Source: an uncultured Nitrososphaerales archaeon (GTDB lineage Archaea > Thermoproteota > Nitrososphaeria > Nitrososphaerales > Nitrososphaeraceae). From it: 64,000 nucleotides of DNA. Position 1 is the first letter of the stretch. Every line of letters starts with the position of its first letter. The notes under the pieces are model-generated. The model saw only the letters and a program-made list of their open reading frames with translations, had not been told where the DNA came from and made no database searches. Both the position numbers and the translations under genes were made by a program. The stretch covers positions 288,001 to 352,000 of the forward strand of contig CAVOHZ010000010.1 in NCBI GenBank assembly GCA_963695855.1. The letters are read 5' to 3'. Of this stretch, positions 1-64,000 are shown one piece after another.

Positions 1-825
1 TAATGTAAGAGAGGATAGATCTCTACTACGACTGAGAATAAACCTCGTACATGACAGAACCAGAGTTATGAATAGAGTACATTCCCTGTTGGATAAATAT
101 GATCTGAAATGCAGGTATGAGCATATATTTGGTGTAAATGGTATCAGATGGCTAAAGAGTATAGAACTAAAACTGAAAGGTAATAATGACCAGGTTCAAC
201 TTGCCAACTACATAAAAAATATTGAATTTCTAAATTCTGAAATCAGACAAATTGAAAAACAGAAATCTGCTGAGGCATCGCACAATGAAAATGTAAAGAT
301 ATTGATGAGCATGACAGGAATCGACTATTTTTCTGCAATGCTCATTAGTTCTGAGATAGGAGATATATCCAGATTCAGAACAGCAGAAAAACTTGTCTCA
401 TGGTGTGGATTGTGTCCAACTATATATCAATCAGGTAACTCGATGTATATGGGTAGAATGAAAAAAGATGGAAACAAAAAGATAAACTGGATCATGATTC
501 AGGCAGCGAATACAGCATCAAGGACAGACGAAAGAATGAAAAAATATTATATAAAGATAGCAAAAAGACATGGACATCATGTAGCGATAACTCATGTAGC
601 AAACAAGATGATAAGGATAATCTGGTCAATGCTAACATACAAACAACTGTACAATGAAAGAAAAAAGGAACTATATGAGACAAAACTTAAGAAGATCCAG
701 AATTAATGTAAAGTGATACATCATTGCTATGTATCATACTGACTGACAGATAAAGTATCAAACATTACACGGCAGTAGTAGTATTTGGATAAGGAAAATG
801 ATCAGAAGAGACTTTTACATAGATG
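1..825 (+). mobile_element. IS110-family element, copy A (left part outside window)
   Basis: Reverse complement of 1829-2653. Ends with subterminal IR AGACTTTTACAT (809-820), AGA, then core TG (824-825). Confidence 0.93.
2..706 (+). CDS. IS110 transposase/recombinase, C-terminal part (5' end off window)
   Basis: Identical to the C-terminal part of the 1948-3063 protein; GID...SEIGDISRF and CGLCPTIYQSG motifs. Confidence 0.93.
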   Translation, partial: NVREDRSLLRLRINLVHDRTRVMNRVHSLLDKYDLKCRYEHIFGVNGIRWLKSIELKLKGNNDQVQLANYIKNIEFLNSEIRQIEKQKSAEASHNENVKILMSMTGIDYFSAMLISSEIGDISRFRTAEKLVSWCGLCPTIYQSGNSMYMGRMKKDGNKKINWIMIQAANTASRTDERMKKYYIKIAKRHGHHVAITHVANKMIRIIWSMLTYKQLYNERKKELYETKLKKIQN

Positions 826-1828
826 CCCAACTCATTTTGCCTAACACATTTAGCTAACCAAATCTAGTCATATTATGTGAACTGGAGAAATCACAACGAA
901 TCTCTTGTCAAACGTGGCGAGGTATTACTTGATTGTGATGTTATAGATAACTGGAATACTGAACGAGAGAAGATGAATAAGGACAAGAAAGGAAGGTAGA
1001 AAATTCGTATATCCAGATTCATTGATCAAGTTATTCGGATACATGAGAGCATATTTTCACTTACCTTACAGACAAACAGAAGGCGTAGTTAGGGAACATG
1101 CTTCAAACACACTACCATCTATTCCAGATTATAGTAACATTAGTAGAAGAATAAACAGACTGGATATCAAGATTTCTGATGATGATATAACCAAATCTAA
1201 CTTGCATGATGATAATTTTGTAATTGCAATTGATTCTACTGGTGTTAAAGTTACAAACAGGGGTGAATGGATTAGACACAAGTGGAATGTAAAGAGAGGT
1301 TATCTAAAGATACATGTAGCAGTAGACATAAAAAAGAAGAGAATTTTATCACTGCATGTAACCAGTGAAGAAGTACATGATGGAAAAGTACTTCGAAAAT
1401 TAATAGATGAGATTACAGTAAAGAATAACAAAATGATATATACTGCCATCATCATGGACGGTGCCTATGATAGTAACAAGATCTTTCAGTATCTGTCATT
1501 TAAAGGCATACAACCAGCAATAAAGGTAAGAAAGAATTCCATGTGTAGAAAGAAGACCAATCATTACCTTAGAAACAAGATGGTGAAAATGCAGAACAAT
1601 AATTTGCAAGAATGGAAGGATAGCGATAGCTATGGCAAGAGGTGGATAGTTGAATCTGTCTTCTCCTGTATCAAGAGAATGTTTGGAGAATATGTTACTG
1701 CTATCAGGTTAGAGAACATGATAAGAGAGATAATGTTGAAAGCATCGTTGTATAACTGGTTTCAAAGTATAACTGTTACATAATTATCAATCATATAATA
1801 ATGAGAAAGATTGTTTAAACGAGTTATG
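826..1828 (+). mobile_element. IS5-family (IS903-like) element with both TIRs interrupted by IS110
   Basis: Inner TIR halves (TG)CCCAACTC at 824-833 and GAGTTATG(CA) at 1821-1830. Outer half of the right TIR, ACAAACTA, resumes at 3295-3302. Confidence 0.85.
877..1783 (+). pseudogene. IS5 transposase, frameshifted near 990-1000
   Basis: GTG877 frame gives NWRNHNESLVKRGE (compare NWKEYNESLVRRGE at 16369) and stops at ~999. A second frame continues EGRKFVYPDSLIK with the DDE motifs IDSTG, MDGAYD and RWIVESVFS. Confidence 0.88.
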
Positions 1829-1947
1829 CATCTATGTAAAAGTCTCTTCTGATCATTTTCCTTATCCAAATACTACTACTGCCGTGTAATGTTTGATACT
1901 TTATCTGTCAGTCAGTATGATACATAGCAATGATGTATCACTTTACA

Positions 1948-3063
1948 TTAATTCTGGATCTTCTTAAGTTTTGTCTCATATAGTTCCTTTTTTCTTTCAT
2001 TGTACAGTTGTTTGTATGTTAGCATTGACCAGATTATCCTTATCATCTTGTTTGCTACATGAGTTATCGCTACATGATGTCCATGTCTTTTTGCTATCTT
2101 TATATAATATTTTTTCATTCTTTCGTCTGTCCTTGATGCTGTATTCGCTGCCTGAATCATGATCCAGTTTATCTTTTTGTTTCCATCTTTTTTCATTCTA
2201 CCCATATACATCGAGTTACCTGATTGATATATAGTTGGACACAATCCACACCATGAGACAAGTTTTTCTGCTGTTCTGAATCTGGATATATCTCCTATCT
2301 CAGAACTAATGAGCATTGCAGAAAAATAGTCGATTCCTGTCATGCTCATCAATATCTTTACATTTTCATTGTGCGATGCCTCAGCAGATTTCTGTTTTTC
2401 AATTTGTCTGATTTCAGAATTTAGAAATTCAATATTTTTTATGTAGTTGGCAAGTTGAACCTGGTCATTATTACCTTTCAGTTTTAGTTCTATACTCTTT
2501 AGCCATCTGATACCATTTACACCAAATATATGCTCATACCTGCATTTCAGATCATATTTATCCAACAGGGAATGTACTCTATTCATAACTCTGGTTCTGT
2601 CATGTACGAGGTTTATTCTCAGTCGTAGTAGAGATCTATCCTCTCTTACATTATCTGGAGCAATATATGATTCTGCAATCAAATTAGATCGTAGTAAATG
2701 TGCTAATATTCTAGCATCTAGTTTATCTGTTTTTATCCTTGCTTCTGCTATTGCCTTGGTCTTCAGAGGATTAGCCAGTTTAACATCTATACCATATTTC
2801 TCAAATGCTTCGTATGTCTTTAACCACATATTCGCTGTTGATTCACAAACAGCATGACATTTTCTGTTGCTATACTTTTTATCCAAATGAGAAGCAAATC
2901 TTTCTGCTTCTTGTAGAGTATTATCATATTTTGTTTCTTCTATTATGGAACCATCCTTATCTGTTATACATACAACACAGTTTTTCTTTCCAATGTCTAC
3001 CGCAATATAGTAACTATCATCTTTTCTTGATTCTATTATTTTTTCTTCTATTCTCTTTTTCAC
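1948..3063 (-). CDS. IS110 transposase/recombinase (DEDD RuvC-like domain + Tnp domain with catalytic Ser), intact, 371 aa
   Basis: IAVDIGK, VCESTA, KTDKLDA (D-E-D-D); YQSG serine motif. Confidence 0.96.
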   Translation of the reverse strand: MKKRIEEKIIESRKDDSYYIAVDIGKKNCVVCITDKDGSIIEETKYDNTLQEAERFASHLDKKYSNRKCHAVCESTANMWLKTYEAFEKYGIDVKLANPLKTKAIAEARIKTDKLDARILAHLLRSNLIAESYIAPDNVREDRSLLRLRINLVHDRTRVMNRVHSLLDKYDLKCRYEHIFGVNGIRWLKSIELKLKGNNDQVQLANYIKNIEFLNSEIRQIEKQKSAEASHNENVKILMSMTGIDYFSAMLISSEIGDISRFRTAEKLVSWCGLCPTIYQSGNSMYMGRMKKDGNKKINWIMIQAANTASRTDERMKKYYIKIAKRHGHHVAITHVANKMIRIIWSMLTYKQLYNERKKELYETKLKKIQN

Positions 3064-3110
3064 CTCCTTTTTTTTATTATGATACTAGTATCAGTATACC
3101 AACCAACCAA

Positions 3111-3252
3111 CCAACTAGCCAGACAAAGCTGCAAACATCTATCAGAGCTCTTTATGGCTCACATATACAGCAGCTTACACATATCCCCATTCAACAAGCA
3201 AGACCTTATCCTAGTAAGACAGGTCACGCACAACAAGGGGTTAGCCAGTTGG
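3111..3252 (-). ncRNA. Putative bridge/seek RNA in the IS110 left non-coding end
   Basis: Closing stem 3111-3120/3243-3252. Hairpin 3185-3240 has an internal loop matching the target; hairpin 3126-3176 has an internal loop matching the element's own end junction. Folded by eye. Confidence 0.72.
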
Positions 3253-3302
3253 ATAAGAGAATAGATAACAGGAAAAGACTTTTACATGTATTCAACAAAC
3301 TA

Positions 3303-3472
3303 GCATTTTTGTCTTGATCATTATATTCAGCCAAATCCAACAAAGATTTAATAAAGAATAGTTTATACGTGCTCGATAATTTAGGAGCGCTAAAGAGCGA
3401 ATTAACTTTTACCAGATAATGTTGATAACCACTTTCTTTTTCGTTTTCAAATCGGTTATCTATGTCAAGCAT
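3303..3472 (-). pseudogene. 5' part of a probable HNH-endonuclease-type gene disrupted by the IS5/IS110 composite
   Basis: SSTYKLFFIKSLLDL resembles the N-terminal TYK motif of HNH restriction-like proteins; the frame runs into the IS end at 3302. Confidence 0.5.
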
Positions 3473-3611
3473 TAACGTATTTTATATGAGGACAATATTA
3501 AGATGTAATGTAATAGAGTTAATTTTTTTTACTAAATAACTGTCTTATTTACGAGAGTAACTCATCTTCCTAGTATTCTATAGAATAACATGTAAATGAA
3601 CACTGATAAAA

Positions 3612-4803
3612 ACGGGACCGTAGGGAGTAATAGCTATAGCGGTGCTAAAATAAGAGCCTAATGTTCTATTAATAAAGAACATAATACTTATATTATTTTT
3701 TAAATATAATAGTTCACTTTAGGTGGTATATTTTGTTAATAACGTATTTTGTTAATACCTTGAGATTTATAATTACTTTAGAAAAATTTTTAATCTTACA
3801 ATCTGATTTTATTAACATCGAAATAAAAGCCAGAACCTGCTACTATTGAAGAGTATATCAATAATAGAACGCTATGGTGAATCAAATCTTATTTACAAAT
3901 TAAAATGAAAAGTTACAAATGAAACATCACGCGCCTATCGGAAGTTGAAGAGTCATGGTTTCAGTGTTCAATGTTCATTTCGATTATGAAAAAGTTCGAG
4001 CATAAACAAATGCAATATAGTGACAAATTTCATATATTTTGACTTTTTTATAATAAGGCAGAAATTTTATAATGTATGATAGAAATAGGTTAACACTTAG
4101 TAAGTTAGAGGTTAATGCAACAGGAGGAGCTAATAATTAACTGGTCTAGGAAAAAATATTTTTGATAAGTTTTTTCAAAGGCAAAGGCGTAAGGAATTTA
4201 AAGGTATGGAAGCCAAAGCCACAGAGGCACAAAACCAACACGTCTATAATTAATTTGCTAACAAAAACGAAATAGTCCATGAACAAAATAGAATAGTAAT
4301 ATTAAAAGAGAGGACTGGACTTAGTGATGAGGAGATTTTAGATTCCCTACAACGATTGATTGAAAAGTCAAGTTCTTGCAGTTTCAGGTAAATCACAAAC
4401 AAAACATTCCATAGAAAGAATCCATTTGCATAATTCTATGCGTTTTCTACTGGCTTTTTATCATCTATTTTATCTAATTTTTTTTCCTTTTTTCCAAATA
4501 GTTTACTGAATATATTACAAAACATACTATTATATACACAGAAAGGATATTTAAGTTTGATATTGATTTTTATATTTTAAAAAAGTTTTTTATTATTATT
4601 TTGAAATGTGCTGATTGTATAGAACATTGTAAAGTTAGCCCCTCACCATTTGAATGTCCTGATTGTATTCTTGATAAATGTTGTTGTTGGGAAAATTTCC
4701 ATTTTAGTGACGATAATAATATTATCTAACATATTGAACCCGAGAAAACTACGGGCCCGTAGGGAGTAAGACCGATAGCGGTGCAAAAAGAGGAGTCTAA
4801 TGT
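3612..4803. repeat. Imperfect ~53-bp GC-rich direct repeat (3612-3664 and 4751-4803)
   Basis: ACGGG(A/C)CCGTAGGGAGTAA...ATAGCGGTGC...CTAATGT occurs in both places. Confidence 0.8.
4601..4729 (+). CDS. Cys-rich 42-aa micro-protein (metallothionein/zinc-finger-like)
   Basis: TTG start; MKCADCIEHCKVSPSPFECPDCILDKCCCWENFHFSDDNNII; 8 Cys, two CxxC and a CCC. Confidence 0.55.
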   Translation: MKCADCIEHCKVSPSPFECPDCILDKCCCWENFHFSDDNNII

Positions 4804-5059
4804 AAAGATAGTAGTATCTTGTATTTAGCTTTTATTGTTAGAAACTTTTTGATGACTATAATATTTGTATAATACTACATTTTAAATACAAAAGAAGAAT
4901 ATAATGGGTATCTCACCTCAACTAATTTAAAATAATAATCTTCAAATGTATAAGATTGACAATTATAGTCATAAAAATTAGAACATTGAATCTCACAGAT
5001 TAGGTTAGATATCAAATGACAATATCTGTACAAAGATGAATAACATAGAAAATTATAAT

Positions 5060-5890
5060 CTATTCTTCAATTCGCACTGAATCTCCACGCCGAATTGTTC
5101 CGCCTCTATATATTGATGCATAGACTCCGACATTTACCTGATTGTATTTAGCAACTGTTTTCAATATACCTAAATCTTTGGGAAGGTCACTCTGTGGAAG
5201 CGTAATCATAATACACCTAGTGCACGGTTGAATGACCTTGAGCAAAATCTCCTCACCGATTGTTATATTCTTGCCTACCCATGAATTCTCAACAAAGTCT
5301 ATCTCTTCGGCTAATGGCTCTACAACTATGTTTGGCCTAAACCGTCGTATTTCGAATCGTCCTTTAGGGTAAAGTTCGCTTAGACGGTTAATTGTAGAAG
5401 TTGTCAATATATGTACTACCGCAATATCAAAGAAACTTTGTGGAGGCATGGCTTCGTCAGTAGTCTTCTCTCTTTGTGCTAGGCCCTCTATATTTGGCCA
5501 ATACTCTTCATATATTGGCTTCTCCAAACTATTCCTTATGAGCTTAACTTTTCTACCAAGAATGTTGGATAAAGTATGATTCATATCATTGTGAGTAGAG
5601 AAAACTTGTGTACCATCTGGGAGGGTAATCCGGACAGGTGGAATGTTATTAACAGCTTGTGGTAAGTCTATAAATGCACTACGAAAGTCGAAGAGCTTTC
5701 CCCATTTACTAGGATTCTTGGCACTAACCACCTTTCCAGTTTCTTCGTCAATTAGTGCGTATACACGGTCTCATATCAATCCTTGTTCTGTTACATAGGA
5801 AGAATTAAGCTCTTCTCCAAGCATTGACTTTACTGGATATCTCCATATAGATACTACCTTTCCAATTGTAGTGGTCTCAGCTTGATTCAC
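5060..5890 (-). pseudogene. MOSC-domain protein with in-frame TGA at 5771-5773
   Basis: N-terminus IWRYPVKSMLGE...GLI*DRVYA (GLxGDR motif); C-terminus RRFRPNIVV, PCTRC, VGVYA. Confidence 0.85.
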
Positions 5891-6078
5891 AGACAATCAC
5901 CCTGTATGAATCTTTTTAGTGCAATTTCTTATTTATCATTTATGATATGATATGACGGATTATTATTAATAATTTGGATAATATCGCCATTCAGATGATT
6001 TGAATAAATAAATTGTTCTAATTGATACACTATTTTATTCATATTGATTATGTCTTGACTTTGTCTCTTACCAATTGC

Positions 6079-6480
6079 TTAAGACCATTTTATCATCCAC
6101 TGTATTAAATTAAAAATAGATTCAACTAGTTCCTGTCCTTTTCTAGTCAGTTTGTATTCTACACGTGGCGGAATTTCATTATATGCTTGTCTTTCTAGAA
6201 TGCCATCTTTTTCAAGTTCTTTTAATCTGCGAGCAAGAGTTTTGCTACTAATATCCTTCATTAACTCTCTGAATTGCTTATATCTTACAGGATTAGTAGT
6301 ACAACATAAAGGAATTAGCATTTCAAATGTACCTCTTTTTGTTATCAAATTTCGAAGTTTAGTTGTTTGTAACATTAGTTTTTGAGAATCGTATCCTTCA
6401 AAACTGCAACTATCAACATCATAAATTGGTAATTTGTTTACAGTTTGTCTCTTTGTTTCCTTCATGACACTTTGTGTCAT
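6079..6480 (-). CDS. HxlR-family winged-helix transcriptional regulator
   Basis: ISSKTLARRLKELEKDGILER...PPRVEYKLTRKG. Confidence 0.9.
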   Translation of the reverse strand: MTQSVMKETKRQTVNKLPIYDVDSCSFEGYDSQKLMLQTTKLRNLITKRGTFEMLIPLCCTTNPVRYKQFRELMKDISSKTLARRLKELEKDGILERQAYNEIPPRVEYKLTRKGQELVESIFNLIQWMIKWS

Positions 6481-6525
6481 ATAGTCATCTTGATGATTTA
6501 AATAGTTTACTTAGTAAACATAAAT

Positions 6526-7308
6526 ATGGAAAAAGAATTATTAAAAGAAAAAATCAAGGAAAATTATAACATAATTGCTTTAAAAGGTAATATTGATTTT
6601 TGTTGCGTCCCACAAGAAGTCAGTAATATAACTAATATCTCTATTGACAAAATGGCATCAACTCTTCTAGGATATCATGATAAAGAATTGAAATCTATTC
6701 CCCAAGAATCAATTCTTGGATTAGGTTGTGGTGCTCCTTTAAATTTTGCAAATTTAAAAAGAGGCGAAACTGTAGTTGATTTGGGTTCGCGTGTAGGGAT
6801 TGATGTATTTTTAGCATCTAAAGTGGTAGGTAATGAGGGAAAAGTTATTGGAATTGATATGACTGATGAAATGTTAGAAAAAGCCAGATACGCTGCAAAA
6901 AACAATAATTATAGGAATGTAGAATTTAGAAAGGGAGACATAGAAGAGAAAATACCAATTGAAGATAATTCAGTAGATGTTGTAATAAGTAATTGTGTTA
7001 TTAATCTGATCTCAAATAAGACAAATACTTTCAAAGAAATTTATCGTATTTTGAAAAAAGATGGAAAAGGAAGAATGATTATTTCAGATTTGATAACGAC
7101 TAAAGAGATTAACAATAACAATATCAATATTGACAATTGGTGTAGTTGTATTGATGGTGCATTAACAAAAGAAAATTATTTACAAAGTATTAAAGATGCT
7201 GGTTTTCAAAACATTCAGGCATTAAATGAGAAAACATACATGGATGAAAATCATTTTAGTGATGGAAGAAAAATAATCAGCGTAATGATAAAAGCGATTA
7301 CAAAATAA
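6526..7308 (+). CDS. arsM: Arsenite S-adenosylmethionine methyltransferase
   Basis: N-terminal CC, LGLGCGAP, VVISNCVINL, WCSCIDGA; adjacent to arsC. Confidence 0.88.
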   Translation: MEKELLKEKIKENYNIIALKGNIDFCCVPQEVSNITNISIDKMASTLLGYHDKELKSIPQESILGLGCGAPLNFANLKRGETVVDLGSRVGIDVFLASKVVGNEGKVIGIDMTDEMLEKARYAAKNNNYRNVEFRKGDIEEKIPIEDNSVDVVISNCVINLISNKTNTFKEIYRILKKDGKGRMIISDLITTKEINNNNINIDNWCSCIDGALTKENYLQSIKDAGFQNIQALNEKTYMDENHFSDGRKIISVMIKAITK

Positions 7309-7326
7309 AAGAAGAAGGTAATAATA

Positions 7327-7776
7327 ATGAGATTTTTCAATAGATTATCTTTTCACAAAAATGATGATAAAACCATTTTGTTTGTATGTGTTGAAAATGC
7401 AGGAAGGAGTCAGATGGCTGAAGGATTCTTTAAGAAATATGCTCCAAAAAGATTTAAAGGTAAAAGTGCAGGAACAAAACCTGTATCTCAAATTAATCCT
7501 ATTGCAGTCCAAGCAATGAGCGAAGTTGGAATAGATATCAGTAAACAAAAATCTAAGGAATTAACTGAAGAAATGATTAGAGAGTCAGAGACAATAGTGA
7601 ATATGGGATGCATGGACAAAAACTTTTGTCCTACAATATTTTTACCAAAGGTTATAGAATGGAATTTAGAAGACCCAAAAGGAAAGTCACTCGATAAAGT
7701 GAGAGAAATAAGAGATGAGATAGAAAGAAGGGTAAAGGAACTTGTTTCAGCAATTACAATCACTCCTGAAAAATAA
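7327..7776 (+). CDS. arsC: Arsenate reductase (LMW-PTPase fold, thioredoxin type)
   Basis: FVCVENAGRSQMAE P-loop, MGC...CP, WNLEDP. Confidence 0.9.
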   Translation: MRFFNRLSFHKNDDKTILFVCVENAGRSQMAEGFFKKYAPKRFKGKSAGTKPVSQINPIAVQAMSEVGIDISKQKSKELTEEMIRESETIVNMGCMDKNFCPTIFLPKVIEWNLEDPKGKSLDKVREIRDEIERRVKELVSAITITPEK

Positions 7777-8437
7777 CCTAGACAAAAATAAAAAAATCTT
7801 TTTTGCAGAACTCATAGGAACCTTCACAGTTGTAGTATTTGCTACTGGTTCTGTTGTATTAGATGCCAAATTAAATGGAGTCTTAGGACTTCCGTTTATA
7901 GCAATTGCTCCTGCTATTGCTGTTGCCATTGGAGTTTATCTTTTTGGGAAGATATCAATGGCACATTTTAATCCCGCAGTAACTGTGGCATTTTTAATTA
8001 CAAAACACATGGAAAGAAAAAAAGGATTATTCATAATTTACCTTTTAGCAGAAATTATAGGTGGTATTTTAGCAAGTATTTTCATTTATTTTATTTTTGG
8101 GAATGAAGCTAATTTGGGTGCTAACGCTCCCAATTATCTTGATTTTCCAATTTATGTAATTGTTGGAATTGAAATATTAGCATCTGCTTTACTTATGATA
8201 ATAATACTGTTAGTAGTATATACAAAAGGATTAAAGAAATTTGGAGGAATAGCAATAGGTGCTATAGTTGGTTTAGATATCTTCTTATTTGGATTGATAT
8301 CTGGTGCTTCAATGAATCCTGCTCGTTCTTTGGGACCTGCTATTGTTTCTGGTTATTATAATAATATATGGATTTATCTTACTGCACCATTTATTGGAAC
8401 TTCAATTGTAGCGTTATTGTTGAGGAATAAATTTTAA
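7742..8437 (+). CDS. Aquaporin/MIP channel
   Basis: AHFNPAVT and ASMNPARS NPA motifs; six hydrophobic segments. Start uncertain. Confidence 0.92.
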   Translation: MFQQLQSLLKNNLDKNKKIFFAELIGTFTVVVFATGSVVLDAKLNGVLGLPFIAIAPAIAVAIGVYLFGKISMAHFNPAVTVAFLITKHMERKKGLFIIYLLAEIIGGILASIFIYFIFGNEANLGANAPNYLDFPIYVIVGIEILASALLMIIILLVVYTKGLKKFGGIAIGAIVGLDIFLFGLISGASMNPARSLGPAIVSGYYNNIWIYLTAPFIGTSIVALLLRNKF

Positions 8438-8737
8438 TCCTCTTCTGTTACTGAATTCTAAAAACCCGTCTTTATTTGAATTTTTATCATAATTATTTCA
8501 GATTTAAAAATGCAAAAAAATGTAGTAATAGAAGAGATGATATTACTTTATTATAATGAATTTAAGATAATATAGTAGGTATTAATAGGTATCAATTGGT
8601 AATAAAAGATAGATAAATGAAAATACAATACCAGACCATTTATTAACTCCTTTTTTAATTGAATGTCGGAATGGAAATTTTAAGAAAAAAGGGTTTGAAA
8701 TCTTTAAATATATTTAGAGTAATGTTTATCAAATCAA

Positions 8738-9127
8738 ATGAAATTTCTTTTTTCTAAATTTGTTTGGTCGATTTTCATTATTTTCATAATGGTTTTATTC
8801 TCTAATAGCCAATTTTTGACTCTTATTACAGCATTTTCACAAGGCGATGATAATAGAAGGGGAGGAGGGTTTGGAATACAAGAAAGAGAACGTGCTAGAA
8901 TACATGCACAGAATAATTCTCAAATTGTTAATGATGATAATAGATTTGGAATACAAGAAAGAGAACGTGCTAGAATACATGCACAGAATAATTCTCAAAT
9001 TTTTAGTAATGATTTAACCCGTATAATTCTAATTTTAACAATAATTGTTATTATTGGTGTTAGCTTATATGCTTTATACAAAATTTATTTGATCAAAAGA
9101 AAATCAAAACAATCTAAACTAAAATAA
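8738..9127 (+). CDS. Hypothetical membrane protein with an internal duplication
   Basis: Hydrophobic N- and C-termini; FGIQERERARIHAQNNSQI occurs twice. Confidence 0.6.
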   Translation: MKFLFSKFVWSIFIIFIMVLFSNSQFLTLITAFSQGDDNRRGGGFGIQERERARIHAQNNSQIVNDDNRFGIQERERARIHAQNNSQIFSNDLTRIILILTIIVIIGVSLYALYKIYLIKRKSKQSKLK

Positions 9128-9148
9128 TAATAATGGTTTAATTATTAG

Positions 9149-10813
9149 TTGATAAAAAATAGAGTTTCTTTTAATAATAATTTCATCTTCCTGATACTGT
9201 TATTATCAATTTTATTTTTGTTATCTATTCAATTTTCTTATGCTGGTAATAATAATAGAAGTTTATTGCATAACAATGCAGAATTATTAGGATGGATTTC
9301 TATTATACCAATTAATATAATTATGCTGACATTAATTTAACATCATGGTCATACACTTTAGACAATAATAGATTTAGCTAAGAAAGGAAGCATACAGTTT
9401 ATCCATTTGATTGAGAGCAACAATCTTTCTAGAACAAGATTTGAGCAACTGTATAAACGAGAATCTGATGCAGGTGTAAAGGAAAGAATGTTGCTTGTGT
9501 TAAACGTAGTATATGACAAACATATTCCTGCACAGGTTGCAAGAGATCTCCACAGAAGCAGAACATGGGCTTCTGATTGGTTAAAGAGGTACAGGGAAGA
9601 AGGTATAGAAGGATTAAAAAACAGATCAAAAAGTGGTAGACCACCAGATATACCAGAAGAGACAGTATACAAGATAAAAAATAAACTGTCGTCTAGCAAA
9701 CAGGGATGGACTACAAAACAGGTTTATGATATCATAGTCAGAGATAGCGGTATACACTACCATCATATTTACATCTACACCTTACTTCGCAGATGGGGAT
9801 TCAAACAGAAAGTACCTAGAAAAGTACATGTAAACACTGCACCAAAAGAAGAGAAAGAAGGTTTTAAAAAAGAGCAAGAAAGATACTGGATAATCTCCAA
9901 GAAGGATTTACAGTAGTATCTACTGATGAATCATTCTTTTTCTTTGACTCTCTTGTAAGAAGAGTCTGGATAAGAAAAGATGAAAGACCAGTAGTGAGAA
10001 TTAATGGATCTCATCAGGCGTCAGTTCTATTTGGTGCCACAAGTTTAGAAGGAAAACAACTGTTCAGGCAATATGACTGGTTTGATGAAAATACATTTCT
10101 TAATTATCTAAAACAGATACACAGGAAATTTCCAAAATGTTATATATTTCTGGATAAAGCAAAACAACACTATAAATCAAAAAAGGTACTGCAATATTTT
10201 GACAAACACAAAAAGGATCTGATTCCAGTATATCTTCCAACAGCATCTCCAGAATTTATGGTACTGGAAGAATGCTGGAATATAGCCAAAAACCATCTGC
10301 TTGTCCTACAATACTATCGGTCATTTACAGATTTCATAATCAAAATATCTACATATTTTAGAACAAAAAGATTCAATCTGAATATGAGAAATTACCTGGT
10401 TGGAGGTGAGTAAGCATATTTATCTTAATTGGTATAGTTGTGGATTAATTGCTAGTCTTCCATTCATTTTATATGTACGTGTAAAGAAACTCTCAGTCAA
10501 AAGATTAGGTGGAGGAGATAGTTTAACTCGAAATCTTGCTCTAGAACATACACCAATAATTAATTTTCATACTGCTTTGAATCTAATAGGATTTTTTACA
10601 GGAATATTTCATGGAATATTGTTAGTACGTGGAATAGATTTTATTTCTATATCGTTAGTAATTGTTATAACTACACTCACTATTAGTGGCATTTTGATGA
10701 GATTTACAAAATTAAGAATTCTTAATCAGTTAAATAGAATAATACGTACACATATTATTCTCACAATTTTACTTGTAATTTTGGTAATCTTACATCTCTT
10801 GATTTCACAGTAG
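9149..10813 (+). pseudogene. His-rich membrane protein (cytochrome b/ferric-reductase-like TM domain) split by IS630
   Basis: Removing the IS and one TA rejoins ...GWISI-SCGLIASLPF... in frame; four His lie in TM helices. Confidence 0.7.
9306..10434 (+). mobile_element. IS630-family element (orfA 9407-9916, orfB to 10413)
   Basis: TIR TACCAATTAA/TTAATTGGTA; TA duplication 9304-9305 and 10435-10436; HTH orfA; TTTTAAAAAA slippery site 9862-9871; STDES, FLDKA, VLEECW triad. Confidence 0.92.
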
Positions 10814-10879
10814 AAGGTTTGTTCTTGAAGGTAACATCCCATAATTTGGAACAGAAACTACAAAATTTATAATATCACA

Positions 10880-11350
10880 CTTGATTCATGCATGAAATTA
10901 GTTCTATAAAACTCATTGGAAATCTGACAAAAAATAGGTATATTTTTGTCATGCAAGATAGAAAGCAAGAACATGTATAAAGTGTCCTTATCGATCATTA
11001 CATTATTTTGAGAGTATGAACTTTATGGATGTAAATGTTGACATATAAATTTCGTGACTTTGGAACTTATATTGGAGAATTTAATTATTTCCAAGATATA
11101 ATACATCATCTTGTTGACATTTTTACATTAGGTATCCTTGCATACAGAAGACAATTTTACGTACCTATCAATCAAAAACAATAGAAAGAGCATTAAGAAT
11201 ATTTAGATTAGCAATTATGATACTCTATTTGAAGAGATGCGAAATCTAAAACTATCATGTCAAATTGATATTGATGAAGGATTGTTTGGTGCTCATAAAA
11301 GAGGAGTTAAACCCGGATGGGGTTCGGTCGGGCACAAAAATTGGACAACA
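10880..11350 (+). pseudogene. Degraded IS1595-like transposase remnant
   Basis: Fragment QIDIDEGLFGAHKRGVKPGWGS resembles the E.DE..FGG..KRGRG motif; many stops; ends unclear. Confidence 0.45.
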
Positions 11351-11675
11351 TCAAGTAGTGGCCAATTAAAGGAGGAATAGGTAAGAAAATACTTATATTA
11401 ATGGAATTGAAGGATTCTGGATTTACGCCAAGACATCGTTGTATCGTTATAGACGAGTTCCTAAACAATATTTTCACCTATATCAAAAGAGCTAGAATTC
11501 AGATTCAATAACAGACAAAGATATATTTTATATGTTTACAAATATTCTCTTTAAAACTGTCCCTAAATCATTACGTATCACCTTAAGAGCATATGTTTTT
11601 CTACACTTTTAATAATTTTTAACTAATCAATTTAGAAAAAATCGCTTGATTTTTTAAATTATGTAACTTTTTAAA

Positions 11676-12500
11676 TTATGTATCTATCTCTTTATAGGTA
11701 TCAAATCTTTCGTGTTTTATAGCCTCTTTTATAATAGTAAATAATACCTGTTCAGCCATTTTACTTAGTATAGAAACATCATCTTTATATTCATCAAACG
11801 AAGAATGGTTTTTATTTCCAAGATAGACTTCTTTGATTTTATAGCCAGAAACTGCTGCCTCAATTAGGAACCAAACATCTATTCCCCATCCATCAGGAGG
11901 ATTACAATCTAGCATTTTCTTCCATACTGCAACGTTGGAACATACCTCTCCGCTTAATGGTTGTTCAATATGAGATAGTTCAGGAAAGAAAATTCGTAGC
12001 ATAGGTTTTGCAATAAGTTTTGTTACAGCAGCGTCACGAGGAAGCCTTTGATAGAAGCCTCTTGTCATATCAAAGCCTCCTTCCAATACCGGTTTTGCCA
12101 AATCATCAACCCACTCAGGGCTAATATTTCTTATATCAGAGTCTAAAAAAAGAATAGATTTATAGGGTTTTCCTGGATTGTTAGGATTAATATTACTATT
12201 TATTGCCTCAATCAAACCAGCCTTCATAGCTAATCCTTTACCCGGAAATTTTTTCAAGGCTTGTTGTATTATCTTAACGCCACCAACATTATTTGCAATT
12301 TCTATTGTATCGTCTGTAGAAAAACCATCAACTATTATAATATCTGGTTTGAATGAGCTACTTTTCACATTTATCAAGACATTCTCAATCGTACTACCCG
12401 AATTTTTTGTACATAAAATAACTGCTAAATTAGTAGAACTAAGTTCAAATGAATTATATTCGCTTCCTTTAACGATATTATTTTCTGATGATTCATTCAT
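11676..12500 (-). CDS. GT2 glycosyltransferase, glucosyl/mannosyl-3-phosphoglycerate synthase-like
   Basis: IVDGFSTD, GKGLAM, FLDSD, QPLSGE, GWGIDV. Confidence 0.8.
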   Translation of the reverse strand: MNESSENNIVKGSEYNSFELSSTNLAVILCTKNSGSTIENVLINVKSSSFKPDIIIVDGFSTDDTIEIANNVGGVKIIQQALKKFPGKGLAMKAGLIEAINSNINPNNPGKPYKSILFLDSDIRNISPEWVDDLAKPVLEGGFDMTRGFYQRLPRDAAVTKLIAKPMLRIFFPELSHIEQPLSGEVCSNVAVWKKMLDCNPPDGWGIDVWFLIEAAVSGYKIKEVYLGNKNHSSFDEYKDDVSILSKMAEQVLFTIIKEAIKHERFDTYKEIDT

Positions 12501-12788
12501 TTTTTATTTTAAAGCTTTAATGATATATAGGTTTTAGTTGGAGGTCTTTCTTTATGAACTAATTTTTTATTAAAATGCAAAATAAATTTTTTTAGGATTT
12601 TAATTTCTAAATGTCTTATATTTGAGTCCATAACAAAAGCCATGGATTTTTAAATATTTTTGTCCCCTACACCAGAAACATATACAGCTCTTTCTAAGAT
12701 GAATAATTTCTTGCATGAACATTTAGGTTATTAGATATCAGGAAAGGGAGTATTGAAATAATGCGAAAAAAAGGAATTTACACAATTT

Positions 12789-13067
12789 TCAAACAATAGA
12801 TGAATATATCAATAGATTTCCAAATGCATATGTTAATTTTCCTATTTTTGGTTCAAATTTTAATCTTGATTTATGTCTAATTATGGCATTAACTGCAGAT
12901 TCATGCATCTCTTCTTTAGCAAGGAATGGTTTTAATCCTTCTCTATATCGTTCATTTATAATATCACCGTTTTGATTTATTATGCTTATGCTAACCCATC
13001 TTATAGACTGGTTACAACTGATTATATTTTCAATAAAAATAGAATGAAATTCATTATTTAATACCAT
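12789..13067 (-). CDS. Conserved thaumarchaeal hypothetical protein, probably 3'-truncated
   Basis: IRWV..INQNG...YREGLKP..FEPKIGKLTYAF pattern, ending abruptly. Confidence 0.45.
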   Translation of the reverse strand: MVLNNEFHSIFIENIISCNQSIRWVSISIINQNGDIINERYREGLKPFLAKEEMHESAVNAIIRHKSRLKFEPKIGKLTYAFGNLLIYSSIV

Positions 13068-14266
13068 TTGTTCATTAGGTAATTTTTCTAATCATAATAA
13101 AAAAGTTATGAATGAGTATTATCATGAATAAAAAATTCTTTCACGATTAATTAATCTATTACTCTAGCAACATTACTACTATCAGCAATAATATGAGTCT
13201 CAGAAGATTTTTTGTCTTGATTGATTGATTGGTTAGTGCATCGTATTTGCTTCTTTTTATAGATATCCAAGAACAAGGATTATTCTGCAGTAAATAGATA
13301 AATGAATTAAAGCAAACGTTCTGGGTATTTTTTCCTTCCTTCCTTTATCTTTTTATTTATTTACTACCGTCAAAACACTTATCATTATTTTGTTCTTGAA
13401 AGTAATCCACCAAATGGGCGTGAAGATTCTCCATAGGTTAAGTTATATACTTCTTTTTTTCTCTCTGCATTAGGTTTATTAAGGTTGGTGCCGCAAAAAT
13501 ACATTATAGAGATTTTAGTGGTAATTATAATATACCATTACAGGCATTTAAGTGTTTGTATTTAAGTGTTCAACAATAGAGAACTTTTTTGTGTTCTATT
13601 TGAATTTTGACTATAAAATAATTAAAAAATACCTATACTACAAAACGGCAATTGCAACTATTATACTTATATTTTTTAATTTCTTTTATTTAGTTAATTA
13701 ATTATTTTATTAATTATTAGTATATTATTTTTCCTCCATTATTTTGTTCAGAGATCTACATCTGATTATAATGTTATCATAAGTATTGGTATAATTTCTA
13801 TGTATCTACAAGTACAAGCTTCAATAATCATCTTATCGATTTTATTTATGAAAAATTTCCAATCACAAGAGTACGTAATATATAGCAAATATTGAATAGT
13901 TCTTCAAGTATATATAAAGATTCTCATATAACAATGAACTACAAAAATAGCATATCGGATAAGGATGAAAAACTTGTATACGACTGTTAGATATTTTCAA
14001 ACAATGTTGAAAAAAATGGTTTCCAAGAGCTTACATAGCCTGTTAAGTCTTGTATGTGCTCCAGCTGTGAATGATAAAAATATTTAACATAAATTTATGT
14101 CAGTAATTTTATTGATTCTTTCTCTGTCTTAACTTACTGTACTTCAGGTTAAGGGCCCAATTGCTCTTTATTCTTCAAGTTCCCATGTATAAAGATTTGA
14201 GAATTATATCCATGTTACACTCTGGAAAATAATCCGATTATATAATAAAGAGGCCTATCTTTCTAT

Positions 14267-15442
14267 TTGGTTATATCAAAAATGGAGTTTATGAGTAATT
14301 TAAAGAATACAGCTGTGAATGGATTGATGGAAAAGCCGATTGTTGCAGATGAAAAAGATTCTATTTCTACAATAATAAACACACTTATCGAAAATAATGC
14401 TTACGATGTATTTGTAGGTCTTTCTGGAAAGATAGTTGGATATAATGTTCGTGATATCTTGGGAGTTAGGGATATCGCTTCTTCAAAACTTTCTACCATT
14501 GGAAAGATGATCCCTACTTTATCTCCAAATAGTAAAATTTCTGAAGCAGCTAGAATATTGAGTTTGTATAGACGCAGGGCACTCCCAATAGTAGATAAAG
14601 AACATATCGTCGGTCAAATATCTGCAAAGAAAATTGTGCAGAAGATAGATGAATATATGAAAAATGAGAAAAGTATGGAATTTCCTGCGTCAGAGCTAAT
14701 GTCAGGAAATCCGATTGTAATATCCAGTAAGGATACAGTATCTTCTGCAAGGACAATTATGAGAAGGAGACGGATAGATCATTTGCCAGTAATTAGTAAT
14801 GAAAAGCTCTCTGGGATTATAACTTCAACAGATATTATGGTAACAATGTTACCTTCAGAAAGGATTGGTAGAAGAACCCTAGGAGTAGATGCAGGTAAGT
14901 CAAGATTTGATATGTCCGTATCTGGAATAACTAATAAAGATGTTATAACGGCAGATATCACTGATAAAATTAAAACTGTGACCTATTTAATGACCAAAAC
15001 TGATTCTACTTATTGCATTATGAAAGTCGCCGATGAAGTTCAAGGCATCATTACTTATGGTGACATTATTTCTTTACTTCAAGAAGAAGAAAAGGTTGAA
15101 AATATTCCTATTTTTCTGATGGGACTACCAGATGATCCTTTTGAAGCGGAGCTAGCCAAATCCAAATTCAAAAGTATAGTTCAATACATGAAAAAGATTT
15201 ATCCAGATATAGAACAAGCAAAATGTCGTATCAAAATAAGAGAGACTCGCTCTCCAAGAAAAAGATACGAAGTCACGATAAACATTATGTCAACACATTC
15301 TAGTTATCACTACTCGGACTTTGGTTGGGATCTTAAGTATATTTTTGATCAAATAAGCAATACTATGAAGAAAAAAATTGCGCACAGAAGTAATCAGAGA
15401 CAAAGAAATACTATGAGAAATGTGGACATTCCACAAGAGTAG
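14267..15442 (+). CDS. Four-CBS + C-terminal HPF/RaiA-like protein (Hib-type ribosome hibernation factor candidate)
   Basis: CBS motifs RALPIVD, DHLPVIS..LSGIIT, VQGIIT; C-terminal RYEVTINI...GWDLKYIFDQISNTMKKKI. Confidence 0.72.
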   Translation: MVISKMEFMSNLKNTAVNGLMEKPIVADEKDSISTIINTLIENNAYDVFVGLSGKIVGYNVRDILGVRDIASSKLSTIGKMIPTLSPNSKISEAARILSLYRRRALPIVDKEHIVGQISAKKIVQKIDEYMKNEKSMEFPASELMSGNPIVISSKDTVSSARTIMRRRRIDHLPVISNEKLSGIITSTDIMVTMLPSERIGRRTLGVDAGKSRFDMSVSGITNKDVITADITDKIKTVTYLMTKTDSTYCIMKVADEVQGIITYGDIISLLQEEEKVENIPIFLMGLPDDPFEAELAKSKFKSIVQYMKKIYPDIEQAKCRIKIRETRSPRKRYEVTINIMSTHSSYHYSDFGWDLKYIFDQISNTMKKKIAHRSNQRQRNTMRNVDIPQE

Positions 15443-15891
15443 GTACACGCAGGTTACCAAGTTCTACATGAAAATTATAAACTGAGGATTGATAGCAAAT
15501 TGGATGCAAGTTGGTACATGATGCATCGTAAAATTATAAAATTGTCGGTGACAATATTTAACTGACTCTATGGATAGAGAAATATGGATTTTTAAGCGCT
15601 TATAACTACATTTGTATTGCTAATAAACGCATCAGAATACGGATTGTTTTTAGTATACCAATAAATTTTATTTGACCTCTTTGAAAATCTTGGCAGAAGC
15701 AGAAGATGTAGCCTTCCGACTCATTAGTTAAAAAGACACGTTTCAAGATGAAATATATTATACAAAGGACTCTTGATAGTATATTTGATCATTCTGATCA
15801 ATTTCATGTGGTAATCACTGAATTTCTGTTTTGTTAAATTGTTATGGGTATCTCCATGGTTTCGTTTTTCACTATTCTTTACGCACTATAT

Positions 15892-16113
15892 TCATTTCTT
15901 AGTATTGCTGGAAGAAATGTTGGTTTTTTCATTTACTGATCGCATAAATGCTTTAACAAACCAAGTTCCCATTACAATTCCCATTCCTGTAGCAAATCCA
16001 GTGATAACAGTTGTCAGAAAAAATTTTTCGAAAGTGTTAACATTAGCTGGAGAAAAGAAACTTTTATCTCTCCTTATCATTCTTACATGATTGCTTTTTC
16101 GTTTTTTTACCAC
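15892..16113 (-). CDS. Small single-TM hypothetical protein
   Basis: Basic N-terminus and one Gly-rich hydrophobic helix. Confidence 0.45.
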   Translation of the reverse strand: MVKKRKSNHVRMIRRDKSFFSPANVNTFEKFFLTTVITGFATGMGIVMGTWFVKAFMRSVNEKTNISSSNTKK

Positions 16114-16308
16114 ACTTTATTTTTGGTTTTTCTAGCTTTTAAAAATTCTATGGATCGTAGAATGTATCAGACTTATTTATTTATTAAATAAATATGACGA
16201 CGTACAAAAATGTAAATATTAGATAGTTTCATCAATTTATTACAGGTTTAAATAGAAAATACTGAAAATATTTAATAAACAGTAATATATAAAATTATTG
16301 TTGTCAGA

Positions 16309-17399
16309 TGCTGTGTTGAATAATTGATTATCATTAAAGCTATATAACAGCATTAAGTAGATCATCCATTGTCCAGTAAAAAGAATAGTAATAATAATCA
16401 AAATACAAAAACAAAAAAGAGGACAACAAAGAAGAAAAGAAACTGGAAAGAATATAATGAATCTCTAGTTCGACGTGGTGAAATAATGTTTGATACTAAT
16501 TTTTTATTGAATTGGCGAGCAGAATTAACAAAGATGAACAATGCAAAGAAAGGGGCAAAATATCTTTATCCGAATTCCTTGATATTGCTGCTCTCCACCG
16601 TACACGTATACTTACTTGCGTACAGACAAATGGAAGGATTTCTAAAGATAATGTCAAAGAATATTCCAAGACTAACAGAAATACCAGATTACACAACCAT
16701 GTGGTGGAGAATAGCAAGAACAAAAGTAGAACTAAATCCTACAATAACAAATCCAAACGGAAAAGAACTAATAACAATAGCAGTTGATTCTACTGGAATC
16801 AAGGTATCTAATAGAGGTGAGCGGATACGTGATAAATGGAATCAAAAAAGAAAAGGTTTCATAAAAATACATGTAGGAGTTAACATAAGAACAAAACAGA
16901 TTATCTCCATGGAAGTAACAAAAGAAAATATTGGTGATGGTAAGATGTTAAGGCCTCTAATACAGCAACAGCAACAACAACACCAACAACAGAAACAAAA
17001 TATAATAATAAGAGTAATAGCAGATTGTGCGTACGATTCTAAAGATAATTTTAGTTATCTCCACAGAATGGGTATGACACCAGTAATCAAGGTAAGAAAG
17101 AATTCATCGGACAAAACCAACAACAATTGTATACCGAGAAAACTGGTTGTAGTAGAACAACTAAAAGATGTAAGGAAATGGAAGAGGAAATACAAATATG
17201 GAATGAGTTGGATAGCAGAATCAACATTCTCTTCAATAAAAAGAACGTTTGGAGAATATGTTAAATCTGTAAAATGGAATAACATAGTAAATGAACTTCT
17301 TGTTAAGGCATATCTCTATAACATGTTTATGAAAGTAATATCAGTCTAATTTAAAAAATCTACAACGATTGCTATGTGTTATATTTATTCGACATAGCA
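16309..17399 (+). mobile_element. IS5-family (IS903-like) element, intact ends
   Basis: TIR TGCTGTGTTGAATAA / TTATTCGACATAGCA; 8-bp TSD TTGTCAGA at 16301-16308 and 17400-17407. Confidence 0.93.
16369..17349 (+). CDS. IS5 transposase
   Basis: NWKEYNESLVRRGE, VDSTG, ADCAYDS, WIAESTFS; poly-Q insert. Confidence 0.93.
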   Translation: MSSKKNSNNNQNTKTKKRTTKKKRNWKEYNESLVRRGEIMFDTNFLLNWRAELTKMNNAKKGAKYLYPNSLILLLSTVHVYLLAYRQMEGFLKIMSKNIPRLTEIPDYTTMWWRIARTKVELNPTITNPNGKELITIAVDSTGIKVSNRGERIRDKWNQKRKGFIKIHVGVNIRTKQIISMEVTKENIGDGKMLRPLIQQQQQQHQQQKQNIIIRVIADCAYDSKDNFSYLHRMGMTPVIKVRKNSSDKTNNNCIPRKLVVVEQLKDVRKWKRKYKYGMSWIAESTFSSIKRTFGEYVKSVKWNNIVNELLVKAYLYNMFMKVISV

Positions 17400-17977
17400 T
17401 TGTCAGAAAATATTAAGACATTACGTTTAAGATTGCCTGAATGTGAGTATAACTATCTTGTGCAAATTTCAAATTATCTACACAAGTAGTTAACGTACGA
17501 CGTGATCTCAAAAAAGAACAAACAAATAAACCAGCAGAACACGTCTAGTTGACTAAAGACATCTGAAAATTTTCCTGTAAGTCATAGACTAGAATCAGGG
17601 AATAAAACAAATACAATATTAACATAACAAGAAAAAAGAATAACAAAAATAACCAGGTCCGATATGAACTAATAATGGAACAAAACATCCGCTGGATAAA
17701 AAAAATTTTGCGTATTGCCTACTAAACACAGAAATAACTAAAAGGGTACATCAGAATATCCCACATTCCAGCATTCCTTGTGAATTAAGGCATGACAAGC
17801 AGATACAGCTGTAACATTTAATAAAGAATGAAGGTTCATCAGATGGAATTTTACAAAATATCTATTAAATTGAAAATATGGTTTATTGTTTTACTTTTGC
17901 TTATGAGTTAGAAATGAAAAAGATCTACATTATTAACCTGTTTGTCAGATAGAATCTGAACAAGTAGAGAAGAATGG

Positions 17978-19516
17978 ATGAAATTTAAGGCTAAAATACT
18001 CGGTATAGAATCCGGGGGAAGACCTGTCATCACTTTGAGTAAGGATGATTCTTATGAGCTAGGAGTAAGAAGCGGAGAACGGGTTAAACTTTTGTACGAA
18101 AATAAAGAAATGATTGTAATAGTAAATATTGTTACTAAATCCGTTCCAAAAGGAATTGCAGGTATTTATGATGAGCTGAGATCAATAGGCAACATCAGGG
18201 AAAACAGCATTCTAGAGATAGAGACCATAGATTATCCTCAGTCCATTTACTTTATACAAAACAAATTGAAAAAAGTTAAGTTAAATTTCAAAGAGATTTT
18301 TGAAATAATAAAAGACGTTGCAAATGGAAATCTAAGTGAATCTGAAATTGCAGCCTTCTTAACTGCCCTTGACCATCAGGGCTTAGATATCGATGAAGCA
18401 ACTAGCCTTACACTGGCAATGGTTGAGACGGGAAAGAAGTTGCAAGTAGCAAATAAGCCAGTATGTGACAAGCATTCTATTGGCGGAGTTCCTGGAGATA
18501 AAACCACGCTTCTTGTAGTTCCTATAATTGCTGCAGCAGGATTAACTATTCCAAAAACTTCTTCTCGTGCCATAACTTCTGCTAGCGGAACAGCAGACAG
18601 GGCTGAAATCCTCATGCCAGTTAATCTTACAATAGAACAGATGAAGATGGTTATAGAAAAAACTAATGGTTGTATTGTATGGGGAGGGTCTCTGGAATTA
18701 GCACCTGCTGATGATAGATTCATACAAGTTGAATATCCTCTTTCAATCGATCCTCTCTTACTCCCCTCAATCATGGCAAAGAAAAAGGCTGTCGGAGCAA
18801 ATTATTTGGTATTAGATATTCCATCAGGACGTGGCACAAAAGTAAAAACAACTGGTGACGCAGATCTATTGGCAAAGGAGTTCATGGAGCTTGGAAAAAG
18901 ATTGGAAATAAAAACTCAATCAATAGTATCCTTTGGCGAACAACCGATAGGTAATACTATAGGACCAGCTTTAGAGGTCCGGGAAGCCTTAGAAGTACTC
19001 CAAGGAAATCAAGTTCCCGATCTTATAGAAAAAGCAATAAACATTTGTGGTTTAATATTCGGTATGACCGGAATAGGAGGAAAGGAGCTTGCTCTAGATA
19101 TTTTGAAAAGTAGAAAGGCAGAGAAGAAAATGAAGGAAATAATATACAGGCAAGGTGGCAATTCAGAGATTCGAATTGAGGATATAAAAATTGGAGAGCA
19201 TAAGCTTGAAATTCAATCTGAAAATTCTGGAAATGTTCTATGGTTGGATAACAATATTATTGTTACAATTGCACGCTTGGCTGGTGCTCCCAAAGATAAG
19301 GGAGCTGGAATAATTATTCATAAAAAAATAGGACAAAAAGTAATGAAATATGATAAACTACTTACAATTTTTTCCGAGAAGAAAAATAAAATTCATAACG
19401 TAGAAAAAATGCTAACGGAAATAAAGCCATTTCATGTTGGTCATAGACAAGAAATGATAATTCACACTTTTCTAGATATTCCCGAACCTAAAAAAACGTT
19501 TATCTTGGAACGTTAG
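17978..19516 (+). CDS. AMP phosphorylase (archaeal thymidine phosphorylase family)
   Basis: N-terminal extension, DKHSIGGVPGDKTT, PKTSSRAITSASGTAD, ARLAGAPKDKGAG. Confidence 0.92.
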   Translation: MKFKAKILGIESGGRPVITLSKDDSYELGVRSGERVKLLYENKEMIVIVNIVTKSVPKGIAGIYDELRSIGNIRENSILEIETIDYPQSIYFIQNKLKKVKLNFKEIFEIIKDVANGNLSESEIAAFLTALDHQGLDIDEATSLTLAMVETGKKLQVANKPVCDKHSIGGVPGDKTTLLVVPIIAAAGLTIPKTSSRAITSASGTADRAEILMPVNLTIEQMKMVIEKTNGCIVWGGSLELAPADDRFIQVEYPLSIDPLLLPSIMAKKKAVGANYLVLDIPSGRGTKVKTTGDADLLAKEFMELGKRLEIKTQSIVSFGEQPIGNTIGPALEVREALEVLQGNQVPDLIEKAINICGLIFGMTGIGGKELALDILKSRKAEKKMKEIIYRQGGNSEIRIEDIKIGEHKLEIQSENSGNVLWLDNNIIVTIARLAGAPKDKGAGIIIHKKIGQKVMKYDKLLTIFSEKKNKIHNVEKMLTEIKPFHVGHRQEMIIHTFLDIPEPKKTFILER

Positions 19517-20656
19517 AAGTCACTTTGGCTAGCATAATTGTTTTCTATCCTGTCATCAGATTAAATATTTTCCTGATTTCTTTTATTCGACTTTGTTTGT
19601 TACTCGATACAATATTTAATATTATCAACGCGATCAATGATGGAAGCATATGATTTGAATGTGCAAAATTCCGAGAAAAATTAGTCTATTTATAAATTTT
19701 AGAAACCTCAAAATAGACCGGCGTAGGTCAAAAGTGACATTATTATAAACAATAACAGAGCAATAAAATAGATTAGATGTATAAAAATGGTCCATGAATT
19801 ATTCCCACTACAATATCTATTAGATCTGCTATAATATGGGAATTCAGTCTTGTTTTACGGTCAAGAATTAGATTCGTGTAAAATGGTCTGACGACTGAAA
19901 CTTTAAACGTATATTTTTTACCTTTAATATACACTATGAAAGGAATAGATTCCAGTAATCAGGTCATAAAATCAACTCAACCAAGAGATTCGTAAACTGA
20001 ACTGGTAAGAGTAGTTTTTTAGGCATAAGCAATTTCTAATATAAGAATAATTCTGCACATCTATAGTAACTATAATAAAAGAATTTATGATATTAGTAAA
20101 TGTACATATTTCTTGACTCTATTCAAAGATTGTTTGGTTTACCGGTTTTGTTTATTATCCTCTGTATTTTATAAATTGTTTAGATACCAGCTCAAACTAT
20201 TGCTTGTATAAAACCCTCAAGTACAAAGCAAGAAACAGTATTCAGTACAAAACGATTATAGTCTTTTTGTATTTACATTGTTGTCTATCTTTTTGATCTT
20301 AGTATGAGTATGGTAGGTGAGAAGAATTAGTTATTTTAGATCCTTTTCTTTTGATGTTCTTCATATTCTATATCAAATCATTTTTTATATTTTTTTTCTA
20401 AAATGAATAAAGCCATAAAGTCTCTTAAGAAACCCTACGTTTTAAAAAAGACATAAAAATGATACGGGATCGGATACTGAAAATAATTTTTTTCTGTCTC
20501 GCAAGTAAAAAAGGTACTTGGAAACGTCTTTCAAGCACACTTAAAAACAAAGGATAGTCTACAATCCAGACCGTAATATTAAGAAATTTAAGATATAATT
20601 ACCGGATATCAAAAAAGATAGATGTAAATTAATTATAATATTATTATTTTCTCCAC

Positions 20657-21343
20657 CTATAGATAAATTCCCAAAATATACCCCACAGCATAGGCAACCA
20701 TGGCAGCGATTCCTCCTATCAATAATGTATAAAACCCCGAACTAATAACTGATTTATTCACGATCTTTCCCTTAACTGAGCCTATGATAAAAAAAGATAT
20801 TCCAGTAAAAATAATAGAATACATCAATGCAAAATCTGTTGATAGGATGGAGACGTTCAGAATATAAGATATAACAAAAGGCACTAAGGGAACCAAGCCA
20901 AGTAAATTAAATGCAACAAAAGTTGTAATGGCTGACTCGAGAGGTTTCTTTGTATCATCTATCAATCCCAGTTCTTCTTTCATCATTGTATCTAGCCAAA
21001 TTTTCCTTCTTGAAGTAATCATTTTGACAATGTCATCTAATAGTGTATCTCTAAAACCTTTCTTTTCATAAATTTCTTTTATTTCTTGTTTTTCCTCTTC
21101 TGCCAAATTATCTATTTCCCATTCTTCCTTTTTTCTTTCTTTTTCGATATACTCTCTCCTTGTTTTTGCAGACAAATAATTCCCAACAGACATAGAAAAT
21201 CCATCAGCAAACAAGTTTGCAAATCCTAAAATGAGAATAACAGCAACAGGTAAAGATGCCCCGAAAGCTCCTGTCACTATAGCAAAAGTAGTAACGGACC
21301 CATCAGTAGCACCATAAACAAAGTCTTCTATAGACCAATTCAC
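20657..21343 (-). CDS. VIT1/CCC1 iron/manganese transporter
   Basis: VYGATDG, ADGFSMSVGNYLS, MMKEELGL. Confidence 0.93.
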   Translation of the reverse strand: MNWSIEDFVYGATDGSVTTFAIVTGAFGASLPVAVILILGFANLFADGFSMSVGNYLSAKTRREYIEKERKKEEWEIDNLAEEEKQEIKEIYEKKGFRDTLLDDIVKMITSRRKIWLDTMMKEELGLIDDTKKPLESAITTFVAFNLLGLVPLVPFVISYILNVSILSTDFALMYSIIFTGISFFIIGSVKGKIVNKSVISSGFYTLLIGGIAAMVAYAVGYILGIYL

Positions 21344-21467
21344 ATTTAATAATAAATATAGACATTTAAAAATATATTATAATTACTGTTTGTTAAAAAT
21401 AATGTTTTCATGAACTTTATTACACTTTACTAAACATACAAATACCTTTTTCAATAAAAATACAATA

Positions 21468-22949
21468 ATGGTTACCATGGCAACTACGAGCGATAAAGAT
21501 CCAAAGGTAACGTCAGAACAACTAAAGAAAAAAATGGAAACAGAGGAAGCATTAATAATTTTTGATATAGGAGATTTTGAAAGGTTTCAGTCAAAACATA
21601 TCCCTGGATCTAGTTTTGCTTCCTGTGATGAGGACTCTAAGAGAAATATAATGCCAAGATTACCAAAGGATATTGAGATTATTTTGGTAAGTGACACCGA
21701 TGAATATCCGAAAGAAATGGCCAAAGCCATGAATTCGATGGGATTAAGAGCAAAATATCTTCAAGGAGGTTTGCAATCATGGAAATGGGAAATGTCGAAA
21801 TCGGAAGAAAAGAACTTTACACCACAAGACCTAAAAAAAATCCTCGATGAGAATACCACTGATACTAGAAGAGGTAAGGAAACAATACTTTTAGATGTAA
21901 GGCAACCCGATGAATTTGAAAGTTGGCATATTGAAAACAGCCATAATATACCCCTAGAGAAAATTACATCATCTCTAAGTTCTTTTGATAAAAAAAGAGA
22001 GATAGTTACAATTTGCCCAAGGGGAAATAAAGCGATGATAGCAAAAGCGATGCTACAAAGATATGGATTTACAGCCAGGGCATTGTCTGGCGGTTTAAGT
22101 GCATGGACAACTGCGATTGAAAGCCCTTCTACTGAATTTGAAATTATGGATAAAAATGGGAACAAAAAAACGGTAAAAGTTGTCCAAATAAGAAGAATAG
22201 GAAAGGGATGTTTATCTTATTTTTTATCATTTAAAGGCGAGTCCCTTGTTATAGATCCTGCATTCCCAGTAGAAAATTATACAGAACTTGCAAAAACAAG
22301 TGAATCGAAAATTATCAAGATTTTTGATACGCATCAACACGCAGACCACATATCTGCCGGAAAATCATTGGCTGATATAACAGGGGCAGATTATTATGTC
22401 AGCGATCTAGAAGAATATTCTCAAGATTACATGGGATCAAATATTAAGAAGATAAAGGAAGGTGATATTGAAAAGATAGACGAGATAGAAATTAAAATAT
22501 TAAACACCCCAGGACACACAATTGGTAGTCTCTGTTTTCTAGTAGGATCAAAACTTTTGTTTACAGGAGATACTCTTTTTGTTGATGGAATAGGTAGACC
22601 TGATCTTAGAGATAAAGCAGTTGAATATTCAAAATTGCTCTATAATACTCTACATAATAAGGTCTTGACTTTGGATGAAAATACAGTTGTACTTCCGGCT
22701 CATACACCAAAAGGTATTAATTCAAAAATTTTATTATCAGGATTTTTGAAAGAGATAAAAAATAATAATAAAGATTTATTTTTTTTAAGTGAAAAAGGAT
22801 TTGTAGATACTATTGCGTCACTAACAATGCCTACTCCTCCCTCGTACAAAGATATAATATCTATAAATAAATATTTCAAGGCGGAAGACATAGGTATTAA
22901 CAAAATTAATGAATTGGAATTTGGTCCTAACAGATGCATTATTAAATGA
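21468..22949 (+). CDS. Tandem rhodanese + MBL-fold hydrolase (persulfide dioxygenase-like) fusion
   Basis: HIPGS, LLDVRQPDEF, CPRGNK; DTHQHADH, TPGHT, FTGDTLF, GRPDL, PAH. Confidence 0.9.
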   Translation: MVTMATTSDKDPKVTSEQLKKKMETEEALIIFDIGDFERFQSKHIPGSSFASCDEDSKRNIMPRLPKDIEIILVSDTDEYPKEMAKAMNSMGLRAKYLQGGLQSWKWEMSKSEEKNFTPQDLKKILDENTTDTRRGKETILLDVRQPDEFESWHIENSHNIPLEKITSSLSSFDKKREIVTICPRGNKAMIAKAMLQRYGFTARALSGGLSAWTTAIESPSTEFEIMDKNGNKKTVKVVQIRRIGKGCLSYFLSFKGESLVIDPAFPVENYTELAKTSESKIIKIFDTHQHADHISAGKSLADITGADYYVSDLEEYSQDYMGSNIKKIKEGDIEKIDEIEIKILNTPGHTIGSLCFLVGSKLLFTGDTLFVDGIGRPDLRDKAVEYSKLLYNTLHNKVLTLDENTVVLPAHTPKGINSKILLSGFLKEIKNNNKDLFFLSEKGFVDTIASLTMPTPPSYKDIISINKYFKAEDIGINKINELEFGPNRCIIK

Positions 22950-22967
22950 GGATGTGATAATATAGAT

Positions 22968-23366
22968 ATGAAAAAATTTGTTGCTATGTTCCTCTGGATG
23001 ATATTCTTATCCTCTTCATTAACATTATTATCACTGATAAATATAAGCGCTCAGACAGAACCTAGAGTAAATGTTATGTATGAATGCGGAACATTGGACG
23101 TAAATGCTCAGTTAAATGTGAACGGTTTCGAACCGAATAGTAGTGTGTCTTGGAAAGTTATTACTCCTACCGATGAAACAGGTTCTATTTTTGGATACTT
23201 TGATACGAATGGCACTGGAGGATTTAACGAATTTACTCATTTGTCGGAATTAAAGCACGCAGATTACTCAGTTCAATTCTTTGATGATGCTGATAAAGAT
23301 GGCCTTCCAGATAAGGGAAAGAAAATATTTACTGCTAAAATGTCTCCGCCAGTTCCATGTAAATAA
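22968..23366 (+). CDS. Secreted hypothetical protein
   Basis: Signal-peptide-like N-terminus; co-oriented, 18 bp after the previous gene. Confidence 0.65.
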   Translation: MKKFVAMFLWMIFLSSSLTLLSLINISAQTEPRVNVMYECGTLDVNAQLNVNGFEPNSSVSWKVITPTDETGSIFGYFDTNGTGGFNEFTHLSELKHADYSVQFFDDADKDGLPDKGKKIFTAKMSPPVPCK

Positions 23367-23803
23367 ACTAGATTAAATGACTAGAAATTTTTTATTAATT
23401 CATCTAGATTTTGTCAATATTTTTTTTAAAAAGAGATATCAATTATTTCCATGTTTTTGGAATGAATCAACATAAACAATTTGCTCAATCTTTATCATAA
23501 AATAAATAAATTAAAATAATCGAAAGCATCTGAACTGTCTAATTTCTAATATATAAAAAGTTACTGGCTCAAGAAAGCAACACCGTTGATTCGATTCATA
23601 GTCAAAGATATACATCGAATTTGAAGATTCATCAAAAGAGACTCGTACATACGGAACATCGGAAGTCAAATGATATAGAAGATATAAAGAAACTATTGAC
23701 CTTAATAGCTTGAATACCATACATCAGTAGCACTCTATTTTTTTCCCCAACAAATTGAAGGCTAGAAGAGATGACAAGAAGGGATTTTATTTAGCACAAT
23801 TTA

Positions 23804-23983
23804 TTATTTCAGATTAGTTGCCGAAAAGTGATTTAAATGAGTATTAATATGCTCATCACAATAATAATTATTACATTGGGGACATTGTGATGAAGGTACT
23901 TTTGTACAGCCTCCCATTGCACATTTTAATCCATGTAGGTGTCGTCCTCTGGTCTCATCCCATAAATCAGCAATGGCGCCCAT
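23804..23983 (-). CDS. 59-aa AN1-like zinc-finger micro-protein (not in ORF track)
   Basis: MGAIADLWDETRGRHLHGLKCAMGGCTKVPSSQCPQCNNYYCDEHINTHLNHFSATNLK: C-x4-C-x7-CxxC-x4-CxxH-x3-H. Confidence 0.7.
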   Translation of the reverse strand: MGAIADLWDETRGRHLHGLKCAMGGCTKVPSSQCPQCNNYYCDEHINTHLNHFSATNLK

Positions 23984-24101
23984 ATAATTAATTAGATACG
24001 ATGCTATTTAAACAAATTTGAAGAATAAAATTAAACCAATTTAGGATGGTATGTTTTAAAATTTATTAAAATAATTATTTTTTAGGTAAACAATACTCTT
24101 T

Positions 24102-24596
24102 TTATGTAGACATTTTATTGTTTGAATTTATTTCGACATTTATTGTCCAGATCATATACAGATGGATAGCACAAATATAATTATAAACTCCTTCACGCTC
24201 GAAGGTATAATCAAATTTGTCTCCTGGAAATAACATGTTTGAATCAAATAGCGAACTAGGTACTGAAATATTTTTCGAGTAATTTGAATTTATGTTGGCA
24301 TCGTTATCTGAAACCTCTACACTGTTAACAGTATGAATTGTACTATCCTCATTTATCCATTCAACAGTGTCATCAATATGAATATTGGTTTGGTTTGGTA
24401 TAAAATGTGCAACACTATCGGTGCCTGCACCTTGAGGAATAGTTATAATAACTTTTTGATTCAGTGCATAAGAACTAGCAAGCAAACTGCAAAAAAAGAA
24501 TAATAATACTAATAAGAGAACAATATTATATGTCATAAGGGAGCATTGAGTATTGATTCTATTATTAACATTTCTTCTAATAATGGCCATGAGCAA
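24102..24596 (-). CDS. Plastocyanin/azurin-like cupredoxin
   Basis: Hydrophobic leader; IHTV and YICAIHLYM type-1 Cu ligands. Confidence 0.85.
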   Translation of the reverse strand: MLMAIIRRNVNNRINTQCSLMTYNIVLLLVLLFFFCSLLASSYALNQKVIITIPQGAGTDSVAHFIPNQTNIHIDDTVEWINEDSTIHTVNSVEVSDNDANINSNYSKNISVPSSLFDSNMLFPGDKFDYTFEREGVYNYICAIHLYMIWTINVEINSNNKMST

Positions 24597-24887
24597 GAAT
24601 ACGCCTCATTAATAACATCAATTATAAAGATAACGACAATTTTATCTCGTAATTTCATTTGAAAAATTTAAGCTTAAAAAGATAGATATAACAATCATAA
24701 TATCAGACAACAATTAATTAATCAATTAATTAATTGTTTATTACTCTAGCGATATTTCCTGTGAACCCCCGAGATTGGTGAGTTCAAATCCACAACATCA
24801 GCATCTTTCTTTTTTCTATCTAAAGCAATTTCTGTTGCAAAATTCATAATAAAATAGTTATTACAGTTAACCGAATATAATACCATA

Positions 24888-25349
24888 ATGCAAGATAGCA
24901 AACATATTCCTGCGGTAGAAGATATTATGACTCCAATGCCACTAGAAGTAATTAACCTCTCTGACGACGCATATACCGCATCAAAATTAATGAAAGATAA
25001 GCAAATCAGTTCGATTATTGTTATAGACGAAGAAAAGCATCCCATTGGCATAATAACTGAACGTGACATAGTAAGACGGGTTGTTTGCGATAAGAAAAAT
25101 GCATCAAATACATCGGTAGAATCAATTATGTCAAAACCATTGGTAACCGTTGAATATAAAGCTAATATTGACGAAGCCGTAGCCATTATGACGAAAAACA
25201 AAATTAGGAGACTGCCTATTGTTAAGGATGGTCATTTATATGGTCTTATTACCGCAACCAATTTGATTAAATATATATTTCAGAAATATGTTGCTGATAA
25301 GGAAATTTTGAAATCTCTAGTAAGATACAGAAAATATTGGGAAGAATAA
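24888..25349 (+). CDS. CBS-pair protein
   Basis: GIITERDIV, IRRLPIV. Confidence 0.9.
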   Translation: MQDSKHIPAVEDIMTPMPLEVINLSDDAYTASKLMKDKQISSIIVIDEEKHPIGIITERDIVRRVVCDKKNASNTSVESIMSKPLVTVEYKANIDEAVAIMTKNKIRRLPIVKDGHLYGLITATNLIKYIFQKYVADKEILKSLVRYRKYWEE

Positions 25350-25791
25350 TGAGAATTTAGTAAATTTTAAAATATTTTTGAATGGTGTGGATACCGCAAT
25401 TACTATGAATTTCTGCATTATCATAATTAGTTGGCTAATTCTCAAATATGGCTATTGAAATGGAGAATTTTCTGCAAAATCATATCTTAATAAATAAAGC
25501 AATAAAATCAATCGTCTAATATTTTGTAATAATTAACAAGTAGCATAGTTGTATTTATGCAGATATTTTAGTCGATTCTTTTGAAAAATCTTTATTGTTT
25601 ATATTTATTAAATCAGTCCTTTGAGCATGATTCACAATTGAGAAAGTGATAGTGTTTAATATGTAGGCAAGCTTTGAATTTAAATTTTTTATAAGTATAA
25701 TTTTCTAAAATGAAGAAAATGTATTAGAATAAAATTAAATATTGGAGATATTTAATCGGTTTTTTTATCTAACAAAAAATCCTAAAATAGA

Positions 25792-26838
25792 ATGAAGATC
25801 AATACCTGTTTAATGCACGATGAATCTTTTTTGATAAGACATTACAAAATACTTTCAGTTTTTCTTATATTATTTTCTATGCTCTTGACTCAGATAATAA
25901 TTGAAGACTCATCCGCTGTTTCAAACCACTCAGGAATTAAACAAATAACTTTAATTGCATATGAAAAGGTTCTACAAATAGCTCCAGATAATCAATTACA
26001 TCCCGGTGGTATACTTTATGAGGCAATGACATACAATGGTACTATTCCAGGGCCGACAATTGAATTAAATCAAGGCGACATTTTAAATCTAACTCTAAAG
26101 AATGCAGCTGATATAGTCCACAGCATTGATTTACACGGTATAAGCGGACCCAGCCAAGCAATATCCGGATCTTTAAAACCTGGTGAGATTAAAACTTGGC
26201 AAATTACAGCTGAAAACCCAGGAGTTTTTGTTTACCACTGTGATGGTGACAATCTAAATGGTATTTGGGAACATATTTCAGGTGGTATGTATGGTGGTTT
26301 GGTAATTCATCCTGCACAAGAAAAACCAGCAAAAGAATTTTTTGTCGCATTTAACGAAGTCTACAATAATAAAGACCTAGGTTTGTTTGTTGGAAATAAT
26401 AAAACAGTCGGATCATTTGACATGACTAAATTCATAAATAATCAGCCTGATTTGATCCTAACTAACGGTATGGCATTTAAATATTTTCCACGAATGGGAA
26501 CAATTGTTAAAATTCAGCTCAATGAAAATGCAGATATGTTTAAAGTAAAAACAGGAGAATTAACTAGATGGCATATTATTAACGCAGGCCCTAGAAATGA
26601 AATTACTTTTAATTTTGCAGGCGGAATGATTGATAAAATTAACAATAATTTTAACGGATCAGTTATTAAAAATACCGTTCCTCGAAATTATGAAGTTTCT
26701 ATCCCACCCGGAGGAGGAAAAATCATAGAGACAACCTTTCCTGAAGATGGCATCTATTTTGGAAACGATCATGACATTGGAAGTCTGTTAAAAGGTGCAG
26801 GGTTTATAGTTTATGCAGAAAAAAATGATATGAAGTAA
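25792..26838 (+). CDS. Two-domain multicopper protein, copper nitrite reductase (NirK)-like
   Basis: NGTIPGP, HSIDLHG, YHC...EHISGGMYG, INAGP, GNDHD. Confidence 0.8.
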   Translation: MKINTCLMHDESFLIRHYKILSVFLILFSMLLTQIIIEDSSAVSNHSGIKQITLIAYEKVLQIAPDNQLHPGGILYEAMTYNGTIPGPTIELNQGDILNLTLKNAADIVHSIDLHGISGPSQAISGSLKPGEIKTWQITAENPGVFVYHCDGDNLNGIWEHISGGMYGGLVIHPAQEKPAKEFFVAFNEVYNNKDLGLFVGNNKTVGSFDMTKFINNQPDLILTNGMAFKYFPRMGTIVKIQLNENADMFKVKTGELTRWHIINAGPRNEITFNFAGGMIDKINNNFNGSVIKNTVPRNYEVSIPPGGGKIIETTFPEDGIYFGNDHDIGSLLKGAGFIVYAEKNDMK

Positions 26839-27089
26839 ATGCTGAAAATCACTACAATTTGTTTAAAGATAGAAAAAGACATGTTGAGTAGCTAGTTCTC
26901 TTGCACGATTAGATCGGTTTTCAATGATGTATTCTAAAACTATCATAAAAAAGTTTTCGAAAATTTTTCTGTTACTAGATTTCACAACATAAATAGATCC
27001 CATATTAAAATTTCAGAATAAAAATCAATTCACTTTTATCATAAATTAGTAAACAATAACTTAAATATCTATTCATAAGATCGTTATAA

Positions 27090-27692
27090 ATGCAAAATGA
27101 AAATAATAAAAATGAGAAGATAAACGTTGTAGGAATAAAGGTTTTGGAACAAAATGGAATTAATATAGATGAAATAACGAAATTATTGGTATATAACGCA
27201 TCAGTAGAATTTGCGGCTTATTACTATTTTACTAATTTAAGAATGCATTGTACAGGACAAGACGGAGAAAGTATTAAAGGAGTTATAGAGGATGCAAGAT
27301 TAGAAGATTTAAGTCATTTTGAATCATCTTTGTCGAGAATATATGAATTGGGGGCAATACTACCTATTGATGCCCAAGATTTCATAAGGATGTCGGGTTG
27401 TGAATTCCTTCAACTCCCTTCGCTTAACAAAACAGATTTAAAAGAAATACTACTAAAATGTTTAAAAGCTGAGCAGGGAGCTATAGTAAATTGGAATAAG
27501 TTATGTAACCTAACTAATGGTAAAGATCCTGCAACTTACGACATAGCCAAGGATATTCTACGAGAAGAGATTGAACATGAATCTTGGTTTTTAGAGTTGC
27601 TATATGGAAGACCATCAGGACATATGAGAAGGAAGTTTCCTGGAGAGCGACCTCACACGCATAAACATTCTAGATCATTAAATCTAGTATAA
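27090..27692 (+). CDS. DPS-like (DPSL) ferritin-superfamily protein
   Basis: VEFAAYYYF, EDARLEDLSHFE, AEQGAI, GKDPATYD, EEIEHESWF. Confidence 0.9.
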   Translation: MQNENNKNEKINVVGIKVLEQNGINIDEITKLLVYNASVEFAAYYYFTNLRMHCTGQDGESIKGVIEDARLEDLSHFESSLSRIYELGAILPIDAQDFIRMSGCEFLQLPSLNKTDLKEILLKCLKAEQGAIVNWNKLCNLTNGKDPATYDIAKDILREEIEHESWFLELLYGRPSGHMRRKFPGERPHTHKHSRSLNLV

Positions 27693-28222
27693 TCAGATAG
27701 CCGTAAGACATCATACAATAATTATTGCTATTTTTATTAATCATTATTTTATCTACGTTGCGTGAGAAAATCACTATTAACTTTTCATTTTAAAGATATA
27801 TATTGAAATGAGTTCGAAAAAATTAAAAACATAGTTTGATGCACATAATAATGAATATATGTTACAACAGATTCAGGTTCAAGCAAATAGAAACACTCCA
27901 TATGCATATTTCTATTACTAAAGTACTAATTCTCTCATCTGGTTATAATCATCATTATCATTACTAAAGATGCAACAATATATGTGTCTTGACAAGGTTT
28001 GTGAATATCTGACGTATCTGAGTTATTGAAAGAATATCAATTTACTATACACATTTGATAAAGACAATATTACAAGTATTAATTGAAATCTCGAATTCAA
28101 AAACAAGATTTTTTATTTAATCCCTTACTATAATTGATGAGAAGATTGAATTATGATCTATGGAAATAAAAAAATATATCTATCCAATATCATTTTAAAA
28201 AATAGATAGATTGGAGAATCTA

Positions 28223-29959
28223 CTAAGATTTGAGCAGCGCAGAAACAGCCAGCGAATTGCCTAATTTGAAATCTATTGTTTGTTTTCCTTGGTTGTACAG
28301 GGCTATTACATTTATGTCTTCCACGTTTTGATATTCTCCACTTATAGGGTCCTGTCCATCCATGTCATCGTCAAACTGTACAACAAATAAAGCATTATCT
28401 TTAGTCAAACTCTGCATCCTTTCCAACGGAACGGTTACTCCTTCATATTCGTTACCATATTTGTCTATATGCAGAAACATAAACTGTAAGTCTGGATTAT
28501 CTGGTAAATTCAAGGTTGCACGACCGTCTCTCAATTGACATGGATAAAAATCTCCCAAAAGTACAGGTGTTTTTGGCCCTATGCTGCCGGTTAATGGTAA
28601 CAAACTAGCCTGTGTCAAACATTTTGTTGTTTTGTATTTGATTATCTTTTCTGTGTGGTAATGGTAACGATCTTTATGGTCACGTTCATCATGACCATCA
28701 TGATCATAATAAAGATAGTTACCATCATCATCATAGCGATTAATATCTCCTATAACAATATCTTTGAATTTGTCTCCTGCTATCTGAATAATGGTTGGAG
28801 CAAAGATTTGTGTTATATCTTTACCCTGTGCAATTTGTGTATTGATAATTTGTGCTGCCTGATTAATGGTACTCTGGTCTGCATCTCCAGATGCTATCAT
28901 TCCGGTAAGGGTTTCTAACGCCTGACTTACCTGTCCTTCTGGTCTCTTCTTTAACTCTAGATTTAACAGATCTAGAGCTTTAGCTGAATATGTACCTGCA
29001 GGAAGTTGTTCTGATAACTGTCTCGCAACTTGCTGAACTTTGCCTTCATCTACCTCTGCTTTTTGAACAATTTCTTGACCTACTTTTTGTTCTAGTTCTT
29101 CAGCATCTGGAGGACCTACCGGATATCCCTCTTGTTCTGCCTGTTGAATTGATGTACCTTCCTCAACTTTAGGTGGGGCCGTTGTAAGTTCTGGAATTTC
29201 TTTTTGCTCTGCTGTTGGTTCTGTTTCCTCTGTTGGTTCTGTTACCTCTGTTGGTCCAGTCGTTGTTGGTTCTGTTACCTCTATTGGTTCTGTTACCTCT
29301 GTTGGTCCAGTCGTTGTTGGTTCTGTTACCTCTGTTGGTTCTGTTACCTCTGTTGGTCCAGTCGTTGTTGGTTCTGTTACCTCTGTTGGTCCAGTCGTTG
29401 TTGGTTCTGTTACCTCTGTTGGTCCAGTCGTTGTTGGTTCTGTTACCTCTGTTGGTCCAGTCGTTGTTGGTTCTGTTACCTCTGTTGGTCCAGTCGTTGT
29501 TGGTTCTGTTACCTCTGTTGGTCCAGTCGTTGTTGGTTCTGTTACCTCTGTTGGTCCAGTCGTTGTTGGTTCTGTTACCTCTGTTGGTCCAGTCGTTGTT
29601 GGTTCTGTTACCTCTGTTGGTCCAGTCGTTGTTGGTTCTGGAATTTCTTTTTGATCTGCTGTTACCTCTTCCTCTGCTGTTAGTTCTTTCTCTGTTGGTT
29701 CTGGAACTTCCTCTTGCTCTGCTGTTACCCCTGGCCCTCTTGGTGACTCGCCATTTTCAACTTTAGGATCTTTATCATTTCCATGATTGTTATTTTCTAT
29801 TGCATTCCCATTATCTAATTGTGCATTAGAAGTTTCGAGAAATGAACCAGAAAGTAATCTCAGACCGGATCCGATATACATCTGCGCGGGATAAGCAGTA
29901 ATCATCGAAATAGTAAGAAAAATCAATAATATTCTATTTAGCGAAATTCTTACCATCAT
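28223..29959 (-). CDS. Secreted/surface protein with a Thr/Pro/Glu-rich tandem-repeat stalk
   Basis: Hydrophobic leader, 11 EPTTTGPTEVT units, His/Asp-rich linker, globular C-terminus. Confidence 0.8.
   Translation of the reverse strand: MMVRISLNRILLIFLTISMITAYPAQMYIGSGLRLLSGSFLETSNAQLDNGNAIENNNHGNDKDPKVENGESPRGPGVTAEQEEVPEPTEKELTAEEEVTADQKEIPEPTTTGPTEVTEPTTTGPTEVTEPTTTGPTEVTEPTTTGPTEVTEPTTTGPTEVTEPTTTGPTEVTEPTTTGPTEVTEPTTTGPTEVTEPTTTGPTEVTEPTEVTEPTTTGPTEVTEPIEVTEPTTTGPTEVTEPTEETEPTAEQKEIPELTTAPPKVEEGTSIQQAEQEGYPVGPPDAEELEQKVGQEIVQKAEVDEGKVQQVARQLSEQLPAGTYSAKALDLLNLELKKRPEGQVSQALETLTGMIASGDADQSTINQAAQIINTQIAQGKDITQIFAPTIIQIAGDKFKDIVIGDINRYDDDGNYLYYDHDGHDERDHKDRYHYHTEKIIKYKTTKCLTQASLLPLTGSIGPKTPVLLGDFYPCQLRDGRATLNLPDNPDLQFMFLHIDKYGNEYEGVTVPLERMQSLTKDNALFVVQFDDDMDGQDPISGEYQNVEDINVIALYNQGKQTIDFKLGNSLAVSALLKS
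29212..29640. repeat. 33-bp coding tandem repeat (11 full units plus 18-bp partial units)
   Basis: CTGTTGGTCCAGTCGTTGTTGGTTCTGTTACCT repeated without spacers. Confidence 0.95.
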
Positions 29960-30516
29960 TAGATAAACGATTGATAATAAGTAATATAAATAGATGTGCA
30001 GTACAAAGTTTGATTTCCTCTGTATTCTTTTCAAAAAGATAAAATAATGTTAATCGTTACATTCGTCATATTTCTATAAATAATAAGTGATGGTTAAAGG
30101 ATAAAAAAAACACGGGCAGTACCAGTTTATTATATAGTATTTGAAACACCACATACTGCTAAGGAAAATCCTTACGTAAAGAATAAACCTATATTTTCAT
30201 GTATAGTCCTTACATTTGATGATTATCATTCATGCAGAAAGAATAATTTAAAATGTGGCCAAATCACCAATACAATTTAGTCAAATTATTAACTTACGTC
30301 AACATTTCAAAATCAAAATATAATTCGATTTAACAAAGGAACTAAATTACTATTTAATTAATTAAAAAATTATCCTATACGTTTCACATTTGAAGAGATA
30401 TCTTTGCTACACCGCTTCTTGTAGTGTCAAAAGGTGGATTAATTCCAGTTCCTAGGATAGTAATAACCATAGTATATTTTCCAGGATTTTCAATCATAAT
30501 ATTTTGAACATCGCTC

Positions 30517-31278
30517 TATACAGATGAGGAAATATCCAAGCTGTTAGAACATGCAAATTTAAGAATGCGTGTGGTTATCCTGACATTATTATCTACGGGT
30601 ATGAGGGTTGGCGGTCTTGCCGCTCTTAAAATGGGAGATATTGAATATATTGATGAATATCGTTTATACAAATTCAAAGTATATAGTGACACTCTAAGAC
30701 ACGCTTACATTACATTCTGTACGCCTGAATGTGCTCTAGAGATAGACAAATACAGGGAATACAGGAAACAAGAAGCGGAACATATAACAAAGGACGCTCC
30801 GTTCATAAGGGGAAAGGGTAATGATTTAATGGCTGGATATACAGGCCAATTGAGTTCCAATGTTCTGCAAAGAGCAGTAATGAGACTACAACATAAGGCA
30901 AAGACCAGGGAGCCCATAAAATGCGGAATGCCAACAGGAGGATCAAGGTTCAGACATGAGGTTATGAACTGTCATGCTTTTAGAAAAATATTCAATACAA
31001 GATGTATCGATAACGATGTGAAATTCCAGGCAAAAGAAATGTTTATGGGACATAAAGGAAAATTGGGACTGGATAATAATTATTGGCGTCCAACTGAGGC
31101 CAACTTACTCCAAGAATATTCTAAGGTTATAGATTCACTAACAATCAACGAAGAGAATAAATTGAAGACTGAGAACGCATTATTGAAACGCGAGAAGGAA
31201 CGAACCGATAAAATGATGATTGAAATTTTACAGAAGTTTGAAAAGTGGGAAGCAGACCAGACAGCAAAAAAATCCTAA
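30517..31278 (+). pseudogene. Tyrosine recombinase/integrase, catalytic domain only (5'-truncated)
   Basis: YTDEEI..LL, STGMRVG (R), HAFRK (HxxR), FMGH, NNYW (Y); no N-terminal domain upstream. Confidence 0.85.
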
Positions 31279-31321
31279 CAAATAGGAATTTCTCGCAATA
31301 TTTCAAATACAAGATAAGCTA

Positions 31322-32475
31322 AGTCAAGTGGCTTGGTTAATGTCATATTCTTTTAACTAATTGGTCTAAATTACTGAATAGGTAAAGCTTAAGGTATCCA
31401 GAACATCATAATTTTGTGTACAGTAGTTCTTCTAAACTATATCTCACAACGGCACAGAAGAATGGTCTAAAGTCATTGATGAAAAATACTTCAGACAAGA
31501 AGAATTATCGCAGATTACTGGCAGTAATCTAGAAAAGCAATGGTAGAACTTTTGAAGATATTGCAAAGGAACATGGCGTGAGTATCAGAACAGTCCAAAG
31601 ATGGATATCAGCATATCTTAAGACAGGAACAAAAGGATTGGAGATAAGGAAACCAGGTGGTACAAAATTTCGTATAACAGATGAGGATAGAGAGATTATG
31701 CTTTCTGTACTTTTCAATGATCCCAATATTTTTGGTTATATTAGAAACACTTGGAGTCTTAGGTCACTGGCAAAGTGTCTTACAGAAGAATTCGGCATTC
31801 CAATCAGTTTCAAACATCTCCAGAGGATACTAAAAGATATGGGCATTAGATGCAAAAGACCTAAACTGGAACTTGAACATGGAGTTGATTATGAAGAGGG
31901 AAAGAAAAAAATACAAAATTACAAACAAGTAGCATCGGCACTCAAAAAAAGAAAGTAATGCTTGTATTTGAGGATGAAACCATAGTAACACAGAAACCTT
32001 GTATAAGAAAATCAATGAGTTTTGAAGGAAAACAACAGAAAGTTAGGCATAATGGCAGTAGAAAGAGATTCTCAATGTACATATCCATGCTATGGCCAGA
32101 ACAGAATCTACTGTATGATTTCTATGACAGATCAAATTCCACAAATACGATACACCATCTTGAGAATCTCAAGATGTATGTAAAGCAAAATGGTTGGAAA
32201 AGAATTGTACTTGTATGGGATAATGCATCATATCATATAAGCAAAATTACAAGAGAATATATCAATACACAGAAAGACTGGCTCACTGTAATACATCTTC
32301 CAAAGAGGGCCCCATATCTCAATCCAAACGAGAGAAAAGTAAATCAATGTATAAAATCAGATGTATGTGCAAATAGATTCTATACCAATATAGAAGAACA
32401 AAAAGATGCAATATCAGAATATCTGGATAATAGATTTGGAAGATGGCATTATGACATTCACAATGACACTTGACT
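31322..32475 (+). mobile_element. IS630-family element (second type; orfA to 31958, orfB 31958-32473)
   Basis: TIR AGTCAAGTG/CACTTGACT flanked by TA; A7 slippery run near 31944-31950; FEDET, WDNASYH, LNPNE; in-frame TAG at 31530 in orfA. Confidence 0.88.
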
Positions 32476-32506
32476 TATTAATCATATTAAGAAGAAAAAG
32501 TACGAA

Positions 32507-32632
32507 CACAACTTGTTGTTACGGGTGTAATACCCCAATCTATTGGAATCCGGTAAAAGGAGAGTACTGAGAGTTATCAACCTAGAAGAGACACAAATGT
32601 TTATATCTAGAAAAACAACAAATACACCACTA
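32507..32632 (+). pseudogene. Zinc-ribbon micro-gene, inactive paralogue of 47536-47667
   Basis: TTCCYGCNTPIYWNPVKGEY*ELST*KRHKCLYLEKQQIHH. Confidence 0.7.
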
Positions 32633-32760
32633 ATCAAGCAAGGACAAAGAATGTTCTACTACTGATTTTAGTGCTGGTATTAGCAATGTTGCTAGAGTAA
32701 TAAATTAATTAATTACTAATATACTAAAAGAGAAAAAAAAGGTTTAGGTTTCTACCTATA

Positions 32761-33435
32761 TTACGCTGGCTCTACAATTATTCCCAAATCTTCCAAGCAT
32801 TGTAGGATGATGTCTCGGTCCTGTTGAGATACACCTTGACTATTTAGTGTGGTGTTTAACAATTGCCATTTCTCGGTAGATGATATTGCTGTGGATGTCT
32901 CTAGAAATTCACAAAGATCTGCAAGTGTATTTATATGTATTTCTTCTCCTGTAGCAGAATCAACAGTCTGATCAAAAATCATGAAGAAGCCTTCAAGATC
33001 TTCCTCACTTAGAATTGAAAAACAGTTTTCACATGCTTGATCCTCTTCTGGAGCACTAGTCTTTATCTGGTTGTTGTCATTCACATTTACACATTTATTT
33101 ACTAGGTTTCTATCGAAGTTTATTTTATCTCCAAATCCATTACCATTTTGTGTGTTTGCACCGTCTGTTGTTCCTTCATCTGCTGCTGCTGCTGTTGCAG
33201 TACCGTCTTGAGGTATCTGGGTAATATCTATACCATTTACGTTTATGTTACTGTTTACACACTTTATTTTCTGGATATCTGCATGAGAACTCTTTGAATC
33301 TTTTTTATCATAACTATATCTATTGTCGTCTTGGTAATAGTTATTGTCGTACCTGTACTGATTGTCGTACATTTGCGCCTGTGCATTTCCTATCATTGAT
33401 GGATTTAGAGCCAGTAGACCAGCGGCTACTATCAC
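32761..33435 (-). CDS. Secreted protein, 'KIKCVNSNINVNGIDIT' family
   Basis: Leader, Tyr/Asp/Asn-rich segment, conserved core, Cys-containing helical C-terminal module. Confidence 0.75.
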   Translation of the reverse strand: MIVAAGLLALNPSMIGNAQAQMYDNQYRYDNNYYQDDNRYSYDKKDSKSSHADIQKIKCVNSNINVNGIDITQIPQDGTATAAAADEGTTDGANTQNGNGFGDKINFDRNLVNKCVNVNDNNQIKTSAPEEDQACENCFSILSEEDLEGFFMIFDQTVDSATGEEIHINTLADLCEFLETSTAISSTEKWQLLNTTLNSQGVSQQDRDIILQCLEDLGIIVEPA

Positions 33436-34249
33436 GGTGATAGAAACCAGAACTGTCTTTGTCTGATGGGTAATTACACTGTTAAATACGAATTTAATAT
33501 ATCCAAGGTTAGAAGGAAGATTATCTAATCTTGTAATATTTTATCATGCTGAATTATTGACTATAAGAAGAGATAGAAAATGATGTTTAGGTAGAAAGAG
33601 AAATCCTAGTACTGCAGCAAGTAACTAAAAATATTTATCCTAACCCTCTCTTATTTCAATCGTTGTTATGTTAGGGGAACCAGAAAACTAAATAGTCTTC
33701 ATAAAGTGGACCAGGTTAGGGTTATTCAATTAAACGAACAGACATACCAGAGATTAAGGAATCATTTTAATGAATTTCACTGCGGACCAGAAGACTTACG
33801 CAATAATAAAGTTACTACCTATGACGACATAATTATCAAGATATTAGACTTCGAAGAAAAAAATCGAGATAAGTCTTATTATTAGTTACCAAAAAAGTTC
33901 TCTATCCTTGAACACTTAAATACGAACACTTAAATAACTGTAATGGTATATTATAATTAACACTAAAATCTCTATAATGTATTTTTGCGGCACTAACCTT
34001 ATTAAATCTAATGCAGAGAGAAAAAAAGAAGTATATGACATAACCTATGGAGAATCTTCACGCCCATTTAGTGGATAACTTTCACGAACAAAATAATTGT
34101 AAGTGTTATAACAGTAGTAAATAAATAAAAAGTAGGTTATAACGTATAACCTTTGTAGTTTTTATTATCCGGTTTCTCTAATGTAGGAACCTTGACGATA
34201 TTATCAGAAGACTACTGGATTTTTATGATAGTAAGGGGAAATCACAGAA

Positions 34250-34738
34250 ATGACTACTAGAGACGACGACAATAATAACAATAACGATGAAGAACGTAAG
34301 GTAATTCTGGATGAAGAAGGTCAGGTAATAATTCTGGACCCTAAGCGTAATAAGATAATTGAATTTGTATTCGAACAGGGCGGTAAGGAAGGTAGTAGAA
34401 GAATATACATTGATGAAAAATGTCGTTGGTATTGTATAGCCGCTTCTCTGAAAGATGCGAAAGAAGGTAGGGGTAAATTCTATAAATATACTGATTTAGG
34501 CAGAAAATTATTGTTGGAAGTTTTCGCTGAATTAGATAAAACAGGTCATTTTAATGATAAAGCGATCTATAAATATACTGATTTAGGCAGAAAATTATTG
34601 TTGGAAGTTTTCGCTGAATTAGATAAAACAGGTCATTTTAATGATAAAGCGATAGAAGGAGATTACTTTTCTGATATTGTGGTTAGAAAGTGTATTGATA
34701 TGATCAAAATCAAAAAGGACCTATCAGATCTTAAATAA
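34250..34738 (+). CDS. Hypothetical protein with an exact 87-bp tandem duplication (34479-34652)
   Basis: YKYTDLGRKLLLEVFAELDKTGHFNDKAI occurs twice. Confidence 0.6.
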   Translation: MTTRDDDNNNNNDEERKVILDEEGQVIILDPKRNKIIEFVFEQGGKEGSRRIYIDEKCRWYCIAASLKDAKEGRGKFYKYTDLGRKLLLEVFAELDKTGHFNDKAIYKYTDLGRKLLLEVFAELDKTGHFNDKAIEGDYFSDIVVRKCIDMIKIKKDLSDLK

Positions 34739-34863
34739 AATTTCAATTTTATTAAATATTTAATATTTTTTTATATGCAATATAATTTTTTAAATAGACT
34801 TTTATTCTAATCTTCTTTTATTTTCTTTGTATGGATGGTGGTGGTCCGTTACGTGGTGGCTGA

Positions 34864-35061
34864 TTGGGTAGAGTTGTAGGGGAAACAAAAGAAGGGAAAT
34901 TAATTCAGATAGAAAATGAGACTTTTGAAAGGTTAAAACAACATAACCGACATTATAATCATGATGATGGGAATGTTAGTTCATTTGACGATATTATTGT
35001 TAGAATGCTAGATTTCTACGAAGAGAATGAGAAAAATAATGAAAGATGTTATTATTTATGA
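34864..35061 (+). CDS. Small ribbon-helix-helix-like DNA-binding protein
   Basis: IQIENETFERLK...SFDDIIVRMLDFYE pattern. Confidence 0.55.
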   Translation: MGRVVGETKEGKLIQIENETFERLKQHNRHYNHDDGNVSSFDDIIVRMLDFYEENEKNNERCYYL

Positions 35062-35197
35062 TTATTATTATATCCATTATTCAATATCTTGAAAGGATTG
35101 AGACAGTAGAAAATTTTATTTAGGACAAAAATGGAAACTAAAAAATAGAAATAAGAATAGTCAAAATCTTTTTTACAGAGGTGACTATTCTTATCTT

Positions 35198-35530
35198 ATG
35201 GGTAAGATATTAGAAAGTTATTTAACACGAAATAAAAAGGCATTGTCAGGTATCTTTTCAGTAGTTATACTAACAATTTTTTTGGCTCCGAAAAGTTATA
35301 GTCAAGACTGGTCAAATGATGCAAGAAAAGCACAAACATCATTAGTAGACCAGATGAAATATCTATGTATAAAGCTGGATGAACTTTATTCAGAACTTGA
35401 TCCGGATGAACTTAAAGAGGAATTGGAGGAAAAGGAGGAAAAGGATATAAAACAAAAAGCAGAATGTGATAATATATTGAAATCTGTAGATTCTTTTGAA
35501 AAGAAAGCAATACTCAAGAAATACGAATAG
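35198..35530 (+). CDS. Secreted/membrane-anchored hypothetical protein
   Basis: N-terminal hydrophobic helix, charged helical remainder. Confidence 0.55.
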   Translation: MGKILESYLTRNKKALSGIFSVVILTIFLAPKSYSQDWSNDARKAQTSLVDQMKYLCIKLDELYSELDPDELKEELEEKEEKDIKQKAECDNILKSVDSFEKKAILKKYE

Positions 35531-35623
35531 GCGATTAGATTTGCATTCCTACATTTGCAAGCGCTGTCTTTTCTACAAAGCGTTGGATAACTCTTCCGTC
35601 TAGAACGACTGTTATATTATTAA

Positions 35624-35824
35624 TTATTTTGGATTTACGATGTTTACTGTTACTTGGGGATCTGATGATATCTCTAGATAATAAATTCGATTATCTGAAC
35701 CTTGTCCTGAATAGCGATTATCGTTATTCTCGTCTTTGATAAATTGGATTTTGTTGCCGTTTCTGTCTTTAAGACTTGCTAATGCCGCAGATAGAGACAT
35801 TGTTGTTCCTTTTACTGGAATCAT
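35624..35824 (-). CDS. Hypothetical protein
   Basis: ATGA overlap with the upstream ORF suggests translational coupling. Confidence 0.45.
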   Translation of the reverse strand: MIPVKGTTMSLSAALASLKDRNGNKIQFIKDENNDNRYSGQGSDNRIYYLEISSDPQVTVNIVNPK

Positions 35825-36282
35825 TTTATTTCGTTTAACACCTCCTCTTTAGTTATTAGGCTACGTAACCATCCTTGGACTTGTCGTGATAGTGTTCGAC
35901 TTGATAATTTGCACTTGCATCCTTTGTGATGAGATATTTCGAAAATTGATTGTCGTTGTTTCATTATTCTTTTTGAGGAACACAAGGCAATTACTATTGA
36001 TACCGAGAGAAGTAAAATTACAAAAACTATACCTCCAGGTATCTCATTTGTCGTATACCATTTAATTAAGATTCCATGTACTATAATCCACAGGATTATT
36101 TGTCCAATTATTGCTAAAAGCATTGCAATTTTAATTGCAACCGTATTTCTAGCAAAATGAAACCAACATCCTATTAATAGCATGCCTAACACCCATAATC
36201 CAATAGACGATACATATCTATCACTATTTCCAAATTCGTGGTATTGGGTTTTTCCTTCTGGATCAGTATATTCCTCATTCAA
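35821..36282 (-). CDS. Hypothetical three-TM membrane protein
   Basis: Three hydrophobic segments. Confidence 0.55.
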   Translation of the reverse strand: MNEEYTDPEGKTQYHEFGNSDRYVSSIGLWVLGMLLIGCWFHFARNTVAIKIAMLLAIIGQIILWIIVHGILIKWYTTNEIPGGIVFVILLLSVSIVIALCSSKRIMKQRQSIFEISHHKGCKCKLSSRTLSRQVQGWLRSLITKEEVLNEIK

Positions 36283-36339
36283 TAGATAAGACTAATAATA
36301 ACAGAAATACGCCAATTTTTTGTTATTATTACCCGGGGT

Positions 36340-37050
36340 TTTTTGGTATTTCAAATCAAAATTAAAGGTATCTCTAGGAGACCATGAATATCATGAAACA
36401 ACTGGCGGTATACAAGGAGTTTTAGAAAATTATTTGAAACCACTAAACATACAAAAAACGTACTATTCTTTCGATATGAATAAAGTTCACATCATTGCAA
36501 TGGATCCGTATATTGATTATGGTACTAATTCTGATCAATATCAATTTATTGAATCTGATTTAAAAAAAGTATCTCAGAATACAAAAATAGATTGGATATT
36601 TGTTATAGAACATATCCCAATGTATACATCACCTTCTGAACATCCTGCTAATATAAAGATTAGAGACACATATCATAATTTATTCGATAAATACAAAGTC
36701 GATCTGATATTTAGTGGCGATAATCATAACTACCAAAGAACTTTTCCGTTAGAATAAAACAAAAAAAATAGTGCAAATCGTATAATCTCCAATAAAAATT
36801 TAAACAGCTATCATGATTACGACGGAGAAATTTATATAATAACTGGAACAGCTGGCAAAAATCATTATTATATTCAATAGCAGGCAGATTTTGTAGCTAA
36901 GGAAGATGATCAAAATTTTGGTTTCTTGAATATCGATATAAACTCGGATAAAACATTAACTGCCACTTTCTATGCAAATGAGGATACTAATTATCAATAA
37001 TAATAAAAATGATAAAAATGATACAAATAACATTAACGTAATAGATAGAT
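36340..37050 (+). pseudogene. Metallophosphoesterase (purple acid phosphatase-like), truncated, with stops
   Basis: LGDHE, YYSFD, EHIPMY, FSGDNHNYQRT, later IITGTAG and FGFLNID interrupted by stops. Confidence 0.8.
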
Positions 37051-37150
37051 TCGCTATTTCGAAGATGACTTGATTTCGAATTAATTCATCTGCTTTCAAA
37101 AACCATATCTTACTAATATTACTCTTAACACTGGCAAAATGAATCTGAAA

Positions 37151-38107
37151 TTATGGTGGTTGTATCTCTCTTACACTCAAATTTCTAAAATCAACCAAGA
37201 CATTATCCCATCTAAAAGTTGCAGTGGGGGAACCCCATGTAATTATTTGATCTTCTTTCCCTTGACATTTATTGCCATCTTTACCCCATCCTCCAATATC
37301 ACGATCTTCCGCAATTTTATACCATGTATTGTTGAGATAGGGATCAAGCCAATTCTCAAGTTTTACTGTGCCATCTTTGAGGTTATAGATGACACCTTTA
37401 AACCTAAACCAATTATCTTTTAAATCACCAAAAGGATGGGAAATTTTTGGTTTTTTCCATGGTTTTGCATGAACTAGTTCTTTATTTAAGTTACTTGTTC
37501 CATCAAAATAGATTTTAAGCTTATAGCTTGATCCACCACATCCATTGTTTATTAGAGAATGGTCCTCGGATATAGCATAATGAGTTGTACCTGGACCTGT
37601 GCCATTTTTATATAAATATTCACCAGTAATTTCTACATTCTTCCAGTCTGAAGGTTTATACCAATAGCCTTTTTTTGAGAGCTCTGTAAAGTTATAAGTT
37701 TCCATATTTTCTTTTGGATAACCTATTCCACCTTTGGAATATACTCCCATTCTGGATCTTTCACCTATGCTAAAGCTTCCATCTTCGTTCTTTACAATAC
37801 TCTTATAATTATGCATATATGGATCTGATTCTGGATCATAATTATTCATAAACCATTCAAAACCATTTTTTTTAGTAGGATAGATTTCTTTTATGCCAAA
37901 TTTATCCACATGACTAAAACTTTTTCCCTTATCTTCTATTTTCATTATATGAAGACCCGGATTTTCTTGGCTTGCAGATTTTGGATCTTCATATTTATTC
38001 TGTTGTGAAAATACCAAATTCTCCTTTACCAAATAAGTAGTAGCTATTAACAGAAAAAACGAAAAAAGTATTATAAAGCTAATTTTTATCATTTTTTCCT
38101 TTTTCAT
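37151..38107 (-). CDS. Secreted beta-sandwich protein (putative carbohydrate-active, Nitrososphaeraceae-type)
   Basis: Leader; DKFGIKEIYPTK..EWFM, DWKNVEITG, TFRWD, LSVREIQPP. Confidence 0.7.
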   Translation of the reverse strand: MKKEKMIKISFIILFSFFLLIATTYLVKENLVFSQQNKYEDPKSASQENPGLHIMKIEDKGKSFSHVDKFGIKEIYPTKKNGFEWFMNNYDPESDPYMHNYKSIVKNEDGSFSIGERSRMGVYSKGGIGYPKENMETYNFTELSKKGYWYKPSDWKNVEITGEYLYKNGTGPGTTHYAISEDHSLINNGCGGSSYKLKIYFDGTSNLNKELVHAKPWKKPKISHPFGDLKDNWFRFKGVIYNLKDGTVKLENWLDPYLNNTWYKIAEDRDIGGWGKDGNKCQGKEDQIITWGSPTATFRWDNVLVDFRNLSVREIQPP

Positions 38108-38148
38108 AAATACAATACCTCTATAGATTAGAAAAAGGATTTCAGGTA

Positions 38149-39271
38149 TACCAATTAGCCTATATTTTCTAATCAGATTTTATTATTATCATATTTGATA
38201 AAGAGTAAAAGCTATCTGTAATCGTGTTTATTTCGTAGCGTAACTACTTGTATTCCAAAACTGAATTGATTAGATTATACAAGAAGGAAACAAATCTCAA
38301 GGTAAAGGAAAGAATTCTACTTGTAATAAAGGTAGAATACGGTAATGTCATTCCTGCTTATGCTGCTGATGAACTACACAGAAGTAGACCATGGGCATTA
38401 TACTGGTTGGATAGATTCTCTGAAGAAGGTATAGAAGGATTAAAAAATAGATCAAAAAGTGGTAGACCATCAGACGTACCAGAACAGACAATATACGAGA
38501 TAAAAAACGAATTATCATCGGGCAAACAAGGATGGACTACAAAACAGGTAGAAGATCTGATTGTGATAAAGAGTGGAATCAGATATCATTATACTCACAT
38601 ATACAGACTCATGCACAAGGGGGATTCAAACAGAAGGTACCAAGAAAAGTACATGTAAACACTGCATCAAAAGAAGAGAAAGAAGATTTTAAAAAAGAGC
38701 CACAAAGATACTGGATAATCTCTACTAGCAGCAGGAAGGATTCACGGTAGTATCTACGGATGAATCATTCTTCTTCTATGATACTTGTAAGAAGAGTATG
38801 GATAAAGCATGACGAACGACCTGTAGTCAGAATTACTGGATCCCATCAGGAGTCAGTCTTATTTGGTGTCACAAGTTTAGAAGGAAATTAGTTATTCAGA
38901 CAGTATGACTGGTTTGATGAAAATACCTTTTTAGACTACCTAAAACAGATTCATAGAAAGTTTCCAAAATGTTATCTGTTTCTGGATAAAGCAAAACAAC
39001 ATTACAGATCGAAAAAGGTACTGAAATATTTTGCTGACAATAAAGATAGTTTGATTCCAGTATATCTTCCAACTGCATCTCCTGAATTTATGGTGCTGGA
39101 AGAGATATGGCATATAGCCAAAAATGATCTGCTTGTTCTACAATATTATTCGTCATTTACTGATTTTAAAAATAAAATATCATTATATTTTAGAACAAAA
39201 AGATTTCATCTTGATATGAGAAACTATTTACTTGCTAAAATTGACAATTAGAAAACATAAGCTAGTTGGTA
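38149..39271 (+). mobile_element. IS630-family element, inactive relative of 9306-10434
   Basis: TIR TACCAATTAGC/GCTAGTTGGTA with TA flanks; extra frameshifts and a stop near 38888. Confidence 0.9.
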
Positions 39272-39586
39272 TAAGTATATGCGTAACTACAATAAACTCT
39301 TGATTAATCTTTTATCTATCTTTTTCCAATAATTTTTGCCTTTATTAAAGCAATTATTATGATGAGTCATTATTAAGAGATTTAGTATTTTGTCAAAGTC
39401 AGGATTATTAGATATGTAGGATTCGAATTCTTATTAGTTAGTATCATATCTAGTTGGTGGAGATTATAAATGACTGTGAAAACTTTTCAATTGATTTCTA
39501 GGAGCAAATGCTACTCTTGTTATCAAAACAAATTGGTGTATATTAAGAAGAGTTATATGGTCTGAACCCTTTATAATACAGACAAT

Positions 39587-39856
39587 TTGTCAAATCCTAA
39601 ACATTTTAGCAAAGAAGACGCCAAAAGAATAGGCGAGGTACTCGGGATTGACTGGAGTAAATTCGATGTAGAGCAGTTTAGAATGGGTTTAGGTGTGGAA
39701 TTAGAACATGGAATAAGAGACGAACACACGGATGTTACTCATGACGACGAGATTGTGACTGGTAAAATCGCACTTGCACATTTGAATGAATTTCCAGATT
39801 ATTATTTAAGATTAAAAAAGATGGAAGATGAAGCAAACGAATTTTACAACAAATAA
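39587..39856 (+). CDS. DUF5661-like small protein
   Basis: QFRMGLGVELEHG...TGKIALAHLNEFPDYY. Confidence 0.75.
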   Translation: MSNPKHFSKEDAKRIGEVLGIDWSKFDVEQFRMGLGVELEHGIRDEHTDVTHDDEIVTGKIALAHLNEFPDYYLRLKKMEDEANEFYNK

Positions 39857-39910
39857 TTTTGTCCTATACTAACTAACATAAATTCGCATATCTACTGCAT
39901 GCAAGAAAAT

Positions 39911-40261
39911 CTAATTTTTACGCAGACATAACCAAGACATATATCTTAGGAATAATTCAGTAATACCTAGTCCAGTACTTTTGAGAATCCAGATACATTT
40001 ATCATACTGCAGATTATCTAAAACCGTTTTCTCATAATCAAATAAATCTTTGGAAATTCCATCCTTTTTAGGTAGGCCCAAGACGTGATTAAAACAGCAA
40101 TTACCATTACTTGTAATCTGTTCGTCATGATGTTCTACTGGGTCCCAAATGTAAAATGGTTTATCTTTGAATATCTCTAATCGGTTAGCCGTTTCGGCTA
40201 GCCCGTTGTTCTGTCGGTCCAGGGATAGTACGTTACTTGCTTGATTGAACCACTTGAGCAT
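39911..40261 (-). pseudogene. N-terminal fragment of a terminase large subunit-like ATPase
   Basis: DLFDYEK then WILKSTGLGITE (deviant Walker A); truncated shortly after. Confidence 0.55.
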
Positions 40262-40682
40262 GTTCTAGTTTAGCCTTTATCTGTGCAATTACTGGCGTTC
40301 CAAGAGATAGTTCCTGCAGTAGTTTAGCATTCTCTCTAATATCATATCGTAACTTCTGGATTAATTCTAAGTTTCTGTTTTCACGATTTTGTTCTATCAA
40401 GTAATCACGAATTGTATCCTTCTGTACCATTTCAACAACCTCAATTATTTGCTGGTGTTTGACTACAAAGCCCACCCTTGAAAAGTAGGACATCCATTGA
40501 TTGGCGTACTCTCCACTATCTACCTGTCTTTTTCTGCTGTAATATGCATCTGTACTAATCTCCTTTCCTAGTCTTGCCTTAATATAGGATAGGGCCTCTT
40601 TCTCACTAAATCCATAATTAACACAATCTGCAACTAACGGCATTAAAATCTGATTCTCTTTTGCTGTAAAACTTCCTCCCAC
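40233..40682 (-). CDS. Hypothetical HTH/helical protein (terminase small subunit position)
   Basis: N-terminal HTH-like segment; overlaps the start of the terminase-like ORF. Confidence 0.5.
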   Translation of the reverse strand: MGGSFTAKENQILMPLVADCVNYGFSEKEALSYIKARLGKEISTDAYYSRKRQVDSGEYANQWMSYFSRVGFVVKHQQIIEVVEMVQKDTIRDYLIEQNRENRNLELIQKLRYDIRENAKLLQELSLGTPVIAQIKAKLEHAQVVQSSK

Positions 40683-41058
40683 TTTCTAATTAGACACCTC
40701 GTCCCAAATGATTATTACTGCTATTATCATAACCAACCGAGATACTTAACAATTATTGAAAAATTATTTCAGAAATTGAGATAAAATTGGCATGTTGTAT
40801 TGAAATGAATTTGATTAAGTGGGGCCAGAAGGGAATTGGTAGATTTACTACCGATAAATCTATTAAAAATAAGGGTATGAAGAGTCCTATTAAAATAGCA
40901 AGAATTAATTGGTATACAAATTTCACATTAATCTCTTTCTATATTTCAAAATCTAGGATTTAAGATTTTTTTTAAGATTTTACTGGGATTTTTTGTACGA
41001 GTAAGAACATAAATCACACAATATAAAATCTAGAACTATAAGGAAAAAATAGAAAAGT

Positions 41059-41161
41059 GGACACGTTGGACAGGGTGGACACCCCTCTATAAAGATTATA
41101 TAAAAAATGATATTGTTTTAAAAATATAAAAATAATATTTAGGGGTGTCCAGGGTGTCCAG
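41059..41161. repeat. Inverted arrays of 9-bp TGGACA repeats around an AT-rich spacer
   Basis: TGGACACGT-TGGACAGGG-TGGACACCCCT ... AGGGGTGTCCA-GGGTGTCCAG. Confidence 0.75.
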
Positions 41162-41328
41162 AAATGTTTGATTGTTACAATATTTCATACTGTACTTGAA
41201 GATCAGTTGCTATTTTTCTTATATTCAATAATTTAGAATCTTGAAATATTACAAGATTAGATAGTGTTCCTTCTAACCATAGATATAATAAATTCGTATT
41301 TAACAATGTAATCGTATTTAACAATGTA

Positions 41329-42111
41329 ATGAGCAATAACAGAATGATAGTTTTTGCTTCTATACTGGGAGCAATACTGGCGACAAGTATGCTGGCTCTA
41401 AACCCATCAACAATTACAAGTGCAGGTGCACAAATGTACGGAGACCAGTACGGATATGATAGGAACTATTATCAAGACGACAATAGGTACGATAAAATAA
41501 ACTTCGACAGGAATCTTGTAAACATATATGTAAATGTGAATGACAACAAACAGATTCGTGTAACAGAACCAGAAACAGGTTCATTGACCGTGAATAAACA
41601 GGTGTTTGGCTGTAATAATATTGATACAGAGGTTGGGAGAATGAATTGTCAAACACTACAAGATGATGATTCAGGATGGCTTCCCTGTACCGATCCTATT
41701 GCATTCACCGATCCAAGATTCTGTACAAATTTACCAGCAAATCTATTTGATATAGAAGTATTAGATGATCAGAGTACACAACTACAACAGTTTGAAGGAA
41801 GTGCACAGGGAACAACAATTCAAAATCTACAACCAGGTACCTATATAGTAAACGAGATAAAAAATCTGAATAGTAATATCAACCAGTTAGAAGCGAATCC
41901 ACTCGCTCAAGGCCTGTGTGTTAGCCAGGGATTTGCTGGTGGTGGAACTCTAACTAACACAAATTCAAATCCTGACACAGATTATACGATATGTTTTGAA
42001 TACGTAGACGAAGCGGACAATGATTGCAGTACATTGACATTAGCAGCAGGGGAAAATAAACTATGTACGGTTAAAAACTATATTTCCGTAGGAGCGTTGG
42101 ACATAGACTAA
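41329..42111 (+). CDS. Secreted protein of the same family, with an Ig/prealbumin-like C-terminal module
   Basis: Leader, QMYGDQYGYD, DRNLVN, GSLTVNK...PGTYIVNE...CTVKNY. Confidence 0.75.
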   Translation: MSNNRMIVFASILGAILATSMLALNPSTITSAGAQMYGDQYGYDRNYYQDDNRYDKINFDRNLVNIYVNVNDNKQIRVTEPETGSLTVNKQVFGCNNIDTEVGRMNCQTLQDDDSGWLPCTDPIAFTDPRFCTNLPANLFDIEVLDDQSTQLQQFEGSAQGTTIQNLQPGTYIVNEIKNLNSNINQLEANPLAQGLCVSQGFAGGGTLTNTNSNPDTDYTICFEYVDEADNDCSTLTLAAGENKLCTVKNYISVGALDID

Positions 42112-42150
42112 CTCTACATTTTTTTATTTTATTTTCTGACCTGGCTTAAT

Positions 42151-42623
42151 TAATTATTTTTGAATATACATTCCATTATCGATAAAGTATTACTCTAACG
42201 CATTTATGAATTAATATTGGTTGATGTTCAGAGTCTCAAATAACACAAGGAATTTTCCTGTCCCTGAGATGTAAGACTATATTTTCCATTCTGATCCTCT
42301 GATATCCATTCTAACTCTTTCAGAAAGTCCAACATAGATTTGACAAATTTTTCGTCATTGTCAAATTCTTTTCCAATGGAATCGACATTAAAATTTTCTT
42401 CATGCTTTATTCTATGCAGGATGTATTGTGCTAAATCTAAACTTTTTAGTTCTGGATACACCTTATAATATACAGGCTAAAGATCTAATTAAATACCGAA
42501 TCTTAAATGTTCTAGAACATTCTTGATCTTATTATGGAACTTAATTCTTTATTTGAATTTATTAACTAACTAAAAATAAATAATAATTATTTTTGAATAT
42601 ACATTCCATTATCGATAAAGTAT
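42151..42623. repeat. Perfect 40-bp direct repeat (42151-42190, 42584-42623)
   Basis: TAATTATTTTTGAATATACATTCCATTATCGATAAAGTAT occurs twice. Confidence 0.88.
42228..42461 (-). CDS. Small winged-helix-like protein
   Basis: LDFLKELEWI...KYSLTSQG wing motif. Confidence 0.6.
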   Translation of the reverse strand: MYPELKSLDLAQYILHRIKHEENFNVDSIGKEFDNDEKFVKSMLDFLKELEWISEDQNGKYSLTSQGQENSLCYLRL

Positions 42624-42835
42624 CCTGCCAGACATTTCTTTTTATTTTGTCGTTCCCACTCGTTCCCCTTCGCCTCTACCTGTACCCCTTCCCCCCTTAG
42701 GGACTCGATACGTTCCTTTGATGGCGTGGGAGGTAGTTCATTATGTCTTAGAAGATGATGTATCAAATATTCCTTAATCTCTGAGAACTCTTCAACACAG
42801 TAGTTGCATTTGCAGATAGAACCAATTTGGGACAC
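42587..42835 (-). CDS. C2H2 zinc-finger fragment
   Basis: CNYC-x12-H-x4-H. Confidence 0.55.
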   Translation of the reverse strand: MSQIGSICKCNYCVEEFSEIKEYLIHHLLRHNELPPTPSKERIESLRGEGVQVEAKGNEWERQNKKKCLAGYFIDNGMYIQK

Positions 42836-42963
42836 ATGGGACGCTTGGGACGCTTGGGACGCATTGTATTAATAAGCAGAAGAATTATTATTATCATTAT
42901 CACCGTCCCCAGTCCTACTTGTAATAGTCTCCTCTTCTTGCTCCTGTTCCTGCTTCACTTCCT

Positions 42964-43725
42964 CTAAACTTTCATAACTGCTGGTAGTAGTTGTTGTTGA
43001 ATAGATATCATCATCATCATCATCTTGTTGTTGCTTGTCTTCAACATGTGTCCCATGTGTGCCATGTGTCCCATCCGTCCCTTTTCCCTCGTCAAATAGG
43101 TGTTTATCTCTGCCTTTCCAGTTCGTATCTTTTCCTGTATTTCCTTTGGTGCACATTCGATTATTTTCTTACAACGTTTGTAAGTTGTTGTAGATTTACA
43201 ACCTGCCTTTTTCGCTGCTATTTCTGCACTCTTACCACTGAATTTATCGGTGTCGGTGTCAGTGTGGGGTTCATTTGGTCCCCACATTACCGATTGATTT
43301 GATTGAGATTCAAAACCCTTTTGTCCTTTCTGCGGTAATGTTGATAACTGTCTGAGTCTTGCCCTTTCCTTTTCTATCTTCTCATACTCATAAACAATCA
43401 ATGCCTTTCCAAATTCGTTTAACTGTCTTCTCTTACCGTTGATATCTAGTACAAATTCTCTTTCATTTAACTTGTCCTCAAAAGTCATTTCGTCATATTT
43501 GAAATCAATAGCTTCCTCTGTACATATATCAAATCTATGGTGTCCGTCCAAAATTTCCCCTTTTTCGTTTACTTTACCATTATAATATTGTCCGTTTTTC
43601 TTTATTGACTTTCCTAATGCCTCCTTTTCTTCAAATGATAAAGGAGGTACCATCCTTGCATATTCTGGATTTTTCTTGATTTGTAAATTAACATTAATAA
43701 AACATAATTTTTGTACTGTTGTCAT
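42964..43725 (-). pseudogene. ParB-like N-terminal domain protein, apparently truncated or fused near 43095
   Basis: PPLS.EE..LGKSIKKNG, ILDGHHR, NGKRRQL, HTH; tail reads out of frame into repeats. Confidence 0.7.
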
Positions 43726-44076
43726 CTTTTATTTACAGAATCCATCATATTATTTAGCATATAGTATCTAAGACACTTAGACACGTAGTTTATTATATTG
43801 AGATGAATTCCTTTTGTTCAGCTATGTGCATCTTTTAACTATGAAATCTCCAAGTGATGAATAATAGTATGTAGAGTGAAAAAGATTTATTTCTAATTTG
43901 CTTTTATTGCCTAAAAATTACTGAAATTACATATATTGACAATAGGAAATTTAATACAATTAACCCAATTAATATCAATAAAATACATTCTTTAACATAT
44001 TTCTTTCTAATTACCCTTCATTGTACAATAAAAATTATATTTTGTGCACATTAAATAATTGTAATGCATAATTATA

Positions 44077-44388
44077 TTAAATTCCACTATTTTCTGACTT
44101 TTTAATCTCTATCGTAACTTTGTCTCCTACTTTTAAGCCAGACTCTTCATATTCGCGTATACTTAATTTGAATGTAGGCGCATCACCAAAAGCCATGCTA
44201 CCTCCAAACATCCTAGATAGGTTTTTAGTTAAATCTTCTGGAGACGTAAAAGCCATACCTAAATCACCGAAACGCGATTGCTGTTGCTTCCCTCTTCTAG
44301 CAGTTTTAGTATCGCTAAATACAATAAAAACAAAAGGGCCTTCATCCTGAGAAGCCTCAATTTTTGACACTACAAATTCATTCTTCAT
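44077..44388 (-). CDS. Conserved archaeal hypothetical protein (arcadin-1-like OB fold possible)
   Basis: EFVVSKIE...LSIREYEESGLKVGDKVTIEI. Confidence 0.6.
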   Translation of the reverse strand: MKNEFVVSKIEASQDEGPFVFIVFSDTKTARRGKQQQSRFGDLGMAFTSPEDLTKNLSRMFGGSMAFGDAPTFKLSIREYEESGLKVGDKVTIEIKKSENSGI

Positions 44389-44656
44389 AAATAATGTTAT
44401 TCGTTTTACTTATTAGAATGCTTGGTTTCTAGACTGTCTTATCATTAACGCATTGGAATCTTATTTAGCAACGCTGTCGGCATTTACCTCTCTTCCTGGG
44501 GTACATGTTCATCTGAGCGCAACCTAATTCTACTTCACAATATCAATTCGGAACTCAAACTGACATCATTATGAATTATTTCTAGATACCATCATACAAG
44601 ATCTTATTGTATCTACACATCTTTCCATTGTAGAAAAAAATTACAAAAAAAATTAA

Positions 44657-45391
44657 TCATATATTGTAAAACTCTATTGATTGTCCATTCTTATAACTTT
44701 CATTAAATATCATATCGAAAATCTTTATTGCAACTTTCTCAGGTTTCATCAAATTGAAATTAGGTTTAGTAAATCCATTTTTTATAATATCTTTCATCAT
44801 GTTTGTATCTACCCCACCAGGACATATGGCCATGATTCTTACATTCTCACCAATAACTTCTTTAGCCACACTTTCAGTCAAACCTATCATACCGAACTTG
44901 CTTGCGCAATACGCAGAAAAGTTTTGAAAACCAGACTTTCCAGCACCCGAGCTAACATTGACAATAGTAGCAGAATTATTTTCAAACATAAATGGAAGTA
45001 CTTCCTTGATAAATAGAAAGGTTCCTTTTAAATTAGTATCAATAGTTTTATTCCAATCTTCCTCAGTAGTATCTATTATACTTTTAAAAAATATTGTACC
45101 TGCATTATTAACAAGAATATTAATTCCTCCAAATTTTTTCAACGTTGCATCAACAAGAAATTTTACATCAGAATGTCTGGTAACATCACATTTTAAACCT
45201 AAAATATTTTCTTTTTGGGAAGGAAACCTAAGTTGAAATTCCTTTATCACATTTTCTACGCTATTTTGATTTCTAGAAGATATGGTTACATTTACCCCTT
45301 TTTTCAATAAGAGAAATGCAGTTTCTTTACCGATGCCTCTTGTGCTTCCAGTTACGATTGCCGTATTTTTGTTTTGCTGCTTTGCCTTCAT
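44657..45391 (-). CDS. Short-chain dehydrogenase/reductase
   Basis: TGSTRGIG, NNAG, YCASK. Confidence 0.93.
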   Translation of the reverse strand: MKAKQQNKNTAIVTGSTRGIGKETAFLLLKKGVNVTISSRNQNSVENVIKEFQLRFPSQKENILGLKCDVTRHSDVKFLVDATLKKFGGINILVNNAGTIFFKSIIDTTEEDWNKTIDTNLKGTFLFIKEVLPFMFENNSATIVNVSSGAGKSGFQNFSAYCASKFGMIGLTESVAKEVIGENVRIMAICPGGVDTNMMKDIIKNGFTKPNFNLMKPEKVAIKIFDMIFNESYKNGQSIEFYNI

Positions 45392-46263
45392 AATAATATG
45401 TTGTTATGTGTGCTATTGTATTAATTTTTAAAAATGAAGGATATTACTCATTCTAACAGATTTTATGATTTTCTAAAGCAAATAAGCATTTAAATATCCG
45501 AAAGTGGTGTAATATTACAACCACTGAATATTCTTTATAGCGTATTTATTTTGCAGGAACATCACAGAATTGCTAATGCCAATATGACGAATTCATTGCA
45601 ACCTATAGGAATATACTCTCCCAATCAGTGGTGTTGGAGAGAAGGGAAATAGATTAGTCAAACAGACATATCGGTAGCTAGTCAAACTCTTTACTATGAA
45701 AATAGTAGGTTGTTTTTTCTTTCTCTCCGTACTAATTATTTTATTTTGATATTTCTGTATTCATTATATTCTTCGTATACATAATTCTCATTGGACAAGT
45801 CATGTAATGCCTTGATCATAAATATCCCAATAATCATGTTCTGGAACAACTTGAACAGTTCGGTCTTCTGTACTTCCTACCTGTTTCCTAGTCATTACCC
45901 TCTCTAGAATAAAGGCGATCTCTTTTGCATCCTCGAACTTGAGCGCATATTTTTCGGCCTCAAGTTCATTTTTCGAAAGTGCAGAGTTCTCGATTGTTCG
46001 AGTTTAGTGAGTGAATATCTATCCATTTAATCCCGTCTAAACTCCATCTTTTGTCTGAGTACTCCACAAATAATCATTCCTTTCGTTATTTTTAATATAT
46101 CAGATTAATATATCCATAACGGAGATTTCTGATTCTATAGTCATTATTTTTGATTCTGTTGGTTTACAAAATCTCCCAGATTATAAAACCTCTAAAACAA
46201 ATAAAGCGACTAAATATAAAAATCCTTAATTAATTCATCATAATACTAGGCAGACCAATACCA

Positions 46264-46516
46264 AAGATGTGAAGAATGTTTTACGAATAATCTAACTCCA
46301 ACTCAATTCAATCTACTACTGCACCGGCCGGAACAGGCATTACCAGTCAATCAATTAAACCTTTAAGACCTATGCACAATACTAAATCTCATCGAAAATG
46401 GCAGTGAGGGAACAGAAACATTGAGAGGAATATCAAGTGGGACTAGTGACCACGATATTAACGCAATATTGAATTGTTTGGCAAACTCGGGTTTAATTAT
46501 CCGACCAGAAACCTAA
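46264..46516 (+). pseudogene. Orphan C-terminal module of the secreted family
   Basis: RCEECF...DLC...DINAILNCLANSGLII parallels ACENCF...DLC...IILQCLEDLGII of 32761-33435; frameshifted, no N-terminus. Confidence 0.55.
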
Positions 46517-46691
46517 AATTCTTTTTTTGAATATGAAACTCTAGCGAATATAGGATAGCACCTAAAGATCATTTCTAACTAATTATGTTACTATAGTTTC
46601 TTTGGAGCGTTATTTCTGAATGTTCAATTACTAGATTTGCAGGTAATGTTCCTTCCAATCCCAGAAATATTTTGATCGTATGTAACTATAT

Positions 46692-47099
46692 ATGAACAAG
46701 AAAAAAGCACTATTTCCCTCTATATTACTAATAGCCTCAGGCCTGTTAACCTTAGGACCATTAATAAATACCCAGGCTCAAATCTACGAATTCGATTTGG
46801 GTAATGATCATTATAAAGTATATCCAGATCCAAAAAAGAGTTCTGATGTGATTTTACAAAAATTAAAGTGTGTGAATAGTAACATCAATGTAAATGGTAT
46901 AGATATCACTGAAATACCTCAAAACCCTACTGCGCTAGCAGCAGCAAATGAAGGAGGTGCTGAAGAAACACCAGAAGCAGCAAATACTCAAAACGATAAT
47001 GTTAATGGAAACGGAATTAACGTAGACAGAAACCTTGTAAATATATGTGTAAATGTTAATGTGAACGACCAGATAAAAATTAGTCCTCCAGAAGAATAA
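46692..47099 (+). CDS. Secreted 'KCVNSNINVNGIDIT' family protein, probably cut short by a premature stop
   Basis: Core motifs intact; QICEE..SVL continues after TAA 47097-47099. Confidence 0.7.
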   Translation: MNKKKALFPSILLIASGLLTLGPLINTQAQIYEFDLGNDHYKVYPDPKKSSDVILQKLKCVNSNINVNGIDITEIPQNPTALAAANEGGAEETPEAANTQNDNVNGNGINVDRNLVNICVNVNVNDQIKISPPEE

Positions 47100-47535
47100 C
47101 AAATATGTGAAGAGTACCTTTCAGTTCTAATTCAACCACAAATTTCCTGTCCATTATCAATTGTGGACGAAACATCATTTGCAGCGTATTGAGACACTCG
47201 CGCTGGTACGACAAATATTGTATATGAAACAGAAGATGTAATATAGGCCTTATTTCAGGTACCAGTCATGACCGTACAAGTGATGAGTGCCATAATAGAA
47301 TATCTAGTAAATTCAGGAGAAATTGACCCTCCAACAAATGAATAGCTTTTCTGTGGTGATGCAATAGACAATGATCATGACGGACAGACAAATGATGAGG
47401 ATCCAGATAGTCAAGAATAAGATGAAAATCCTCTTACTGATCTAGACTAATAAATTAATTTAGCATTACTCTAGAGACATCGCTAGTACCAGCAACAACA
47501 TAAGTGGTAGAAGATTTTTTGTTTTGCTTGATTGA

Positions 47536-47667
47536 TTAGTGTTGTATTTGCTGTTTTTCTAGATATCGGCAAATATGTTTCTTGTTTTTGCGTACTTCCC
47601 AATACTCTCCTTTCACAGGATTCCAGAAAATGGGAGTATTGCAACCGTAGCAGCATGTATTGTTCAT
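47536..47667 (-). CDS. 43-aa zinc-ribbon micro-protein
   Basis: MNNTCCYGCNTPIFWNPVKGEYWEVRKNKKHIC; paralogue at 32507. Confidence 0.55.
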   Translation of the reverse strand: MNNTCCYGCNTPIFWNPVKGEYWEVRKNKKHICRYLEKQQIQH

Positions 47668-47988
47668 ATTGTTTGTATCATTATTATTAATAGTATTTCT
47701 AATATTTGAAATATTGCTATATAGTATTGATACTATTAATACTTCTATAATTAATAGCATTTTCGATATTTTTTAAGTATTAAAACTCATTTCTTGTTTT
47801 TTCCGTTTAAAATAAGATTTTGAATAATATTTATTTATATTGGCTTGTTGCACTCGCGGATTTCACTTTCTACCTAAACATCATTTTCTATTCTTCTTAT
47901 CGTCAATAATTTATAATGATAGAATATTACAAGATTAGATAATGTTCCTTCTAACCATAGATATATTGAATTCGGATTTAACAATGTA

Positions 47989-48915
47989 ATGAACGATAGT
48001 AGCAATAGAATGATAGTTTTTGCTTCTATATTGGGAGCAATACTGGCAACAGATGTACTGGCTCTAAACCCATCACCAATAATAATGATTGCAGGAGCAC
48101 AATCGTACGGAGACCAGAAGTACGGATATGACAATAATAATCATCAAACAAAGAAAAGTAGTGTGAATATCCAGAAAATAAAATGTGTTAATAGTAACAT
48201 AAATGTGAATGGAATAGACATTACTTAGATACCTCAAGATGATACTGCCACTGCAGCAGCAAATGAAGACGGCGTAGCACTAACTGGACAACAAAATGGT
48301 AACGGACTAATAGATAGACTCAACGTAGAAAGAAATCTCGTAAATGTATGTGCTAACGTGAAGGCTAACGACCAGTTAAAGGTTGAGCCTCCTGAACCCT
48401 CAACATTAACCGTAAACAAAGAGATTTTTGGATGTGATAATATCTTTGAAATCAAGGACCAATTAATTATGAACTGTTTTATGCAAAATACTTCTCTAGA
48501 TTGGCTTCCCTGTATCGGTCCTACAATTAGCGATACACCATTCTGTCAATGATTACCAGCAAATCTATTTGATATTGAAGTATTAGATGACCAGAATAAT
48601 CAAATTCAGCAGTTTGAAGGGTCATTTCAGGGAACAACAATTCAGAATCTCCAATTAGGCACATATACAGTAAATGAGATAAGGGTTCCAAATACTACCC
48701 CAACCCCTGTCGACCAATTATTCGAAGATTCTGCCGCCCAAGTAACTTGTATGGGTTTTGGCTTTGACGGAGGAGGGGAATTGAATACAAATCCGCGGTG
48801 CATTATACCATCTGCTTTGAATATGAAGACGAGCAAGGCAACGACTGCAGTACTGTAACACTGGCAGCAGGAGAAGAAAAGACATGTACAGTAAAGAACT
48901 ATATACTTAGTGGTG
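47989..48915 (+). pseudogene. Secreted family paralogue of 41329-42111, with stops and frameshifts
   Basis: Collinear motifs; stops at 48226 and 48550; frameshift near 48800. Confidence 0.85.
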
Positions 48916-49600
48916 AAGGACGAAGCACTACGTAAATGCATATATGATGCTTAACTAAGAATGTGAGCGAGAATAAATCTCATCATTAATGACATAAACA
49001 AGACAACGAACAGAGGCTTCAAATCCCACGTCCCCTATTGAATCATTATTCATAAAATTTTTAAAATAAACAAAAATTAACTCAAGATATCTAAAACTTT
49101 ATCTATTATGTTACCGAACCCTGTTATAATGGAAATTCGAAGTCCTCAGAACCCCTATGTATAATAAAGTCATTATTAATTGCAACTGTAATTCCAAACG
49201 ATCAATATAACCTCAATTACTAAATAAATCAGGATACTTTTTGTAAATAAGATTTGGAATTGTATCTTTTCTATCGTCATTTGTAATTCCCCAAAAATGA
49301 CGTTGAAAGAATTTATCAAAACTATAACGGTATTTACGAGATCTCATATAATATTTTATGTTCAAATAGAATATTTATAACGTAATTTTTAAAAATTTCT
49401 TAAAATATTAATGAAATGAATCTTATTTTCTTATCCGATTTAAAATTATTTCATGTTACAGTAGCTAAATAATTTTAAAAAATTTCAACAAAAAATTTTC
49501 TGTCTATTACCTCATAGAATTTTTTTATTTTTAGTGAAACGATATTTGTTTATTGAATTAGGACCCATCATCATATAATTAGTGCTCAAAATGTAAAATT

Positions 49601-50791
49601 CTAGAGAGGTAGTAGTAAATTTATCTTATTCACAAACGTATTTTTTTCTATAGGTTTTCTAATTATATCACTCTTATTCAGTCCAGGGATTACAGATATT
49701 ACCTCATCTACAATATCATATCCCGTAATAAAAAGAAATTTTATAGTCGGATCAATAGTTTTGGCCTGTAGATAAAACTGCAATCCATTCTCTTTTTTTA
49801 ATACAATATCTGTTATTATCAAAAGATTATCATAGAATGGAATTGATGTCATGTATTGTAGTGCCTGTGTGTAATCTGTAAAGGAATTAATATTGTACTT
49901 AAATTCAGTCAAAAATGATTCCAAAGTGTATAAAACTTCAGGATCATCATCAACCAGAATAATTTTTTTTATATTATTATAATCTCTATATTCTTTCTCA
50001 TATTCAACCTGATCTTTCTGATCATCAAGAATAGAAAATTCAGGACCTCTTGTATTATTTAATTTGGAAATATATTGATTTTTATAGGATAAATTTTTTG
50101 GATATTTTCTTTTAATAATATAACATGAATATTTTGTATCCTCTAAAGTCATATACTCTCCTGATACACGAAACAATTTGCATACATTCTTTTGAGAACA
50201 AGTTTCACAACCATTTAAAACAGTAAAATCTTTAGAAAAATTAAACAAGTAATGCTTTTCGACAAAAGGTGAATAAGCTTTTAGGATTCTATAGAAATTG
50301 TCTCCTATTACTAATTCATTCGGGTTAGATAGAATATTAATTTTGGCACATAGGTTTACTGCGGATCCAAAAATATCTAATTGATTGTACTCGCCTGATA
50401 AGGCTATTTCAACCACTCCGTAATCCATGCTTATCCTATAGTTAAACGGTGGAAAGTTTTCAGCTGATAATTTATCATTAAGATTTTGACGATTTTCAAG
50501 TATTTCCAAACCGCATTCTAGTGCCTTTCCAAATCTTGAAATCTTTATAGTATCAGCAGTATCAGGGAAATAAAATAGTAATGAATCGCCAATATTTTTT
50601 ATAATCTTTGCATTATACTTTTTTACTATTTCATATATAGAGTTAATAAATGTCGAGTAATATTTTCTTGTATCACTTGAATTACTAAATTTCAAAGTAT
50701 TTTTTGTTGAATCTACAACGTCAATAAAGCAGATACAACTTTTTATGGAGTTACCTGAAAATCGTATTCCTTTAGAAGAAAAACGACTCAA
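49601..50791 (-). CDS. Class III adenylate/guanylate cyclase domain + C-terminal receiver domain
   Basis: FIDVVDST, KNIGDSL, DIFGSAVNLCAKI; LVDDD, ITD, FITG, IRKP. Confidence 0.88.
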   Translation of the reverse strand: MSRFSSKGIRFSGNSIKSCICFIDVVDSTKNTLKFSNSSDTRKYYSTFINSIYEIVKKYNAKIIKNIGDSLLFYFPDTADTIKISRFGKALECGLEILENRQNLNDKLSAENFPPFNYRISMDYGVVEIALSGEYNQLDIFGSAVNLCAKINILSNPNELVIGDNFYRILKAYSPFVEKHYLFNFSKDFTVLNGCETCSQKNVCKLFRVSGEYMTLEDTKYSCYIIKRKYPKNLSYKNQYISKLNNTRGPEFSILDDQKDQVEYEKEYRDYNNIKKIILVDDDPEVLYTLESFLTEFKYNINSFTDYTQALQYMTSIPFYDNLLIITDIVLKKENGLQFYLQAKTIDPTIKFLFITGYDIVDEVISVIPGLNKSDIIRKPIEKNTFVNKINLLLPL

Positions 50792-52077
50792 TCTTGAAAA
50801 CTTCCATAATTCTTTAAGATAATAACAATATTTGTAAAATAAATATCAATTAAATAAGAATGAAAATGTATTATATTAGTTTCCATTGAATAGATAAAAT
50901 TATAATCTTATTAAAATGATTTCATCCAATGAGTCCTTTCATTTATAAATATATCTAATTTTATAATATAATATCATGTAAATAGAATTTTACAATTGTC
51001 ATTGTCAGTAAATGATGAGTATAACTTGAAATTTAAGTAATCTTTTTAATACCACTTCTACTATATCAAAATTTTTCGGCGCCGAAAAATTATCCTCATT
51101 ATGGTATCAAATTGTTAAATAATTACTAACAATAATTCTTTACCATTGTTAGGAATAAAAACAATAATGCAAGAATTTATTGAGCAATACCTCCTTATCT
51201 CCTAATCATATAGATAGTTGCTCCATAATATTTCGAATAGACTATCTATAAGAAAATACTCTAATAAATATATTTATATCAATGCTTTCTACGAAAGCTT
51301 TATATAATTTTAAGTGTATTGGAAATGAATAGAATTTTATCTTTAAGTCTGATTATACTTGTAGCAAGTATATAGGTGTAATCGCAATTTCTTCAACTCT
51401 AATCTTTACACAGAGTCCTGAATTCTTAACTGTTGTCACCCGTAATTGGTCATTATAACTCGAATGAGTCCAAAGGTCAAAATCAAGTTTTATCTTCCTT
51501 ATAATTCCAGTATTAGTTTATGAAAAATACAATATCTGTAATTAAATTCTCTCTGAATAGCCTACGTTACCTGACTCAATTTTCTTGCTTCTTATCTGGT
51601 TAATACTATTACATCATTGTTGATTGGATGATATTTAGGAATAGATTTCTTTTCCATGTGATTTCTGTTGTAGGGTATGCTAAAAAGACCAAGATACTAT
51701 CAAAATCCTAATTACGGTATTCTTTTTCATATTGTAATTATTAACAAATACCTTATTTATTGTTCTAATATTATATCGATTCGACAGATCGATATAACTC
51801 TAGAATTACAATTCGTTACCATGATGTAAGGATTTGTTTTGTGCATGTTCTAACAAAAATATTCATAATATAAAAAGATGTTACCTCTGGTTGATATTGA
51901 CCTTCTTTATTTCGAAATCAGACAATAATTAATACTAAATAAAATCCCTTGCTAACGGTTCCAGATGTAGATTCCATTTTAGTTATTTAGGTAATCTGCT
52001 AGTAAAGAATTATTATAATAAATGTGTGCACACTTCAATTTTTACCAAAGGTATTTTATCTTGTATTTATTTTAATT

Positions 52078-52520
52078 CTAACCTTCTTTATCGCTTTCTT
52101 TTCCTATTTTTGAAATATGAGGTATTCGTGGAATTAAAACTGCAAAACCCGTTGCAACAATCGCTACTACATAGTATTCAAATCCTATTGCGATTCCTAT
52201 AGCGGCCGAAAACCAGAACTTCCAGCTGTAGTCAAATTTGTAATTTTTCCGTCTATTTAGCCCTTTGGTATCATTCCTGCGCCTAAGAATCCTATACCGG
52301 ATACAATCTGCGCTGGAATTCTAGAAGATGATTGGGGATCAACTACAGAAGATAAATTCGTAAATATCATTGAACCACAAATAACTAACGCATTGGTGCT
52401 AATTCCAGCAGGTTTTCCTCTAGACTCCCGTTCTGCACCAATAACAAAACAGGCAATTATTGAAAAAACCAGTCCTATCAAAAATTGAATTTCATTCTCT
52501 TTTATTAGCCCCTCTAACAA
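52078..52520 (-). pseudogene. MgtC/SapB family protein, disrupted
   Basis: IGAERE..KPAGIST, RIPAQIVSGIGFLGAG, stop at 52257, then NLTTA...AAIGIAIG in shifted frames. Confidence 0.85.
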
Positions 52521-53238
52521 TTCTTGATAGCAAATAGATGAATTTTTGTATCAATAAAAACGTTACCTTTCAAAATAAATATTTTTAATTTTTTAGCTTT
52601 TAATGGATAATTGATTATAATTAAAGAGAGTATTGTTATATCATTACTGACTCTAATGAATCACAATAGATAAAATGAAATTAAGTTGAAAGATAAAAAA
52701 AAAGACGAACAGTTATAACAAAAAAAAACTTAAATAACAAAAAAACAAGTATATTTTGTGGCATAATACTAAATGCAATATTTCTAAAATATTATTGGAC
52801 TATATGTATCAGAATGAAAAATAATCTCATATACAAAGAACAGATGTCATGTACTATCATTCTTTAACGACAAGACTTTTGGGAATTTCGTCGGTGAGTA
52901 AAAATAAACGATTATATTATGAGATAAAAAGGAACTAAAATCATTTGGTAAAGATAATTACAAATTAAAAATCATGTTTATTCTTTATAAGATGAAATTT
53001 GCTAGCAAAAGATCACTTTTTCAACCGCACCACTGAAATGATTGCCCAATACAAGGTAGTATATTATAATTATAAAACTAATACGAACAATTAAAATCCC
53101 AGAATAATTAATTGGATGATAGACATCCAGCAACAACATGCTCCTGATTAATAATATATGTTTACAGAACTACCAGGCAACTTAATGATCTAAATGTTTT
53201 TTAACCTAAGAATGCTAAAATCAAAATAAAATATACAA

Positions 53239-56022
53239 TTGTACGATAAAAAGGTAGAAATATCTGGTTTATGGCATACGGTTTCTGATCTGGATGTCAT
53301 TTCAAAGTTGGGTAGTAGCTCAACAGAAGGTCTATCTGATCAAGAAGTAAAAGAAAGACGAAAAATTTATGGTGAAAATATTATACCTGAAATTAAACAT
53401 CGTTCAAAAATTCGTATTTTATTTTCCCAATTGAAAAATTTGCCAATAATATTTTTATTAATTGCAACTATTCTTGCATATTCACTGGGAAGGAACCTAG
53501 AAGCCATATCAATAATCGTGGTAGTCTTCATAACTGCAGGAATTGGTTTTGTTATGGAAAATAGTTCTGAAAGGACTATTCGATCATTGGCAAAATTAGG
53601 ATCGCCCAAAGCAAAAGTTCTTAGAAATGGAAAGGAATTCCAAATAAATGCCCATGAATTAGTAGTTGGAGATATAATTGAATTTGAAGCAGGGGATAGA
53701 ATTCCAGCAGACTGCAGATTGATAGAATCTTTTGGATTGATAATCGATGAATCGCCGCTTACAGGGGAGTCTCTTGGTATTCTTAAAGATTCTAGTTTAA
53801 TTTGCTCCAATGAAACTGAATTGGTTGAGAGAAAAAATATCTGTTACATGGGAACTATGACCCAAGAAGGAAGAGGCAAGGCTATTATTGTAAATATCGG
53901 TAAACAAACAGAAATTGGAAGAATTGGATCTCTTTTAGAGAAGGTAATTGGCGGAAAAACACCGTTTGAAAAAAAAATTGAACAGCTCGGGAAAAAATTA
54001 GTTATAGTCATTCTTTCCATAACAGTATTTTATATAGTAATAGGTTATTTTCAACATTTTCCGATAGGATCTTTATTTCTAAGTGGTATAGTTCTAGCTA
54101 TTGCTGCTGTTCCTGAGGGCTTGCCTGCTATCGCTACTATTGCACTGGCATTGGGTGTGAAGAGGATGGCAAAAAAAAATGCCCTGGTTAGAAAACTTGC
54201 AAGTGCAGAAACTTTAGGTTCAATAACAATAATATGTACTGATAAAACTGGTACATTAACCCTAAACGAACCAACTGTAAAACAAATAATTCTAGGTGAC
54301 GGCATAATTTTACAAACTACAGGGTCCGGCTTTAATCCATCTGGAAAAATATACAAGGGTGTAACTCCACCAAATGAGAAAAACCTTAATGGTTATTTAC
54401 AAAAGACAGAAGATAAAAATCAATTACTATTATTCCAAACTATAACATTATGCAATAATTCTGAATTGTATTTTGATGGAATACATTGGAAAATTAATGG
54501 TGATACGACAGAAGGAGCTTTGATAGTTGCTTCAGAAAAGATGGGGTTTAAGAAAAGAGAGTTAGAAAAGGAATATCCACGAATATGGGAAGAACCTTTT
54601 GATTCAAAAACTAGGAGAATGATCACAGTGCATAAGCAAAAAAATAAATTATTAATTTGTATAAAAGGTGCGCCGGAAGAAATTTTTCCATTATGCAAAA
54701 GAATAATGGAAAAGGACGAAGTAATTGTACTTGATGAAGAAAAAAAGAACCAATTAAATGAAAAAATCAAAGATATTACTTTACAAGGATATAGAAGCTT
54801 ATTAATAGCCTTCATGGAGGTTGAATCGAATAGTAGTAAAATTAATTACAATTACAAATTCATTATACAGAATGAAGCGATCCTATTAGGAATAGTGGCA
54901 TTATATGATTCTGTAAGACCAGGAGTTTTGAATGCTATAGATTTTATTAAAAAATCTAAAATCAGAATAATGATGATAACAGGAGATCATCCATTGACCG
55001 CAAAAGCAATAGCAAAGGAACTGGGAATATGGAATATTGATAACAATGTTCCAGACGAATTTATGATGATAACAGGAAAAGAATTAGAAAAGTTATCTGT
55101 TGATAAATTGGCAGAAAAAGTTGAAAGAATAAGAGTTTTCGCCAGAACTACTCCAGAATATAAATTAAAGATAGTTGAAGCACTCCAAAGAAAGGGACAC
55201 ATAGTAGCAATGACTGGGGACGGAATAAATGATTCTCCAGCTTTAAAACAAGCAGACATTGGAGTAGCAATGGGAGAAAAAGGTACTGATGTTGCGAAAG
55301 AATCTGCGGGATTGATATTGTTAGATGATAATTTCAATACCATAACCCATGCAATCGAATTAGGTCGATTAATCTTATTCAATATAAGAAAATTTGCAAT
55401 GTTTCTATTGTCGTGTAATTTAAGTGAGATAATGGTAATGTTATTGGCGATAGCACTATCACTACCATTCCCCTTACTTCCTCTTCAATTACTATTAATG
55501 AATATGGTAACAGATACATTTCCAGCATTAGCCCTTGCTGCAGAAAAGGCAAACAGAGATGAATTGATGTTACGTCTTCCATCCAAAAACGAACCGGTAA
55601 TTTCAAGAAAAGAATGGTATTCCATATTCATTCAATCTCTATTTATGACCATTGGCACAATTGGAATTTTTCTCTGGGCACTAAATACAGATGAAGAAAG
55701 GATTGTTGCACAAACTCTAGTTTTTGCAACCATTGGAATGACACAGATCTTACACGTATTAAATTATTCATCATTACTTCGGAGATTTATTGATAATAAT
55801 CATAGAATAAATAAATATCTAATCGGTGCTATTTTACTCTCTTTAGGTATATTATTCATTGCAGTTGATGTAGAACCTATTAATGACATCTTTGAGCTAC
55901 ACAGGTTAAATTTGAGTGAATGGCTAACTTCATTATTTGTTTCCTCACTTTCTGTTTTTGGTGCTAGTTTAACTATTCGTATATTTAATAGTAAAATACC
56001 TTTCTTAAAAAACCTTAAATAA
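53239..56022 (+). CDS. P-type (IIA, Ca2+-like) cation-transporting ATPase
   Basis: TGES, VPEGLP, DKTGTLT, KGAPE, TGD, GDGIND. Confidence 0.95.
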   Translation: MYDKKVEISGLWHTVSDLDVISKLGSSSTEGLSDQEVKERRKIYGENIIPEIKHRSKIRILFSQLKNLPIIFLLIATILAYSLGRNLEAISIIVVVFITAGIGFVMENSSERTIRSLAKLGSPKAKVLRNGKEFQINAHELVVGDIIEFEAGDRIPADCRLIESFGLIIDESPLTGESLGILKDSSLICSNETELVERKNICYMGTMTQEGRGKAIIVNIGKQTEIGRIGSLLEKVIGGKTPFEKKIEQLGKKLVIVILSITVFYIVIGYFQHFPIGSLFLSGIVLAIAAVPEGLPAIATIALALGVKRMAKKNALVRKLASAETLGSITIICTDKTGTLTLNEPTVKQIILGDGIILQTTGSGFNPSGKIYKGVTPPNEKNLNGYLQKTEDKNQLLLFQTITLCNNSELYFDGIHWKINGDTTEGALIVASEKMGFKKRELEKEYPRIWEEPFDSKTRRMITVHKQKNKLLICIKGAPEEIFPLCKRIMEKDEVIVLDEEKKNQLNEKIKDITLQGYRSLLIAFMEVESNSSKINYNYKFIIQNEAILLGIVALYDSVRPGVLNAIDFIKKSKIRIMMITGDHPLTAKAIAKELGIWNIDNNVPDEFMMITGKELEKLSVDKLAEKVERIRVFARTTPEYKLKIVEALQRKGHIVAMTGDGINDSPALKQADIGVAMGEKGTDVAKESAGLILLDDNFNTITHAIELGRLILFNIRKFAMFLLSCNLSEIMVMLLAIALSLPFPLLPLQLLLMNMVTDTFPALALAAEKANRDELMLRLPSKNEPVISRKEWYSIFIQSLFMTIGTIGIFLWALNTDEERIVAQTLVFATIGMTQILHVLNYSSLLRRFIDNNHRINKYLIGAILLSLGILFIAVDVEPINDIFELHRLNLSEWLTSLFVSSLSVFGASLTIRIFNSKIPFLKNLK

Positions 56023-56254
56023 ACAATTGCAATAAAACAGATTAAACGAAATCAAAGAAGTTGTAGACAAATATAATAAAAAAAGAGATGTAAAATATGG
56101 CAGGTGGTAAATTATAAAAAGTAACAAATCACAGGTACTTAACTGAACATTATTCTTTGTTTATGGCTTAATTTATTAATGTCTTAATTTTCCATTCGAT
56201 TAATAACAAAACTCTCAAAAAAAGAATGAAATAATTGAAGAATAAGAAAGTCTA

Positions 56255-56563
56255 TCAATAATTCCTTGAGATCATACAAGCATTTCTTCCTAGAAAAGTA
56301 AGTGAAATCTTATTTTCCATATGAAATTGAATGTACCCTGATTCCTTCTCTAACCACTCAAGAAATTTATTAAAAGATTCTCTTTGAACATTTTTAAACG
56401 ATTTTTTATAAATCTCATCAATATCAAAGATCGGAATATTGCCTGTCTTCATAGAATGATTATCTCGAGAACAAAGTTCTCGCAAAAGTTTATCTTCCAT
56501 CCCTCTAATATCCTTGTATGAATCTTCGAGATTTGTTTCAGTAATATTTTTCATAATATTCAC
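56255..56563 (-). CDS. Hypothetical winged-helix-like protein
   Basis: LEWLEKESGYI...ISLTFLGR. Confidence 0.5.
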   Translation of the reverse strand: MNIMKNITETNLEDSYKDIRGMEDKLLRELCSRDNHSMKTGNIPIFDIDEIYKKSFKNVQRESFNKFLEWLEKESGYIQFHMENKISLTFLGRNACMISRNY

Positions 56564-57068
56564 CTTTCATCTACAGTCCTTCACTTATAGTAGTAGTAAC
56601 AGTTCTTTTTCTACATATCGCTACAAATCTTCCATTCAAGATTTCTTTTATTATATCAGGCATAGAACAAATTCCAATAATTCTTCCGACATTTTCAATA
56701 ACTAGAGGCATGGAAATGCTGTTCTTATCCATTTTTACACATCGAGGGTCTATGGTTTTACATACCTCAAAATAATTAGATATTGCTTAACAAAAATTTT
56801 TAATAATTGTTATTTTGTGAGAATACTAAAACGTCGAATAAATTGAATCCCCGATATATGAACATGAATTCATCGTTTGTACCGAATTTGTCAACATATG
56901 ATAAGTAGTTAGCGGTATATGTTTTACCGTAACGTCCATGCTAGCAACATTCATCAGAAACAAAATATGTACTTATTAGTTCATTTATTAGAAAGATATA
57001 TGGCTTGTCGCACGTGATGTACTCGGCAATGACTGAAATACAGAATCATGAAAATAATAACAATAATT

Positions 57069-57124
57069 AATTGTCTACACATGTAAAGGTGGACAAATTG
57101 TCTACACATGTAAAGGTGGACAAA
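57069..57124. repeat. 27-bp tandem duplication
   Basis: AATTGTCTACACATGTAAAGGTGGACA x2. Confidence 0.85.
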
Positions 57125-57206
57125 AATTTAGATAATTTAAAAAAGAGTCAAATAAACTAAACCCAAGAATTTCTAAAACAGTAAAAAGTAATATTTACAA
57201 TCTATT

Positions 57207-57869
57207 TCATCTATATTTTGACATTATGTCTAACACTTGATTATCAGTTACCTCTGAGAAGTTCTGATAAAACTCTCCTACTGCAAAAAAAATCAATGGC
57301 GTACTTAAAATAATTGTTTTGTCTACTAATTTGGAAATTAAATTTGCAGTATCTCGTGGTGCTACAGGCACTGCCAGAATTATTTGTTTTGGATTTTGAT
57401 TTCGTAGCCATTTTATGGCTGCAAAGGTAGTTGCACCCGTAGCAATTCCATCATCAACTAAAATGATAGTATTATTTTTTAGATCATAACTATCATCTCC
57501 ACGGAATTTGTTCAACCTAGTTTTAATTTCTTTAACTTTACTACTTATTTGTTTTTTTATAAATTCTTGAGAAATATCTAACTTTTCAATTAGGTGTTCG
57601 TTAGGAAAAAAACTTCCATCATAAGTGACTGCACCGATAGCAAGCTCAGTGTTATCTGGTGAACCTATTTTTTTTGAAATAATGATGTCTAATTTTACAT
57701 TTAGAGATGATGCTATAATGTCACCTAGGACTATACCTCCTCTGGGAATTGCAAGAACCGTAATTGGGTAATCATTTTTATCAATAATTTTTTTCAATTC
57801 ATTAACAAGTAGAGCAGCTGCTGCTTCTCGATTTTCGAATCTTATATTGTTTTGACTGATATTTATCAT
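57207..57869 (-). CDS. Phosphoribosyltransferase (type I)
   Basis: FENRE, LAIPRGG, ILVDDGIATGAT, AVGEFY; start placed at MINISQ. Confidence 0.9.
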   Translation of the reverse strand: MINISQNNIRFENREAAAALLVNELKKIIDKNDYPITVLAIPRGGIVLGDIIASSLNVKLDIIISKKIGSPDNTELAIGAVTYDGSFFPNEHLIEKLDISQEFIKKQISSKVKEIKTRLNKFRGDDSYDLKNNTIILVDDGIATGATTFAAIKWLRNQNPKQIILAVPVAPRDTANLISKLVDKTIILSTPLIFFAVGEFYQNFSEVTDNQVLDIMSKYR

Positions 57870-58379
57870 TAGTTTGAAACTCAAATTTAAGCGTAATGTA
57901 TAATATTGATTTAAGGAAAGGTTATCTTCTATCAGGTAAAGAATTGCTTTAATATTCCCTTTCTGCCACTTCATCGTGACAGTATTTACATAAACCACAA
58001 ATTTTACAGGTTTGTGATATTGTATTTCCACATTTGGGACAGACACTTTCAGGATCATGAACAGTCACTTCATTAAATTCATGTTGAGAACGGATCCGCG
58101 TCATATTTTAGTGATTTAGTATGAGTGACACGATATATAACTCTTAAAAAGATTGTTCATTTACGATATCACTCAAAATTTCATATATTAGATCAATTCA
58201 AGATCCAAATTCAATCAAACTTATTTTTATAGAATTTGATTTGAATATGAACTAGCATGAAGGAATAGAGTCATTAAAAGTTCTTATCTTAAAAGAAAGA
58301 CGAGTTAGCAAAAACATTATCAATAATCAAATTTCATAGATATATTAAACTTTTTATCCTTTTATATTAATATTTTTTT

Positions 58380-59912
58380 ATGGACTTGGGTCTAGAGAAG
58401 AAAAGAGAAGAACATCTTCTTGCCGGAGGAAAGGAAAAATTAGAAGATCGTCGAAAAAAAGGAAAATTGACTGCGTTTGATAGAATAAATTCTATTTTTG
58501 ATCACGGTACATTTACAGAGATAGATGCATTTGTAACTCATGAATGCAGTGACTTTGATATGGACAAGAAAAAAATTCTAGGAGATGGCGTAGTTACAGG
58601 CTATGGAATGATTGACGATAGATTGATGTATGTTTTTTCCCAGGATTTTACAACATTTGGTGGATCCTTAGGGTTAGCATATTCAAGAAAGATTTGTAAG
58701 ATAATGGATCTCGCTTTGAAACAAGGTGTCCCTATAATAGGAATAAATGATTCAGGAGGAGCACGAATTCAAGAAGGAGTAGATAGTTTAGCAGGATATG
58801 CAAATATTTTTCACAGAAATGTGAAAGCATCTGGAGTAGTTCCTCAAATCTCAATGATAATGGGTCCTTGTGCTGGTGGTGCGGTCTATTCGCCTGCGAT
58901 TACTGATTTTATTATAATGACGAAATCATCATTCATGTTTATAACGGGACCCGAAGTTGTCAAAGAAGTTACAAATGAGAATGTGACCTTTGAAGAGCTA
59001 GGAGGATCAGGTGTTCATAATGTAAAAAGTGGAGTCGCTCATTTCCTTACAGAGGATGAACAAGATTGTTTCAAGATTTTAAGAACCCTTCTGTCTTTTC
59101 TACCTTCTAATAATCTAGAGAATCCACCTAAAATTGACTCCAAAGACGATCCGTCAAGAAGAGTTGAAGAACTTGATTCAATTCTTCCTTCTAGTTCAAA
59201 TATGCCTTATAATATGGAAACTGTAATCAAAAAAATTGTGGATAACGGGTTTTTCCTAGAGGTGCAAAAACATTGGTCACGCAATATAATAATTGGATTT
59301 GCTCGACTTGACGGAAATCCTGTCGGAATCGTTGCTAACAATCCAGAAGTTTTAGCTGGCGTTCTTGACATTAATTCATGCGATAAAGGAACTCGTTTTG
59401 TACGTTTTTGTGACTGTTTTAATGTTCCTCTGTTAGCTCTAGTAGACGTACCAGGTTTTTTACCAGGAACTGATCAAGAATGGGGAGGAATAATTCGTCA
59501 TGGCTCTAAACTCTTATATGCTTTCTCTGAGGCTACAGTACCCAGATTTACGGTAATTACAAGAAAAGCGTATGGAGGAGCATATTGTGTCATGAATAGT
59601 AAACATATAGGTGCAGATTATAACTTTGCTTGGCCTACAGCTGAGATTGCAGTAATGGGAGCTGAAGGGGCATCTAGTATAATATGGAAGAAGGAAATAG
59701 CAGAATCTCAAAATCCAGTTGATAAAAAATCAGAATTAGTAGAAAAATACAGGATAAAATTTAGTAATCCGTATATAGCTGCTTCAAAAGGATTTTTGGA
59801 TGATGTTATAGAACCAAATGAAACAAGATACAGACTAATATCAGCGTTCAAGGCCATTTATAGAAAAAGGGAGGAAAGATCAAAAAGAAAACATGGCAAC
59901 ATTCCTGTTTAA
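58380..59912 (+). CDS. Acetyl/propionyl-CoA carboxylase, carboxyltransferase subunit
   Basis: GDGVVTG, DSGGARIQEG, GPCAGG, DVPGFLPG, KAYGGA, KHGNIP. Confidence 0.95.
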   Translation: MDLGLEKKREEHLLAGGKEKLEDRRKKGKLTAFDRINSIFDHGTFTEIDAFVTHECSDFDMDKKKILGDGVVTGYGMIDDRLMYVFSQDFTTFGGSLGLAYSRKICKIMDLALKQGVPIIGINDSGGARIQEGVDSLAGYANIFHRNVKASGVVPQISMIMGPCAGGAVYSPAITDFIIMTKSSFMFITGPEVVKEVTNENVTFEELGGSGVHNVKSGVAHFLTEDEQDCFKILRTLLSFLPSNNLENPPKIDSKDDPSRRVEELDSILPSSSNMPYNMETVIKKIVDNGFFLEVQKHWSRNIIIGFARLDGNPVGIVANNPEVLAGVLDINSCDKGTRFVRFCDCFNVPLLALVDVPGFLPGTDQEWGGIIRHGSKLLYAFSEATVPRFTVITRKAYGGAYCVMNSKHIGADYNFAWPTAEIAVMGAEGASSIIWKKEIAESQNPVDKKSELVEKYRIKFSNPYIAASKGFLDDVIEPNETRYRLISAFKAIYRKREERSKRKHGNIPV

Positions 59913-60167
59913 AATTTTATCCTCTAATGATAGTCAAGGGCAGCATAATTCCTTTTCTGTTTTCGTTAATGCTCAATAAAGGAAATAATAGATAGAGATA
60001 AAGAAAAGTGTAAAATAGTAAAATATATGATAAAAAAATGATAAATTATAATAAATATAAATGAAAAAATGCCTCAATTTATCTAAATTCTTTCATCTTT
60101 ATGAAACCACAAAAATGAATTAAACGTTATTAACTGTTTTATATTATTTCTTAAATGTGGTTTCGAC

Positions 60168-61646
60168 ATGGTAAAGATTCTAATAGCAAATAGAGGAGAA
60201 ATTGCTATCAGGATAGCTAAAACTTGCAAAAGAATTGGAATAGAACCATACGGTGTTTTTTCAGATGCAGATAAAGAGTGTTTACATGTAAAATATTGCG
60301 ACGATGCAATCAACATAGGGGGTTTTATGCCCAATGAAAATTATCTTTGCATTGATAAAGTGATTGATGCCGCTAAAAAACTAGACTGCGATATGATTCA
60401 TCCAGGTTATGGATTCCTTTCAGAAAATCATAATTTTGTCAAGGCATGTAAAAAAGAAGGTATAGTTTTCATAGGACCTTCATATGAAGCAATGAGCCTT
60501 TCAGGAGACAAAGTAGAAGCTAGAAAGATTGCATCAAAAGTAGCTGAGACGGTTAAAGGAGAAGAAGTAATGGATGAGGACCAAGCGTCTAAAGTAGCAG
60601 AAAGGATAGGATATCCAGTAATCATTAAAGCAGTAGAGGGAGGAGGTGGCAGAGGTCTAAGAATAGCAGGGTCTCCAGAAGAGTTAGTTAATCTCTTTTT
60701 ATTGTCCAAAAACGAATCAAAAATAAGTTTTGGTTCAGATAGGCTCTATCTCGAAAAATATTTGGCAAATCCGAAGCATATTGAAGTTCAAATACTTGCA
60801 GACTATGATAGCACAGTTCATCTTGGAGAAAGAGAATGTTCTATTCAAAGAAGATATCAAAAACTGATTGAGGAAACGCCCTCCCCTAATTTAACAAAAG
60901 AGACTAGAGAAGAAATGACAGAGACGGCTATAAAGATAATTAAAGAAATTGCATATGATAATGCAGGCACCGTAGAATTTCTTTACAAAGACGGAAGATT
61001 TTATTTTATGGAAATTAATGCTAGAATTCAAGTAGAACACCCCATAACTGAGGAGGTAACAGGAGTAGACATTGTTGAACAACAAATTCGCATAGCTTCT
61101 GGTGATGGACTTACCATAAAGCAAGAGGATATAAACCCCAAAGGACATGCTATAGAATGCAGAATTAACGCTGAAAATCCTATAACTTTTGCTCCTTATC
61201 CAGGCAAAATTGATCAATTTATTCCACCTATAGGAGAAGGTATAAGAGTTGATACTGCATTATATAAAGGATACTCCATTCCTGTGTTCTATGATTCTCT
61301 TATTGCCAAATTAGTATGTCTTGGCCATTGTAGGGATGAGGCAATAGATAGGATGAAAAAATCTCTACTGTCTTTTAGAATATCAGGAATTCCGTCGACC
61401 ATTTCTTTTCACATATCTGCCATGAACGATAACGAATTTTTAAGTGGTAAATATGATACATCATTTATCAACAAAATGAAACCCTTTTCACCAAGAAATG
61501 GTGAAATAGCTGCGGCAATATTCTCATTGCTACCTACGAAACTTCAATTCATAAAAAGTCAACAATTCCGAGATGCTTGGATACAAGGAAAATTGGATTT
61601 GAATGATACGAGTTATTTAAATGATAACTGGAGATGGTCAACCTAA
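60168..61646 (+). CDS. accC: Biotin carboxylase subunit
   Basis: LIANRGEIA, HPGYGFLSEN, GGGGRG, ERECSIQRR, EINARIQVEH. Confidence 0.95.
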   Translation: MVKILIANRGEIAIRIAKTCKRIGIEPYGVFSDADKECLHVKYCDDAINIGGFMPNENYLCIDKVIDAAKKLDCDMIHPGYGFLSENHNFVKACKKEGIVFIGPSYEAMSLSGDKVEARKIASKVAETVKGEEVMDEDQASKVAERIGYPVIIKAVEGGGGRGLRIAGSPEELVNLFLLSKNESKISFGSDRLYLEKYLANPKHIEVQILADYDSTVHLGERECSIQRRYQKLIEETPSPNLTKETREEMTETAIKIIKEIAYDNAGTVEFLYKDGRFYFMEINARIQVEHPITEEVTGVDIVEQQIRIASGDGLTIKQEDINPKGHAIECRINAENPITFAPYPGKIDQFIPPIGEGIRVDTALYKGYSIPVFYDSLIAKLVCLGHCRDEAIDRMKKSLLSFRISGIPSTISFHISAMNDNEFLSGKYDTSFINKMKPFSPRNGEIAAAIFSLLPTKLQFIKSQQFRDAWIQGKLDLNDTSYLNDNWRWST

Positions 61647-62078
61647 TTGAAGATAAAAGTTAATGATAATGAATATGATATCGAAATAGTCGGTGAAAAG
61701 GTTTTAGTCAATAATATTAATTTTGATTTAATAAGATACAGAGATAAAATTACATTAGGTAATGATACATTTTATTTGGACTTTGTAGAAGAAACCGAAC
61801 CTTCGTTAATGATAATTAATGGAGTAAGTTATGTTGTATCGAAAGATTTTTCAGATTACGGGTTGGAAAAGGAAATACGAGCTCCAATAAATGGAAAAAT
61901 CACAGATCTACTTGTTAATATTAATGATCGTATAGAGAAGGATCAAACTATTTTGGTTCTTGAGGCTATGAAAATGGAGAATCAAATAAAATCTCATCTG
62001 AAAGGAGTAATTCAGAAAATATATGTATCCAAGGACCAATTAGTAAAAAAAGGAGATATCCTTGTGAAATTTGAATGA
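61647..62078 (+). CDS. Biotin carboxyl carrier protein
   Basis: EAMKM biotinylation motif; abuts the biotin carboxylase gene. Confidence 0.93.
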   Translation: MKIKVNDNEYDIEIVGEKVLVNNINFDLIRYRDKITLGNDTFYLDFVEETEPSLMIINGVSYVVSKDFSDYGLEKEIRAPINGKITDLLVNINDRIEKDQTILVLEAMKMENQIKSHLKGVIQKIYVSKDQLVKKGDILVKFE

Positions 62079-62362
62079 CGTGGCATTTTTCGACTAAATA
62101 TTTAAGAGATAGATAGATACCTATAGAAATATTTGTTTCCTGAGCGAGCGTATGCAAGAATGACATCAAATAAAGAATTTAATCTATTTCGATTAGCAAT
62201 GCATTACACTAGATACTAGATAGTCATAGTTCCTAGTACTCTAAAAATAATCAAGATGATGTACCAGGAATTTTTTATAAGTTTATAAACATAGTATGTG
62301 TATTAAAATTGTGTTTTTTAATAAAAATTATATTTATTACGTAAAAACTTGATGCAAAGAAT

Positions 62363-63583
62363 ATGACTGAAAAATGTGACTTAAAGTTATTGATGGTGTC
62401 GACGGAATATCCACCAATGAAAGGAGGCGTTGGAAGGTATACACATAGTTTAGTAAATGCAATGAAAGGAATAGGTATCGATACGTACGTTGTATCAGCA
62501 GAAGAAGGTAATGGAGATTACAAAGGGTTATCACCATATAACAAGAATAATTCAGATCTGTTATTAAAGATAGTAAATGAATTACAGCCAGATATAGTAC
62601 ATATTCAGATGGAACATGGATTATACGGACTGAATTTTAGATCACTTTTTCCAGGTAAAATAACTACTTCGTTAGACTCTTTTTATTCAAAATGTCGCAA
62701 ACCAATAGTAACAACTTTTCACTCTGCATATGATTTTCAAGAATGGGTGAATTTAGATCCCAATTTACAAGGAACAGTTTATCTTGAAAAAATAAAATGG
62801 AAAATAAAGAAATTAAGAAATTATTGGATCAGATCAATAAACTATGAGCCATTTAACAATCTGAACGAGCAAATTTTCAAACATAGTAAGGCAGGAATTG
62901 TATTATCCAACCATTTATGCAATTTTATACCAGGATGTAAAGTTATTTATCATGGCTCTGAACCAGCGATTCCTCAAAAGATAACAAAACAGTTTGCTAG
63001 AAAAAAATTACATCTTCCAGATAATGGGAGAATAGCACTTTCTTTAGGCTTTTTTACCTTCACTAAGGGGTGGGATATTATTAATAAAATAGATATTCCT
63101 AAAAATTGGACGATAGTTCTAAATCATTCAAGAAATCATTTTAGTAACCAGGAATACAACTTAGATTTCAATGAAAGTAGGCATAGAGACAGAATAATGA
63201 ATTTGAATAAGGATTATCTATCAGAGGAAGAGATGTCATTATTACTTTACGCTTCAGATATTGTATTTTTGCCATATAGAGTTAGTTCTGGTTCAGGAGT
63301 AATGTTTGATGGATTTGGACATGATTTGCCATTCCTTGCTTCTAGTCTAGGTTTCTTTAAAGAATTTGAAGACTTACATCTAGGTATGACAAGAGAAGGA
63401 AAACCGGAGGAATTTACAAAGGGACTAGAAGTCATTGACAGGAATTATGATATGTATGTATCAAATGTTATAAGGTTTAAAGAAAAACTAAAATGGTGTG
63501 ATATTGCAACGCAACATGTAAATATTTATAAAAGCTGTGTTGAAAAAACAAAAAATGTCAATAAGGAAATACCAATAAACTAA
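62363..63583 (+). CDS. GT4-family glycosyltransferase
   Basis: STEYPPMKGGVGRYT, TTFH, IYHG, FLPY..SSGSG. Confidence 0.88.
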   Translation: MTEKCDLKLLMVSTEYPPMKGGVGRYTHSLVNAMKGIGIDTYVVSAEEGNGDYKGLSPYNKNNSDLLLKIVNELQPDIVHIQMEHGLYGLNFRSLFPGKITTSLDSFYSKCRKPIVTTFHSAYDFQEWVNLDPNLQGTVYLEKIKWKIKKLRNYWIRSINYEPFNNLNEQIFKHSKAGIVLSNHLCNFIPGCKVIYHGSEPAIPQKITKQFARKKLHLPDNGRIALSLGFFTFTKGWDIINKIDIPKNWTIVLNHSRNHFSNQEYNLDFNESRHRDRIMNLNKDYLSEEEMSLLLYASDIVFLPYRVSSGSGVMFDGFGHDLPFLASSLGFFKEFEDLHLGMTREGKPEEFTKGLEVIDRNYDMYVSNVIRFKEKLKWCDIATQHVNIYKSCVEKTKNVNKEIPIN

Positions 63584-64000
63584 AGAATCGTTATGATTTG
63601 AGATACTGAATATACCAATGATCCGAAATATCGGCTAAAATAGGAATAATTAATAGTTTTATCTTTTTAATATAATTATTTCAGTGAATTTTTTTTGTAT
63701 TCTCAAAAACTATCCAAATAAAGAAAAAAAATATATGATAAGGAAATAATATAATTTCAAAAAATACTATACAATTTAGGAAGAATTTTTAATGTTAAAA
63801 ATGTATATCAATTAAACTAAATCCTTATTTTCAGTGTAATGCACAACAAACAAAAGCCTTTTAAGTTACTATATAATCTCTACTATTAGAAAATTGTGCA
63901 AAACAGAAAACATGATCCTAAATATAAGGTCGGTTAGGAATTCAATATGCACACATCCACATTACTATATACGATCTGGAAATTATACTTGGATTATACC

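What the first reader, a model, noticed from the sequence alone, without database searches (positions are those of the whole stretch)
809..3302. Archaeal IS110 that targets the terminal inverted repeats of an IS5 element, with both ends occupied
Seen: two identical IS110 copies face each other around an IS5. Excising copy B at its TG core restores TAGTTTGT-TG-CATAACTC, an IS903-like TIR (compare TGCTGTGT-TG-AATAATTG of the intact IS5 at 16309). Copy A sits at the equivalent TG of the other TIR (TG-CCCAACTC). The subterminal IRs lie 7 nt (core included) from the left end and 3 nt from the right end. Known: bacterial IS1111-group elements such as IS4321/IS5075 target Tn21-family IRs. Inference: this is an archaeal IS-on-IS hyperparasite that uses a multicopy transposon end as a safe harbour and immobilises it.
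Basis: partly seen in the sequence, partly recalled or inferred. Interest (0 to 1): 0.9.

Follow-up and report, generated by a model that had tools for sequence, protein, structure and literature searches.

The report
RNA-guided IS110 splitting IS5 ends
Two identical copies of an RNA-guided jumping gene sit in mirror orientation exactly ten bases inside both ends of another jumping gene in a soil ammonia-oxidising archaeon, which is a new archaeal example of a habit already known from bacteria.

Summary
Two 1462-bp IS110-family elements (A: window 1-823, +; B: 1831-3292, -) are 100% identical and flank a 1003-bp IS5 interior (826-1828). Each is bounded by a TG core. Each splits an IS5 terminal inverted repeat (TIR) 10 nt from its tip, in the orientation the TIR dictates. 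The outer TIR halves are present on both sides, but the predicted 8-bp target duplication is not (ATATACGG vs GCATTTTT). In contrast, 16 of 18 intact IS5 copies in this genome have one. Relatives in three other Nitrososphaerales genomes and nine metagenome contigs give 20 readable left junctions, and 18 carry the same TIR tip beside unrelated flanks. The 229-nt upstream non-coding end folds into a two-loop bridge/seekRNA. Its variable loop strands covary with the left and right target halves. Relatives at 39-53% protein identity keep the architecture but carry other guides matching other, non-IS5 sites. The element mixes traits: long subterminal repeats and IS1111-type guide order, but an upstream RNA as in the IS110 group. 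IS110-family elements that target transposon or IS repeats are already known in bacteria (IS4321/IS5075, IS1383). I therefore rate it a new member of a known kind. Immobilisation of the IS5 is inferred, not shown.

The parts
1..823 (+). IS110-family copy A, its 3' 823 nt. The element starts 638 nt upstream of the window at G000:C10:287362. The transposase C-terminal part ends at 706. The right-end subterminal repeat is at 809-820.
824..825 (+). TG core at the right junction of copy A
   Evidence: TG flanks both sides of all family members examined, except two copies that read AG at the right junction.
826..1828 (+). Interior of the interrupted IS5-family element, i.e. the element minus the outer 10 nt of each TIR. 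The transposase frame is broken by a 4-nt insertion into stop-to-stop frames of 43 and 268 codons.
1829..1830 (-). TG core at the right junction of copy B
1831..3292 (-). IS110-family copy B, complete at 1462 bp. Right non-coding end 117 nt, left non-coding end 229 nt.
1834..1845 (-). Right-end subterminal inverted repeat of B (AGACTTTTACAT), 3 nt from the end
1948..3063 (-). DEDD transposase/recombinase gene, 371 aa (PF01548 + PF02371; NF033542 at 250.5 bits, cut-off 140)
3111..3252 (-). Predicted bridge/seekRNA core, closed by the outer stem CCAACUGGC/GCUAGUUGG
3227..3234 (-). Right-target guide GUUGUGCG on the 5' strand of the target loop. [quoted passage not shown]
3189..3198 (-). Left-target guide CUUGUUG (same sense as the TIR tip plus core) followed by a conserved AAU, on the 3' strand of the target loop
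3162..3169 (-). Candidate right-donor guide UGUAUAUG on the 5' strand of the donor loop. It pairs imperfectly with TG+AATACA.
3136..3142 (-). Left-donor guide AUAGAUG, identical to the right-end terminus plus core. Invariant in the 15 close copies; 5 of the 6 elements keep it.
3276..3287 (-). Left-end subterminal inverted repeat of B (ATGTAAAAGTCT)
3293..3302 (-). Outer 10 nt of the right IS5 TIR (TAGTTTGTTG, the last TG being the core)
3303..3310 (+). Flank where the IS5 target duplication was expected (GCATTTTT). It has no partner on the left side.

Best explanation
A Nitrososphaerales lineage of IS110-family insertion sequences encodes a two-loop bridge/seekRNA in its 229-nt upstream end. 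The two strands of the target loop read the IS5 TIR. The 3' strand (CUUGUUG) has the sense of the TIR tip plus the TG core. The 5' strand (GUUGUGCG) is complementary to TG+CACAAC just inside. The donor loop reads the element's own joined ends (AUAGAUG = right end + core; UGUAUAUG against TG+AATACA). The DEDD/Ser recombinase with this RNA recombines a circular IS copy with the TIR at the TG. No duplication results, and the orientation is fixed by the asymmetric target. Because the two TIRs of one IS5 are inverted, the two insertions face each other. Each insertion separates the outer 10 nt of the TIR from the rest, which most likely disables that end for the IS5 transposase. Shown: the anatomy, site and orientation specificity, and guide-target covariation. 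Inferred: the RNA itself, the circle intermediate, the chemistry, and IS5 immobilisation.
For: Anatomy and family. The columns aligned with the IS621 catalytic motifs are conserved (AVDIG, CEST, KTDKLDA, QSG).

Specificity: 18 of 20 readable unique left junctions carry T[GA][CGT][CT][TCG]TGTTG beside unrelated flanks. Of 11 right junctions, 6 run into recognisable IS5 interior. One more matches an uninterrupted IS5-variant TIR, and one lies 200 nt from an IS5-like gene.

Uninterrupted targets: there are 50 in G000, 17 of them a perfect 13-nt match to both guides. Contigs of run X1 read ...TGCCTTGT directly before window 824 (table 7).

RNA: the fold has five helices that are 99.1% paired over 15 copies, with 2 compensatory pairs, while the loop strands vary.

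Covariation: own guide-site scores exceed permuted pairings. Right side: 70.5 of 88 against a mean of 64.2, with 0.0033 of shuffles as high (n=11). Left side: 117 of 126 against 107.4, with 0.00025 as high (n=18).

Distant relatives: five relatives (39-53% aa) keep the architecture and the right end ACATAGATG. Their guides differ and each matches its own flanks best; in both matrices the diagonal holds the row maximum, tied only where two elements share guides.

Guide combinations: the guide pairs of 5 of 6 close variants occur as intact TIR variants in their own genomes.
Against: No RNA or circle data exist, and Rfam 15 has no matching family. The predicted IS5 target duplication is missing, so the locus has a history I cannot reconstruct. 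Three of 11 right flanks (L024, L027, L034) are not recognisably IS5. Sites A and B each carry an imperfection against the guides (6.5 and 7 of 8 on the right; B 6 of 7 on the left). Meanwhile 17 perfect targets stay empty. The right-donor pairing is weak (6 of 8 with wobbles and a mismatch). The copies are related, so the permutation figures overstate independence. The arrangement was not verified with reads.
Confidence: 0.85

Rival explanations
1. The 10 nt TGCYTTGTTG belong to the IS110 element itself, and the IS merely lies next to truncated IS5 copies.
For: The 10-mer precedes AATACATG in 18 of 20 readable junctions, as a true element terminus would.
Against: The 10-mer varies (CC/CT/TT, T/C/G) while the next 15 nt are invariant. 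Its variation is mirrored in the internal guide. Fifty uninterrupted IS5 tips carry it joined to the right half. Distant relatives have other left flanks that match their own guides.
Confidence: 0.02
2. The facing pair is an assembly artefact, i.e. an inverted duplication made by the assembler.
For: The copies are 100% identical, and no reads of the source could be laid.
Against: The two outer flanks differ, and each carries the correct half: a left-type TGCC tip on the left and a right-type T(A/G)GT tip on the right. A fold-back artefact would not create these. A contig from a public run spans junction A without a difference, though it may come from the source sample. The genome resolves 18 complete 1-kb IS5 copies.
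Confidence: 0.05
3. Target choice is made by the protein recognising the TIR, and the upstream structure is only a leader or regulator.
For: No RNA-protein data exist here. The stems are conserved, as any structured leader would be.
Against: Both loop strands covary with both target halves, among close copies and across relatives of 39-53% identity. The layout matches the published top/bottom strand guides.
Confidence: 0.05
4. The two halves come from two different IS5 copies brought together by recombination between IS5 or IS110 copies, rather than from double occupation of one IS5.
For: The flanking 8-mers do not match, whereas 16 of 18 intact copies have a duplication. The left flank lies beside segmental duplications.
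Against: No reciprocal junction with either 8-mer exists in the genome. The left and right interior ends are of the proper types and the interior is one continuous 1003-bp IS5. This rival changes the history of the locus, not the targeting mechanism.
Confidence: 0.3

Closest known systems
IS4321 / IS5075 (IS1111 group), which target the TIRs of Tn21-family transposons (Partridge & Hall 2003; only the title was seen in reference lists; the paper is not held)
   Same: An IS110-family element with subterminal repeats, inserted at one position and in one orientation inside the terminal repeat of another transposon. Either end can therefore be hit, in mirror orientation.
   Different: The transposase is only 22% identical. 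The host is archaeal. The target is a 1-kb IS5-family IS rather than a Tn3-family transposon. The guide RNA lies upstream of the gene.
IS1383, whose specific target is the inverted repeats of IS1384 in Pseudomonas putida H (Muller et al. 2001; title only)
   Same: An IS110-family IS that targets the inverted repeats of another IS.
   Different: Bacterial. I could not read the paper, so the position in the repeat, the family of IS1384 and any RNA are not compared.
ISEc21 (IS110 family; Siddiquee et al. 2024, PMC11187229, section 12 read in full)
   Same: An upstream non-coding region encodes the seekRNA, the target lies inside another IS (IS3 family), and natural retargeting occurs in a relative.
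   Different: ISEc21 hits the transposase gene, not the TIR. Its bottom-strand match is 5' of the top-strand match, the reverse of the order here. It has no long subterminal repeats.
IS621 bridge RNA system (Durrant 2024, Hiraizumi 2024; passages read)
   Same: A two-loop RNA whose strands read the left and right halves of target and donor around a 2-nt core. The DEDD + Ser recombinase folds the same domains (PDB match E = 3.4e-12).
   Different: The core is TG, not CT. The strand order within each loop is reversed. A conserved AAU follows the left-target guide. Subterminal repeats of 12 nt are present.
ISMtsp17, an IS1111-group member with an upstream NCR (Siddiquee 2024, section 6)
   Same: IS1111-type features combined with an upstream non-coding region.
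   Different: Its sequence was not compared here, so the relationship is unknown.

Membership tests
IS110 family (sensu lato) | DEDD_Tnp_IS110 (PF01548) plus Transposase_20 (PF02371) in a single protein | tested here: met
   (E = 3.1e-27 and 1.4e-24, nearly full profiles). NF033542 at 250.5 bits against a cut-off of 140.
IS110 family (sensu lato) | No target duplication; a short core shared by donor junction and target on both sides | tested here: met
   TG on both sides of A and B, of 7 of 9 close copies and of five distant relatives.
IS110 family (sensu lato) | Non-coding end encoding a bridge/seekRNA with target- and donor-matching strands | tested here: met
   (computational covariation only; no RNA data).
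IS110 family (sensu lato) | Circular intermediate with abutted ends | not testable with these tools
   No reads of the source are available.
IS1111 group | Subterminal inverted repeats of 7-17 bp (definition from passages) | tested here: met
   12 nt perfect, 5 nt and 3 nt from the ends.
IS1111 group | Longer non-coding region and guide RNA downstream of the transposase gene | tested here: not met
   229 nt upstream against 117 nt downstream, with the guides in the upstream end. Exceptions are described.
IS1111 group | Top-strand match 5' of bottom-strand match in the seekRNA | tested here: met
   The guide complementary to the top strand is at IS positions 59-66; the guide complementary to the bottom strand is at 95-101.
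IS1111 group | Transposase clusters with IS1111 relatives | tested here: inconclusive
   22% identity to IS4321 (E = 1e-11). Equally remote from IS621 (E = 3.4e-12). The best plasmid hits are haloarchaeal, at 36%. No tree was built.
IS110 group (sensu stricto) | Long left end, short right end, and no or only 2-3-bp subterminal repeats | tested here: not met
   The end lengths fit, but the repeats are 12 nt and the guide order is reversed.
IS5 family (the target element) | DDE_Tnp_1 transposase, terminal inverted repeats and a fixed-length target duplication | tested here: met
   PF01609 + PF13737. NF033579 at 231 bits. 18 complete copies of 1010-1024 bp, 16 with identical 8-nt flanks. Assigning it to the ISH1 subgroup on the basis of 8-bp duplications is recalled, not tested.

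The most novel reading that the evidence does not exclude
Nitrososphaeria carry their own lineage of bridge recombinases with a hybrid layout: upstream RNA, IS1111-type strand order, 12-nt subterminal repeats, a TG core and a conserved AAU after the left guide. One branch of this lineage has become a dedicated parasite of IS5 ends. Its two guide strands are retuned, between copies only 84-93% identical, to follow the TIR variants of the IS5 subfamilies resident in each genome. This would be a natural, fast-evolving case of guide reprogramming in an IS-against-IS arms race.
Probability: 0.5. Interest if true: 0.65.

Novelty: new member of a known kind. Interest (0 to 1): 0.48.

Why it matters
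It extends RNA-guided, TIR-targeted IS-on-IS insertion to ammonia-oxidising archaea. It provides a compact natural series of closely related guides and targets: 21 junctions, plus relatives with unrelated targets. The rules of an IS1111-order bridge RNA placed upstream can be read from this series. For genome biology it shows one way in which IS5 copies, abundant in these soil archaea, get split at their ends. For tool development it offers a mesophilic archaeal recombinase whose guide positions are already mapped by covariation. It does not overturn anything, because the behaviour and the mechanism are already established in bacteria.

Tried and rejected
I searched the genome for a partner of either flanking 8-mer next to any TIR tip, to explain the missing duplication by IS5-IS5 recombination. 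None was found. Blast of 3 kb on each side showed only segmental duplicates and small repeats, which was not informative.

Two other IS110-family lineages of G000 (42% and 36% aa identity) were checked for IS5-tip flanks. None was seen, and they were not pursued.

Rfam gave only a chance HOTAIR_2 hit at E = 0.6.

Public runs: no holder has more than 0.31 of the words, so the whole arrangement could not be tested. The laid contigs are short pieces (longest listed piece 227 nt) from mixed soil organisms. I use only one bridging contig and the loose ends from that call. Parts without cover are not used as evidence.

I considered that each genome's IS110 tracks its dominant TIR variant. G012 contradicts this: its dominant tip is CTTTGTTG-CACAAC, whereas its IS110 guides fit a variant seen once. 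I therefore claim only that the guide combinations exist as intact TIRs in 5 of 6 cases.

I considered that the three letters after the left-donor guide pair with the right target, as the AAU after the left-target guide matches the first letters of the left end. The letters do not fit in 4 of 4 elements inspected by eye, so I dropped the idea.

No tree was built to place the protein in the IS1111 or IS110 group, because reference sequences were not at hand. Supplementary files of Siddiquee 2024 and Durrant 2024, which hold target lists and trees that may include archaeal elements, were not seen. Literature searches found no paper on a Nitrososphaerales IS110 in IS5 ends; these searches cover only the held library.
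Full report
WHAT IS THERE. The window is G000:C10:288001-352000, in a 3.55-Mb, 31% G+C genome of 11 contigs. Record titles of the closest relatives name Nitrososphaerales and Nitrososphaeraceae archaea. Window 1-837 and 1817-2653 form an inverted repeat.

Blast of copy B with flanks against the genome finds exactly two full copies. Copy A is at C10:287362-288823 and copy B at window 1831-3292. There is also an 87%-identical truncated relic on C8 and a 79-nt fragment. The three mismatches between A and B lie in the IS5 flank, so the 1462-bp elements are identical.

Each element encodes a 371-aa protein with PF01548 and PF02371. It scores 250.5 bits on NCBIfam's 'IS110 family RNA-guided transposase' against a cut-off of 140. 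It aligns with the IS621 recombinase over the motif columns AVDIG, CEST, KTDKLDA and QSG.

The ends read AATACATGTAAAAGTCT... and ...AGACTTTTACATAGA. They carry 12-nt perfect subterminal inverted repeats and a TG on both sides.

THE TARGET. Between the copies lies 1003 bp of an IS5-family element (PF01609, PF13737, NF033579). It is about 90% identical to a family with many intact copies. A motif scan finds 18 complete copies of 1010-1024 bp, and 16 of the 18 have identical 8-nt flanks. The other two look shifted by one base.

The intact ends read TGCCTTGTTG-CACAACTT on the left. The right end, reverse-complemented, reads TGGTTTGTTG-CATAACTC. In the interrupted copy the order is as follows:
- Left side: outer left half TGCCTTGTTG, then copy A, then CCCAACTC...
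- Right side, read on the other strand: TAGTTTGTTG, then copy B, then CATAACTC....

Both insertions therefore sit at the same TG, 10 nt inside the TIR, in the orientation that the asymmetric sequence dictates. That is why they face each other.

The IS5 transposase frame is open for 301 codons in an intact copy. Here it is split into stop-to-stop frames of 43 and 268 codons by a 4-nt insertion.

The 8 nt outside the left half are ATATACGG, against GCATTTTT on the right. Neither 8-mer occurs beside any other TIR tip in the genome. The locus therefore has an extra, unreconstructed step in its history. The left flank borders segmental duplications.

IS THE TARGETING GENERAL? Close relatives (84-93% nt) occur in three other genomes of the genus: G010 with at least seven copies, G018 and G012. 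An exact-pattern scan of metagenome contigs gave nine more left junctions.

After removing duplicates there are 21 unique left junctions, and 20 have at least 10 nt of flank. Of these 20, 18 read T[GA][CGT][CT][TCG]TGTTG, each with a different sequence further out. One exception is the C8 relic. There, a complete IS5 later inserted into the tip stub and duplicated CCTTGTTG. The other exception (L012) is a degraded fragment.

On the right side 11 junctions can be read:
- Six run into recognisable IS5 interior.
- One (L025) matches an IS5-variant TIR that also occurs uninterrupted in G010.
- One (L022) lies 200 nt from an IS5-like gene.
- Three (L024, L027, L034) are not recognisably IS5.

G000 holds 50 uninterrupted tips, so 2 tips are occupied against 50 empty ones.

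THE GUIDE RNA. The 229-nt upstream end folds into an outer stem and two internal-loop modules.

Over 15 copies the five helices are 99.1% paired. There are two compensatory pairs and several one-sided G-U/A-U changes. All slid controls drop to 24-51% paired.

The variable positions fall in the loop strands. In the first module the 5' strand (GUUGUGCG in G000) is complementary to the top strand of TG+CACAAC. The 3' strand (CUUGUUG, followed by AAU) has the sense of the tip plus core.

Variants of both strands follow their own flanks. For example, TCTGTTG pairs with TCTGTTG in L022, TGTGTTG with TGTGTTG in L026, L040, L042 and L044, and ATGCA with the site TGCAT in L026.

Shuffling guides among sites gives lower scores:
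- Right side: 70.5 of 88 observed against a mean of 64.2; 0.33% of shuffles reach it (n=11).
- Left side: 117 of 126 observed against 107.4; 0.025% reach it (n=18).
The copies are related, so these figures are not true probabilities.

Stronger evidence comes from five relatives of 39-53% protein identity, from Nitrosopumilus and other Nitrososphaeria. They keep the stems, the AAU and the right end ACATAGATG (four of the five also keep the GAUAGAUG strand of the second module; L036 reads GATGGACG), but have quite different first-module strands. Each matches its own flanks best. The left guide matches 6-7 of 7 directly abutting the left end, 46-60 nt before the loop. The right guide matches 6.5-8 of 8. 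In both matrices the diagonal holds the row maximum, tied only for L033 and L036, which share guides. Those elements are not in IS5 ends; one sits between GTT and TGTGGT microsatellites. Targeting of IS5 is therefore a programmed state of one branch, not a property of the protein family.

In the second module the 3' strand AUAGAUG equals the right terminus plus core. The 5' strand pairs in a fixed register with TG plus the first six letters of the left end, and it changes with them in the relatives. The margins are small, however: 6 of 8 in G000, and the diagonal holds the row maximum (tied among the three elements that share this strand and left end) but by 0.5-1.5.

HOW IT COMPARES. The strand rules are taken from Durrant et al. 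2024 (passages): the left guide pairs with the bottom strand and the right guide with the top strand. The order here, top-strand match 5' of bottom-strand match, is the one Siddiquee et al. 2024 report for IS1111 members. It is the reverse of ISEc21 (sections 9 and 12 read). The 12-nt subterminal repeats also point to IS1111. The RNA lies upstream, however, as in the IS110 group. The same paper notes rare IS1111-type exceptions with an upstream region (section 6).

By sequence the protein is remote from both reference types: 22% identity to IS4321 and E = 3.4e-12 to IS621. The best plasmid hits are haloarchaeal, at 36%. I therefore file it in the IS110 family and leave the subgroup open.

The behaviour is known in bacteria. 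IS4321/IS5075 insert in Tn21-family TIRs and IS1383 inserts in the repeats of IS1384 (titles only). ISEc21 inserts in IS3-family genes. Three searches of the held library found nothing on such an element in Nitrososphaerales. A 2026 survey of archaeal IS mentions IS110 once and nested insertions not at all (passages).

CONSEQUENCES. Splitting both TIRs 10 nt from the tip should prevent the IS5 transposase from using those ends, and the occupied copy is also frameshifted. This is an inference from how DDE transposases use their TIRs; it was not tested. Seventeen tips that match both guides perfectly remain empty. This suggests low activity, or a recent arrival in this genome.

The guide pairs of 5 of 6 close variants occur as intact TIR variants in their own genomes. 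That is consistent with retuning among IS5 subfamilies. G012 shows that the match is not always to the commonest variant.

VERDICT. The targeting interpretation is supported and given a mechanism. Immobilisation is plausible but untested. I rate it a new, archaeal member of a known kind, with a useful natural guide-target series.

Noticed in passing
window 16301-17409: Intact IS5-family relative (326-aa transposase at 16369-17349). Its TIRs read TGCTGTGTTGAATAAT... and TGCTATGTCGAATAAA..., and it has an 8-bp duplication, TTGTCAGA. Its tip resembles the IS110 left target, but its inner half does not.
   Followed up: yes
L020 = G000:C8:369000-373500: A truncated, 87%-identical relic of the same IS110 with a TGA in its frame. 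A complete IS5 (C8:371391-372408) has inserted into the 8-nt TIR stub beside its left end, duplicating CCTTGTTG. This gives three nested layers of IS.
   Followed up: partly
L027 and L034 (G010), directly after the right end: The right flank reads TGC[AG]CATCTATGAAAATCG.... It is nearly palindromic with the element's own right end and is not IS5. It may be the end of another element with a similar subterminal repeat.
   Followed up: no
L022 and L024, right junction: Two copies have AG instead of TG between the right end and the flank. The L024 flank (GTCCATC) still fits its own guide at 6 of 8.
   Followed up: no
L030 (Nitrosopumilus MAG), around locus positions 2250-3700: A 53%-identical relative sits between (GCT)n(GTT)n and (TGTGGT)n microsatellites, and its guides match these repeats.
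   Followed up: partly
G012, e.g. C2:96317-96457 and C12:116830-116970: Pairs of IS5-type TIR tips lie only 124 nt apart on opposite strands (at least 8 pairs listed). They look like IS5-derived miniature elements and carry the IS110 target sequence.
   Followed up: no
G000:C8:48613-49662, C10:929534-930583; C10:140723, 267169, 1598716: Two further IS110-family lineages (42% and 36% aa identity to this one), with two and three copies. Their flanks show no IS5 tip.
   Followed up: partly
L015 and L017 (G010:C32 and C155): Two copies share the same 30-nt left flank but differ inside. G010 is 6.3 Mb in 360 contigs, so it may hold two strains.
   Followed up: no
G000:C10:284352-286834: DNA left of copy A is duplicated elsewhere: 98.5% identity on C2:82699-84184 and 93.7% on C10:1783154-1784272. 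It includes a gene with a copper-protein-like motif (HCEIHPW); this naming is by eye only.
   Followed up: no
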